Positions 1-44,854 of a DNA stretch of 44,854 bases are shown one piece after another; positions within the stretch are counted from its first letter, which is position 1, and each line of letters begins with the position of its first letter. Origin of the DNA: Bradymonadales bacterium (GTDB lineage Bacteria > Bdellovibrionota > UBA2394). The stretch is taken from assembly GCA_007693605.1 (NCBI GenBank), contig REDG01000022.1, positions 1-44,854 on the forward strand, written 5' to 3'. Below the pieces are notes generated by a model. That model was not told the DNA's origin and ran no database searches. It saw only the letters and a program-made list of their open reading frames with translations. Position numbers and translations under genes: made by a program.

Positions 1-1058
1 ATTCCCAGATCTACCCCAAAGACTTGAGCCAGAAAGACGGTCGCGACCCCCTGATAGAGAGAAGTTCCCGTCATATTGATGGTGGCTCCCAAGGGAATCA
101 CAAACTGAGAGATTGACGGTCGTACCTGAAAACGATCTTCAGCCGTTTTTATACTCAGTGGCATGACTGCTGCTGAACTAGAGGTCGAGAAGGCCAGCAG
201 AAGCAACTCCCTCATGTCACGAAGAAAAACCCAAGCGGCTCTCCGAATCACAAGCTGCACGAATAAGAGATAGCCTCCCATCAAAATCAGAAGGCCAAGA
301 AGCACACAGGCCACATAGGCCGATAAGCCCACCAGGGCCTCGAAGCCCACTCGAAACACGGCTTGGCTCATCAATCCAAAAACCGCCAAGGGAGCCAGTC
401 TCATCGCCCCCTTCACCACGACCATGCAGACTTCTTGGATGGCGGCAAACAGGCTGAGAAGAAGTGCGCTTTGATCGCGTCTCAACGACAAGAGTGCAAT
501 TCCCACCACAGCGGAAAAGAAAACAACCGGAAGCATTTCAAACTCGATCATTGAACTCAAAGGATTCGAAGGAATGATTCTAAAAATCAGTTGAGGCAGA
601 CTCTCCATGGGGGCGCCTACCTCAGGGCTCGCTTCCTCTGGTGGGAGGCTCTTTCCGTGGATGAAATGGCCAGGACCAATCAGCAGACAAAGGCCAATTC
701 CGATACAAATGGAAAGAATGGTCGCAGTGACAAAAAAGAAAACTGACTTTAGGCCGATCGATTTAAGTTGTTCTAGATTGTCGCTGGCCGATATTCCTCT
801 CACAATGGACGCCATCACAAGTGGGATTACAATCATCTGAATTAGAGCCAGAAAGATTTGCCCGGGTAGGGCAATCCACTCGACGAGGGCCTTGGCATTG
901 TTATACTCGACCCAATTAATTTCAGGGCTCAGCGCTAGCCCCATCAATACTCCCAGAAACATGCCCACCAGAACCTGTAGCCAAAGCCGTTCTCGAACTA
1001 GGCTTTTGAGATGACGACTCATGGCTTTTAGAGATTTTAGGGGTTCGAGGGCCTTCAT
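1..1058 (-). CDS. dicarboxylate/amino acid:cation symporter (DAACS/GltP family), 3' end runs off the window
   Basis: Absent from the ORF track (no stop inside the window). Manual translation from ATG 1058: MKALEPLKSLKAMSRHLKSLVRERLWLQVLVGMFLG... AFSTSSSAAVMP ... VIPLGATINMTGTSLYQGVA, the HP1 and TM7 motifs of the family. Confidence 0.9.
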   Translation of the reverse strand, partial: MKALEPLKSLKAMSRHLKSLVRERLWLQVLVGMFLGVLMGLALSPEINWVEYNNAKALVEWIALPGQIFLALIQMIVIPLVMASIVRGISASDNLEQLKSIGLKSVFFFVTATILSICIGIGLCLLIGPGHFIHGKSLPPEEASPEVGAPMESLPQLIFRIIPSNPLSSMIEFEMLPVVFFSAVVGIALLSLRRDQSALLLSLFAAIQEVCMVVVKGAMRLAPLAVFGLMSQAVFRVGFEALVGLSAYVACVLLGLLILMGGYLLFVQLVIRRAAWVFLRDMRELLLLAFSTSSSAAVMPLSIKTAEDRFQVRPSISQFVIPLGATINMTGTSLYQGVATVFLAQVFGVDLG

Positions 1059-1137
1059 TCTGAGCTGAGCCTAGCAGGCCAAAAAACCAAAAATAAAGCC
1101 TCTGGCCCCAGTATTCTGAATTGTGTATGAGAGGGGG

Positions 1138-2421
1138 ATGTTCAGAACGCTAAGCAATTTCGGATTTTTGAGTCTTATCCTTTGCTTTGGGCTCGGTCTC
1201 GAGCTTTTGGCACAGAGGACCAACGCTCAAGTTAGGTCGCCGGGCACCGAGGATTTTTTTGAGGGGGGGCAGAGGGTCTTTCCCCGAAGTGTTCAGCAGG
1301 GGAGCCCCCGAGCCGATCGACTGGTTTTAGATGTCAACACACAAGCCCCAGAGGACTATCCCGTCGGGCCGGGGGATCAGTATCTGGTGAATTTTTGGGG
1401 AAGAGTCGAGGACAATATTCTTGTAAGCATCAATTCAGAAGGGGTTTTGTTCATTCCTCGGATTGGGGTGATTGACACCGATGGGATGAACTATGGGGAG
1501 CTTCGAGCGGCTATGGAAAAGGCGATCGGAGATTCTTTGCGAGATGTTCAGTTTACGATTTCACTTTACCGACCCAGAGAATTTCGAGTTTTTGTGCTGG
1601 GCTCTGTCAATCGGCCAGGTCCCGTCAGGGCCTCTGCGACTTTGAGGGCGAGTGAGATCGTTGCGATGGCTGGGGGGATTCCTTCGATTGGTTCCAGTCA
1701 ATTCATCGAGCTCCGCCGAAGGGGAGAGGTTCAGCGAGTGGATCTCACTCGTTTTGCTTCTTTGGGGGATTTTTCTTTGAATCCTTTTGTGACTGACGGC
1801 GATGTCATTTTTGTTCCGAATCTTTCTGACTTTGTGACCATCACCGGAGCGGTGGTGTCTCCGGGCACCTTTGAGATTCGAGAGACACGAAATTTATCTG
1901 AGGTCATTCAACGACTTGGGGGCTTGAGTGTTTATGCCGATCGAGCCTCGCCTTTTCGTTTATCTCGTTTGCAATCGGATGGCACACGAACTCAGATTCA
2001 AGTCTTGCAAAGGGAAGATCAGAGAAGAACAGATCGTGAGGTTCTTTTGGAAAGTTTGGTTCTGCAAAACGGTGATGAAATTTTCATTCCGTCCACGCAG
2101 CTCTTGATTCCCTCGAAATCAAACTCGGTTTTTGTTACGGGAGCGGTCAGAGCGCCAGGAGCGAAGCCCTATCAGATATCGACCTCCGTCGAAGAGTATA
2201 TTGGGTTTGCAGGCGGCCTCACAGAGCGAGCCAATTTCTCTAGTGCGGTGGTCTATAAAGCCGACGGCTCAAGCATTCGACTGAGTCCTAGGTTGTCTGT
2301 AGAGCCCGGGGATACGATCTATATTCCAGAAAAGACATTTAAGTTCTGGCAAGATCATGTATCCCTGGTGTCCACCTTTATATTGCTTGCCACGCAGATT
2401 ATCGTATTTTCGGGTCGTTAA
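1138..2421 (+). CDS. polysaccharide export protein with SLBB repeats (Wza/KpsD-like)
   Basis: Signal peptide; DYPVGPGD poly_export motif; repeated V.G.V..PG SLBB units. ATG 1138 follows GAGGGGG (track start 1123 is a GTG). Confidence 0.85.
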   Translation: MFRTLSNFGFLSLILCFGLGLELLAQRTNAQVRSPGTEDFFEGGQRVFPRSVQQGSPRADRLVLDVNTQAPEDYPVGPGDQYLVNFWGRVEDNILVSINSEGVLFIPRIGVIDTDGMNYGELRAAMEKAIGDSLRDVQFTISLYRPREFRVFVLGSVNRPGPVRASATLRASEIVAMAGGIPSIGSSQFIELRRRGEVQRVDLTRFASLGDFSLNPFVTDGDVIFVPNLSDFVTITGAVVSPGTFEIRETRNLSEVIQRLGGLSVYADRASPFRLSRLQSDGTRTQIQVLQREDQRRTDREVLLESLVLQNGDEIFIPSTQLLIPSKSNSVFVTGAVRAPGAKPYQISTSVEEYIGFAGGLTERANFSSAVVYKADGSSIRLSPRLSVEPGDTIYIPEKTFKFWQDHVSLVSTFILLATQIIVFSGR

Positions 2422-2424
2422 AAT

Positions 2425-3021
2425 ATGAGATGGATGCAAGCCACTATCGTAGGCCTTCTTTTTAGTCTCGGTGCGACCCATGTAGAAGCCTCTTACTCTT
2501 TCCGTCAGAGGGATCGAATTGTCGAATTTGGATTGTATTACCCCATCACTCAGCTGAAGCCTAACTTCTCTCGCAGAAACCGAGGCGGCGCCGCCGGCGT
2601 TCATGTTCACTATCAATTTTTCGTGCATCGGAATTTTGCCTTCAGCCTCTATCCAAATGTTTGGTTGGCCCCTCTGTGGTATCGCTCAGAGCCTTCAAGT
2701 AGTCGACAACGAGCCATGCTCTATTCGATGAACCTCGAAGTCGGTGGCGTGTTTCGGCCCTTTCCGGACAATTATTTTGACCCCAGTCTTTACTTAAGCT
2801 CAGGGGTCGCTCGTATGGATGCTGGCAGCGGGGTTGATGCACGGTGGGCTGTGCCGGTGACTTCTCGAATTGGCTTTAATCTTTGGAGGCAGATGGATCG
2901 CTTTAAGGATTACAATTTGGCCTTTCATGTCTACGGTGGGGCGCGATATCACCTTAGGGGGATTGAAGCCATTCGACCGCTGGTTTTTGATTTTGGAATC
3001 GCTTTTCGAGGAAGTTTTTAA
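2425..3021 (+). CDS. hypothetical outer-membrane beta-barrel protein
   Basis: Signal peptide, alternating aromatic/hydrophobic strands, C-terminal Phe (FGIAFRGSF); 3 bp after the upstream stop. Confidence 0.6.
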   Translation: MRWMQATIVGLLFSLGATHVEASYSFRQRDRIVEFGLYYPITQLKPNFSRRNRGGAAGVHVHYQFFVHRNFAFSLYPNVWLAPLWYRSEPSSSRQRAMLYSMNLEVGGVFRPFPDNYFDPSLYLSSGVARMDAGSGVDARWAVPVTSRIGFNLWRQMDRFKDYNLAFHVYGGARYHLRGIEAIRPLVFDFGIAFRGSF

Positions 3022-3026
3022 ACTCT

Positions 3027-4301
3027 CTAGTTGAGATGAACGCGTTTGGTCGGAGGCGAGTCTTTTTCGCGAATGTCGACCCGAACAATTCTAGTGAGAC
3101 CCTTCGGAAGCGCTGAAAACTGATTCAGAACCAAAACAAGGAATGTACTCAAAATCATTCCGAGCAAAAAGCCGAGCACCGTGTTCAGTCGTTTATTAGG
3201 AGCAACGGGGATAAGGCCCTCCACGGGGGGGTCAATCAATTGAAAAACAGGCTCTGATCTCTTGGTTTCAATGCGAGCGACTTCAAGCTGGCGGCTCAGA
3301 AGTTCAATCAGGCTGACTTGAGTTTTATAAAGCCTCTCAGCATTTGCAAACTTAAACTGAAGTTCAGAGCTTTCATCCAAGGGCGTAAAGAGCTCTAGCA
3401 TTTTTTCCGCGTCCGTCTCAGAAGTGCCACTGCCTCGGATGAGGCGCCGCAACTGGGCTTCCAACTGCTCCTTTTCTTGGGTCAGCCGCCGCACTTCGCT
3501 AGAATCTCTCATTACATTTTTATAAAGCTCAATTTGCATTTCTTTTTCAATGATCTGAGATCGCAGATTGGTGGCGGTTCCCAAAGCAAAGTTGATTTGA
3601 GACGGAAGTTGAACGATGCCCAAATCCCTCTTCATCTCGAGATACTGGGCTTCTACCGTGGCTAGATTAGCCTCCACCTCTTCCAACCTCGCCTCAATGA
3701 AAAGCTCGGTCGAGCGCGCCTGAGTCAAAAGATTGCTTCGAATGTACTGCCTCAAAGCTTCCAAATAAAAATCTACGATGTCTCGAGCGACGATAGGATC
3801 TGGGTGGCGAAAAGAAAGTCGCAGTACTTCTCTTTCAGTTTCAATTCGAATCCCTCCTCGGAGGCTCCGGATCAGACCGTCTCTTGCTTTCAGCTCACCC
3901 CGAGGGTCCTCCCTGTCAATCTCCACTTCTAAACGAGACAGGAGTTCATTCTCATCCACAACATTGGAAGCAATTTGGCGGCTTTGAAGAATCTCCTGAT
4001 ACTTGATAATGGCCTGGCCGGGTCCCCCCAGCATCAAAAAAGTTCCAACGGGAGAGCTTTCCCCTAGATTCCGAAGCCCGGGGCTTGCAGAGGAATCCTT
4101 GGCTTCCATAATGACAGCGCGTGATTCAAACTGAGGGGTCAGTAAAAAAAAGCTTACCAGCGCGGCAATCAGGGCGAAGCCAAAAGCAGTTGTGGCAATC
4201 AAAAGCTTGTTTCGCCACAACAGAAGAATCACTTCTTTCAAGTCGATTTCATCGTTGGTGGGCCGGTAGACAGGACCCGAAGGGGGCAATTTAGATGTCA
4301 A
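3027..4301 (-). CDS. polysaccharide chain-length determinant / co-polymerase (Wzz/GumC family)
   Basis: DEIDL..LW N-terminus, TM1, periplasmic coiled coil, IDPP...P.APNK motif, TM2; no kinase domain. Confidence 0.85.
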   Translation of the reverse strand: MTSKLPPSGPVYRPTNDEIDLKEVILLLWRNKLLIATTAFGFALIAALVSFFLLTPQFESRAVIMEAKDSSASPGLRNLGESSPVGTFLMLGGPGQAIIKYQEILQSRQIASNVVDENELLSRLEVEIDREDPRGELKARDGLIRSLRGGIRIETEREVLRLSFRHPDPIVARDIVDFYLEALRQYIRSNLLTQARSTELFIEARLEEVEANLATVEAQYLEMKRDLGIVQLPSQINFALGTATNLRSQIIEKEMQIELYKNVMRDSSEVRRLTQEKEQLEAQLRRLIRGSGTSETDAEKMLELFTPLDESSELQFKFANAERLYKTQVSLIELLSRQLEVARIETKRSEPVFQLIDPPVEGLIPVAPNKRLNTVLGFLLGMILSTFLVLVLNQFSALPKGLTRIVRVDIREKDSPPTKRVHLN

Positions 4302-4392
4302 TTCAGCACCTGCGTTTCCATCCCCTAGAGCTTAGCATGGCCCCTGAATTCGACAAAATGGGGATTGCGTCGACTTGTAAGGCCAGAATAGG

Positions 4393-5436
4393 TTGAGAGA
4401 AGTGGCTGGAATCGATGAGAAGAGGCTTTACGATGTGATTTGCGTGGGAGGTGGCCCGGCGGGAATATCGCTTGCCGTCGAGTGTCAGACGATGGGTCTC
4501 GATCGCCAGGGGGTTCTGGTCTTGGAAAAAGGCCCCGAAATTATTCAGGCGATTCGACAGTTCTACCCAGATAAAAAAATGACCCTGGCCAACTACAAGA
4601 ACCTTCCGGTCGAAACCTTTGGGGTTTTAGAGAGCTTTCCCGATTTGACCAAATCCGAAACCCTCGATTATTTCGCCGATATCATTTCAAAGTATCAAAT
4701 CAACTATCACCTGAACTCGGAAGTTTCAAAGGTGACCCCCGAGAGGGACTATTTTCGGATTCAGGTGAACCAGGCAGAACTTCGTGCGAAGGTCTGCGCG
4801 ATTGGAATCGGCATTCTTGGACGCCCCAACAAGCCAGACTTCAAGCTACCCGTGAAGCTCAGAAAACAGATTCTTTTTGATTTGACCAGTCAACCCGTGA
4901 AAAATGAGAAGGTCTTGGTGGTCGGAGGTGGCGATACTTCTTCAGAGTACTGCCAGATTCTGTTTCAGGAAAACTGTGAACTGACGCTTTGCTACCGTTC
5001 GGAAGACTTCCATCGGATGATGCCAGTCAACCGTGAGGCCGTTTTGAAGATGGAAGCTTCGAAGCAGCTAAAAATTCTTCGAAGTTGTGAGATCCAAGAG
5101 ATCGTCGACGATGGGGGGCGACCCAAGGTGTTGTTTAAAAAACCGGAGCAGTTTCCTGCAGAGTCTTTTGACAAGATTATCTTCGCCATTGGTGGGAGCA
5201 CTCCCGTAAATTTTTTGAAAACGATGGGTTTAGAGTTTGACGAACAAAACTGGGTGAAAGTAGGCCCCGACGGCGAGACGAATATTCCCAATCTTTTTTT
5301 GATTGGAGACTTGGCGGTGAGCAAAACGGGGGGCTCGATTATCACGGCCTACAATTCTTCCTACCGAAGCGCGAAGCGCATTCTGCAGTCTTTGCTTCGA
5401 GATCGTGAACAGCAGCAGACTCAGGAGAGTCGGTGA
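4393..5436 (+). CDS. NAD(P)/FAD-dependent oxidoreductase, thioredoxin-reductase-like fold without a CxxC motif
   Basis: GGGPAG FAD motif, VVGGGD NADPH motif, ETNIPNLFLIGD motif. Confidence 0.85.
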   Translation: MREVAGIDEKRLYDVICVGGGPAGISLAVECQTMGLDRQGVLVLEKGPEIIQAIRQFYPDKKMTLANYKNLPVETFGVLESFPDLTKSETLDYFADIISKYQINYHLNSEVSKVTPERDYFRIQVNQAELRAKVCAIGIGILGRPNKPDFKLPVKLRKQILFDLTSQPVKNEKVLVVGGGDTSSEYCQILFQENCELTLCYRSEDFHRMMPVNREAVLKMEASKQLKILRSCEIQEIVDDGGRPKVLFKKPEQFPAESFDKIIFAIGGSTPVNFLKTMGLEFDEQNWVKVGPDGETNIPNLFLIGDLAVSKTGGSIITAYNSSYRSAKRILQSLLRDREQQQTQESR

Positions 5437-6167
5437 GGGCCGTGGATGCAGTCGAGAGAGTTCGACAGCATTACGATCAATACCCCTATCCCTATTACCC
5501 CTGGTACGCGCGGGCCCGGTGGCATCAGCTTGAATCGGTCGATTTTAAAAGTTGGAAAATCTCTCGCGGCGTAAGAGACGCGTGGATCGCCGGCTGTGGA
5601 AGCATCTCGCCTCTCATGTTTGGACGAAGAAACCCAAGTGTACGAATTGTGGCATCAGATCTTTCAGAAAAGAGTCTGAAGATCTTGGCGTGGAGACAGC
5701 TCCTTTACGGAATTCACAATGTCCTACGACGACAAGAGAATCTTCTAGAGTCTGACTACCACGAGGCTTTTGATGCCATTGATTGCTTTGGAGTTCTCCA
5801 TCATTTGCCAGACCCAAGTCAGGGCTTGCGAATTCTTGCCAAAGCCCTGAGGCCTCAGGGAGTTCTAAGGCTGATGCTCTACGATCGTGAGAAGAGAAAG
5901 GATCTCGAAAAGTGGAGGCAAGAACTCATAGAGAAGTCCATCTCTGATCTTGCAGAAGTGGATCGTTTTTTGAAAGAGAGAGGAATCGAAAGAACGGGGG
6001 ACTTGAGTAGTCAGGTTGGAATGGCCGACGCCCTTCTTCACCCTCTTGTTTGGACATACGACAGGGCAGAATTAGATCGACTTTTGAAATCGGTTCCAGA
6101 GTTAAGAGTGCGGGACATTCGAGATCAGTCGAACTTCGTTATCTTCTGTGAAAAGCTGGGCTCTTGA
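5433..6167 (+). CDS. class I SAM-dependent methyltransferase
   Basis: IAGCGS motif I, SDLS, FDAIDCFGVLHHL, LRPQGVL; GTGA overlap with the upstream gene. Confidence 0.8.
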   Translation: MRAVDAVERVRQHYDQYPYPYYPWYARARWHQLESVDFKSWKISRGVRDAWIAGCGSISPLMFGRRNPSVRIVASDLSEKSLKILAWRQLLYGIHNVLRRQENLLESDYHEAFDAIDCFGVLHHLPDPSQGLRILAKALRPQGVLRLMLYDREKRKDLEKWRQELIEKSISDLAEVDRFLKERGIERTGDLSSQVGMADALLHPLVWTYDRAELDRLLKSVPELRVRDIRDQSNFVIFCEKLGS

Positions 6168-6741
6168 GTTTCGAGTAAATGCGGATCTCAGAAGTGAAAA
6201 TCAGAGGAGAAACATCGAAGCCTTTACTCTCAGCCATTTGCACCAAATCTTCGATCAAGAGTTCATCGGGGTTTTCCTCGCGGGTCAGAATCCAGAGAAA
6301 TCTTCCTCGAGGTTCACTCACAATCGCAGCCTGGTAATCGGGATCGATATAGATCACCCAATAATTGCTTGAGAAGAGAGAGATAGGAAATCGAGAGAAT
6401 CGAAGCTTCAATTGACCGGGTTTCAGCGGATCAGGAAGCCAAGCTCGACCTTCCACAGATTTCCAGCTTCCGTCTTCCCTTAGACACTGATTCACCACCC
6501 CCAATTCCTCATTGGGGCGAAGCTCATATCGAGCCTGACTTTTGATGCAATCCTTTTGAAAACGGTTGGGCAGTCTAGCGGCCTCGAACCATCGGCCCGA
6601 GTATCGCTCTAAATCGAGTTCAGAGACGCTCTTCAGAGCCCGACTGGAGTCTCGATAGCTTCGTTGGCAGGCGCTTTGAAACATGAGAAGGGCAGTGACT
6701 AAAAACACAGAGAGGGCTGAAAGAATTCTGCGCTCACTCAT
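6139..6741 (-). CDS. blc: outer-membrane lipoprotein lipocalin
   Basis: Lipobox-like QSAC, LDLERYSGRWFE, YWVIYIDPDY and LWILTR lipocalin motifs. Confidence 0.85.
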   Translation of the reverse strand: MSERRILSALSVFLVTALLMFQSACQRSYRDSSRALKSVSELDLERYSGRWFEAARLPNRFQKDCIKSQARYELRPNEELGVVNQCLREDGSWKSVEGRAWLPDPLKPGQLKLRFSRFPISLFSSNYWVIYIDPDYQAAIVSEPRGRFLWILTREENPDELLIEDLVQMAESKGFDVSPLIFTSEIRIYSKLKSPAFHRR

Positions 6742-7187
6742 TCCGGCTCTTTATCTTTAATCGGAATCGAGATGACGGGTTCTTTAAACTCCTTTTTTTT
6801 GAAACGAATCTCGAGTTGACCCGGTTCAAACTGGGCTTGCGCCGTCGCCGCGACGACAGGAATCATGATCGGCAAGACTTGGTGTACGCGACCGACACCC
6901 GGAGAAACCGCATCGATCTGCAAGTTCCCATTCTCGTAGCCCACAAACAGGCTTCGCCTCTCGATTGGGGGCAAGGGCAAGCGAATCTTAATCTCTGACT
7001 CGGACTCCTGAACGGCGACTTGAATCGCCCCCTTCATCTGTTCCAAAGCCTGCTCTAAGACACGGGGGTCTGAAGCCATCTTCTTCAAGATGCTGCCCAA
7101 ACTGGGCTCAAAGCCCTTCTCGGGCCGCCCTTTGGCCTGTTTCTTAGGCCTTGGTCGAAATGGGATAATCTTTGCCACTGCACCCAA
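6738..7187 (-). CDS. small protein with a degenerate Hsp20/alpha-crystallin-like domain
   Basis: C-terminal AQAQFEPGQLEIRFKK...ISIPI resembles the alpha-crystallin A.y.nGvL.i and IxI motifs. Confidence 0.5.
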   Translation of the reverse strand: MGAVAKIIPFRPRPKKQAKGRPEKGFEPSLGSILKKMASDPRVLEQALEQMKGAIQVAVQESESEIKIRLPLPPIERRSLFVGYENGNLQIDAVSPGVGRVHQVLPIMIPVVAATAQAQFEPGQLEIRFKKKEFKEPVISIPIKDKEPE

Positions 7188-7315
7188 GATAGGACAGCAT
7201 TTTGGGAAGTCAACCCGATCCGCCTATTCCCTTTCTTTCGATATTCTGGCCCCTTCGACCTGAATTCGTATATTTCCAGCTGGGGAGCCGAATTTGTGCT
7301 ATAGAGTGGCCTGTT

Positions 7316-8014
7316 GTGAAATCCGTGGTTCTTCTTTTGAGTGGGGGTCTCGACTCGGCGGTTCTTCTGGCCGACTTGAAGTCTCAGGGCTTAGAGCTTT
7401 GGGCCTTGAATATTGATTACGGCCAAAGACACTCGCGTGAAACTCGCGCTGCCAAGAGATTGGCCGAGAAGTATTCGGTCCCTCTCTTTTCGTTGCAACT
7501 TCCGCAGCTGAGGCAGTTGATGGGGGGGAGCGCCCTCACTTCTGAAAGTATTCCGGTACCCGAGGGGCACTACCAAGAAGAAGTGATGAAGCAAACCGTC
7601 GTGCCGAATCGAAATATGGTCTTTCTCTCGTTAGCCGCTTCTTACGCCCTTTCGGTGAAAGCGGAAGGGGTCGCTTATGCCGCTCATTCGGGGGATCATC
7701 ATATCTATCCGGATTGCCGACCCGAATTCATTCAAAAAGTTTCAGAGGTCTTGAGGGTCTGCGATTGGCATTCCGTCGGCTTGCTGACACCCTATGCTCA
7801 GTTTTCGAAGGGAGAAATTCTAAAGAGGGGCATCGAGCTGGGGGTGCCGTTCGAAGAGACATGGAGCTGTTATCAAGGGGGGGCTGAGCCCTGCGGCCTT
7901 TGTGGAACTTGTGTCGAGAGGGCCGAGGCCTTTGCAGCCTGTGGGATTGAAGATCCGCTTCTCCGCTCAGATGATCAACTCACATTGAGAGAAAAGCGGC
8001 AGGGGCGACTTTGA
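7316..8014 (+). CDS. queC: 7-cyano-7-deazaguanine synthase
   Basis: LLSGGLDS PP-loop, VPNRN, YPDCRPEF, TWSCY...CGLCGTC zinc site. Likely start is GTG 7316, in frame with track ORF 7202. Confidence 0.95.
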   Translation: MKSVVLLLSGGLDSAVLLADLKSQGLELWALNIDYGQRHSRETRAAKRLAEKYSVPLFSLQLPQLRQLMGGSALTSESIPVPEGHYQEEVMKQTVVPNRNMVFLSLAASYALSVKAEGVAYAAHSGDHHIYPDCRPEFIQKVSEVLRVCDWHSVGLLTPYAQFSKGEILKRGIELGVPFEETWSCYQGGAEPCGLCGTCVERAEAFAACGIEDPLLRSDDQLTLREKRQGRL

Positions 8015-8409
8015 TGGCGTGGACTCTTGAGAAAGACTTTCGATTTGAAGCGAGCCATCAACTTCCGAAACATGATGGAAAGTGTGCTCGATTGCACGGG
8101 CATTCCTGGCGAGGCCGGTTGATTTGTCGGGGGCGGCAGTTGCAAGAGACTGGCCCTCACGAAGCGATGCTGATCGACTATTCTGAGATGAGAGGGGCAA
8201 TTCAGTCTCTACTAGAAGAAAAATTGGACCATTGGCATTTAAACGACAGCCTTAAAATGCAATCTCCCACTTCTGAGGCCATCGCCAAATGGATCTATGA
8301 TCAGGTGAAACCGAAGCTTCCGAGTTTGTTGGCCGTTGAGATTGAAGAGACTTGTACAAGTCGATGTCGGTATGAGCCCGAACTCATCTCTTCAGAAAGG
8401 GGCGCTTGA
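8014..8409 (+). CDS. queD: 6-carboxy-5,6,7,8-tetrahydropterin synthase
   Basis: FEASHQL, KCARLHGHSW, LDH..LND, PTSE, EET motifs. Confidence 0.95.
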   Translation: MAWTLEKDFRFEASHQLPKHDGKCARLHGHSWRGRLICRGRQLQETGPHEAMLIDYSEMRGAIQSLLEEKLDHWHLNDSLKMQSPTSEAIAKWIYDQVKPKLPSLLAVEIEETCTSRCRYEPELISSERGA

Positions 8410-9060
8410 ATGAAGCCAGAAGCGAGGCCTGGAGATTTAAAGTTGGTGGATTCGACACGAGCTTTAGGGACCTATCGAATCAACGAGGTCTTTTATAGCT
8501 TGCAGGGGGAGGGAATGAGAGCGGGCACGGCCAATATCTTTATCCGCTTCTCTGACTGTAATCTGCGCTGCAAGAAAGAGCGGGAAGGCTTTGATTGTGA
8601 TACCGAGTTTGTGTCTGGGGAGCTGTGGGATGTCCAGCGGCTGCTCTCATATTGTGAAAGTTTAAGCCCGTCGTGCCGGTCAGTGATCTTCACCGGAGGA
8701 GAGCCCGCGCTTCAATTGGACGAAGAACTGATTCGGCGCTTCAAATTGGCTGGATATTTTCTGGCGGTCGAAACCAACGGCACAAAAGAGCTTCCAGCTG
8801 GCTTAGATTGGATCTGTGTGTCTCCGAAGACGGCAGAACACTGTCTGCGGCAAAAAACGGCTCATGAAGTTAAGTATGTTCGAGCGGCGGGAATGGGCAT
8901 TCCAAAACCTCAAGTGCAGGCTGACTATTACCTTCTAAGTCCCGCATTTGAAGGGGACTTCGTTCCGAAAGAAAATCTAGACTGCTGCATTCAGCTTGTG
9001 AAAGAGAATCCAAAGTGGCGTTTGTCGGTACAGCAGCATAAAATCTGGTGCGTCCGCTAG
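8410..9060 (+). CDS. queE: 7-carboxy-7-deazaguanine synthase (radical SAM)
   Basis: EVFYSLQGEG, CNLRC...CDT, FTGGEP, ETNGT, VSPK, WRLSVQQHK. Confidence 0.93.
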   Translation: MKPEARPGDLKLVDSTRALGTYRINEVFYSLQGEGMRAGTANIFIRFSDCNLRCKKEREGFDCDTEFVSGELWDVQRLLSYCESLSPSCRSVIFTGGEPALQLDEELIRRFKLAGYFLAVETNGTKELPAGLDWICVSPKTAEHCLRQKTAHEVKYVRAAGMGIPKPQVQADYYLLSPAFEGDFVPKENLDCCIQLVKENPKWRLSVQQHKIWCVR

Positions 9061-9095
9061 CGAGCCGTTTAGTTTCAGGTAAAGCCTTGGCGAAA

Positions 9096-9653
9096 CTATA
9101 CTGGAACGACTTCTTTTACTTCTGGCACCAAGGTCTTTAGTCGACTCTCGACTCCCTCTTTCAAGGTCATCAGAGAAGAGGGACAGCCCGAGCAAGAGCC
9201 TTGCATTTTTAGATACACGACCCCCTCTTGAAAGCTTTCAAACTGAATGTCGCCGCCGTCCATTGCCACGGCTGGACGAACTTCCGCATTTAAAAAATCG
9301 ACAATCTTTTGTTCGACCTCTGAAAATGTTTGGTCAGTACTTTCTTGAATAGCACCGGGCTTCACCACGGGGCGCCCCTCTTTCAGGTGGGCGCGAATGC
9401 ATTCGGTAATCTTTTCGTTCAGTTCATGAAGTTCGTCTTGGCTCTGAAGACTCACGGTCACAAAGCCCGCCCCCAACATGACAGACTTAATGCCACCGAG
9501 TTGAAACAAGCTCTCTGCCAATTCAGATTTCTCTTTCGCTTCCTCTGCGCTCGACAGAAACAAAGTCCCTTTTGTTAAGATGCTCCGATTGACCAAATAC
9601 TTCAAACTGTCTGGGTTTGGAGTAAACTCTAGATCGACATAAATTTCACTCAT
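9096..9653 (-). CDS. NifU/Nfu family Fe-S cluster carrier
   Basis: TPNPDSLK N-terminal domain; RPAVAMDGGD...GSCSGCPSS..TLK.GVE. Confidence 0.93.
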   Translation of the reverse strand: MSEIYVDLEFTPNPDSLKYLVNRSILTKGTLFLSSAEEAKEKSELAESLFQLGGIKSVMLGAGFVTVSLQSQDELHELNEKITECIRAHLKEGRPVVKPGAIQESTDQTFSEVEQKIVDFLNAEVRPAVAMDGGDIQFESFQEGVVYLKMQGSCSGCPSSLMTLKEGVESRLKTLVPEVKEVVPV

Positions 9654-9663
9654 AGCGCCCTCT

Positions 9664-10878
9664 CTATAGCTGAACGAGTTGAGGTTGACGAGGGCTTTTG
9701 AGGGCCTGTTTGGGGTAGAATTCCCGAGTCATTTCATGGACAAAGCGAAGGCTTTTCAGGGCGTCAAAAAACTCAAGAAAGCGTTGAGACCTTCGTGGCT
9801 CTCTCTCTTGTTCTTGAATCTTCAGCAATTCAGCCCAGTGGCCCTGCTTTTGCAGAACAAAGCGAGTTCGTTCGCTAAGCCGCTCTAGTTGAGAGTCTCT
9901 GAATGCTGTCAATAGCTCTTTGAGTTCAGCAAAGCAGCGCGGATCGTAGAGTTCAGGCAGGCATCCTTTTTTTAGCTGATCTCCAATCTTTAGAGTCGAC
10001 TGGGTCGTTCCAAACAGAACCTCTGTTCGTAGGCGCCCTTGCAGTTCAATGGGCTGGCCGACGAGCTCTTGAATCGGTCCTATTTTGCGAAGTTTGTTCA
10101 AGATATAAAAGTCTTCTCCGGCCTCTCGATTCGGAAAGCCTCGAACTTGTGCATAAGCTTGAACAGGAATTGCCAAACAGCTTCCTAGGCTGACATAGGC
10201 GAAGGGGGATCGAGCCCATTTGAGTTGATCGGCGTAGTATCTAATAGAGTAATCATAAAAGCGAAGAGCTTCTTTGTAATCTCCGAGCCCATCGGTCAGG
10301 TGAAAAAACGGATAAAGGGCGGCTGAAAATTCTTGTGCATTTGATTCTGAGACTCTCAAAAAATAGTCGTCTGGCAAACGCGCGTCGGCATCAGAACTGT
10401 GTATCCAGGAGCCTTGCATGCGGCCTGTCGCGAAGAGCTGGCAGGCAAGATCGAAGCCGATTTTTCGAGCGAGGCCCACGCCCTGCTTTTCTTTAAAGAA
10501 AAAGCCCTGCTGAGAATGATGAAGCACGCAAAAGTTGGTTGCCTGTATTTTGAAGCAGTAAGAGTACTGTCCTTCTCGAAGTTTTGAGTTGGCGGAATCA
10601 GATCTAGAGAGCAGCTTTTCGACGAGGGCTTGGTTGGCAGCGAGGCAGGCCCGCGAGTCTGTTTGTCTCGCATTGATTACAAGAATAAAGAGCGCTTCAG
10701 CCTTAGATCGAAGCCTTAGCCAGGTCTCAAGGCTTTTCCAAAACTCTTCACTTTCATTCTTGATGGGAACGACACAGATATGACTCAGTTTCGAGGGGAG
10801 TTCTTCAAGTGTTTGGAGGATGTCATGAGAGACATCAGAGTGGGATCTTAGATACTTTTGAAGGCTTAAGTTGCGCAT
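9664..10878 (-). CDS. putative GT-A fold glycosyltransferase, function unknown
   Basis: VVPIKNE start, GVGLARKIG, SSDAD (DxD) and AGEDFY motifs typical of GT2-like folds. Confidence 0.65.
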   Translation of the reverse strand: MRNLSLQKYLRSHSDVSHDILQTLEELPSKLSHICVVPIKNESEEFWKSLETWLRLRSKAEALFILVINARQTDSRACLAANQALVEKLLSRSDSANSKLREGQYSYCFKIQATNFCVLHHSQQGFFFKEKQGVGLARKIGFDLACQLFATGRMQGSWIHSSDADARLPDDYFLRVSESNAQEFSAALYPFFHLTDGLGDYKEALRFYDYSIRYYADQLKWARSPFAYVSLGSCLAIPVQAYAQVRGFPNREAGEDFYILNKLRKIGPIQELVGQPIELQGRLRTEVLFGTTQSTLKIGDQLKKGCLPELYDPRCFAELKELLTAFRDSQLERLSERTRFVLQKQGHWAELLKIQEQEREPRRSQRFLEFFDALKSLRFVHEMTREFYPKQALKSPRQPQLVQL

Positions 10879-10897
10879 GACCCTTAAACAATTTTCT

Positions 10898-11506
10898 TTA
10901 GTGAACTGCAGGTCGTAGTTTCAGGACAGAGACAATCTCGGCCTCTCGTTGAAGTAAAAAGCGGAGCCTTTCTTCTACTTGTTCTTGTTCAAAGTACAGG
11001 CAAGCAAGATCCACAAAAGACTGATGATGTCTCGCCTCAGCTTCAGTCAGTTTGCGATAAAATCGTCGCAGACTCGAGTCTGGATGATTTTCTGCGACCA
11101 AACCAAATCGCTCGGTTCCCCGAGCTTCGACGACTCCAAAGCAGAGGAGTCGATCTAAAAAATGCTCGTCTCGCCCGTGACGACATTCACCCAGAAGGAG
11201 ATTAATGTAAGGATCTTTTTCATCACCTCCGATGGAGATTTTTCTCTCCAAAAGAAGTCGAGCCACTTGATGGAAGTGCAAGAGCTCTTCTCTCGCCAAT
11301 CGAATCATAGGGTCAACTAGGCCCAAACGATCAGGATACTTCACAACGAATTGAATGGCCGTCGCAGAGGCTTTCCGCTCACAGGCGGCGTGATCTACTA
11401 AAAAAAGATCAAATTTTTCAAGCACCTGTGAGATCCAAGCAGGCGAGGTCTTCGCCAAGAGACGAATTTCAAGAGGGGACTCATGGGCTGTTTCTAACTG
11501 AATCAT
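10898..11506 (-). CDS. miaE: tRNA-(ms2io6A37) hydroxylase
   Basis: DHAACERKAS, LAREEL.HF, DPY, EARG.ERF, EARH di-iron motifs. ATG 11506 preferred over the track start 11581. Confidence 0.9.
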   Translation of the reverse strand: MIQLETAHESPLEIRLLAKTSPAWISQVLEKFDLFLVDHAACERKASATAIQFVVKYPDRLGLVDPMIRLAREELLHFHQVARLLLERKISIGGDEKDPYINLLLGECRHGRDEHFLDRLLCFGVVEARGTERFGLVAENHPDSSLRRFYRKLTEAEARHHQSFVDLACLYFEQEQVEERLRFLLQREAEIVSVLKLRPAVH

Positions 11507-11580
11507 GGGGCTTCTCTTAGGCTCTAACGAATTCTCAAGCAAATTGACAAATGTTTTTGAATCTCCTAGCAAGGGGATCA

Positions 11581-11654
11581 ACCCGGGGTGCCTTCGGTGA
11601 AGGCTGAGAAATACCCGTTGAACCTGATCTGGTTAAGACCAGCGGAGGGAAGGT
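11581..11654 (+). ncRNA. TPP (THI-box) riboswitch
   Basis: GGGGTGCC...GGCTGAGAAATACCC..TGAACCTGATCTGGTTAAGACCAGCGGAGGGAAG matches the TPP aptamer consensus; P1 is ACC/GGT. Confidence 0.95.
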
Positions 11655-11657
11655 CTC

Positions 11658-13076
11658 ATGTCGAAAGAATTTTTATCTGAAATACAGCTTCGCTCTTTTC
11701 TAGGGCCCTTAGATTGGTTTGTCTTCTTTTTAGTGTTGGCGGTCACTCTCGGAGCCATCCTTTGGGGGCATTGCCGAAAACAGAGAGCCTCAAACGAGGG
11801 CCCCGATTTTGTTGACTATCTGTTGATGGGGAGAAGGCTCTCGCTGCCTTTGTTTGTGGCGACTCTTGTGGCCACTTGGTATGGCGGCATCTTTGGGGTG
11901 ACTCGAATCGCCTACGAATATGGAATCTACAATTTTTTAACACAGGGCGTGTTTTGGTATTTAAGTTATCTGATATTTGCAATTTTCTTAGTATCTCGAG
12001 CTCGCAGCTTTGAGGCTCTCACATTGCCGGAGATGGTGGGCAAGATGTTTGGTCCGAAGTCGAGGTATCTCGCGGCGGCTTTCAATTTCTTCAATGTCCT
12101 TCCGATTTCGTATGCGATCAGTCTGGGTTTGTTTGCCCAGCTGCTGTTTGGCGGCAGTTTCTTTGTAAACATGAGCTTAAGCGTTGCGGCCGTTGTTCTT
12201 TACTCAATCTGGGGGGGATTTCGCGCGGTTGTCTTCTCAGATCTCATCCAATTTTTTGTGATGTGTAGTGGCGTTGCTCTGGTGGTCATTTTTTCTTTTG
12301 CTGAATTCGGAGGCTTGAACTTTCTTCGGTCTCATTTGCCAGAGGCGCACTTCCATTGGGCGGGCGAGCTCGGCTGGGGCGAGGCTTTGGTTTGGGGTTT
12401 TATCGCGATGGCCACTTTAGTGGATCCGAACTTTTATCAGAGATGCTTTGCAGCGAATTCGACCAGAACGGCGAGGATTGGAATTTTAGTTTCGACAGGC
12501 GTGTGGGTAGTGTTTGACATTTGCACCACGGCTGGTGCTCTTTATGCCCGAGCGGTTTTGCCTGAAGCGGACTCGGGCTTTGCCTATCTGCTCTATGCCG
12601 TCCAACTGTTGCCGGAGGGGCTTCGGGGCTTTTTCCTAGCGGGCATATTGGCCACGATTTTGTCGACCATCGACTCCTACCTCTTTGTTGCCGGTTCGAC
12701 CGTTTCTTATGATTTGTTTCCGGGTCAGTGGCAGAGCCTCGTTAAGAGAATGCGCCTTTCTTTAGTTGTGGTGGCGGTTCTGTCAGTTTTTATGGCGATG
12801 GTCTTTGATGGAAACATAAAGCTTGTGTGGCGAACTTTGGGTACCTATTTTGCGGCCTGTCTTTTGTTTCCTGTCATGTTTGGATTTCTCTTCCCCAAGA
12901 AGATTTCAGACCACCTCTTTGTGGGGGCCAGTTTGGTTGGAGTTGTTGTGGTGACTCTTTGGAGGTGGTCCCCCTACTCAGAGGCGGTCGCCGCTCTTTA
13001 TCCGGGCTTGGTTTCTACCTCTCTGGTCATTCTGGGCTCACTTTGGTTGAGCCGAATTCGGGCAGACAAAGCGTGA
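11658..13076 (+). CDS. sodium:solute symporter family protein, probably a thiamine or thiamine-precursor importer
   Basis: DYLLMGR, ATWYGG, GGFRAVVFSD, YQRCFAA, ILSTIDS SSS motifs; directly behind the TPP riboswitch. Confidence 0.88.
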   Translation: MSKEFLSEIQLRSFLGPLDWFVFFLVLAVTLGAILWGHCRKQRASNEGPDFVDYLLMGRRLSLPLFVATLVATWYGGIFGVTRIAYEYGIYNFLTQGVFWYLSYLIFAIFLVSRARSFEALTLPEMVGKMFGPKSRYLAAAFNFFNVLPISYAISLGLFAQLLFGGSFFVNMSLSVAAVVLYSIWGGFRAVVFSDLIQFFVMCSGVALVVIFSFAEFGGLNFLRSHLPEAHFHWAGELGWGEALVWGFIAMATLVDPNFYQRCFAANSTRTARIGILVSTGVWVVFDICTTAGALYARAVLPEADSGFAYLLYAVQLLPEGLRGFFLAGILATILSTIDSYLFVAGSTVSYDLFPGQWQSLVKRMRLSLVVVAVLSVFMAMVFDGNIKLVWRTLGTYFAACLLFPVMFGFLFPKKISDHLFVGASLVGVVVVTLWRWSPYSEAVAALYPGLVSTSLVILGSLWLSRIRADKA

Positions 13077-13110
13077 TGCTTTCCGATCCCTCTGATATCC
13101 TGGCGAAGCC

Positions 13111-16100
13111 ATGGCGAAGCAAGACAAGAAAGATGTTCGCTCTAGAATTCGGTCCAAAGTGACCAAGATTGTTTCTTGGGTGGCAGGCCTATCGCTGGGC
13201 TCGGTCTTTGCCGCCGTTCTGCTTTCTTTAGTCGCCGTTGCAATTTTTGCTCAAACTCGTTTCTTTCAAGACTGGTTAAGAGATCAAGTGGTCGAGGCAG
13301 CTCAAGACACGCTTGATATTGAAATCGACTACGAAGATGCCCGACTCAGAGTTTTTCGTCTCTTTCCGGAGCTCAGTTTCAATTCCGTAAAGCTGACGGA
13401 CATTAGAACAGATAGTCGAGTTGAGATCGAACAGGTTGCTGTAAGGATATCCGCCTTTTTAAGTGTTCCACTGTTTTTTTGGAATAAGATTTATATTTCT
13501 GAGGCCAGAGTGAGGGGTTTGAGTTACGACTTAGAGACTCTGGATATTCTTGAAGATTGGCGGTCTAGGCTTAGGGGTGAGGGGCAGAAAGCCGAGGAGG
13601 AGCAAGACGAGCCAGGTCGATTTGAAACCATTGTTCATCGAATTTCTTTTCAAGACTTTAGATTGAAAGTGGATCTTCCTGTAGATCTTGAATGGCTTGA
13701 TCGTCTTCAGGCGGAGCTTCGCTTGGAAAACTTTCGGATTCGTATTGATCGAAAGGATACCTTTTTTTCGGGCAATTTCTCTTTTTCAAGAATTGATCTG
13801 GGCGATTATGTTTTACATGAGGGCAGAGTCAGTCTTGAGAACTCGGTCTTGAGTGAAAACGAGCTTCGGCTTGGGCAGTTTCAGCTTCAGACAGTTGATG
13901 ACTTTATTCAGGTCGCAGGCTTGTTTGTTTTCGAAGAGGTTTTAGAGCTTGACCTGGCCAGTGTGCTTCGAATTCGCCTTGAGAATTATTCTGTGGATCA
14001 AGCGGTGACAGGTTTTCTTCGTGCAGACTCCGAAATCAGAGGGCCAATTTCTGGCTTGAGTGGTGTGGGGCGATTTCAGATAGAAGACCTTCATTGGAGA
14101 GATAAGACTTGGGAGGAGATTGCCGGAAGTTGGCGTCTTCAGGAGGATGAGCTTGAACTGCCGGAGGTCCGCTGGTCATCAGGCCAAGAGAGAAGCTCTC
14201 TTCGTGCGACGGTTCCTCTCTCCGATCTCCACGAGGCTCAATGGGGCTTGCAGCTTGGGGGGGCTCACTTTGGGGAGTATCTCGGGCTTGAAGACCAAAA
14301 GCTCTCAAACTATCGGGGTTTGGCAAGCTTGTCGGTCTCTGCAAAGGGAATTCCCTTTATGAGTAGGGTGAGAGATTTTCGATTGGAGGGAGTGATGGAG
14401 GGCCTATCGATTATTGATGAAGGAGGCTCCATCATTTATGACCCTGGGGGAGAAGCTATCCAGTTAGAGTTGGTGGGGGGCTCTGATGACGAAGAAAGCC
14501 TGAAGGTGTCTGGTCGAGTGTCTCCGTCTTTTGCCGATATTCCTGTAGAACTAAGTCTAAGTCTTAAAGAGATTGAGTTGGTTGCTAGCCCAGAATTTAA
14601 TGCTCCTGAGGCGGGTCAACTTTTTGATTTTGCCGTGGGCGTTGTTGGTCCACTTCAAATGCGACTTTTTGGGAGTCTCAAGCAACCTCGTCTTGAGATT
14701 CACCCAAACTTGGATCGCTTTTATCTGGGTCAAATGGAGTTTCAACAGCTTCAGGGTTTGTTTGCCTACCATCATAGAGATATGTGGGCCGAAGATCTTC
14801 AAGCTCACAACTTGAAGGTCAATGGAGGACTTGAATTTCAACCGGGTGGACTTCCAAGTTTGTTTAAACAACTTCAATTTGAGATATCAGATATTAGTTT
14901 TGATTCGATCATCTCGAGCTTAGACCTCTTGCCAGAGGCCAACACCTATCGGCCGAGGGGGCTTTTGAGTGCGAAGGGTCTGTTGGAAGGGCCCATGAGG
15001 TCTCCGACAGGTAAGGGGGATCTGAGCATAAAAGACTTCGCCATTCTTGAAGACCGTGTGCGAGGAAGAGCGGCGAGTTCAGATTGGGCGATCAGTGAGG
15101 GCGCTCTGAGTTTTTCCGATCTTCAAATTCAGGCTTCAAGAGAGGGCGGATTGCTGCGGGGAGAAATCTCTCTGAACAGTGATGGCGAGCTTGAGGACTT
15201 TGACTTGAGGGGGGATCGGGTTCGAGTGAACGATTGGTTCTCGATTTTTGATCTTCAGCTTCCGTTTCAAGCCACCTCAAACTTTCGGCTATGGCAACGG
15301 CTATCGGATCAGTCGTTCGGCTTTCAGGGGGCTTTGATAGAGACCAGTATTGGAGGGGGATTTCTTCCGAACTCTGAATGGAACTTTAGGTCGACTCGGG
15401 CGGAATTCGACGGATCCGCCTCACTTTTGGGCGGTCAGATTCAAGCAAACCTGAGGGATGAAGGGCGACAAGATGCGCGGCTTGAATTTGAGTTGCGCGA
15501 ACTTCGAGTTTCTCGTCTGCTAAGAGTTTTGAATCGGAGCAATCTCGACTTCCAAGTATCAGGGCTTGGAAACTGTCGTGGTCGTCGAAATTCTCGTTCG
15601 AACTTGTTGATCAGCGGTTTTGTGGAAGCACTCACCGGCTGGGAGTGTTCGCTGGCCGTTGAGCCTTCGAGAGTGTTGAGGGCAGGTTCGGAGCTTCATC
15701 GAATGGATCGGTTCGAAGTGGTCGTTGAAAGAAATGCTTCGGAGCGACCTCAGTTGAGGGTGCCAAGTCTCTTGCTAAGGACGAATTCGAAAGTTCTTCA
15801 GCTTGGCGGGTATTTCGCAAGTGCTTCCGACTTTTCGTGGAGCCTGCAAGGGGCAAGCGTTCTTGACAGTCTTTCTTATTTCATTCCGTTTCTGAATCGA
15901 TCGAGTGGAAACCTTCAGGTTGATGGGCGCTGGGATGCGGAGGGTTTTCATGGCTCAGTGGAATTGGACGACGGCACTCTATTTTTTCAGGATTCTCCGC
16001 TGGTTGTTCGAGAGGTTGCGGCACGACTTCGGGCAGAGGAGTCTCGGTTTGATCTTCGGGCGTTGAATGGTCAAATGAGAGACGGCGACATTCGAGCCTC

Positions 16101-17151
16101 TGGGGGATTTGAGTTGAGAAACTTGGATGTTGTGAATGCAGACATTCGAGTGCAGTTAAATGGCCCCCTCTTAGAGCCGCAGTCTGGACTTCGATTTCGC
16201 CTGAACGGTCCGGTGGAGTTAAAGATCTCAGATGGAGACGCACTTATGTCGGGAGACCTAGAGATCTTCGAAGCCAGCTTTCGACGACGAATGAACATTC
16301 GAACAGATCTCTTGAGAGCCTTTCAACCCACCCAGACTCAGTACCGATTTTTTGAGCAGAGAGAGAGTTATATCGATACCTGGCGCTTGAATATTGGCCT
16401 GAAGTCGACACAGCCGGCTGTTATTCGTAACAATATTGCTGACGGAGAGTTGGATCTTGATTTAAGGCTGGTCGGTCGGATTGGGCGGCCCATCTTGCAA
16501 GGAGCGCTCGGGGTGAGAAGGGGTCGGTTTACCTACTTTAACCGAACCTTCGAGGTGGAGTCGGGTTCAGTTCAGTTCGTGGGCTCGCCTTCGAACATTC
16601 CCAGATACGACTTGCGAGCAGAGACCAGGGTTGCTGAGTATAGCGTTTTTCTCAACTTGATTGGCGACTCGGAAGATCAAAGAGTGTTGTATTCTTCAGA
16701 CCCTCCTCTCAGTGAGCGGGAGATTCTTGCCCTTGTCAGTTATGGCATAACACCCGCAAGAGAAGATGAGATTAGAGACGGAGATGTGACAACCCAGGCG
16801 GCCTTCGCCGGAATATCCTTTGTCACGGGACAGCTTCAAGACACCCTAGAGGGCGCTCTTGCGACGGATTTCGGGATTCAAAGGCTTCAGCTTTTTCCGG
16901 CTTTTTTTGAAGAGACGGGCCGAACAGAACTGCAGCTGAAGGTTGGAACCGACTTGATTAGAAACCGACTCTCTCTTAACTATTTGAATTTTGTCACCGC
17001 AGAGGGGGGGCATCAGGTCGAGCTGGACTTTCAGATTAACCGAAATGTTTCGCTGATTGGGGGGTGGAGAGAGATTAGACAGGGTCGAGAGCAGCAGAAC
17101 ATCTCTGGAGATTTTGGGGGAGACATTGTTTTTCGATTTGAGTTTGATTGA
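13111..17151 (+). CDS. tamB: translocation and assembly module TamB-like protein (AsmA-like, C-terminal DUF490)
   Basis: N-terminal TM anchor, long beta-rich body, C-terminal YSSDPPLSEREILAL...DIVFRFEFD. Confidence 0.8.
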   Translation: MAKQDKKDVRSRIRSKVTKIVSWVAGLSLGSVFAAVLLSLVAVAIFAQTRFFQDWLRDQVVEAAQDTLDIEIDYEDARLRVFRLFPELSFNSVKLTDIRTDSRVEIEQVAVRISAFLSVPLFFWNKIYISEARVRGLSYDLETLDILEDWRSRLRGEGQKAEEEQDEPGRFETIVHRISFQDFRLKVDLPVDLEWLDRLQAELRLENFRIRIDRKDTFFSGNFSFSRIDLGDYVLHEGRVSLENSVLSENELRLGQFQLQTVDDFIQVAGLFVFEEVLELDLASVLRIRLENYSVDQAVTGFLRADSEIRGPISGLSGVGRFQIEDLHWRDKTWEEIAGSWRLQEDELELPEVRWSSGQERSSLRATVPLSDLHEAQWGLQLGGAHFGEYLGLEDQKLSNYRGLASLSVSAKGIPFMSRVRDFRLEGVMEGLSIIDEGGSIIYDPGGEAIQLELVGGSDDEESLKVSGRVSPSFADIPVELSLSLKEIELVASPEFNAPEAGQLFDFAVGVVGPLQMRLFGSLKQPRLEIHPNLDRFYLGQMEFQQLQGLFAYHHRDMWAEDLQAHNLKVNGGLEFQPGGLPSLFKQLQFEISDISFDSIISSLDLLPEANTYRPRGLLSAKGLLEGPMRSPTGKGDLSIKDFAILEDRVRGRAASSDWAISEGALSFSDLQIQASREGGLLRGEISLNSDGELEDFDLRGDRVRVNDWFSIFDLQLPFQATSNFRLWQRLSDQSFGFQGALIETSIGGGFLPNSEWNFRSTRAEFDGSASLLGGQIQANLRDEGRQDARLEFELRELRVSRLLRVLNRSNLDFQVSGLGNCRGRRNSRSNLLISGFVEALTGWECSLAVEPSRVLRAGSELHRMDRFEVVVERNASERPQLRVPSLLLRTNSKVLQLGGYFASASDFSWSLQGASVLDSLSYFIPFLNRSSGNLQVDGRWDAEGFHGSVELDDGTLFFQDSPLVVREVAARLRAEESRFDLRALNGQMRDGDIRASGGFELRNLDVVNADIRVQLNGPLLEPQSGLRFRLNGPVELKISDGDALMSGDLEIFEASFRRRMNIRTDLLRAFQPTQTQYRFFEQRESYIDTWRLNIGLKSTQPAVIRNNIADGELDLDLRLVGRIGRPILQGALGVRRGRFTYFNRTFEVESGSVQFVGSPSNIPRYDLRAETRVAEYSVFLNLIGDSEDQRVLYSSDPPLSEREILALVSYGITPAREDEIRDGDVTTQAAFAGISFVTGQLQDTLEGALATDFGIQRLQLFPAFFEETGRTELQLKVGTDLIRNRLSLNYLNFVTAEGGHQVELDFQINRNVSLIGGWREIRQGREQQNISGDFGGDIVFRFEFD

Positions 17152-17163
17152 AATGAATCACTG

Positions 17164-19902
17164 ATGAAGACTTTCGCAGCCACTTTTCTAATATCTCTCG
17201 GATTTATTTTTGGAAAGAGTCTGTTCGGACAGAGCATTTCGCATATTGAAGTGTTGCCCGAGTCTGAGAGGAGCTTTGTGGAGCTCAGTCTTCCCTTTGC
17301 TGTGGGTGATGATTGGCGAGTCGAGCATTCTCGGCTGGCCGACCGCTTTCTGTCTGCGACGGGTCGATTCGAGGCGGTTCGAGTCAACTGGATCTCTGAG
17401 TCAGAGACCCTTCGGGTTGAGGTCGAGCCACGCGAGTTCTTTGGTCGAGTCTTGTGGAGGGGGGACTACCCACGCAATCGCAGGAGCATACAGAGAAGTT
17501 GTGTTCGGTCTCAAGAGGAGAGACGACTGACCCAGGGTCGACTCAACGAAATGACAAACTGTATTCTCAATCAGTTGAGAGGCAGGGGTTATCTCGACGC
17601 CCAAGTCATCGTGTTCGCAGAGAAGGACAGCTTGATTATCGAGACAATGATTGGAGAGCTCTATCAAGTCTCTCGAGTCTCCTTTGATGGGGCGGGAAAA
17701 TTGAGAACCGGCCTACTTCGAGTACGACTTCGAAATCAAGAGAACCAAGCCTTTTTACCTTATCAGATACAAGAGGACAGCGAGCGAATTCGGGAGTATT
17801 ACCGCGATCGAGGCTATCATATGGCCCAAGTCTATCAGCCGAGCATTCGAATCTCACCAGTCGATCGCCAAGTTGAGCTGGAGTGGCGAATTGAGGAGGG
17901 AAATCGCTATCAAATTGAGATTCTGGGCACTTATCGGTCTCAGGACTTGATCGATCGAATTGTGAAGTCGGGCGACTCCTTGCCAGAGTGGTTTCTCGAT
18001 GAGGTCGAAGAAGAAATTCGGGTTGATCTCATGTCTGAGGGGTTTTTAGATGTTCAGATTCGCAGAGAGGATCGCGAGCGAGGATTTCAAAGAAAACTCA
18101 TTCGATTTTTTGTGGATCGAGGCAGGCAATATCGCCTCTTGCGACCGGAGTGGATTGGCGTAAATGATCTCGAGAGCATTGAGGATATTTATTTCTCAAT
18201 TCCACAGTTTAGAGAGGGTCAACGCTTCCATGAGAGTCAGTTTCGAGAGGATTTTGAAGAGATTTTTTTTCCTGCCCTTGCTGAGCGAGGCTATCTTGAT
18301 GTTCGTGTTCGGGCGGTAGAGTTTTCGGTGGACTCTGATCGGGCGCTGGTAACTCCGTTGATCTATATGACGGAGGGGGAGCCCTTTCGAATTGCCGAGG
18401 CAGAGTTTGAGGGCTTTCCGAAAGTCTTTTTGAGAAGCCAGCAAATGAGGCGACTTCGGTCGGTCATGAGGACGGGCAGAATTTACAACCCGATTTTGGC
18501 GGATCGATATCAGCGAGAACTTGAAGAGTTTTTGAAGTCTGAAGGTTATTTAGACTTAGAGATTGAAAGGTCTCGTGAGCTGACAGAGACGGGGGAGTAT
18601 CATTTTCGATTTGAGTGCAGATCAGGGCCTCGCTATCGAGTGGGTCATGTGATTATTAGTGGACTTCGTCGAACACAGCTTCAAGTGATTCGTCGCGAGC
18701 TGCTGGTAGAGCGGGGAGGCTATTTCCGTCAGGAGGCGGTTGACGATAGCATTTCTCAAGTTCTTCGACTTGGAATCGCCAGAAGTGTGGATATTCAAGT
18801 TCTTGAAAAGTACCCAGAAGAGGGGGAAGTGATCTTGATTGCGAGCATCGAGGAGGCGGCTCGCTTTCGTTTTGAGACGGGCCCGGGCTTCGGAACAGTG
18901 GAGGGACTTCGCGCAGTCTTTCGGGGCACTTATGCCAATATCGGAGGAACGGGTCGAAGGTTAAATTTAGGAGCAAGAGCGAGCCGAAAGCTCTCTGCGA
19001 GAGAGAGACCAGACCCCGAGGAGTTTTTAGATCCGAAGCGGGTTCCATTCATTGAGAGACGAGTTTCTTTGGAATATTTTGAGCCTTCCATTTGGGAGTT
19101 TCCCTTAGATGGTCGGATTGTGATTTCTCATCTTCAAGAGTCTCGCCGTCAGTTTGGCGTCTTGCAGAACTCCGTTACCGGATCGATCGACTGGAGAATC
19201 AATCGTCATTTGTCACTGACTCCGGAATATCGGGTAGAGTACTCAAATCCGTTCAATGTGGAGATTACAGAGGGCGTCGTTGCAAGTGACCCGCAGCCCA
19301 ATCGATTGCATTCCCTAAGGACAATCTTTCGGGCGAATTACCTAGATGACAACTTTAGTCCCGTTCAAGGCTATCGAGGAAATGTACGGGCTGAGTTGTT
19401 TGACTCGAGGCTGGGTGGAGATCTTAACTTTTTAATGATCGAGACGACTCAAGATTTTTTCTATCCCCTTTACAGACCCCTCACTCGAAGGCCGATTGGT
19501 TTTGCGGTTTCGCTCAACGCGGGTTTTTCGTCTGCCTATCGAGACACAGAAGCCGTGCCAGTGGAAAAAAGATTTCGATTGGGCGGTGAGACGACCGTGC
19601 GAGGTTTTGCAGAAGACGGAATACTTTTAGAAGATCGAAATGGTGGAAAGAGTCGATTTTTCTTTCGAAGTGAGTTGAATTTTCCATTGGCAGGCAGTTT
19701 GGATCTTTTGGCCTTTTTTGACGGGGGAAATGTCTATCGAACGAACAAGGATTTTAATCCGATAGACATTCGATTGGGCACGGGCTTTGGCTTTCGCGTG
19801 AACACTCCCGTGGGTCCACTTAAGTTTGGTTACGCGTTTATCATCGCGCCCCGTCCTGGAGAAGATTCAGGACGAATCTACTTCGGAGTTGGGCCAATTT
19901 AG
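17164..19902 (+). CDS. Omp85 family (BamA/TamA-like) outer-membrane assembly factor with multiple POTRA domains
   Basis: Repeated Y..RGY / GYLD POTRA motifs, FRLGGETTVRGF, FFDGGNV, GFGFRVNTPVGPL. Confidence 0.9.
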   Translation: MKTFAATFLISLGFIFGKSLFGQSISHIEVLPESERSFVELSLPFAVGDDWRVEHSRLADRFLSATGRFEAVRVNWISESETLRVEVEPREFFGRVLWRGDYPRNRRSIQRSCVRSQEERRLTQGRLNEMTNCILNQLRGRGYLDAQVIVFAEKDSLIIETMIGELYQVSRVSFDGAGKLRTGLLRVRLRNQENQAFLPYQIQEDSERIREYYRDRGYHMAQVYQPSIRISPVDRQVELEWRIEEGNRYQIEILGTYRSQDLIDRIVKSGDSLPEWFLDEVEEEIRVDLMSEGFLDVQIRREDRERGFQRKLIRFFVDRGRQYRLLRPEWIGVNDLESIEDIYFSIPQFREGQRFHESQFREDFEEIFFPALAERGYLDVRVRAVEFSVDSDRALVTPLIYMTEGEPFRIAEAEFEGFPKVFLRSQQMRRLRSVMRTGRIYNPILADRYQRELEEFLKSEGYLDLEIERSRELTETGEYHFRFECRSGPRYRVGHVIISGLRRTQLQVIRRELLVERGGYFRQEAVDDSISQVLRLGIARSVDIQVLEKYPEEGEVILIASIEEAARFRFETGPGFGTVEGLRAVFRGTYANIGGTGRRLNLGARASRKLSARERPDPEEFLDPKRVPFIERRVSLEYFEPSIWEFPLDGRIVISHLQESRRQFGVLQNSVTGSIDWRINRHLSLTPEYRVEYSNPFNVEITEGVVASDPQPNRLHSLRTIFRANYLDDNFSPVQGYRGNVRAELFDSRLGGDLNFLMIETTQDFFYPLYRPLTRRPIGFAVSLNAGFSSAYRDTEAVPVEKRFRLGGETTVRGFAEDGILLEDRNGGKSRFFFRSELNFPLAGSLDLLAFFDGGNVYRTNKDFNPIDIRLGTGFGFRVNTPVGPLKFGYAFIIAPRPGEDSGRIYFGVGPI

Positions 19903-19954
19903 TCTCAATTCGAATTGAAGGATTGAGGGGGGCGCAACTCAACTTGATCGACAC

Positions 19955-20884
19955 TTAGGCTTTTTCATAGAGAAGGCCAATTCTTACCCCCGCGTCGGCG
20001 CAAGTGACCTCTTTCAGAGAAAAGAAATTCATGATGCAGCTTAAGATGCAAAGCCCGCCTCCAAAGACATCAGCCCGTTTGGGTTCGAGGCCCTTTAGGC
20101 TTTGTCTCTCTGGCGTATCTAGAGACATGATGTGATCTCTCCAATACAAGACTCGCTCTAGAGAAATCTTCTGGCCATTCACCAGGTCTCGATCGTAGCG
20201 TTCAAGAGCTTTCTCGACAGCGATCAGGCTGGTCATCGTGCCAGCCACTCCAAAGGCCTCTTGCTTTGACTTGTGAAAAGACTCTTTGATCTCTAAAAGC
20301 CTGGCTGACTTTTCAAACAGATTCAGGACTTCATGGCAGGCATCCTGCAGGCTTTGCGCTCTTTCGAGCCCGAATCTTTGGCTGAGAATGACACAGCCAA
20401 TCTTTTCAGAGGTCTTCAATTCAATTCCTGCCGAAGATCCAAGAACGATTTCAGTGCTGGCCCCGCCAATGTCAAAGACGAGTTTCTTGACCTGGGCGTC
20501 TGGGCTCGGAAATTCAAACTCCACACTTTTAAAAGATAGCTCGGCCTCTCGATCACCCGAGATGAGCTCAATCTCATGCTCAACGGCCTCTTCAAGTTGT
20601 CGCTTAATCTCTAAGCCGTTTCTCGGCAGTCGAAGGCTTTCTGTGGCGACAATCTTCAGATCCTTTTGGGCTGAAAATTGATCAACGATTTTCTTGTAAT
20701 CCCTTAAACAGGTCTTTGCATCTTCAAGTTTCTCATCAGAAATTTTTGAGTTTTCGTGAACACCTTTAATTAAGCCAACCACGCGGGCCTCATCGTGTTG
20801 GAGCTTGACTCTTTCGTTTGGTCTTGGCGCTTCGGCAATGGCCAAAAGAATGGAGTTAGAGCCGATATCAATCGCTGCTTTCAT
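19955..20884 (-). CDS. Ppx/GppA family phosphatase (short form)
   Basis: AAIDIGSNS, ATESLR, ISGDREA, DIGGASTE, RADV. ATG 20884 is in frame with the track ORF. Confidence 0.9.
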   Translation of the reverse strand: MKAAIDIGSNSILLAIAEAPRPNERVKLQHDEARVVGLIKGVHENSKISDEKLEDAKTCLRDYKKIVDQFSAQKDLKIVATESLRLPRNGLEIKRQLEEAVEHEIELISGDREAELSFKSVEFEFPSPDAQVKKLVFDIGGASTEIVLGSSAGIELKTSEKIGCVILSQRFGLERAQSLQDACHEVLNLFEKSARLLEIKESFHKSKQEAFGVAGTMTSLIAVEKALERYDRDLVNGQKISLERVLYWRDHIMSLDTPERQSLKGLEPKRADVFGGGLCILSCIMNFFSLKEVTCADAGVRIGLLYEKA

Positions 20885-20985
20885 TTGGCCTATCAGAATA
20901 GACAATCTGAGCTTTAAATGTCACTGAGGGATCTGCCCTGATTGCAATGGGCGGATGTCGCCAAACTCTTGATTTGGGAGTGTCG

Positions 20986-22323
20986 CTAATAGCCCAAGCG
21001 CGGGGACCACGACGGCATCGTGGCCTCCCCGGGCAGATTGGTGATCTTCGTGACCTGAGAGCCGTCGGCCTTCATCACATGAATTTCGTTTCGCCCGCTT
21101 CGTCGAGAGCTAAAGACGACTAGTTGACCGTCCGGGCTCCATGAAGGGGTTTCGTTGTGTCGGGCATCAAAGGTGATCCGAGACATCTGGTTTCCTTCGT
21201 GGTTCATCGAGAAGATGTCGAACTCTCGGTCTACATCCATTCCCTGAAAGAGAATTGTATTCTCTTTGGGATGCCAGGCACATGAATCGTTCAATGTGCC
21301 CACTCGCGTTAGCCTGGTTGATTGAAGGCTTTGAAGCTCCATTCGAAAAACATGCAGTGCCCCCATTCGACCAGAGCTGAAACAGAGAAAGTTGCCGTCC
21401 GGACTAAAGGAGGGAGCCAGATCGATGACTTCTGATCGGCGAGTCAATCGTCTCCGCTCTCTGCCATTCATATCAAGAAGATACAAATCAGACTCGCCGT
21501 CCTTTGACAGGGCGACCACCATTTCTCGTCCGTTGGGGTGCATACTTGGCCCAAGTGCAGAGCCCGGGAAGTTGGTCAATTGGGTGGATCGATTTCTTCT
21601 TCGTTCGAAGCGCCATAGATCCCAGCCCTTGAGGGATGCCGACGAAAATATGATGTTTTGCCCGTCTAAAGTCCAAGTCGGACTGAGGTTGGTTCGATTA
21701 TTTTGGATGAGTGGTTCCGGATTGCGGCCGTTAAAGTCCATGACCCAGATTTCTTTATGTCTCGAATTGGGCGCTTGATAGACGAAAGCGATTTTGGTGG
21801 AGAAGAGGCCGGGCTCTCCGGTGACTTGTTGAACAATGTCATCTCCTAGTTGGTGAGCTAAAACCTCATAGTCAGTTCGACGAGTGGAGTAGGTCTTCTC
21901 AAACAGTTTTCGACCGTCATGAATGCGAAACATCCAGGCTTTTAGACTGGTCTCGTTGTCTCTTTGAGACACGGAAGCTCTCACGACGAACTGGGCCCCA
22001 GTTTGGCGCCAAGGCCCAACTTGTATCTCACCCAGCTCTCCCTTTGTGGCCTCATCCATAATGGCTTCACTGGGAATGACTCGAAAGAGTCTCGAGAAGA
22101 TCAGGTTGGCGGTTAGGCTAGCCTCAAGGTCGGTAGAGACTCGAGTTAAGCCCTCAGACTCTGTTCTGAAGTTTTGAATGGCGATAGGGATGGCGGCCTC
22201 ACGAGCGTCTCTCAACACAATTCCTTGACCGATGGCAGAGCTGCTCATGGTCGAAAGAATGAGTAGGGCTAAGGCAAAAAATTGAGATCGAACCGGAATG
22301 CCGGATTCGATTAGGGGTAGCAT
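20986..22323 (-). CDS. tolB: Tol-Pal beta-propeller protein TolB
   Basis: N-terminal IAI..F domain, TG.PG.FSTKIAF, PD40 repeats (PSWSPDG). Confidence 0.92.
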   Translation of the reverse strand: MLPLIESGIPVRSQFFALALLILSTMSSSAIGQGIVLRDAREAAIPIAIQNFRTESEGLTRVSTDLEASLTANLIFSRLFRVIPSEAIMDEATKGELGEIQVGPWRQTGAQFVVRASVSQRDNETSLKAWMFRIHDGRKLFEKTYSTRRTDYEVLAHQLGDDIVQQVTGEPGLFSTKIAFVYQAPNSRHKEIWVMDFNGRNPEPLIQNNRTNLSPTWTLDGQNIIFSSASLKGWDLWRFERRRNRSTQLTNFPGSALGPSMHPNGREMVVALSKDGESDLYLLDMNGRERRRLTRRSEVIDLAPSFSPDGNFLCFSSGRMGALHVFRMELQSLQSTRLTRVGTLNDSCAWHPKENTILFQGMDVDREFDIFSMNHEGNQMSRITFDARHNETPSWSPDGQLVVFSSRRSGRNEIHVMKADGSQVTKITNLPGEATMPSWSPRLGY

Positions 22324-23126
22324 TGAATGATCTCCTCTTTTCCTGTCAAATCTGCAATCACATCGGGCCCAAAGATCTCTTGGCTAAGAGCCTGTCGAAT
22401 CGCGAGCTCACAGCTTCTATCAAGAATCGCAATCCCCGAGCTTTCCACCAAGCTCAAAGACGCGATCTCGAACTGATTTCCCACACCTACTAGTCTAACC
22501 CGAAAATATCCAAGAGCGGTGGGATGGGTTTCTTTCAGTCGATTTCCTACGGGGAGTTCAAAATGCTTCCTCATAGCCGATTGTAAAGCAAGTAGACTTG
22601 GCCTGGCTTGAATCTGTGCGGTTCCTCCCGTCCCTCGACCCCCCTCTTCTCCATCTTCGATGGTGGGGTAGTTGTCATCTCGTGGCAGCCGATCGGCAAT
22701 GATCCCCTGTTCTTGACGCATTCGATCGATCAAAGCACGCATATCTCTTCTTCGATCTTCCAAATCGGGGGGCTTCGGTGCCTCAGGCTTTGAGGCCTCA
22801 GGGGTCTTGGGTTGGGGTGTTGCCGGTTTAGCTTGAGGAACGGGTCGAGGAGGGCTGGGTTTGGGCATGGCCGTTTGAGGGGCTTGGGTTTCTGTTCGCA
22901 CCTGTGGTGGAGGAAGTTCTGTTCGAGTTTGGCCTCGTCTCATGGCGGTCTCAGTCGGACGATAAATGAGATTCACTTCAACAACGCCAGATAGCTTCAC
23001 CTCCTCGCGAGTGGAGATGAAGCGGGCAATTGAAAATTCCGTTGACCAGACCATCAACACGATCAGCAAGCTGTGCAGGATTAGCGAGATGAGAGCAGCC
23101 TTGGCCATACTTCCTCTATTTTGCAT
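22311..23126 (-). CDS. tolA: TolA/TonB-like energy transducer
   Basis: TM with SxxxH (SLILH), Pro-rich linker, C-terminal ESSG...LDRS; lies between tolR and tolB. Confidence 0.7.
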   Translation of the reverse strand: MQNRGSMAKAALISLILHSLLIVLMVWSTEFSIARFISTREEVKLSGVVEVNLIYRPTETAMRRGQTRTELPPPQVRTETQAPQTAMPKPSPPRPVPQAKPATPQPKTPEASKPEAPKPPDLEDRRRDMRALIDRMRQEQGIIADRLPRDDNYPTIEDGEEGGRGTGGTAQIQARPSLLALQSAMRKHFELPVGNRLKETHPTALGYFRVRLVGVGNQFEIASLSLVESSGIAILDRSCELAIRQALSQEIFGPDVIADLTGKEEIIQCYP

Positions 23127-23147
23127 CGAAACGATAAAAACCTGAAA

Positions 23148-23570
23148 TTATTGTCGTGAAGGATCTGTTTCAAAGGCCATTCGAGAAATTCCGGCCTGCT
23201 GAATTCTTGCCATGACCTGTATCACAAAGCCATGAGAAACCTCTTCGTCCGCTCGTATGTAGATCTCTTTTCGATCTCGATTTTCAAAAATTGCTCTAAT
23301 TCGCATGCTCAACTCTTCAAAACTGATCTCCTGACGGCCAATGAACAGCTTTCTGTCCTTCTGTATTGCAAGGATGACGCTTTCCTCTGACGCATCCGAC
23401 TGTTGAGCTTGGGCTTGCGGCAGGTTGATGTCTACGGTGTCATACATCATGGGTGCGGCGATCATGAAGATGATCAACAGAACGAGCATGATGTCTACCA
23501 GGGGAATGATATTGATTTCAGACTCAAGAGAGTCTTCCCCCAGATCTCCGCCCTTTATCTTGGCCCCCAT
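23148..23570 (-). CDS. tolR: TolR/ExbD
   Basis: EINIIPLVDIMLVLLIIFM, IRAD..V.HG. Confidence 0.9.
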   Translation of the reverse strand: MGAKIKGGDLGEDSLESEINIIPLVDIMLVLLIIFMIAAPMMYDTVDINLPQAQAQQSDASEESVILAIQKDRKLFIGRQEISFEELSMRIRAIFENRDRKEIYIRADEEVSHGFVIQVMARIQQAGISRMAFETDPSRQ

Positions 23571-24287
23571 CTACAAATTCCTTTTGGCCGTGTTCAAGAA
23601 GGCCGTTGAAAACTGAGTCATCTGTGAGCTTAGAATTCTGATCTTATTGATGAAAAAATTATAAAAAAGAACGGCGGGGATGGCCGCAAAGAGGCCCATG
23701 GCTGTTGCGATAAGGGCTTCGGCAATTCCCGGGGCGACAACCGCGAGATTGCTGGCCCCTGTTGCTCCGATTCCAATAAAGGAGTTCATGATCCCCCAAA
23801 CAGTTCCGAAAAGTCCAATAAAGGGTGCGGCACTGGCTGTATTGGCAAGAAAGGGGACATACTGGCGATACTTTTCTGACTCGGCTTTGGCCGCCTGATC
23901 CAGCGAACGAGCGACATTAGACTCTAAGAGTTCAATCTTTTCATCTCTCGAGAGATCGAGAGCGCTCACTTGCTTGTACTCGTTCATTCCTGTTTCAAAG
24001 ACACGATTCAAGCTAGCATCGGGATGCGCTTTGCTTGCTCTTAAGGCTCCATCAAGAGATCCAGACGCCCAAAAGCTCTCCGAAAAGGCCCTATTCTGCG
24101 CTGCGGCATCTTTCAGCAGCCACCACTTCCAAAAAATGATGGCCCAACTGATGATGGAGGCCAAGAGGAGAATAATCATCACCCCCTGAACGACGAGTCC
24201 AGCCTGCAGAACGAGATCCCAAGGGTTTAACTGTGCCCCCGGAGTTGGGTTTGAGACCAAGAGTGTTGGAAAAAAGCTATTCATCAT
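23571..24287 (-). CDS. tolQ: TolQ (MotA/TolQ/ExbB family)
   Basis: APFIGLFGTVWGIMNSF, VAPGIAEALIATAMGLFAAIPAV. Confidence 0.93.
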   Translation of the reverse strand: MMNSFFPTLLVSNPTPGAQLNPWDLVLQAGLVVQGVMIILLLASIISWAIIFWKWWLLKDAAAQNRAFSESFWASGSLDGALRASKAHPDASLNRVFETGMNEYKQVSALDLSRDEKIELLESNVARSLDQAAKAESEKYRQYVPFLANTASAAPFIGLFGTVWGIMNSFIGIGATGASNLAVVAPGIAEALIATAMGLFAAIPAVLFYNFFINKIRILSSQMTQFSTAFLNTAKRNL

Positions 24288-24328
24288 ATCTAAATAAAAT
24301 GATTACATTACTAAGAGAGGTTGGCAAA

Positions 24329-25045
24329 TTGCTGTTTCAATTTAAAAAAGTTCACAAATCTTACGGAATTCAAAAAATCTTTCGGGACCTCGACTTCTGT
24401 CTTCAGCGGGGAACCTTCTCGATTCTAACAGGGGCAAGCGGCTCGGGCAAAACAACTTTGTTTCGATTGCTCTGTGGGGTCGAAAAGCCAACTGCAGGGG
24501 AGATTCATTTTTTGGGGCGTCGTCTGGTCGAGCACTCTCCGGTTCATCTGAGGAATATTGGATTTATCTTTCAGAGCCCGAGGGGCCTCTTCGACCGGAC
24601 GGTTTTCGAGAATGTGGCCTTGCCGCTGATGGTGGACAGAGTCCCAAGACCAGAGATCGAGAGCCGAGTGATGGCGTGGTTGGATGACCTCGGCCTGCGT
24701 CATCGCGTCAAATCGAAGTATGGCGACCTTTCAGGGGGAGAGATTCAGAAGCTGGAGTTCGCTCGGGCGATGATTCGTCGCCCGAGACTTGTTTTGGCAG
24801 ATGAGCCAACCGCTCATCTGGATGCGATTCAATCTGACCTCCTTTTGGATATTCTTTGGGAGCACTATCGGAATGGGGCCAGCGTCTTCATTTCGACCCA
24901 TCACCCCCCCAAATTCCACCACCCGTCGATCTTGCGCTACCATATTGAAGATCAACAGATTCGACAGCTTTCTTCTGAGGAGGTTCATATCCCTCGGCTC
25001 GGGGAAGAGAGCTCGGTTCAAAAAAAGTTGGAGCTTGAAAGATGA
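24329..25045 (+). CDS. ftsE: cell-division ABC ATPase FtsE-like
   Basis: GASGSGKT, LSGGE, LADEPT. Likely TTG start at 24329 after GAGAGG. ftsE-ftsX-envC-ctpA synteny. Confidence 0.75.
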   Translation: MLFQFKKVHKSYGIQKIFRDLDFCLQRGTFSILTGASGSGKTTLFRLLCGVEKPTAGEIHFLGRRLVEHSPVHLRNIGFIFQSPRGLFDRTVFENVALPLMVDRVPRPEIESRVMAWLDDLGLRHRVKSKYGDLSGGEIQKLEFARAMIRRPRLVLADEPTAHLDAIQSDLLLDILWEHYRNGASVFISTHHPPKFHHPSILRYHIEDQQIRQLSSEEVHIPRLGEESSVQKKLELER

Positions 25046-25842
25046 TTGGATTTCGCTTTTTCATTAGAGAGTTTGGCTTAGCCTCGGCATTTATTGCTCT
25101 TGGAGCGCTTCTTTTGATCTGTCTTTGGTTTAGTTTGAGCGTTCAATCAAGCTTTTTGAATGAGTTTCGACAGGATCAATTGAGCCTGATTTTAGATCCG
25201 ACAGAGAAGGAGAGTTTTGAGCAACTCATGAGAGAGGAGTCTGGAGTGCTTCGCTACTCTCTGCAAACAGCCGAAGAAAATCGAGATCGAATTCGCTCCC
25301 TATATCCGGAGCTGGATTCAGTGATCGACTCTATCTCGATTGAGAATTTTCCTGTTTCAGCTTTAGTCATTGTCGAAGACGGAAGAAAAATGATGAGTTT
25401 TTTTGAAACTCGACCTGAACTGATTCAGGCTCAGATGATTCATCAGGCTCCAGACAGCTTGAAGACATTGATTTCAGTGGCGACGACGATCTTCCTGTTT
25501 CTTTGGGTTTTCACTCTCATTCTCTTTCTATACTTTCAACTAGAAGGCGTGGCTCATCGTCAAAGCGCAAAGTGGTCTCTGATGAAGATGTTGGGAGCAA
25601 AGTCTTCACGAATCTTTCTTCCACTTTGGGGGCTTCAGATGACACGGCTTCTGGTGTCTTCTGTTTGTGCTTGTGTCTTGGCCTGGTGGGCCACGAGCTA
25701 CTTATTGAGTTTTTCGAATTGGACTTGGGCAGGCCTGGGGTTGAATTTGTCTCTCGGGTTTATACTTGCGAGTCTTGTTCTTGGCTCCCTTTGTCTATAT
25801 AGCCTCTTCTTGGTTCAGTTTCGCAGGGTTTCGGTATGTTGA
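25042..25842 (+). CDS. ftsX: FtsX-like permease (divergent)
   Basis: Four TM segments with a periplasmic loop, LMKMLGA...IFLP motif; ATGA overlap with ftsE. Confidence 0.65.
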   Translation: MIGFRFFIREFGLASAFIALGALLLICLWFSLSVQSSFLNEFRQDQLSLILDPTEKESFEQLMREESGVLRYSLQTAEENRDRIRSLYPELDSVIDSISIENFPVSALVIVEDGRKMMSFFETRPELIQAQMIHQAPDSLKTLISVATTIFLFLWVFTLILFLYFQLEGVAHRQSAKWSLMKMLGAKSSRIFLPLWGLQMTRLLVSSVCACVLAWWATSYLLSFSNWTWAGLGLNLSLGFILASLVLGSLCLYSLFLVQFRRVSVC

Positions 25843-26426
25843 GTGGGGGCTTATCTAGAGTCGGTTCGGCGCCTCTAGGGGTCTTGGCGCTGTCGACTCT
25901 GTGCTTGTTCTCGAGCTTCGGGCCTTCTATTGAAGCGAGGAGTGTCGATCCACAAGAAGAGCTAAGAAAGTTGATTGGAGAGAGGGCTCCTATCGAGGCG
26001 AGTTTGCAAGAACTGGAGAATTCTGTTTTGGCCTTAGAGGCTCGGCAAATCGAGCTCAGCCAAGAACTGATCGATTTTGAGCGTGACCTAGAGGCTAAGC
26101 TTCGCGATGCGATGCTTCCCCTGCTCTCGTGGCCCGAGGGGGGGCGCTTCTTGCAAACAGCCTCTTGGCTGGAGTATCAGCAGACGGAGCTCTTGATACA
26201 ACACACCAGAAAGGCGCTTCTGAGAAAGCCTCTTGAGTTGATTGAAGAGAGGAAGACTCGAATCGCGGAGCTTTCGGACTTAAGGAGCTCTATGTCAAAC
26301 CAGATCCGAGAATTACAAATTCGCAAAAGTCTGATAGATTTCGAAGAAGAGGAACTGCTTCTGATGAAGCGACGAGCCGAGACCGAACTGCCCCAGGCGA
26401 CAGGTAGAAGCAAGAGCCTCCAGTAG
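25836..26426 (+). CDS. exported coiled-coil protein at the envC position, no M23 domain
   Basis: N-terminal hydrophobic segment, then heptad-rich helices; syntenic position. Confidence 0.55.
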   Translation: MLSGGLSRVGSAPLGVLALSTLCLFSSFGPSIEARSVDPQEELRKLIGERAPIEASLQELENSVLALEARQIELSQELIDFERDLEAKLRDAMLPLLSWPEGGRFLQTASWLEYQQTELLIQHTRKALLRKPLELIEERKTRIAELSDLRSSMSNQIRELQIRKSLIDFEEEELLLMKRRAETELPQATGRSKSLQ

Positions 26427-26437
26427 GAATTTTTGAG

Positions 26438-27739
26438 ATGAAATCTAAATCACTTACCCTTTCGATTCTTGGTCTTTCGTTTGTTGCTTTCTTGTCAGGA
26501 GGATTGTGGACTTATTCTTGGTCGAACGAGAGGGTTCGAGAGGCCTATCGGAGTCTTGAAAAGTTTGCGAGAGTTTATGAGATTATCAAGAGTCAATATG
26601 TCGAGGAGCCCGACGATTCAGAGCTGGTGGACGGAGCCATTAGAGGGATGCTGCAATCTCTCGATGAGCACTCGGTTTATCTGACGGCTCAAGACTTTAA
26701 AGACATGCAGGAAGACACTCGGGGTCGATTCGGCGGATTGGGAATTGAGATTTCGATGAGGAACAATCAGCTGACGGTGGTCGCTCCTATTGAGGGGACT
26801 CCAGCGGAAAAGGCAGGAATTTTGAGTGGGGATGTTATTGCCTTTATTGAGGATCAGCCAACCTCAAAAATGACTTTGATCGAGGCGGTTAAGCTGATGC
26901 GCGGAGAGCCTAACTCGAAGGTCACGATTCGTATAAAGAGAGAAGGCGTTCCCGATTTGATTCGGATGTCCTTGAAGCGCGCCATCATTCAGTCTCGAAG
27001 TGTCCAGGCCGAGCTAAAGGATAATAATATTGGAGTCGTTAGATTACGGGGCTTTTCGGAAAGAAGTTCGAGCGAGTTGAGAGAAGCCATTAGAAAGTTT
27101 AGAAATGAGATTCGAGAGAAAGAGTCGGCGAGTGATTTAAGGGCTCTGATTTTAGATCTGCGCTCCAACCCAGGAGGCCTGTTGCAGCAGGCTGTCGAAG
27201 TATCAGATGTCTTCTTGAGAGAGGGTCTGATTGTTTACACTCAGGGTAGAGACAAGCAAAGAGTGTCAAGGAGCTTTGCAAACTCTTCAGGAACCGAGCC
27301 AGACTATCCCATGGTGGTTTTGATCAATCGAGGCAGTGCATCGGCGAGCGAGATTGTTGCTGGAGCCTTGCAAGATCAGAAACGGGCAAGGGTCATAGGC
27401 ACCAAGAGCTTTGGAAAAGCTAGTGTGCAGCATGTCATTCCTCTTGAGGACGGAAGCGGAATTAAGTTAACCGTCGCACACTATTACACTCCGAGTGGTC
27501 GCCAGATTCAGGGAGAGGGGATTGAGCCGGATCAGATCGTTCGAGGTCCGTTTGACCGGGATCCCGACGAAGATTCTGAGGAAAGATCAGAAGGAGAGAA
27601 GCGTTCTGAGGGGCCCGAGGCGCCCACTTCTGAAGGTGTGGCTCAAACGGAGCCTCCTGTCGATCCAGAAGAGGTGGGTGATCCGCAAATGGACGCCGCT
27701 ATTGAGTATTTGAGCCGTCGTCTAGCGATGGCCCGTTAG
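26438..27739 (+). CDS. ctpA: S41 carboxy-terminal processing protease
   Basis: FGGLGI PDZ domain, LDLRSNPGG, SASASEIVAGALQD, FGK catalytic motifs. Confidence 0.95.
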   Translation: MKSKSLTLSILGLSFVAFLSGGLWTYSWSNERVREAYRSLEKFARVYEIIKSQYVEEPDDSELVDGAIRGMLQSLDEHSVYLTAQDFKDMQEDTRGRFGGLGIEISMRNNQLTVVAPIEGTPAEKAGILSGDVIAFIEDQPTSKMTLIEAVKLMRGEPNSKVTIRIKREGVPDLIRMSLKRAIIQSRSVQAELKDNNIGVVRLRGFSERSSSELREAIRKFRNEIREKESASDLRALILDLRSNPGGLLQQAVEVSDVFLREGLIVYTQGRDKQRVSRSFANSSGTEPDYPMVVLINRGSASASEIVAGALQDQKRARVIGTKSFGKASVQHVIPLEDGSGIKLTVAHYYTPSGRQIQGEGIEPDQIVRGPFDRDPDEDSEERSEGEKRSEGPEAPTSEGVAQTEPPVDPEEVGDPQMDAAIEYLSRRLAMAR

Positions 27740-27791
27740 CTTCGAGTTTCAGCCTGACTTTTTTGGCTTTTTTTTCTAAATCTAGGTTGAA

Positions 27792-30700
27792 ATGGATTTT
27801 GAGGCTCAGTTAATCCAATCACAGAACTGGTCGGAGTTGAGGCGGCATTACGCTCGAACGACCGGCTATTCGTGGGAGCAGGCCTGGCTCCACCTACATC
27901 AAATGGAGGATAGAGGGACCGCCATTGAGCATTTCAGGGCAGCGCTGCGAGATCCTCGATTTGAAGAAGCCTCGATGATCATGTTGTGGAGGTTAGGTCA
28001 GAAGCCCAGCCTTCGACCAGCCTCGATTCCCCCGAGTTTAAGGCTTTATGAGGCCTATCAAGAGGGAGAGCTTCGACCCTTTCTGTCCTTTCTGATGTCC
28101 AGAGAGGCAGAGCCCGCGACAAGGGCAACGATCTTTCGACAGGTTTTGTTATCCAAAAGGGCCATTCAGAAGGAGGACCTTGATTTCGTATCTCTGAAGG
28201 CGCTCGACCCGATTAGTGCTTACTTCGTGGGGCAGATTTTTTCGCAGAGACTGAAGCAGCCTCAGGTAGCCAGGCCTCTGTTTGAGTCGTTTGTAACGGA
28301 TGTATGGACTCAGCGCGTTTTGAAAGAGTCGAGACGCTGTCTGGTGGACTCAGATATGCAACGAAGGCTTCGACACGCTTACGCTCAGAAGGACGGTCAG
28401 AGTTTGAAGCGGCTTTATCGAGCCATGGAGGCCAAGTTAAAGAAGCAAGAGATCCCTCCAATCTGGCAGAAGGCATTGACCGAGGCCTTGAAGAGAGAAC
28501 AGAAAGACTTGACCCAAAACTTAGTGGGCTATGCTTTCTGGAGAGGGATCGAATGGAGCCCATCCGCTCTTTTTGAGATGCGATCGATTGCTTTTCCAGA
28601 GCCTCTCAAGCCACCGCCCTTTGTAGAGGCTTGGGAGAGATTTTTCAACTCAACCGAAAAAAAGTTAGCGCCTCCAATCGAATTGGAGCCTGATCGTTTA
28701 AGCCTATGGCAGATTTGTGTTGAGTTGAACCCGGCACGACTTTCAGACGCTCTCCTTCGCTTTCCGACTGAAGAGCGGTTTTTGTTTTTGTGGTCCTTAA
28801 GAAGTCGAAGTCTTGAGAGTGGGGTCGATTCTTTGTGGCCGGCCGGAGAGGTGGAGTCTGAAGTCGTTCGAAAAAACCTTGAGAGAGCTTTTGAGAGAAG
28901 CACGAATAAGCTCATATGGTTTGATCGATTGAGACAGTGTGGGTGCTCTCAAAGTTTTTACGAGTTTGCGATTTCTCAGATTGAGGTTCCTATTCCGAGC
29001 ATTTTGGAGGATCTGAAGGCCGGAAGATTAAAGCCAAGTGCTGAGGTGCGAGCACACTTGAAGTCCCAGTTGACTCTGACCTCTGCCAAGGGGAGCGAAT
29101 CAAGCCAACTTTCATCTGAACAGATCCTCGATAGCTTTTCTTACCTGACGCCTGCAGAAATGCAGGAGGTTTTGCTTTCTCGCTATGTGATGTTAGAGAT
29201 TCCGTCTGAGATTCTCAATTTGGAGTATCTTGACCTCTTTTGGGGGGCGATGGATAGGGTCAGCGTTTCAGTTCAAGAGAGGTGGACCCGATCGGCGGTG
29301 GACTTTATTACAACCAGAGTCGATTCGCAGAATCTTCAAGAACGGGAGTGGCGATGGATTCAACGGCTATGGCAGTTTGATCAGAAGGCTTTGGAAGATT
29401 TTTCTCCAAGCTATCAAGATTCCGAAAACTTTCCTTGGAGCGCATATTTGGAGGCCGCAGTTCAGCACTCGATGGATGTCTTGGTAAGCGCATGCATTCC
29501 TCAGATTCCAGATGAAAGACAGCGAGCGCATTGGATTGAGCGGTTGATTGACCGACTTCCGATGACCAATCTGAAGAAGTGGGCTTCAAACTTTCAAGAT
29601 GACAATCTTCGACTGGATTTGCAGATTGAGATTTTGAGGCGAGAAGCGGAGCCGCTGCCATTGATAAAGGCGCTTGTCGAAAAGCTTGAAGCATGCTCAG
29701 TGCTGAACGAAAAACCCAGTCTGATTAGGGAAATCATCACCAAGTTTTTTGAACTAAGAGAAGAAGAGCAGCTTCATCATTTTGACCTCTTGCAGAGGCT
29801 GCTAGAAGAGATGCAGTCTTTGGGGGCTTGTGATGCCTCATTTATGGCTAAACTGATCGAAGCGGCAGATGCTCTAGGAGACTGGGGAAAGTCTTGGCAG
29901 TGGAATTTGCAGGCCTGGTTCTTGGCCACCGATAAAGAGAAGAATGAGATTTTAGATCAGTTTCTGGATTCTGCGTTTCGGGCTCGGGCGATCGAAGAAG
30001 CTCAGCGAATATTGGTAGACTTTGTGTTTCAAAGCGCAAGACCCAACGACTTAAACCGAAACATTCTGGATCGGCTTTTGGGGGAGTCTTCGGCATTTCG
30101 AATCAAACATCTTAGACGAGAATTGATTCTGCGATCGGGCTGTCTGTATCCCTTGCACCAGAAGATTTTAGAGTATCGGGCTCAGTTTGACTACAGAGCC
30201 TATTTGTTATGGCGGGCTTTTTATGGAGATCAGTTAGATTCTGTTTGTGAGCCCCCGGTCATGAAGAAACGAAAGTTTTATAGGTTTTGGGGTTTGATAC
30301 AGGCGAACACACAGCCCGAGATGGTGAGCGCATTCACCCGTTATTTAGATCCTCTGTCGGGGCCACCCCAAACGACTGAGGGGCATGCAGCGCTGGGGTC
30401 GGCTCAGAAGTTGCTCAATCAGTGGCAGAAGAGCTTTCGAGTGAAGTCAAAAGTGAAAGTCTTCTTGTCTTCAAATCTGCAAACTCCCCTCCGGTTTCAT
30501 TTGGAGTCGCAGGCGATCTCTGCGCACCCTCTCTTTTTCAATGAAATCGACGAGAAAATTTGGGCGGCGATTGTGACCGGCTATTTGCAGATTCTGGCGG
30601 ACCGTGAGAGGGGGCTGTACTCCGAACCAGCCCTTATGGAGAGATTTTTTCAGGGCTGCCTTCTTGCGGGGAGCCCCATCGAAAAAGTGATCAAGCTTTG

Positions 30701-30863
30701 CACCTGGCTCGCTATTCATGAGGGCATTGTAGGAAAGAATATTTTAAGGGCTGAGCCGCAAGAACTTGTGAGTTCGATTGGGTTTCTGAATCAGTTACTG
30801 ATCTTTTACCTTGGCGAGGATTTTGAGAGAAAACAGTCTGAAGACGGCATTCCGCTCTGCTAG
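27792..30863 (+). CDS. large hypothetical, predominantly alpha-helical protein
   Basis: 1023-codon open frame; no motif recognised. Confidence 0.7.
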   Translation: MDFEAQLIQSQNWSELRRHYARTTGYSWEQAWLHLHQMEDRGTAIEHFRAALRDPRFEEASMIMLWRLGQKPSLRPASIPPSLRLYEAYQEGELRPFLSFLMSREAEPATRATIFRQVLLSKRAIQKEDLDFVSLKALDPISAYFVGQIFSQRLKQPQVARPLFESFVTDVWTQRVLKESRRCLVDSDMQRRLRHAYAQKDGQSLKRLYRAMEAKLKKQEIPPIWQKALTEALKREQKDLTQNLVGYAFWRGIEWSPSALFEMRSIAFPEPLKPPPFVEAWERFFNSTEKKLAPPIELEPDRLSLWQICVELNPARLSDALLRFPTEERFLFLWSLRSRSLESGVDSLWPAGEVESEVVRKNLERAFERSTNKLIWFDRLRQCGCSQSFYEFAISQIEVPIPSILEDLKAGRLKPSAEVRAHLKSQLTLTSAKGSESSQLSSEQILDSFSYLTPAEMQEVLLSRYVMLEIPSEILNLEYLDLFWGAMDRVSVSVQERWTRSAVDFITTRVDSQNLQEREWRWIQRLWQFDQKALEDFSPSYQDSENFPWSAYLEAAVQHSMDVLVSACIPQIPDERQRAHWIERLIDRLPMTNLKKWASNFQDDNLRLDLQIEILRREAEPLPLIKALVEKLEACSVLNEKPSLIREIITKFFELREEEQLHHFDLLQRLLEEMQSLGACDASFMAKLIEAADALGDWGKSWQWNLQAWFLATDKEKNEILDQFLDSAFRARAIEEAQRILVDFVFQSARPNDLNRNILDRLLGESSAFRIKHLRRELILRSGCLYPLHQKILEYRAQFDYRAYLLWRAFYGDQLDSVCEPPVMKKRKFYRFWGLIQANTQPEMVSAFTRYLDPLSGPPQTTEGHAALGSAQKLLNQWQKSFRVKSKVKVFLSSNLQTPLRFHLESQAISAHPLFFNEIDEKIWAAIVTGYLQILADRERGLYSEPALMERFFQGCLLAGSPIEKVIKLCTWLAIHEGIVGKNILRAEPQELVSSIGFLNQLLIFYLGEDFERKQSEDGIPLC

Positions 30864-30946
30864 TGGTTCAGCCGGAGATAGTGTAACGGTTGGACCACTA
30901 GGCTCAAAGCTTGTTTTATTCTAAGATTCTGTCTAAAGCTGCGAGT

Positions 30947-32251
30947 ATGAATGCTGAGACCTTAGGGAAGTCGATAGAAGCCTCGGGCTTGGCTTCGTCT
31001 GAAAAACTCCTGACCGTCACTCAACTCACTCAGTTGATCAAAGACAACTTAGAAAGCAGCTATTCTGATGTGGTTTTGGTCGGAGAGATTAGCAACTTTA
31101 AGGCTCATAGTTCCGGACATTTTTATTTCAGCCTTAAAGACGAAGGAGCTCAGATTTCGGCCGTCATGTTTAAGGGCTCCAATCAACGATTGAAGTTTGT
31201 GCCTGAAAACGGAATGAAGGTTTTTGGGATTGGAAAGATTTCTGTCTATCCTCCGCGCGGAAATTATCAAATTGTGTTGAGTCGGCTCGAGCCTGAAGGT
31301 CGTGGGGCTCTGCAACTGGCGTTCGAACAACTGAGAGAGAAGCTCAAACTAGAGGGTTTGTTTTCGGCGGACAGGAAGCGACCCATTCCAAGATTTCCAG
31401 AGAAGATTGGAATTGTGACCTCTCCGACTGGGGCGGCAATTCAAGATATGCTTAGCGTCTTAGGCCGTCGATTCTCGGGTGTAGAGCTTAAGATTCTTCC
31501 GGTGAGGGTTCAGGGCGAGGGGGCGGCGGTTGAAGTTGCGAGAGGCATCGAGTGGTTCAATCAGTTTTTTTCAGAAATGGATGTTTTGATTGTTGGAAGA
31601 GGGGGAGGGAGTCTTGAAGATCTTTGGGCCTTTAATGAAGAGATTGTCGCAAGGGCAATTGTAAACTCGAAGATTCCAATCATTTCAGCCGTAGGCCACG
31701 AGGTTGACTTTAGTATTGCCGACATGGTGGCCGATCTTCGAGCCCCAACCCCATCTGCGGCGGCAGAGCTGGTGGTATCGGATCGACTCGAGACTCTTCG
31801 GCGGCTCGACAGCCTGAGCCGCCGGTTGCGAAGATCTCTAGACAAACTTGAAACGCTTCAGATGCGAGTTGATGAGCTGATTCAGCGACTCTATCGAGGC
31901 CTTCAACGGGGGCTGATGGAGCGGCAGGCTGTGTTTCAAAGGCTTCAGATTCGTCTTTCAGACCGCTCCCCTCTATTGAGACTTCGAGAAGTCTCGCATC
32001 GATATCGAGACTTGTCTCAACGAAAGCTTCAGGCCCTGAGAAGACGAATTGAGGCTTACCAGCGGAGGCTCGAGTCTCTTGACATCAAGCGACAGCTCCT
32101 TGACCCTCGGTCAATCATGGCAAGGGGCTATAGCCTGGTCAGAATTCAAAAGACCGGAAAGATCATCCGAAAGGTTTCGGAAGTTCAAATGGGTGAGCGG
32201 CTAGTGATCGAGCTCGCCAAGGGGAAAATCACAGCCCGGGTTTCATCTTAG
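30947..32251 (+). CDS. xseA: exodeoxyribonuclease VII large subunit
   Basis: GEISNF, SGHFYFSLKD, VTSPTGAAIQD, GRGGGSLEDLWAFNEE, SAVGHEVD, RAPTPSAAAE. Confidence 0.96.
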   Translation: MNAETLGKSIEASGLASSEKLLTVTQLTQLIKDNLESSYSDVVLVGEISNFKAHSSGHFYFSLKDEGAQISAVMFKGSNQRLKFVPENGMKVFGIGKISVYPPRGNYQIVLSRLEPEGRGALQLAFEQLREKLKLEGLFSADRKRPIPRFPEKIGIVTSPTGAAIQDMLSVLGRRFSGVELKILPVRVQGEGAAVEVARGIEWFNQFFSEMDVLIVGRGGGSLEDLWAFNEEIVARAIVNSKIPIISAVGHEVDFSIADMVADLRAPTPSAAAELVVSDRLETLRRLDSLSRRLRRSLDKLETLQMRVDELIQRLYRGLQRGLMERQAVFQRLQIRLSDRSPLLRLREVSHRYRDLSQRKLQALRRRIEAYQRRLESLDIKRQLLDPRSIMARGYSLVRIQKTGKIIRKVSEVQMGERLVIELAKGKITARVSS

Positions 32252-33380
32252 TTTGAAGAGCGTCACCAGGCTGAGGGGCCTGAGGCATTTGATTAGGCCC
32301 CCAGTAGAGTGAGGTCGAAGGAAAGGCAAAGGAAACCCCGAGTCTTTCGGCCAGTCTCATAAACTCCAGATTGATCTCCTCTCGAATTCTCAAATACTCG
32401 GCCCACTTTGTGGTTGCAGTAAAGTAGTGAACAAAAATATCAAGAGAGAACGAGTTGAAGTTCTCAAAATGAACCATGTAGACATCTTTTTGCACCTCAG
32501 GATGATTTGCAATGATTTCCCGAACACCATCAACGAAAGCCTTCACTTTGTCTGCCGAGGTGTCATAGGTGATTCCCAAGTACATTCTTACTCGTCTCTT
32601 CGGCATGGCAGACCAGTTCGTGACCACCGAGTTTGCGAGAACTTTGTTGGGAAATGTCACTTGGCTTTTGTCGAAGGTCCGAACTCTGGTAGAGCGAAAC
32701 CCAATTTCTTCGACATCTCCGTTGATCCCGTCCACCTCAATCCAGTCTCCCACTTTAAAGGGTCGATCGGTCAGTAAAACAATAGAGCCAAAGAAATTAG
32801 AAAGCGACTCTTGAGCGGCAAGAGCCACCGCAAGCCCGCCAATGCCAAGGCCCGCCAAAAGACTCCCGACAGAGTATCCGAGGTTTTGGATAATCAGAAG
32901 TCCTCCCAAAATCAGGACAAAAATTCTTAGGCTCTTCTTCATGAGGGGAATGAACTGTTTTTGAACGACGGTGTCTTTATTTGAAAATCGCTCAGACAAG
33001 AACATGGCGAAGATGTCTGTCAGTCGAAACAAAGTCCACACCAATACAACGGCTACAGAAACGCGAAAGGCCTCAAAGACATAGCGGCGAATATCGAGGG
33101 GCTGATCCGGCAAATCTAAGATGTTAAGAGCCACAAAAAGGGAGGCGATGAAGAACAGAGAAGAGACGGGCGGGTTCAGGGCCTTGATCAAAGCCTCATC
33201 GTATTTAATAGAGGTTCTGGAGGTGACCCTCAAAAGGAAGCGAGAAATGTAAATGTCGTAGATCTTCTTTGCGACCAAGCCCAGCAAAAGGGCTCCAAAG
33301 GCCAAAAGGTAACGGCCCCAGCCCTGTTCTCCGAGGCCTAAGAGTTGAAAGAATTCAGCTGTCTGTAGGTTCTCCCACAT
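32229..33380 (-). CDS. small-conductance mechanosensitive channel (MscS family)
   Basis: LAGLGIGGLAVALAAQ, DRPFKVGD, GFRSTR, FAFPS. Confidence 0.93.
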   Translation of the reverse strand: MWENLQTAEFFQLLGLGEQGWGRYLLAFGALLLGLVAKKIYDIYISRFLLRVTSRTSIKYDEALIKALNPPVSSLFFIASLFVALNILDLPDQPLDIRRYVFEAFRVSVAVVLVWTLFRLTDIFAMFLSERFSNKDTVVQKQFIPLMKKSLRIFVLILGGLLIIQNLGYSVGSLLAGLGIGGLAVALAAQESLSNFFGSIVLLTDRPFKVGDWIEVDGINGDVEEIGFRSTRVRTFDKSQVTFPNKVLANSVVTNWSAMPKRRVRMYLGITYDTSADKVKAFVDGVREIIANHPEVQKDVYMVHFENFNSFSLDIFVHYFTATTKWAEYLRIREEINLEFMRLAERLGVSFAFPSTSLYWGPNQMPQAPQPGDALQTKMKPGL

Positions 33381-33386
33381 GAGGCC

Positions 33387-33920
33387 CTAACTTGCCTTAC
33401 GAAGCTTCTGAGTGACAAGTTTTTTCGGCTCTCGAAAGACGCTGATATTCTTGCCTTTGAGTTGTGGGCGATCGGCTAGATACTCAATGCCGACAACGAA
33501 GTTTCTTTCTGAAAGCTCTGCGTACTCATAGTCTCGGCCCATTCGAACCGCATCGACAGGGCAGGCATCTTCACAATAGCCGCAAAAGACGCATCTCATC
33601 ATGTCGATTTCATAGACTGCGGGGTACTTTTCGACAGTGGGCTTTGGCGACTCGGCGGCGACAATATGAATACAATCAGCCGGACAATTGGTCGCGCACA
33701 GCATGCAGGCGGTGCAAGCGATGTCACCATCGGCCTTTCTGGTGAGCACATGAACCCCCATGAACCGATTGGAATAGGCGCGCCTTTCTTCTGGGTACTG
33801 AATTGTGGGCCGATCTCCGATGCCGAGTAGATTTTGTACGAAGTGCTTGCCGGTGGTCGCAAGACCAAAGAGAGTGCTCACAATATAAGACTTGGCCTTT
33901 AAGTTGTTTAGAGCCTTCAT
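33387..33920 (-). CDS. nuoI: NADH-quinone oxidoreductase subunit I
   Basis: TIQYPEE; two CxxCxxCxxxCP 4Fe-4S motifs. Confidence 0.93.
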   Translation of the reverse strand: MKALNNLKAKSYIVSTLFGLATTGKHFVQNLLGIGDRPTIQYPEERRAYSNRFMGVHVLTRKADGDIACTACMLCATNCPADCIHIVAAESPKPTVEKYPAVYEIDMMRCVFCGYCEDACPVDAVRMGRDYEYAELSERNFVVGIEYLADRPQLKGKNISVFREPKKLVTQKLRKAS

Positions 33921-35434
33921 TGCTGTGCCCCTTTCCTTCGATCAATTTCAGTGGGCTTTTTGTACTCTTCCAATAAGAGCCGAAAGCACTCATCGAGCGA
34001 GAGGCTCTCCTTGATCATTCGAAAGCCTCCAGAAAGCTGCTGCTCGCGTCCCTGGAAGTTAATCATGCAGCCTTTCTTTTCATAATGACTGATGCAAGGA
34101 ATCGAAAGAGCTTGGGCGAACAGATCAGCCGCCGCCGTTTGAGGGGTCAGTAGGCTGACAAAAGTATCCGGAGAAGTCGCCTGCGAGAGCGGCGCCAAAA
34201 GATCTGTCACTTGAGGGTCTTCCGGCGCGATGATCAGAAGATGGCCAATCTTGCCCGACTCGAGATCCTTTTTTAAACTCTGCAAGTTCTTCGTTTCAAT
34301 TTTGTGAGCTTTCATTCCCTTCACAAAGCCGCGGCTGTTCGGATAAGGGTCGTTGCGCATCATCAACTCGTCTTTCACTTCGTCTTCATCGATAAGAGCC
34401 TGTACATCGATGGAGTAAAAGGCATTGATTTCCAGGTCCCCTTTCAATGTCTTAAAGACCGTCTCTAGATCTTCGTTCGTTTCAGTCGGAAACAACAGGA
34501 CGGCGATCTCGTCTTGTTGTTCCATCGCAACCAGAGTTTTCAGCTCAGCGGCCAGCATCTGAACCGCCTCTCTTAGCGGAAGCTTTACCCCCCCCAATCT
34601 GGCGGCATTCAACCGTTTATCAAAGTTTGCAGACTTGTAGGTCAGGCGACCTTCGTCGCACATCCAATAGGCGTTCACATCGGCGTTGTATCGAGGTTTC
34701 AGTCGATAAATATGCTTACCCGCTTTGTGGTGTATGTTCACATTGCAGCCGGTGCTACAGCCCCGACAAATGCTTTCAGCCTCCTCTAGAAACCAAACTC
34801 TCTGTTCGAACCGAAAATCCGTCGATGTCAGTGCCCCGACCGGGCAGATATCGACCGTATTGACCTGGTAGTTGCCCTTCATGGGCTCATTGTTGACGGT
34901 TCCGATCACCGACCGATCCCCTCGGTTGAAAATGGCCAGATCAGCCGTCTTTGAGACTTCTTGTGTAAAGCGCACACAGCGACTGCAAAGAATGCAGCGT
35001 TCTTTATCGAGAGTGATTTTGTCTCCTAGGGGAACGACTTTTTCTTTGAGAACTTTTTGCTCTCGCATTTGGCTCTTATATTTTCCGTGCTCCATGAAGT
35101 ACTCTTGCAGGCCGCACTCGCCGGCTTGGTCGCAAATGGGGCAGTCAATCGGGTGGTTGATCAGGTGAAACTCGAGGTTCCACTTGACGGCATCTTTGAC
35201 GCGATCAGACTCCGTACTCACCTTTAGACCGTCTTTGCATTGCATATTGCAGGCAATCTGCAACTTCGAATTACCCTCTTGTTCGACGACGCACATTCGG
35301 CACTGTCCGGCCACGCTTAAGCCTGGGTGGTAGCAGTAATGGGGAATCTCAATGCCATTTTCCTCTGCAGCGTCTACAAGATTTTTACCATCTTCGACTT
35401 CAAACTCTTTTTCATTGATGGTTATTTTCGCCAT
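33917..35434 (-). CDS. nuoG: NADH-quinone oxidoreductase subunit G (short form, 505 aa)
   Basis: IPHYCYHPGL...CRMC, NHPIDCPICDQAGEC, CILCSRCVRF, CPVGAL. Confidence 0.9.
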   Translation of the reverse strand: MAKITINEKEFEVEDGKNLVDAAEENGIEIPHYCYHPGLSVAGQCRMCVVEQEGNSKLQIACNMQCKDGLKVSTESDRVKDAVKWNLEFHLINHPIDCPICDQAGECGLQEYFMEHGKYKSQMREQKVLKEKVVPLGDKITLDKERCILCSRCVRFTQEVSKTADLAIFNRGDRSVIGTVNNEPMKGNYQVNTVDICPVGALTSTDFRFEQRVWFLEEAESICRGCSTGCNVNIHHKAGKHIYRLKPRYNADVNAYWMCDEGRLTYKSANFDKRLNAARLGGVKLPLREAVQMLAAELKTLVAMEQQDEIAVLLFPTETNEDLETVFKTLKGDLEINAFYSIDVQALIDEDEVKDELMMRNDPYPNSRGFVKGMKAHKIETKNLQSLKKDLESGKIGHLLIIAPEDPQVTDLLAPLSQATSPDTFVSLLTPQTAAADLFAQALSIPCISHYEKKGCMINFQGREQQLSGGFRMIKESLSLDECFRLLLEEYKKPTEIDRRKGAQQ

Positions 35435-35435
35435 A

Positions 35436-36806
35436 TCAAAGAAGCTCCTTTGCTTGCAGCTTTTCGCTTAGAGAGGATTGGCCTGAAGACTCGCTAAGAT
35501 ATCGATCAAATTCTTCCGGAAACTTCTCGATATAACTCAGAACGGGCATTGCAATGGAATCGGCTAAAACGCAGATGGTTCGTCCGATCATATTGTTAGA
35601 GGTTGTCTTTAAAAGCTCAAGATCTATCGGTCGAGCCTGTTTCTCTGTAAAGCTGTGAAGGATCTTCATCAGCCAACCCGTTCCCTCGCGGCAGGGGGTG
35701 CACTGACCGCAAGACTCATCGTGATAGAACTCAGACAAGTTCTTCAGTACCTGAACCAAATCTCTTGTTTCGTCCAAGATGATCATTCCTCCAGAACCCA
35801 ACATGCTTCCCTTCGAGGCAATCGATTCATAGTCGAGGGTCATGTCCATCGCTTCGGCCGCCGTCAGAATTGGAGCTGAAGAACCCCCAGGAATGACGGC
35901 CTTCAACTTGCGGCCGTCTTTCATTCCCCTGCAACAGTCTTCCAGCAGAGTTTGAAAGCTGGCCCCACATTCCACCTCGAAAACGCCTTGGCGAACTACA
36001 TCACCGCTGACGGACCACAACTTAGTTCCCGTACTTTTTTCCGTACCAATTCCGGAGTAGGCCTTGTCACCATTGTTGATAATCCAAGGCACCGCGGCCA
36101 GAGTTTCAACATTGTTGACCACGGTAGGGCATTTCAGATAGCCCTCAACGGCTGGAAAGGGGGGCTTCAATTTTGGCCAACCTTTCTTTCCTTCAAGCGA
36201 AGAGATGAGACCGGTTTCTTCACCGCAGATGTAAGCCCCCGCGCCTCGGTGAACAAACATATCATGATCGAAGCCGGAGCCCAGAATGTTCTTGCCGAGG
36301 TAGCCTGCTCGATAAGCTTCTTTAATCGCTTCTTCGACAATCTTGGTCGCATAGGTGTACTCCCCTCGAATATAGACATAAGACTTTTTGGCCTGGACGG
36401 CGTAAGCACCAATAATCATTCCCTCAATCATCATATGGGGGAGGTGTTCCAAGATCACACGATCCTTAAAAGTGCCTGGTTCAGACTCATCGGCATTGCA
36501 AAGAAGGTAGTGGGGTTTGCTCTGATCTTTGGGAACGAAGTTCCACTTCAAGCCTGTCGGAAAGCCGGCACCTCCTCGGCCTCGAATGCCGGAACCCTTC
36601 ACGGCTTCAATCACTTGATCAGGGCTGAGCTTCTTCTCCAGAATTTTTTTGAGAGCATTGTAGCCACCCTTTGATTCATAGACAGAGATTCTCCGAATCC
36701 CTTGAACGCCCAAATGCTCAAGCAAGATTCTCTTTTCTCCTGGGGCTGGACTAAGATCGACTGCCATGGGCCGCATATTTCGGTGATGTTGAGTTTCTCT
36801 CATCAT
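35436..36806 (-). CDS. nuoF: NADH-quinone oxidoreductase subunit F
   Basis: GRGGAGFPTG, NADESEPGT, GAGAYICGEET, ESCGQCTPCREG. ATG 36806 overlaps the nuoE stop. Confidence 0.96.
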   Translation of the reverse strand: MMRETQHHRNMRPMAVDLSPAPGEKRILLEHLGVQGIRRISVYESKGGYNALKKILEKKLSPDQVIEAVKGSGIRGRGGAGFPTGLKWNFVPKDQSKPHYLLCNADESEPGTFKDRVILEHLPHMMIEGMIIGAYAVQAKKSYVYIRGEYTYATKIVEEAIKEAYRAGYLGKNILGSGFDHDMFVHRGAGAYICGEETGLISSLEGKKGWPKLKPPFPAVEGYLKCPTVVNNVETLAAVPWIINNGDKAYSGIGTEKSTGTKLWSVSGDVVRQGVFEVECGASFQTLLEDCCRGMKDGRKLKAVIPGGSSAPILTAAEAMDMTLDYESIASKGSMLGSGGMIILDETRDLVQVLKNLSEFYHDESCGQCTPCREGTGWLMKILHSFTEKQARPIDLELLKTTSNNMIGRTICVLADSIAMPVLSYIEKFPEEFDRYLSESSGQSSLSEKLQAKELL

Positions 36807-37345
36807 GGCGTTTGAGGCTCTCCTTCTTTGCACGAGTTGATTAAGCGATTCAATTTTTCAGGGTTCAGATTTTCGTAGTAGGCTTCGTTCACTTGTACGA
36901 TGGGAGCTGACCCGCAACTTCCCAAGCACTCCACTTTCGCTACACTAAATTTTCCGTCTGGAGTGACTTCTCCTGGCTTGATGCCAAGCCGAGAGCATGT
37001 GTTCTTATAGAGTTGATGAGACCCCGCCATCCAGCAACTTAAGGTCATGCAAAACTGTAAATGGTGCTGACCCACAGGGTGTCGGTGATACATATGGTAG
37101 AAAGAAACAACCTCTGTTACTTGAGCAGGGCTCAAGTCCATCAACTCAGCGACATATTCAACGACGGAGTCTGAGAGGCTGCCGAACTCATCTTGTGCCA
37201 AATGAAGTACAGGAAGTAGCGCAGACCTTTTAGAATCGTAACGAGTCAGAAGCTCATCGAATTTCTTTTTTGCCTCATTCGAAAACTTGGGTGTTTCTCG
37301 GTCTGGTTTTTGTTCTGGTACTGCCGAATTTGCCATCGTCTCCAC
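36803..37345 (-). CDS. nuoE: NADH-quinone oxidoreductase subunit E
   Basis: SFY, C.TLSC, ECLGSC..AP. Confidence 0.94.
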   Translation of the reverse strand: METMANSAVPEQKPDRETPKFSNEAKKKFDELLTRYDSKRSALLPVLHLAQDEFGSLSDSVVEYVAELMDLSPAQVTEVVSFYHMYHRHPVGQHHLQFCMTLSCWMAGSHQLYKNTCSRLGIKPGEVTPDGKFSVAKVECLGSCGSAPIVQVNEAYYENLNPEKLNRLINSCKEGEPQTP

Positions 37346-37364
37346 TTTCTCCTTACCTAAACTC

Positions 37365-39062
37365 CTATCGATCTAGTTCGCCCGCAATCACATTCATCTG
37401 CCCCAGAGTGGCCACAGCGTCTGCAATCAAGCCCCCTTGAACGACTTCTTCAAAAGATTGGTAGATCGGAAAACAAGGGGGGCGGACCTTGAGTCGGTAG
37501 GGCCGTCCACTTCCGTCTGACACCAAATAAAAACCGAGCTCACCGTTGGCGGCCTCGGTGTAAGAGTAGACATCTCCCACTGGAGGCTTGATCCCGTCGA
37601 TGATTAACATAAAGTGGTTCATGAGGGCTTCAATATTGGAGTAAACTTCATGCTTTGGAGGCAGAACAATCTTAGGGTTGTCAATAGACACAGGCCCTCC
37701 GGGAAGCTTGTCTAGGGCTTGTTCAATAATCCGACAACTCTGTCTCATCTCTTCAATTCGAATCAAGTATCGAGAGAAGTTGTCTCCGTCAGTTAAGCAG
37801 GGGATATCGAACTCAAACTCATTGTAATGATAGTAGGGCTCCAGCTTTCTCAAATCCATGTCGACACCAGAGGCACGCAAACATGGGCCGGTGAACCCAT
37901 AGTCAATGGCCATATCTTTGGGAATGACACCGGTGTCTCTCATTCGTTTGAGCCAGATCTTGTTGTTGGTGAGCAAGCCGTCTACTTCGTCGATTGTTTC
38001 TCTTAGAGCTTTCACTCGTATTCTGGCGTCTGCGATCCAATCATCTGACAGATCACCGGCTAGTCCTCCGACCCGAGTGATCGAGGTGAGCATTCTATTT
38101 CCGCAAAGCTTTTCAAAGAGTGTGTAGACATCCTCACGCGCCCGAAAGCAAAACCAAAAAGTGGAGAGCGCCCCCATGTCGACAGATGTCGTGCCAATAC
38201 ATACCAAGTGATCAATAATTCTAGAAAACTCATTCAAAATGACTCGGATGAACTGAGCTCGATCTGGAATTTCGACTCCAAGCAGCTTTTCAACGCTCCT
38301 ACAATACCCGTCATTGTTCATCGGGGCAGAACAGTAATTCAGTCGATCGGTGTAAGGGATGACCAGATTGTAGGTGTGAGTTTCTGCCATCTTCTCAAAA
38401 CAGCGATGAAGGTAGCCGATTTCAGCGATTGCCCTTGTGATGGTCTCTCCTTCAATTTCAACGAACCATCTGAAGGTGCCGTGCGTTGCAGGGTGCGAGG
38501 GCCCCAGGTTGAGAGTCATTCTTTGATCTGTTAAAACATCTTCATCTTCATCAACGGGAAGCGGATCGAATTCAAAGTCGATAGGCTTGCTCAATACTTG
38601 GTTGCCGGTAGCCGGATAATCCTTGCGAAGCGGATGACCTTTAAACTCGTGATGACAAAGAATTCTCGTCAAATTCGGATGCCCATCAAAGTCGATTCCA
38701 ATCATATCGAAGGCTTCTCGTTCAAACCAATTGGCAGCTCGGTAGACCTTGGTCAGAGACGGAATCTTTTCTCCCTCTGAGTGGGGGACTTTCACTCGGA
38801 TTCGCTTGTTTTGCTCTCGGTTAAAAAAATGATAGACGGCCTCAAGCGGCTTCTCTCGCTCGGGGTAGTGCACTCCGGCAATGTCCATCAGCCAATGAAA
38901 TCTGCGCTCATTCTTTAAGAACCCGGCAAGTTTTTCTACGGCCTGGGGCTTGATCGTGATGACGAGTTCATTCGAGTTAGTGGAGCTCTCTTGTATCGAA
39001 TCGACTTGGTCGTTCGGAAGAAGCTTCTTCACTTGTTGATCAATTTGATAAAGGTACTCCAC
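37365..39062 (-). CDS. nuoCD: fused NADH-quinone oxidoreductase subunit C/D
   Basis: WFEREAFD, GHPLRKDYP (NuoC); GPSHPATHG, GYLHR.FEK, DRLNY, GELDR (NuoD). Confidence 0.95.
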   Translation of the reverse strand: MEYLYQIDQQVKKLLPNDQVDSIQESSTNSNELVITIKPQAVEKLAGFLKNERRFHWLMDIAGVHYPEREKPLEAVYHFFNREQNKRIRVKVPHSEGEKIPSLTKVYRAANWFEREAFDMIGIDFDGHPNLTRILCHHEFKGHPLRKDYPATGNQVLSKPIDFEFDPLPVDEDEDVLTDQRMTLNLGPSHPATHGTFRWFVEIEGETITRAIAEIGYLHRCFEKMAETHTYNLVIPYTDRLNYCSAPMNNDGYCRSVEKLLGVEIPDRAQFIRVILNEFSRIIDHLVCIGTTSVDMGALSTFWFCFRAREDVYTLFEKLCGNRMLTSITRVGGLAGDLSDDWIADARIRVKALRETIDEVDGLLTNNKIWLKRMRDTGVIPKDMAIDYGFTGPCLRASGVDMDLRKLEPYYHYNEFEFDIPCLTDGDNFSRYLIRIEEMRQSCRIIEQALDKLPGGPVSIDNPKIVLPPKHEVYSNIEALMNHFMLIIDGIKPPVGDVYSYTEAANGELGFYLVSDGSGRPYRLKVRPPCFPIYQSFEEVVQGGLIADAVATLGQMNVIAGELDR

Positions 39063-39088
39063 TTCGTGAATCTCCTAACTTTTCCTTC

Positions 39089-39652
39089 TTACTTTGAGCC
39101 CGGGTTGAGCGCCTGGTCGTAGGTTTCTGCTTCAGCATTACTCTTTGCGGCGATTTGCCGGCGATTTTGAATTCGATCTCTAGGGCTTTGGCCTTTCATG
39201 ATTTTTTCCTGAAGCTTGATGATCGCGCCAATGACCGACTCTGGGGTGGGAGGGCAGCCGGGCACATAAACATCCACGGGGATAATCGACTGAATGCCCT
39301 GAACGGTGTGGTAGGCTCGGTAAAAGCCTCCAGAGGAGGCGCATACGCCCATGCTTACGACCCATTTGGGGTCTGGCATCTGTTCGTAGACCCGACGAAG
39401 AACCGGGGCCATTTTTTCGGTGATTGTGCCCGCCACAATCAGTAAGTCACTTTGTCTTGGAGAGAATCGTACGACTTCGGCGCCAAAGCGAGAGACATCG
39501 TAGTGAGATCCTACGACGGCCATATACTCGATTCCGCAACAAGCCGTCCCGAAGGGGAGGGGCCAAAGGGAGTGCTTCCGACTCCAATTAACAAAGTCTT
39601 GAATCCGCGTCGTAAAGACGGGGATTTGGTCGAGAGGGGTCAATGTCTTCAT
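39089..39652 (-). CDS. nuoB: NADH-quinone oxidoreductase subunit B
   Basis: [30 protein letters not shown]. Confidence 0.96.
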
Positions 39653-40012
39653 GAAGCGCTCCTTCTTCGAATTTTAGGAGTAAATCGAGCCCAGCCGTCT
39701 GGTCCGAAAATCAGGTTGCCTCCAAATGGGGCCTGAACACCTGAGTTTAAGGTAACATAAACTGAAGAATCGGAAAAAGCTCCTAAACGCTCATTTATCT
39801 TAGTGAAAGCCGTAAACTTGGGCAACTTTCGACATCTTCAATTTACGGGCTTAGAAGCCCCTTCGATGGGTCCGAAGCCCAAACCCACCAAGCCAGAAAG
39901 CGAATCTTTTTGCTGCCCCCGCCCAAAGACAATTTAAGTTGATTCTCAAGCTCTCTCGACTTATTGCTGATATCGGCATCTCTTTTCCAGGCCATTCGAC
40001 CCCCAATCGCAT

Positions 40013-40089
40013 GGTGTCTGTAGCTCAGTTGGTAGAGCCCCGGATTGTGATTCCGGTCGTCGTGGGTTCGAGTCCCATCAGACACCCCA
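40013..40089 (+). tRNA. tRNA-His (GUG) with G-1 and encoded CCA
   Basis: G-1 plus GTGTCTG/CAGACAC-C73 acceptor stem, D arm GCTC/GAGC, anticodon arm CCGGA-TTGTGAT-TCCGG, T loop GGTTCGAGTCC, CCA at 40087-40089. Confidence 0.97.
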
Positions 40090-40196
40090 TCTTGCGTCCT
40101 CTTTTTCCGCCCAGCTTCGTTGCTCTCCTCACTGCGCTGCTCATATGGATGACCAACCGGCAAGTTAGAATATTGAATATTTTCAAACATATGATG

Positions 40197-40325
40197 GTCT
40201 CTTGGACTTTACAACCTCATATTCGCGTGCTGGTTAACGCATTAAGTTTTGTCCGTACGAAAGGCTTATCCACAATCTCGCGTCAGATGCTTTGTTTCTA
40301 AGCAGCGCCCGTGGGCTACCTTTCA
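40197..40325 (-). ncRNA. predicted bridge RNA / seekRNA in the non-coding region downstream of the transposase
   Basis: Stem-flanked internal loop carrying GCGCUGCU and ACGCGAG (target matches), plus a second stem-loop carrying AUAUGAG (donor-junction match). RNA ends are approximate. Confidence 0.7.
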
Positions 40326-40396
40326 TTCCACTTCATCACTGTTTATTCAATAGTCTCCTCGTCCTTTTTTGATCGTTTGATCAAAGTTTCAAATTC

Positions 40397-41515
40397 TTAA
40401 GCGGCAGCCCTCAGAGACTCCCAAACAAAACCCAGCAGCTCCCGAGCACAAGCCACTTTCACCTTATTGACGGGCTTGCCCGCATACAAAAGCCTGGAGG
40501 ACTTCTTGTGCAGCCGTTTCATACAACGATCCGCAATTTCAACAAGTTTTGGATCCACCCCCTTTCTCTTCTCCTTCAATCTCACACTCAGCTGAGGGAT
40601 TCGAGAGGCCATCTGACAGGCTTCCACTGCACTCGTCCTGATTCGATAATTTCCCATTTTGCTGAGCTGATACCGTCGATGCCGACCCCCGGAGCTATAT
40701 TCTCGCAAATCCAAGCCCGCATAAGAGGTCAACCGACGAGGGTGATCAAACCTCTGGATGTCCCCAAGCTCTGTGATCAAGGTCATCGAGGTCAGGGTGT
40801 CGATCCCCCGATAGCAATTCAAAGCCGCCACTTTTTTTCTATAGAGCGGAGCTTCCGCAATCCTCAAGATCTCTTCATCATAAACGGCCACAGAACTCTC
40901 CATCTGATGGAGCTGACTCAGAAGAATCTTAAGGTTAAACTCAAGGGCCCTTTCCGTGAGCCTCCCGAGTTCGGCCTCTAGCCAATTCAGATGAGACTTT
41001 GTCCAATACGCCGCTTTCTTCGAGCCTCTCGACTCGCGATAATCCAGCTTATGACGCCGACATAAAGCCAAAATATGCCGCTTTAGATCATTTACCTGCT
41101 CCTTCTGAAACTTTCGAGAGCGAATCAAATCTCGAATACTCTCTTCTTTCTCATCAGGGATATGAACAATACTTAACAAGCCCTTCTGGTAATACTCGGC
41201 TAGCTCCCGACAGTCGACCTTGTCCGTCTTCACCGCCTTGCCCACTCGTCGAGGAATCGAAGAGGGGGCCACCACTTCGCACAATACCCCCTTAAGAGCC
41301 AAAGCCCTCTGAAGACTAAAGCCAAGATAGGTCGCCTCGTAACACAGCTTTACGGGCTGACCCAGATCCATAAAAACCTTTAGCTTCTTTAGTAAAGCCC
41401 CCACGCTCGGCTTACACCTGAATTCTACCCGCTTTTCAGGCCGCCCCTCAATGATCCCACAACCGTGAAACGCTTCATCATCGACATCAATTCCTACATA
41501 TGTTACCAACTCCAT
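40397..41515 (-). CDS. IS110 family transposase/recombinase
   Basis: RuvC-like DEDD domain (YVGIDV, CYEAT, KTDKVD) and C-terminal YAGL...YSSGG serine motif. Confidence 0.95.
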   Translation of the reverse strand: MELVTYVGIDVDDEAFHGCGIIEGRPEKRVEFRCKPSVGALLKKLKVFMDLGQPVKLCYEATYLGFSLQRALALKGVLCEVVAPSSIPRRVGKAVKTDKVDCRELAEYYQKGLLSIVHIPDEKEESIRDLIRSRKFQKEQVNDLKRHILALCRRHKLDYRESRGSKKAAYWTKSHLNWLEAELGRLTERALEFNLKILLSQLHQMESSVAVYDEEILRIAEAPLYRKKVAALNCYRGIDTLTSMTLITELGDIQRFDHPRRLTSYAGLDLREYSSGGRHRRYQLSKMGNYRIRTSAVEACQMASRIPQLSVRLKEKRKGVDPKLVEIADRCMKRLHKKSSRLLYAGKPVNKVKVACARELLGFVWESLRAAA

Positions 41516-41763
41516 TGGATGACCTCCTTCTTCTTGTTTACATCTAGAAAATGATCACTTGATCACTTTATGTGTGAGGTAACCAGCCCTCGATTTAAAG
41601 AGGTTGGTCATCCATTATTTCTCGAGTAGTGTTGAACTACACTCCGCTGCTCGTTTCGTCGGCGCCTTGCTGGGCGAAAAAATTGAACGCAATCTGGCGA
41701 GGAGGTGTCTTTCTAGGACTCGAACCCACGAGTGGGGGAGAGGGGCATCAGACACCCCACTTG

Positions 41764-41920
41764 CTCAGATAAGCGCATTTTCGCCATACTTTCTCAGCCT
41801 CGGTACTCACTCAGTTACGTAGCATCCAAACTACGCGCCTTCGTTCGAACGCATCGGCTTCGTCGTCTGGCTCGCTTCTCTTTGTAGCTGGCGAGAAGGT
41901 GTCTTCAGGGACTCGAACCA
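41764..41920 (+). repeat. divergent second type of tRNA-linked hairpin unit
   Basis: TTTTCGCCA/TGGCGAGAA and CGTAG/CTACG stems; ends in an antisense tRNA-His fragment at 41898-41919. Confidence 0.65.
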
Positions 41921-42001
41921 TTTTTCCTCCATTTTCAAGCCGGAGGGTATTTTCAGTGTCGCTCTAAATGGATTTTTGATAGGGGTGAAAAAGGTGGTTT
42001 T

Positions 42002-42664
42002 ATGGGTTTAATCATTCGATCGGTGTTGGTTGGAATCTTTTCTTTGGGGCTTGGATCAGCGAAGGGGAGCGACTGCGCAGCTGTGATTCGTGCAGCAGTA
42101 GTAGACCCCTTTAATGTGACAAGACTTGTGTACTCTAGTCCTGATGCAGTGGGCGAGGCCCTTCGTCGATTTCTACAGTTGGATATGCCTGCTGAGCGGC
42201 GAGAATTGCCACAGGTGCCAGTTGGCTCATTGGCGGAGTTTTTTAGTTTCCATTTGCCTGCCAAGTCTATTGGTGAAATGCATAAGGCGCCTCAAGTTAA
42301 GATTTATGGAGAGATGCTTGCGTGGTTCTGGTTGACTCAGCAGGGCAACATTCCAGATGGGGCGCTGCTGTCATGTCGATCATGTGGGACTTTGCCGGAT
42401 ACCCCTGTATTGGTCGAGATGCGATCCGGCTCTGATGTTGAGAGACTGGAGGCAGGAATGACAATCGCAGGAGTTTCTCGGCCGATCGAAGGAGTTTCGG
42501 AATTTGTTCTCACGATTGAGAGTCGTGATGGCAGATTCAAGGCTCAGTTCGTTGAAGATCTAAGTAGGGGTGGATTTCTGGTAAAAGTCACGACTGTTTC
42601 ACGAGGGCGTTTTCGGAATAGAGTAGAAAGCCATTCATTTCAGGTGGAGTCGCTGGCGCCATAG
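42002..42664 (+). CDS. hypothetical exported protein
   Basis: 220-codon ORF, AAGGTGG RBS-like element, N-terminal signal peptide, CRSC motif. Confidence 0.65.
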   Translation: MGLIIRSVLVGIFSLGLGSAKGSDCAAVIRAAVVDPFNVTRLVYSSPDAVGEALRRFLQLDMPAERRELPQVPVGSLAEFFSFHLPAKSIGEMHKAPQVKIYGEMLAWFWLTQQGNIPDGALLSCRSCGTLPDTPVLVEMRSGSDVERLEAGMTIAGVSRPIEGVSEFVLTIESRDGRFKAQFVEDLSRGGFLVKVTTVSRGRFRNRVESHSFQVESLAP

Positions 42665-42699
42665 TTGTCTTCTTCTTATGAGTTGGCCGACCGCTAATC

Positions 42700-42858
42700 T
42701 TAGGCGGTAACGTTCTGAACTGTTCTCGCATGCCACCTTCCCTTTTTTGTCTTCGGTGGCACCTTCAACGTGTTGAGAATCTCTGAAATTTTCCAATAGC
42801 TATAGCCCTTCTCGCGAAGCTCCTTCATTTTTTCGATGGTCTCGGCCCGCTTTCGCAA
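42700..42858 (-). pseudogene. fragment of a serine-recombinase 'Recombinase' (PF07508-like) DNA-binding domain
   Basis: Manual translation, below the track length cutoff: LRKRAETIEKMKELREKGYSYWKISEILNTLKVPPKTKKGRWHARTVQNVTA*; resembles the C-terminal half of 44074-44481. Confidence 0.65.
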
Positions 42859-42864
42859 TGGAAG

Positions 42865-43392
42865 TCAATGTGCAGGCCGTGCGAGATTAACGGCCTTTGA
42901 TGTGCTGCTGTTGCGAGTTCCCCCAAGCACATACGGGCCGATTTCTTCGGCAGCCCTGGGTAGATAGACAAAGACTTCAAGGTCTGAAATATCTCCCAGG
43001 TGTTTCTCAATCAGAAGCTTTACATCGTGCCACTTTAGGCCACCTAGGCTGCAACCAAGAGCAGGCATTGCAAGTGTGTGAATGCCTAGATCCGTGTAAT
43101 GTTCAGCCAAATACTTAAGGCCAGCTTCAACATCTTCAAGATAAGAAGGTTCTTTCCAATGACGTTTCGTTGGGAAGTTTAAAATCTGAACCTGATCGTC
43201 CTCCCATAGATAAGGAACGCCCGGCTTCACTTCGCCACGTCCGCAGCGCTGTTTATAGTCGTCAAAAAGTGCAGGGTATCGAGCCTTGAACTCAAGAGCG
43301 AGTCCCTTTCCCATCGCCCCCGCACAATTGACAGAGTTGGTGAGAACCTGAGCAGGAGAGTCAAAAATATTTCCTTCCACGTATGTGATCAC
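42865..43392 (-). CDS. darG: macrodomain antitoxin (DNA ADP-ribosylhydrolase), DarG-like
   Basis: MITYVEGNIF, NSVNCAGAMGKGLA..FK..YP, NFPTK, PALGC.LGGL.W. GTG start 43392 overlaps the stop of the restored darT frame (GTGA). Confidence 0.88.
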   Translation of the reverse strand: MITYVEGNIFDSPAQVLTNSVNCAGAMGKGLALEFKARYPALFDDYKQRCGRGEVKPGVPYLWEDDQVQILNFPTKRHWKEPSYLEDVEAGLKYLAEHYTDLGIHTLAMPALGCSLGGLKWHDVKLLIEKHLGDISDLEVFVYLPRAAEEIGPYVLGGTRNSSTSKAVNLARPAH

Positions 43393-44040
43393 TTGTGCCC
43401 TGCCCTTTCTATGAAATACCAACCAGGGTTAATCTTCACTGTCCTATTTATACCAAACCGCTTCAGAACGGCCAAGGTGTTCGCCTGAGCTTCTTTAGAA
43501 TAGCAAATAATATCCAGGATCCAGGAGATGGTCAATTGGCAAAGAATCTGGAACAAGGACTTCAGCCTGTTTCTTACGCTTGAGGTCGAGGTCATGAGCA
43601 TATTTGACGGTCTGGATGGCCTTTGAATCAATGACTGCCAGATCATCTATCGTTTTAAAGACTTTGAATTGAGTATCTATTGAGCGCGCGTTCCCATCAG
43701 AGATGACAACTCCCTGCAGGCTGAGAATGTCCAAGGAAAATCTTAGAAACAGAAGATTGTCGTTCTGATCTTGATTCCGAGCGACCATAGGAGTTTTAAA
43801 GCCAAAATATAGTGGGACGTAATCATGCAGTGGTCGATCTGTTTCTTTGATCCGTATGCCTGCCCTGCCTTTTTGTACGTCCTCATTGGAAAGGTTAAAA
43901 TAAGTACGCCCCCGCATTCGATTGTAAGACTGCAAGTTTCCACATTCAAAAATGCTTTCCAGATTCTGATGGTGAGTCATGTGATGTGCGGGGCCAAGTT
44001 GAAACCGCTCTTTGATTGTCTGGTAGAGGGGCTCTGGCAT
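43389..44040 (-). pseudogene. darT: DarT ssDNA ADP-ribosyltransferase toxin (DUF4433), frameshifted
   Basis: HMTH..NL.SI, LHDYVPLYF..KTPM, SDGNA, KQAEVLV. The C-terminus (...INPGWYF) continues in another frame after a 7-bp tandem duplication at 43512-43526. Confidence 0.88.
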
Positions 44041-44073
44041 TGCCCAAAAATTTGCAAAGATTTTTGGATTTTG

Positions 44074-44481
44074 TCAGGTAATTAATCTCGATGTTAATTT
44101 GAGGGCCTGGCAGCCAAATCCCCCAAAAAACAGTTCTGGCTTGCCATTGGCCCCTTCCCGTCTGCTGCGCTTGAGGATGGAGTGGACGACCTTCCGGTCC
44201 CACTTTTCAAGACCTGTTTTTGTCCTAATATTTTGGCTCGTCAGCCAATCTGCTATTTCTCGATATGTGTTACCGTTGGTACGTAGTCGCCGCATTTCTA
44301 AAATCAATTTTTGCTCAGATCGATGAGGAACGACCTTACCCCTTTCCAGTTTATACCCGAACGCCAATTGGCCAGTGAAGCCTGTTCGTAGCGGCCCCTG
44401 TCTGATCGAGATTCCGAAGAGATCTAAATGCTTCATTACTGACGACCTAGCGCAGCCGATTTCTCTGGCAATTTGGCCCAT
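44074..44481 (-). CDS. small HTH + Recombinase-domain protein with no catalytic serine-resolvase domain; true 5' end unclear
   Basis: QIAREIGCARSSV HTH, AFGY, EQ..I..M..LR..G.TYREIA..L...I.TK...W motif. The frame stays open upstream without an ATG/GTG/TTG start. Confidence 0.7.
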   Translation of the reverse strand: MGQIAREIGCARSSVMKHLDLFGISIRQGPLRTGFTGQLAFGYKLERGKVVPHRSEQKLILEMRRLRTNGNTYREIADWLTSQNIRTKTGLEKWDRKVVHSILKRSRREGANGKPELFFGGFGCQALKLTSRLIT

Positions 44482-44609
44482 AGACTTCCCGTTTTTTACG
44501 TATTCGCGGTATAGAAAATCTCTATCTTTGTATGGCTGAGCCTCAAAAAACGGTGTAGTTATAATGAGATCGCTGTGGGGATCGTTAACTAGTTTACTGG
44601 AGCGTCTTG

Positions 44610-44811
44610 CACCCCATCTTGCGTCCTCTTTTTCCGCCCAGCTTCGTTGCTCTCCTCACTGCGCTGCTCGAGTAGTGTTGAACTACACTCCGCTGCTCGT
44701 TTCGTCGGCGCCTTGCTGGGCGCAAAAATTGAACGCAATCTGGCGAGGAGGTGTCTTTCTAGGGCTCGAACCCACGAAGTGGGGGAGAGGCTCATCAGAC
44801 ACCCCATCTTG
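44610..44811 (+). repeat. tRNA-linked palindromic repeat, intact copy (empty IS target), ending in a 19-bp duplicate of the tRNA-His 3' end and flank
   Basis: CATCAGACACCCCATCTTG at 44793-44811 equals 40076-40094; the body matches copy 1. Confidence 0.93.
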
Positions 44812-44837
44812 ACAGGGTGGTACACCCGTGTAACACT
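44809..44837 (+). promoter_or_regulatory. putative sigma70 promoter with an operator-like palindrome
   Basis: Perfect TTGACA at 44809-44814, weak -10 region (TAACACT), TACAC-cc-GTGTA palindrome in the spacer, ATG at 44844. Confidence 0.45.
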
Positions 44838-44854
44838 TAACCCATGCCCACTGA

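Follow-up and report, generated by a model that had tools for sequence, protein, structure and literature searches.

Behind the tRNA-His(GTG) gene at 40014-40089 (+) of the window, that is the whole stretch of 44,854 nucleotides analysed here, a hairpin unit of about 190 bases that carries pieces of the tRNA in both orientations occurs several times and alternates with cargo genes. Which process copied the unit, and what brought in the cargo? We consider it fairly probable that we are dealing with a tRNA-linked hairpin repeat that encodes no gene, that a large serine recombinase acting in trans brought in the cargo, and that the unit was then copied again to the tRNA end.

Three copies of the unit and one diverged hairpin are present at this single tRNA-His locus. 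Unit 1 (+) starts directly behind the tRNA with its left hairpin arm (40090-40142) and resumes beyond an insertion with the apical stem, the right arm, the antisense tRNA piece (41704-41731), a purine-rich spacer and a regenerated tRNA end, all within 41624-41759. The diverged hairpin of the same family follows at 41760-41930 (+), where a shorter antisense piece (41898-41919) runs into a tail (41914-41930) resembling the att arm on the recombinase side of the tRNA-His island in a relative, G008. Unit 2 (44610-44806, +) is intact, with the hairpin at 44617-44742 and the antisense piece at 44750-44777, and unit 3 is split across contigs C54, which holds its left half and overlaps the window end by 55 nt, and C43. 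With the insert left out, units 1 and 2 share 192 of 197 aligned bases: the left arm of unit 1 is recognised by the identity of 40083-40142 to 44610-44669 (60/60), a stretch that also matches the end of C54, and 41621-41738 matches 44667-44784 at 96%. The duplication noticed in the sequence-only reading is therefore real in the assembly and extends to a third copy.

The inverted tRNA copy described by that reading is equally clear. Positions 41716-41731, which GGTGTCT precedes, are the reverse complement of 40060-40075 (16/16) and the corresponding piece of unit 2 (44762-44777) departs from the tRNA-His reverse complement by one change, so that in the fold-back the outer left arm is made up of the 3' half of the tRNA gene. 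Both antisense arms fit the His end better than any of 52 non-His tRNA ends. Each unit then closes with a cognate direct copy of the tRNA 3' end, CATCAGACACCCCA, 14 bp long (41746-41759 in unit 1, 44793-44806 in unit 2). Unit 2 folds better than its shuffles (RNA z -3.27, 0/200; DNA z -2.66, 2/200), which upholds the proposed palindrome; the GTAG at its centre is not a fixed tag, since the apical four bases covary with their partner (GTAT, GTAG, GTAC and others) and GTAG is found in 7 of 40 members. A terminator scan found none at the unit. The few RNA reads compared were tRNA-like with differing letters and have no bearing either way on expression of the unit.

Unit 1 is split by an IS1111-type (IS110 family) insertion at 40143-41623 (-), whose transposase gene (40397-41515) matches Pfam PF01548 and PF02371. 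Its DEDD transposase, the 14-bp subterminal inverted repeats (40145-40158/41602-41615) and the long non-coding region downstream of the transposase gene fit the IS1111 group as characterised in the available text of PMC11187229, where elements of this type target attC and REP sites. The first cargo comprises an orphan gene of 220 aa (42002-42664, +) with no Pfam match and Atlas matches all below 0.9, a darG-like macrodomain gene (42865-43422, -; PF01661) and a darT-like gene (43495-44040, -; PF14487) whose frame stops at profile position 165 of 201 and which, judged from that frame, looks broken close to its 3' end. At the far side lies a small ORF with HTH and Recombinase domains and no catalytic domain (44074-44604, -; PF07508); in relatives, ORFs of this type sit where serine-recombinase islands have their far end. 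It is accompanied by a degenerate attR-like site (44588-44616, +), which has the tRNA core CACCCCA as its last bases and keeps a distance of 101 nt to the ORF anchor, compared with 100-102 nt in relatives. Cargo 2 begins immediately behind the regenerated end of unit 2 (44807-44854, +) with TTGACA at 44809-44814 and the first codons of an RHH antitoxin. The module suspected past the window end was found on C54, which carries an RHH-ParE pair, two unassigned ORFs, a second RHH-ParE pair, an att-like arm and the left half of unit 3. The units are near-identical, whereas the cargo has decayed.

The hairpin belongs to a family. Model R1 matches 11 of 13 relatives of the same taxonomic family, and with model R2 the hairpin is found in 19 of 111 genomes, which are spread over 8 of the 22 other families; no Rfam family matches the hairpin (to E 5), and the 11 loci of a GTDB-wide scan with a strict pattern carried no unit on inspection. 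In an alignment fitted to the model, 93.4% of cells are paired (38-59% in slid controls) and 16/16 pairs have a two-sided change, a result reached by 0/500 shuffles. Within the family, 27 of 44 matches lie on the 3' side of a tRNA or tmRNA gene and 5/44 on the 5' side, on the opposite strand; outside it the counts are 24/45 and 1/45. The antisense arm fits its own tRNA best, against 49-54 control tRNAs, at 10 of the 27 family loci (types Glu, His, Asp, Thr and Asn), and such a best-fitting arm is absent from 17/27 family loci, 22/25 loci outside the family and all 5 other loci of this genome (G000). The piece reaches 23 nt at Glu and extends to the anticodon arm at Asp, and the direct copy is identical to the tRNA end over 18-19 bp at the Glu loci of G009 and G013. 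The kinship of the hairpins suggests movement among tRNA genes: the closest relative of unit 2 is a tRNA-Glu hairpin bearing a Glu antisense arm, 4 of 28 hairpins share their tRNA type with their nearest neighbour, and the Ser and Gly hairpins of G000 are 98% alike. At tRNA-His, G009 carries a 177-nt unit that its congener G013 lacks between flanks 81% alike, a gain or loss bounded by the direct tRNA repeat. Covariation, cognate arms and this polymorphism agree with the idea of a gene-less element targeting tRNA genes, and a plain duplication of island att sites does not suffice to explain the unit, as had been argued.

Most units hold no cargo. Cargo-free tandem arrays occur at G009 Asp, G003 Leu and G009/G013 Glu, and the unit-gene-unit order is seen at 1 of 85 relative loci, the tRNA-Asn gene of G003, where a unit is followed by one acetyltransferase-like gene within 12-bp inverted arms and a second unit 99% alike.

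The ends of the cargo point to another enzyme. Full-length Resolvase+Recombinase genes of relatives read into tRNA ends, and 5 of 9 such loci, including tRNA-His in G008, show GTTCR-33 nt-YGAAC across the tRNA/tmRNA end, an arrangement found in 0/32 tRNAs of G000. Far-end arms read GTTCR-17 nt-core; they exceed the tRNA arm by 5 nt, which recalls attP versus attB; this far-end motif is loose alone and its 32 matches across G000 are most likely due to chance. Of 14 regenerated ends, two (those of unit 3 and of G003 tRNA-Asn) are followed by YGAAC in exact register, and behind unit 3 this arm is similar to that of the His locus in G008. Clear att arms lie before and behind unit 3 and at G003 Asn; the arm before unit 2 is degenerate and the five-mer behind it is TACAC, not YGAAC. 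No catalytic serine recombinase was detected in G000 (0 PF00239 matches, genome 90% complete), and the modules here hold only the domain-fragment ORF, the intact genes being in relatives. That the antisense piece is merely the YGAAC arm of the recombinase was considered and rejected, the Glu and Asp arms running at least 23 nt into tRNA-specific sequence. The left att site encloses the unit both here and at one tRNA-Asn locus, so the arrival of each cassette was probably followed by renewed copying of the unit to the tRNA end. The defence genes among the units were likely delivered by a separate serine-recombinase system and not by the hairpin.

We infer the order of events from position. A hairpin of about 120 nt would first move among tRNA genes as a REP-like non-autonomous element. 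Fold-back (template-switch) copying may then add an inverted copy of the 3' half of the local tRNA to its right arm, and the switch back would leave the direct tRNA copy. A serine recombinase would next integrate a module at the true tRNA, recognising the T-loop GTTCR arm and crossing over in the acceptor strand, and would push the unit downstream; the tRNA-His gene itself is the likely target. Finally, a fresh unit could come to lie between tRNA and module if the 12-14-nt tRNA end recombined or slipped with the terminal repeat of the unit; this would divide the left att site in two and probably hold the cargo in place. Repetition of the last two steps would give tRNA-unit-cargo-unit-cargo-unit.

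The statement that the unit belongs to no named family was too strong, its layout being that of the known and still unexplained tRNA-linked repeats (TLRs) of E. coli, of which it is a variant. The RtT family of these repeats is Rfam RF00391, and earlier papers on them, cited in PMC8144298, are those of Egan & Landy (1978) and Rudd (1999). In the portion of PMC8144298 available to us, TLRs include RtT/rttR of tyrT-tyrV and RrA/B/F, stand behind a tRNA or rRNA gene whose own 3' end they copy at their 3' end (18-19 bp) and lacked a known function as of 2021. We found a 13-nt cognate antisense piece and an 18-nt direct copy in the lysQ repeat, and a 10-nt cognate antisense piece in that of tyrV. 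The present units share with TLRs a gene-less structured body directly behind the tRNA, a terminal copy of the tRNA 3' end, one to several copies per locus and the cognate antisense piece. Unlike them, they form a single long bulged hairpin continuous with the tRNA, with a 14-nt direct copy, a longer antisense piece and copies parted by att-bounded cargo, and there is no likeness in sequence (R2 has no match on two E. coli loci). A literature search over main texts (the TLR list of PMC8144298 being in a supplement), few of them subscription papers, returned no account of this family of hairpins, nor of TLRs located within att sites of serine recombinases.

Units could also have multiplied in tandem first, each regenerated tRNA end then offering a recombinase module a place to integrate, which comes closest to the regenerated landing site of the sequence-only reading. 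This order is less likely than re-copying, though not negligible: cargo-free tandem arrays exist, among them arrays of other repeat families at the Gly and Ser loci of G000, cargo sits directly behind a regenerated end, and E. coli loci carry one to five TLRs in the accessible part of PMC8144298. Against it, the regenerated ends of the tRNA-His array lack the T-loop GTTCR, one arm found at all 5 recombinase junctions, and the units have stayed near-identical beside decayed cargo.

It is improbable, more so than the tandem order, that the host retains the unit for a function at the RNA level, as a 3' trailer in which the antisense arm refolds the pre-tRNA and the direct copy provides a second processing end; this has been proposed for RrB of E. 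coli. The strong 3'-side, same-strand bias would suit it, as would predicted folds in which the trailer invades the tRNA by 12.6-20.1 kcal/mol and the tRNA 5' strand pairs with the duplicate end; RrA/B/F are transcribed and processed, according to the text available of PMC8144298. The 5/44 hairpins at tRNA 5' ends on the opposite strand, the dispersal of hairpins in G114, the patchy presence among congeners and a dispersed related short form (63 matches in G000) speak against it.

Very unlikely is the attC-like, single-strand recombination site building a cassette array that the sequence-only reading had offered. The long, bulged and covarying hairpin, the two unit-cargo-unit loci and the IS1111-type insertion, from a group associated with attC and REP sites (PMC11187229, in part), would agree with it. 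The foot of an integron attC hairpin carries an R'' box (RYYYAAC) and an R' box (GTTRRRY). Here 0/40 members have the box pair (a lone GTTRRRY occurs at the unit 2 apex only), the best TIGR02249 score for an integron integrase in the 90% complete genome is 71 bits against a cut-off of 265, the cargo is bounded by tRNA-core att arms that lie beyond the hairpin, cargo between copies is rare among relatives and a toxin-antitoxin pair stands at tRNA-His of G004 without any unit. The resemblance is limited to bulged hairpins alternating with small cargo.

No enzyme moving the hairpin was found, and the suggested RAYT, GIY-YIG, tyrosine recombinase and IntI genes proved not to be linked to it. There is no hairpin match near the one RAYT, the five tyrosine recombinases or the eight mid-size GIY-YIG loci of G000; its RAYT is flanked by another repeat, and 213 loci gave no further RAYT-like match. 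A fixed, unpaired GTAG stands at the foot of GTAG REPs. These hairpins measure 20-40 nt and are linked to RAYT in the available text of PMC3733652; our unit is likewise a multicopy extragenic palindrome with a dispersed short relative and an IS1111-type element inserted, but it is about 120 nt long, its GTAG is paired and variable, and it does not flank the RAYT. The Ssn nucleases, GIY-YIG proteins of about 90 aa with SRM hairpin repeats (PMC11893778, in part), offer a parallel in hairpin repeats of unknown mobility; both hallmarks are missing here, with the SRM motif in 0/40 members, no small GIY-YIG gene found in G000 and 217 aa as the smallest open frame among the family matches. Large serine recombinase islands, with the attP/attB geometry given in the accessible part of PMC3783163, share a cargo-end dyad motif whose two spacings differ by 5 nt and which we assign by analogy to the zinc-ribbon site; this geometry concerns the cargo and not the hairpin, and the modules lack a recombinase.

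That misassembly multiplied a single repeat into this array is scarcely credible, because, although C64, C54 and C43 break at the unit and base 44723 in unit 2 differs from a contig of the probable source run, the Logan contigs of this run show three distinct left flanks of the unit, and the same design recurs in other genomes. No contig of the run spans the array, the order of modules being that of the assembly, and the contigs, in which rare forms are not visible, held no excision joints.

More tentatively than the re-copied hairpin repeat, we suggest that the unit may be a self-addressing mobile element: an antisense arm rewritten for each tRNA would lead it back to the end of that tRNA, and there the element would insert into the left att site of every new serine-recombinase cassette and lock the cassette; we regard this as doubtful. 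If it were true, TLRs and tRNA-targeting serine recombinases would form a ratchet accumulating defence genes, an integron-like outcome by different chemistry, and repeats known since 1978 would gain a mechanism. The lineage offers comparisons absent in E. coli, namely one hairpin family at many tRNA types with locus-rewritten arms, empty versus filled sites and copies within recombinase att sites, which make the origin of the mirror copy and the stabilisation of islands by a repeat testable questions. A further lead is the serine recombinases that target tRNA genes by a readable att rule, together with the single-gene cassettes depending on them.

The repeat behind tRNA-His (40014-40089) is real: it is a variant of the tRNA-linked repeats (TLRs), itself new, and is entangled with serine-recombinase cassettes. 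Two copies of a unit of ~190 nt follow this tRNA at the window end, unit 1 (40090-41759, split by an insert) and unit 2 (44610-44806). Their first 60 nt are identical and their right parts 96% alike, and 192 of 197 positions match once the insert is removed, which bears out the ~200-bp repeat described in the sequence-only reading. The two tRNA-derived pieces reported there also stand: the antisense piece is exact in unit 1 (16/16, plus GGTGTCT) and has one change in unit 2, and a 14-nt direct copy of the tRNA-His end closes each unit. Unit 2 is predicted to fold more stably than its shuffled versions. The window end overlaps contig C54 by 55 nt; this contig contains two RHH-ParE pairs and stops 61 nt into a third unit, whose right end opens contig C43. 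Between the toxin-antitoxin pairs lie two neighbouring ORFs, of 91 and 126 aa, without Pfam match (L034:1542-2190). In the probable source run, which is labelled soda lake metagenome and is not independent, contigs show three different left flanks of the unit; none spans the array.

With a 120-nt profile, 12 matches were obtained in this genome (G000), of which 11 lie beside tRNAs (Leu, two Ser, Arg, Gly, His), and a shorter relative of the hairpin is dispersed there (63 matches). The covariance model proposed earlier, built from 10 copies, found matches in 11 of the 13 family genomes and supports a hairpin family: 93.4% of cells are paired in a 40-member alignment (68.6% in shuffles, 38-59% in slid controls) with two-sided changes in 16/16 pairs, values biased towards structure because the alignment was fitted to the model. 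Of the 47 matches in relatives, 44 were examined (three tandem partial copies being set aside): 27 are located 3' of a tRNA or tmRNA, 5 are 5' of one on the opposite strand, and 12, several of them preceded by tRNA fragments, have no called tRNA nearby; the model contains ~12 nt of tRNA end and may favour such positions. Outside the family, a second model found matches in 19/111 genomes (8/22 families); 45 of 46 were placed, 24 of them 3' and 1 of them 5' of a tRNA and 20 elsewhere, eight of the latter from one genome in which the repeat is dispersed. On the strand opposite to the tRNA, hairpins adjoin its 5' end at L064, L062, L066, L071, L180 and L181, and at L064 (tRNA-Arg, relative G004) on both sides of the tRNA. 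At L172 (tRNA-Thr of G114, outside the family), a hairpin with an antisense copy of the tRNA-Thr end precedes the tRNA, and the left arm of this hairpin recurs behind the tRNA.

The 22 TLRs of E. coli all terminate in 18-19 bp matching the 3' end of the upstream gene and have no known function (PMC8144298). In strain MG1655, cognate antisense pieces of 13 nt (lysQ repeat) and 10 nt (tyrV repeats) are present, whereas four other lys repeats have none. The layout, including the cognate antisense piece, is therefore already known, although the sequences are unrelated. Two further TLR-like families occur in G000 (contigs C18, C46, C61, C75, C53 and C42; L037, L038, L041-L045) behind tRNA-Ser, Gly, Cys, Arg, Trp and Phe; their direct copies of the tRNA end reach 32 nt in length, and tandem arrangements occur. 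L040 (contig C11, behind tRNA-Ser TGA) has a 12-nt antisense and a 20-nt direct tRNA-end copy without long hairpin.

Compared with 49-54 other tRNA ends, that of the locus itself scored highest against the antisense arm at 10 of 27 family loci (Glu, His, Asp, Thr, Asn, including some orthologous loci), and also at units 1 and 2 and the diverged third hairpin (41760-41919) of G000; it fitted best at 0/5 other G000 loci and at 3/25 loci outside the family. Units with arms antisense to their own tRNA exist elsewhere, which the sequence-only reading had proposed to check, and the arm is cognate and locally written. Since cognate arms are found in a minority of loci, the usual state is the bare hairpin, and the full unit is derived. 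Among 28 hairpins, the closest relative of that of unit 2 is at tRNA-Glu, with a Glu arm, and for only 4 is the nearest neighbour found at a tRNA of the same type; the Ser and Gly copies of G000 are 98% alike. The tRNA-His site carries a 177-nt unit in relative G009 and is empty in its congener G013. Fold-back copying at the hairpin may have produced the mirror tRNA copy; for inverted triplications, a published model invokes template switching at inverted repeats (PMC5053440). A mobilising enzyme for the hairpin was not found. L017 (G000:C78:26515-26841) holds a RAYT-like gene, preceded by tRNA-Gln and a Fic-like ORF; an inverted repeat of its own flanks this gene and recurs near other tRNAs.

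The cargo between units 1 and 2 terminates in a small HTH-recombinase ORF (44074-44604), with relatives in 7/13 family genomes; its start lies 101 nt from a tRNA-end-like site (100-102 nt at several relative loci), and a clear hairpin match was seen at only 1/21 loci of these relatives. With L079-L100, it forms a family of small HTH and Recombinase-domain proteins at island ends, without catalytic domain, which could be regulators or directionality factors. Relatives also have full-length serine recombinases, and GTTCR-33 nt-YGAAC spans the tRNA or tmRNA end at 5/9 of these loci, including tRNA-His in G008, and at 0/32 tRNAs of G000. Far-end sites show GTTCR-17 nt-core, 5 nt longer than the tRNA arm, at 5 of 9 loci chosen after the 100-102-nt comparison; an attP/attB shift agrees with this difference (PMC3783163). 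The same spacing precedes unit 3, and YGAAC follows in register 2 of 14 regenerated ends, those of unit 3 (whose arm resembles the G008 His arm) and of tRNA-Asn in G003. The latter locus (L122) holds a cassette of ~720 nt without recombinase, one putative acetyltransferase-like gene between 12-bp inverted att-like arms, flanked by two 99% identical units. This unit-gene-unit layout occurs in 1/85 loci, a count that longer cargo would escape because most flanks are only 0.8-1.5 kb. In G004, a toxin-antitoxin pair directly follows tRNA-His without a unit. Three points speak against the recombinase reading: G000 has no catalytic serine recombinase, the att arms on either side of unit 2 are degenerate, and the motif is loose when taken by itself. 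Bdellovibrionota is the group in which clusters of one cargo protein are most frequent, which we take only as a lead to the host.

Although the ends of the unit are without the T-loop arm, they are followed, in register, by the arm from the recombinase side. We consider it probable, as the simplest history, that a module integrates at the true tRNA and that a fresh unit then enters between tRNA and module via the 12-14-nt terminal repeat, which would split the left att site. That tandem units came first, their ends then serving as landing pads, seems unlikely; a role of the unit in host RNA, in line with the predicted refolding, is more doubtful still. An attC-like site is very improbable, the unit having failed a defining test of attC membership; it likewise failed one for GTAG-REP/RAYT and one for Ssn/SRM.

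Finally, unit 1 is interrupted by an IS110-family element (40143-41623). Its subterminal inverted repeats and the non-coding region downstream are features of the IS1111 group, in which certain members target REP or attC sites (PMC11187229). A 108-nt deletion form of it occupies the same target word in a related dispersed repeat (G000:C71:22045-22152), and C30:53202-53249 holds a solo end. The non-coding region of the element contains GCGCTGCT, a match to the target flank.

Follow-up and report, generated by a model that had tools for sequence, protein, structure and literature searches.

RNA-guided targeting by elements of the kind studied here has been known since 2024. According to the accessible parts of PMC11208160 and PMC11208158, IS621 and IS622 (ISCro4) have a CT core, a recombinase with a DEDD and serine residue set, and a bridge RNA in which the target loop comes before the donor loop. 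In PMC11208158, as far as its available text goes, the stem-loops are closed by U..G, a handshake slot follows the AG that pairs with the core, the donor stem-loop is conserved, and each of the four Tnp domains in IS621 binds an A/syn-G corner of its own. The element described below shares the core, residue set, loop order, closing bases and conserved donor stem-loop, and probably the handshake slot, whereas in IS621 and IS622 the RNA lies in the left end and has four corners and a full left donor guide, and the repeats are short (same sources). The seekRNA elements of the IS1111 group (ISEc11, ISPa11 and ISKpn4), as described in the available portion of PMC11187229, share other features with it: repeat extensions of 7 bp at the left end and 3 bp at the right, a non-coding region downstream of tnp in which the complement of the top strand stands ahead of the match to the bottom strand, and, for ISPa11, a REP-type target. 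That description mentions neither a donor guide nor a handshake, nor an antisense RNA from the left end, and in it Siddiquee et al. 2024 (PMC11187229) give as not known which domain binds the ends of the IS. ISPpu9 and ISPpu10, in the accessible text of PMC12288879, resemble the element in having AG at both ends on the tnp strand, a REP target and an antisense RNA (Asr9 and Asr10) just upstream of tnp; they differ in having the IS110 layout without subterminal repeats, and their antisense RNAs come without a reported bridge-RNA motif.

The element lies in the window, by which we mean the whole 44,854-nt stretch of DNA that was analyzed, at 40142..41622 on the minus strand (1,481 bp when the left-end core copy is counted), and the CT core stands at 40140-40141 and 41621-41622. 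Its ends and core could be fixed because an empty copy of the target site, at 44661-44673 on the plus strand and inside a REP-like repeat, has flanks identical to those of the occupied site. Two perfect 14-bp subterminal inverted repeats sit 3 bp inside the right end (40145..40158, plus strand) and 7 bp inside the left end (41602..41615, plus strand). Repeats of 11-17 bp were found in 51 of 55 relatives, in which end calling favored AG, making the frequency of AG there partly built in. The genome holds one full copy of the element. Its 372-aa DEDD recombinase/transposase (40397..41515, minus strand; Pfam PF01548 and PF02371) joins a DEDD RuvC domain to a Tnp domain with the catalytic serine, the combination that defines the superfamily, and D10, E60, D98, D101 and S275 are intact, each being kept in 52-55 of 55 aligned homologs. 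We conclude that the element is an intact IS110-superfamily member with the IS1111 layout, its RNA region lying downstream of the recombinase.

The closest proteins found were 60% identical to this recombinase, and a check of 40 relative genomes for a close copy returned none, the best being 51%. Compared with the IS1111 group in the available portion of PMC11187229, the repeats and layout agree and the protein does not: it has 372 rather than 330-350 aa, is 24% identical to IS5075 over 298 aa instead of related along its full length, and has L for P in the GL-P----SG motif. Profiles of IS621 and IS622 matched it with E-values of only 1.5e-16 and 6.9e-19, and of the features that mark the IS621 type, a left donor guide that includes the core was not found and three corners, rather than four, were found in one RNA. 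ISSfr2 (L163) has a transposase 34% identical to this one; ISSfr2 and ISCARN28 share [YF]EA and K[TV]KTD-type motifs with it, and the ISSfr2 locus has, by eye, variants of both the donor stem-loop and the left-end hairpin, without the promoter-forming codons discussed below. Two further loci (L164 and L165), which with ISSfr2 are 34-37% identical, likewise carry a variant donor stem-loop downstream of tnp. ISCARN28 is one of six elements with a bridge RNA predicted in Durrant et al. 2024 (PMC11208160, accessible part), and a left donor guide is drawn for each element according to the legend in that paper, on whose text this comparison is based.

Relatives were fetched from 80 of 121 confirmed loci in genomes and 80 of 264 in metagenomes, giving 161 loci with the window; 126 of them had the donor-loop anchor and fell into 77 clusters at 90%, and the 35 dropped for a missing anchor were truncated, or divergent such as L009-L017. 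Guides were parsed by structure, blind to the target, with a G before the right target guide as a parsing requirement, which yielded right guides in 120 loci and left guides in 89. The donor loop was itself the anchor, so conservation of its stems and AG is partly by construction. Covariation tests used one locus per cluster with the window excluded, and tree-aware tests used disjoint pairs on a FastTree tree of 97 proteins. We also observed that L009-L017, L075 and L077 are multi-copy with the usual left end; they had no recognizable donor loop or right end within 420 nt, and their right end is divergent or longer.

Both target guides lie in a stem-loop region at 40259..40325 (minus strand), in which the stem CCAC/GUGG is kept in 63-69 of 69 relatives and the apical stem in 52-62 of 68, with compensatory types present. 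An earlier note on this DNA had described this stem-loop and a second one and had read three guides from them; the MFE and centroid folds each contain the two stem-loops, and the three matches were as described, all three guides being on the minus strand. The left target guide, GCGCTGCT at 40301-40308, agrees in 8/8 positions with the flank plus core at 40134-40141; the right target guide, ACGCGAG at 40277-40283, agrees in 6/7 with the complement of 41621-41627; and ATATGAG at 40216-40222, in the second stem-loop, is a 7/7 match to the complement of 40140-40146. When the 238-nt right end was shuffled 5,000 times with dinucleotides preserved, matches this good arose at frequencies of 0.0018, 0.24 and 0.029, respectively, and all three together in 0 of 5,000. 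The right-target match taken alone is thus at chance level and needs support from covariation, a test that it passed. Similarly, the 141-nt core of the region folds no better than shuffles (z -0.71; -2.5 for the whole right end), so the structure rests on the relatives and not on energy.

Covariation of guides with insertion flanks, the check that the earlier note had asked for, held in permutation tests and in tree-aware pairs alike. At positions -6 to -1 the left guide (40303-40308, next to the core slots) equals the flank in 56, 65, 77, 87, 79 and 90% of 52 clusters; permuted data gave 26-53% (each p 0.0002), and at -7 and -8 the same clusters gave no signal. The right guide, which begins with the core AG, matches at +1 to +4 in 98, 81, 69 and 51% of 59 clusters, against about 30% when permuted, and is null at +5 (25% vs 27%). 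Controls in which guides were shifted by 1-2 bases or exchanged for one another stayed at background level overall. Tree-aware pairs on all branches gave p 0.0075 or less for left -1 to -6 and p below 0.001 for right +1 to +3, with p 0.18 at +4 and 0.79 at +5; we therefore treat +1 to +3 as firm, +4 as suggestive and +5 as without signal. A stricter test on starred branches only reached p<0.05 just for right +1 and +2, with too few pairs elsewhere. It could be argued that the matches are chance resemblances in an ordinary non-coding end, given how often shuffles reproduce the right-target match and how ordinary the fold of the core region is; position-specific covariation in 52-59 clusters, with null controls, refutes this, and we give it almost no credence. 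We conclude from these sequence comparisons that the target guides covary with the insertion flanks in 52-59 distinct relatives and are real rather than due to chance. By analogy with IS621 and ISEc11, this copy would be programmable.

These comparisons also refine what the note had proposed about the core and the target. CTC, not only CT, is common to both junctions and the empty site, so the length of the core cannot be read from this copy alone; across relatives, target +1 varies and follows the guide (98% of 59 clusters), and on this basis the proposed 2-nt core stands. The companion proposal, that all three guides carry the same CT/AG, holds less well, as the left guide does not consistently pair the core T across relatives: its second core slot is variable (CT 24, CA 18, CC 6, TA 5 and TT 5 among 58 parsed cluster representatives, with 14 of 72 unparsed). 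For the preferred target, suggested to be GCGCTG-CT-CGCGT, the relatives bear out 6 nt, CT and 3-4 nt, but not the final T, since +5 does not covary; the target is therefore better read as GCGCTG-CT-CGC(G). The window copy itself has a mismatch at right target +3. In two relatives, L040 and L142, the target stem-loop has the same 8-nt loop as the donor stem-loop.

A REP-like repeat with about 84 loci genome-wide (by loose blastn; for example 44640-44720) holds both complete insertion sites, that of the window copy and that of a 109-bp, MITE-like mini-element on contig C71 (G000:C71:22046-22158, locus L161). The mini-element consists of a left end joined to a right tip at a 9-nt shared sequence, the internal repeat copy, and contigs of run X1, which may be the source sample, were assembled separately and contain the junction as well; MITEPpu9, in the available text of PMC12288879, is likewise a non-autonomous mini-element. 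It is inserted at GCGCTG-CT-CGCTC, with the same 6-nt left flank as the window copy, and its right flank has the +3 base predicted by the guide, which the site of the window copy lacks. On contig C30 (G000:C30:53202-53248, locus L162), a 47-nt left-end fragment adjoins CT-CGGGA. The three right flanks, of the window copy, C71 and C30, each match 3/4 of the guide-predicted bases, at differing positions. Genome-wide, 89 of 205 sites with <=2 mismatches from the 12-nt guide word fall in the REP-like repeat. The sole perfect site (C16:46284) is empty, which hints at a context preference, as reported for ISPpu10. As a separate observation, the C30 fragment ends exactly where the corner hairpin described below ends, and its donor differs by 1 base from that of the window copy. 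A 1,481-nt skip in run X1 was considered as a sign of excision and rejected, as the empty copy at 44661 explains it; among the contigs of that run that were listed there was no circle joint, and contigs drop rare forms.

The second stem-loop is the donor-binding loop (40204..40254, minus strand), which contains a near-invariant apical stem-loop at 40224-40241. Its 3' strand holds the right donor guide at 40216..40222, which pairs with the top strand and is complementary to the core and the 5 terminal bases of the right end. This guide matches in 98-100% of 61 clusters at each position, and its +2 position changes along with the end, all 3 of 3 independent tree pairs being concordant, with just 3 independent changes. 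By this comparative evidence the right donor guide, too, is real. Next to it lies the handshake slot (40214..40215), whose base after the donor AG is complementary to target -1 in 45 of 61 clusters (null 52%, permutation p 1e-4; tree-aware p 0.06), with all 7 U cases facing A; in the window copy the slot is mismatched to target -1. In 58 of 59 clusters the corresponding target-loop base, which faces the invariant T of the donor, is a purine (A or G).

A short motif, AGY-N4-G, stands directly before each of these guides, at 40310..40317 before the left target guide, at 40284-40291 before the right target guide and at 40224-40231 before the right donor guide (all minus strand). All four letters are present in 58/69, 39/69 and 67/69 relatives, respectively, and the A and G before the right target guide in 53/69. 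We infer that this motif is the equivalent of the IS621 corners; its A and G are 7 nt apart here as against 5 in IS621, which is why the equivalence is an analogy. Before the fourth slot, where a left donor guide would begin, the motif was present in 0 of 69.

The fourth slot lies on the 5' strand of the donor loop (40242-40250, minus strand), where we could demonstrate neither a left donor guide nor a corner motif. The earlier note had likewise seen no convincing second donor guide, and our blind search of both ends and both strands agrees, giving a left-donor match of 1.66 vs 1.69 in shuffles; the same kind of search recovered the target guide as a positive control (4.91 vs 3.08). Candidates elsewhere, at 40166-40173 and on the sense strand of the left end, did not rise above shuffles. 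The notion that the donor apical loop is a displaced guide for an internal site was ruled out by the loop-deviation data given below.

A short guide could instead sit in a donor loop of canonical form, with CUU at 40244-40246, perhaps together with 40247, as a left donor guide of 3-4 nt, and with the left-end hairpin and promoter described below as a separate translational control. The CUU is invariant and matches left donor -1, -2 and -3 in 95, 93 and 81% of relatives; its C at -3 is retained even where the intramolecular partner changes (15/69), the donor has T in every one of the 18 cases in which the guide has U at -4, and donor-binding nucleotides lie in multi-loops in many IS1111 RNAs (Durrant et al., PMC11208160, in the part available). 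Position 40247 follows donor -4 (58 vs 33%) and ranked first among 1,636 blind tests; it nevertheless pairs better with 40214 inside the RNA (56/69), and the tree test for -4 gave p 0.12. Moreover, the core slots of this strand are AA in 57/72 and never CT, no corner precedes them, the window copy would pair only 3/4, and the left-end repeat of the guide-loop motif would be left unexplained. We regard a short guide of this kind as rather doubtful.

That repeat is a fourth copy of the corner and its stem-loop, at 41575..41592 on the plus strand, opposite to the transposase and 28 nt from the core. Of 84 left-end clusters, 66 have the full motif, U-4 bp-UA-N3-AGY-4 bp-G, on the strand that does not encode the transposase (derived from 137 loci; 2 of the 66 copies are off-position), compared with 3 on the sense strand and 4.1 in shuffles. 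Its stems show compensatory changes, and the U..G flanks are kept in 53/66; stem wobbles favor the sense strand in a few left ends (L148, L121, L052 and L155). A kissing interaction of the donor stem-loop with the left-end hairpin in its sense orientation was considered and rejected for lack of covariation between the two loops: in 45 pairs, 0 of 26 that deviate from the consensus deviate together, and 11 left ends swap the 3-nt loop for a hairpin with no change of the donor loop. We also set aside a strict 'G-N6-AG' guide arm following the corner of the left end, as it was modal yet present in only 25/68.

Upstream of this hairpin, within the 5' end of the transposase gene, we predict a promoter directed outward (41481..41509, plus strand; -35 at 41481-41486, -10 at 41504-41509). 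A sigma-70-like promoter in this orientation was found in 54 of 84 left-end clusters vs 17.7 in shuffles, and in 48 of 78 vs 11.1 +/- 2.8 under synonymous recoding (maximum 20 in 300). The codons for Asp-Val in the catalytic motif form the -35; the Val codon is GTC in 72/78, against 23% elsewhere, the next Asp codon is free (52/26), and the first base of the -10 is T in 99% (26% expected). The relatives in these tests are not fully independent, but the sites in question are synonymous in proteins 40-60% identical. In the window copy the -10 is weak, with a TG extension and without the last T that 85% of relatives have, and a consensus promoter scan of this copy did not call the outward promoter.

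The predicted start falls at an internal repeat copy over the ribosome-binding site (67/84), and 9 nt past the -10 in 41/73. From there, an antisense RNA of ~105 nt is predicted to run to the end of the element (41516..41622, plus strand). In its predicted fold the internal repeat copy pairs with the terminal repeat, and the two copies close a three-way junction that includes an AT-rich hairpin and the corner hairpin and leaves a free 3' tail (z -4.0 in the window copy; median z -5.5 across relatives, vs mononucleotide shuffles). The tail corresponds to the left donor plus the core and is unpaired in 64 of 65 relatives' folds. Two RNA runs from the same study gave tRNA cross-mapping only at 90% and no reads at 80%, and are no test of expression.

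The hairpin could act as DNA instead: on the top strand, once this is excised or transferred, it would anchor one recombinase subunit and so stand in for a left donor guide. By the IS621 convention the motif belongs to the top strand, and it lies 25-29 nt from the core in 48/63; CazIS110-1 excises and integrates its top strand (bioRxiv 2025.10.25.684509, as far as its accessible text goes), and the C71 mini-element retains the hairpin without the promoter. As DNA, however, the hairpin is weak (z -0.9), and conservation of the promoter, together with a start site located at the stem base, speaks for RNA. We consider a role as DNA improbable.

A further reading joins the absent corner to the extra one, which correspond one to one. 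The bridge RNA would then be made of two pieces, a downstream RNA with three corners and the antisense left-end RNA, which would provide the fourth corner and, in its 3' tail, the left donor guide, the left end thereby guiding itself. The tail has, by definition, the sequence that left donor guides copy, and it is left free in nearly all folds as described; left donors drift, with 16 variants in 55 clusters, whereas right donors have 5 variants and change with their guide; and the loops of IS621 and IS622 function when split (PMC11208158 and bioRxiv 2025.05.14.653916, available parts). Against this, the corner G is separated from the core by 23-36 nt and does not adjoin the guide as in IS621, no terminator was called in the left end, and an ISEc11 mini-element carrying 50 bp of left end was mobile with the downstream RNA only (PMC11187229, available portion), albeit in a distant clade. 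A self-copy, moreover, lies beyond the reach of covariation. A two-piece RNA seems to us unlikely.

We favor, with modest confidence, a different account: the region is the bridge-RNA region of an element with the IS1111 layout, its target guides tracking the flanks and its right donor guide matching the right end, the left donor is likely read by protein, and the predicted antisense RNA is likely a regulator bound by the recombinase. As is known for the family, the element would circularize, and a promoter at the junction would transcribe the transposase gene together with the downstream RNA. In modeled circle junctions the best sigma-70 match falls at the same offset in 39 of 55 (with no null for comparison), and that of the window copy has a 19-nt spacer. 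The target loop would then select, by the covariation above, 6 nt, CT and 3-4 nt, here in the REP-like repeat, and the 3' strand of the donor loop would pair with the right end, its next base tending to complement target -1 much like the IS621 handshake; the 5' strand would contribute neither a guide nor the corner that precedes the other three guides. The outward promoter in the first codons is predicted to yield an RNA complementary to the ribosome-binding site and carrying the fourth corner. By binding this RNA, the recombinase may link its own level to its own translation, with the RNA as a decoy or feedback device. Antisense control is a feature of IS10-type elements.

The guides are of a known kind and would in themselves make a clean new example. 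What is new relative to known bridge RNAs is the one-armed donor loop together with a predicted left-end RNA that carries the guide-loop motif; a literature search, covering mostly journals outside subscription, found neither a three-cornered bridge RNA nor an antisense RNA from the left end that bears such a motif. In this family, the way in which an element with subterminal repeats recognizes its ends becomes testable, as the family combines the one-armed loop with a precise extra motif and a promoter that could be silenced by synonymous changes without altering the enzyme. Should the antisense RNA be a structural part, two RNAs would be needed to engineer this clade; as a decoy, it would amount to a built-in brake. 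The clade, <=60% identical to anything else found, also offers natural design rules: a 6+2+4 target, a tolerant second core slot and a handshake at target -1.

A search of Rfam over 39900-44854 (E<=1) returned nothing except tRNA. Among 55 relatives, 10 (L004, L027, L083, L087, L126 and others) have their right junction at AG-GAG, AG-GTG or AG-GAA followed by ATG within 8-18 nt, and appear to target ribosome-binding sites. Finally, we noticed an island at 42865-44481 (minus strand) with a toxin-antitoxin pair, DarT (PF14487) and a DarG-like macrodomain protein (PF01661), and a short recombinase-like ORF (PF07508). The island is bracketed by repeats of a tRNA-His 3' end plus a REP-like unit, in which 40083-40142 equals 44610-44669 and 41621-41738 approximates 44667-44784.
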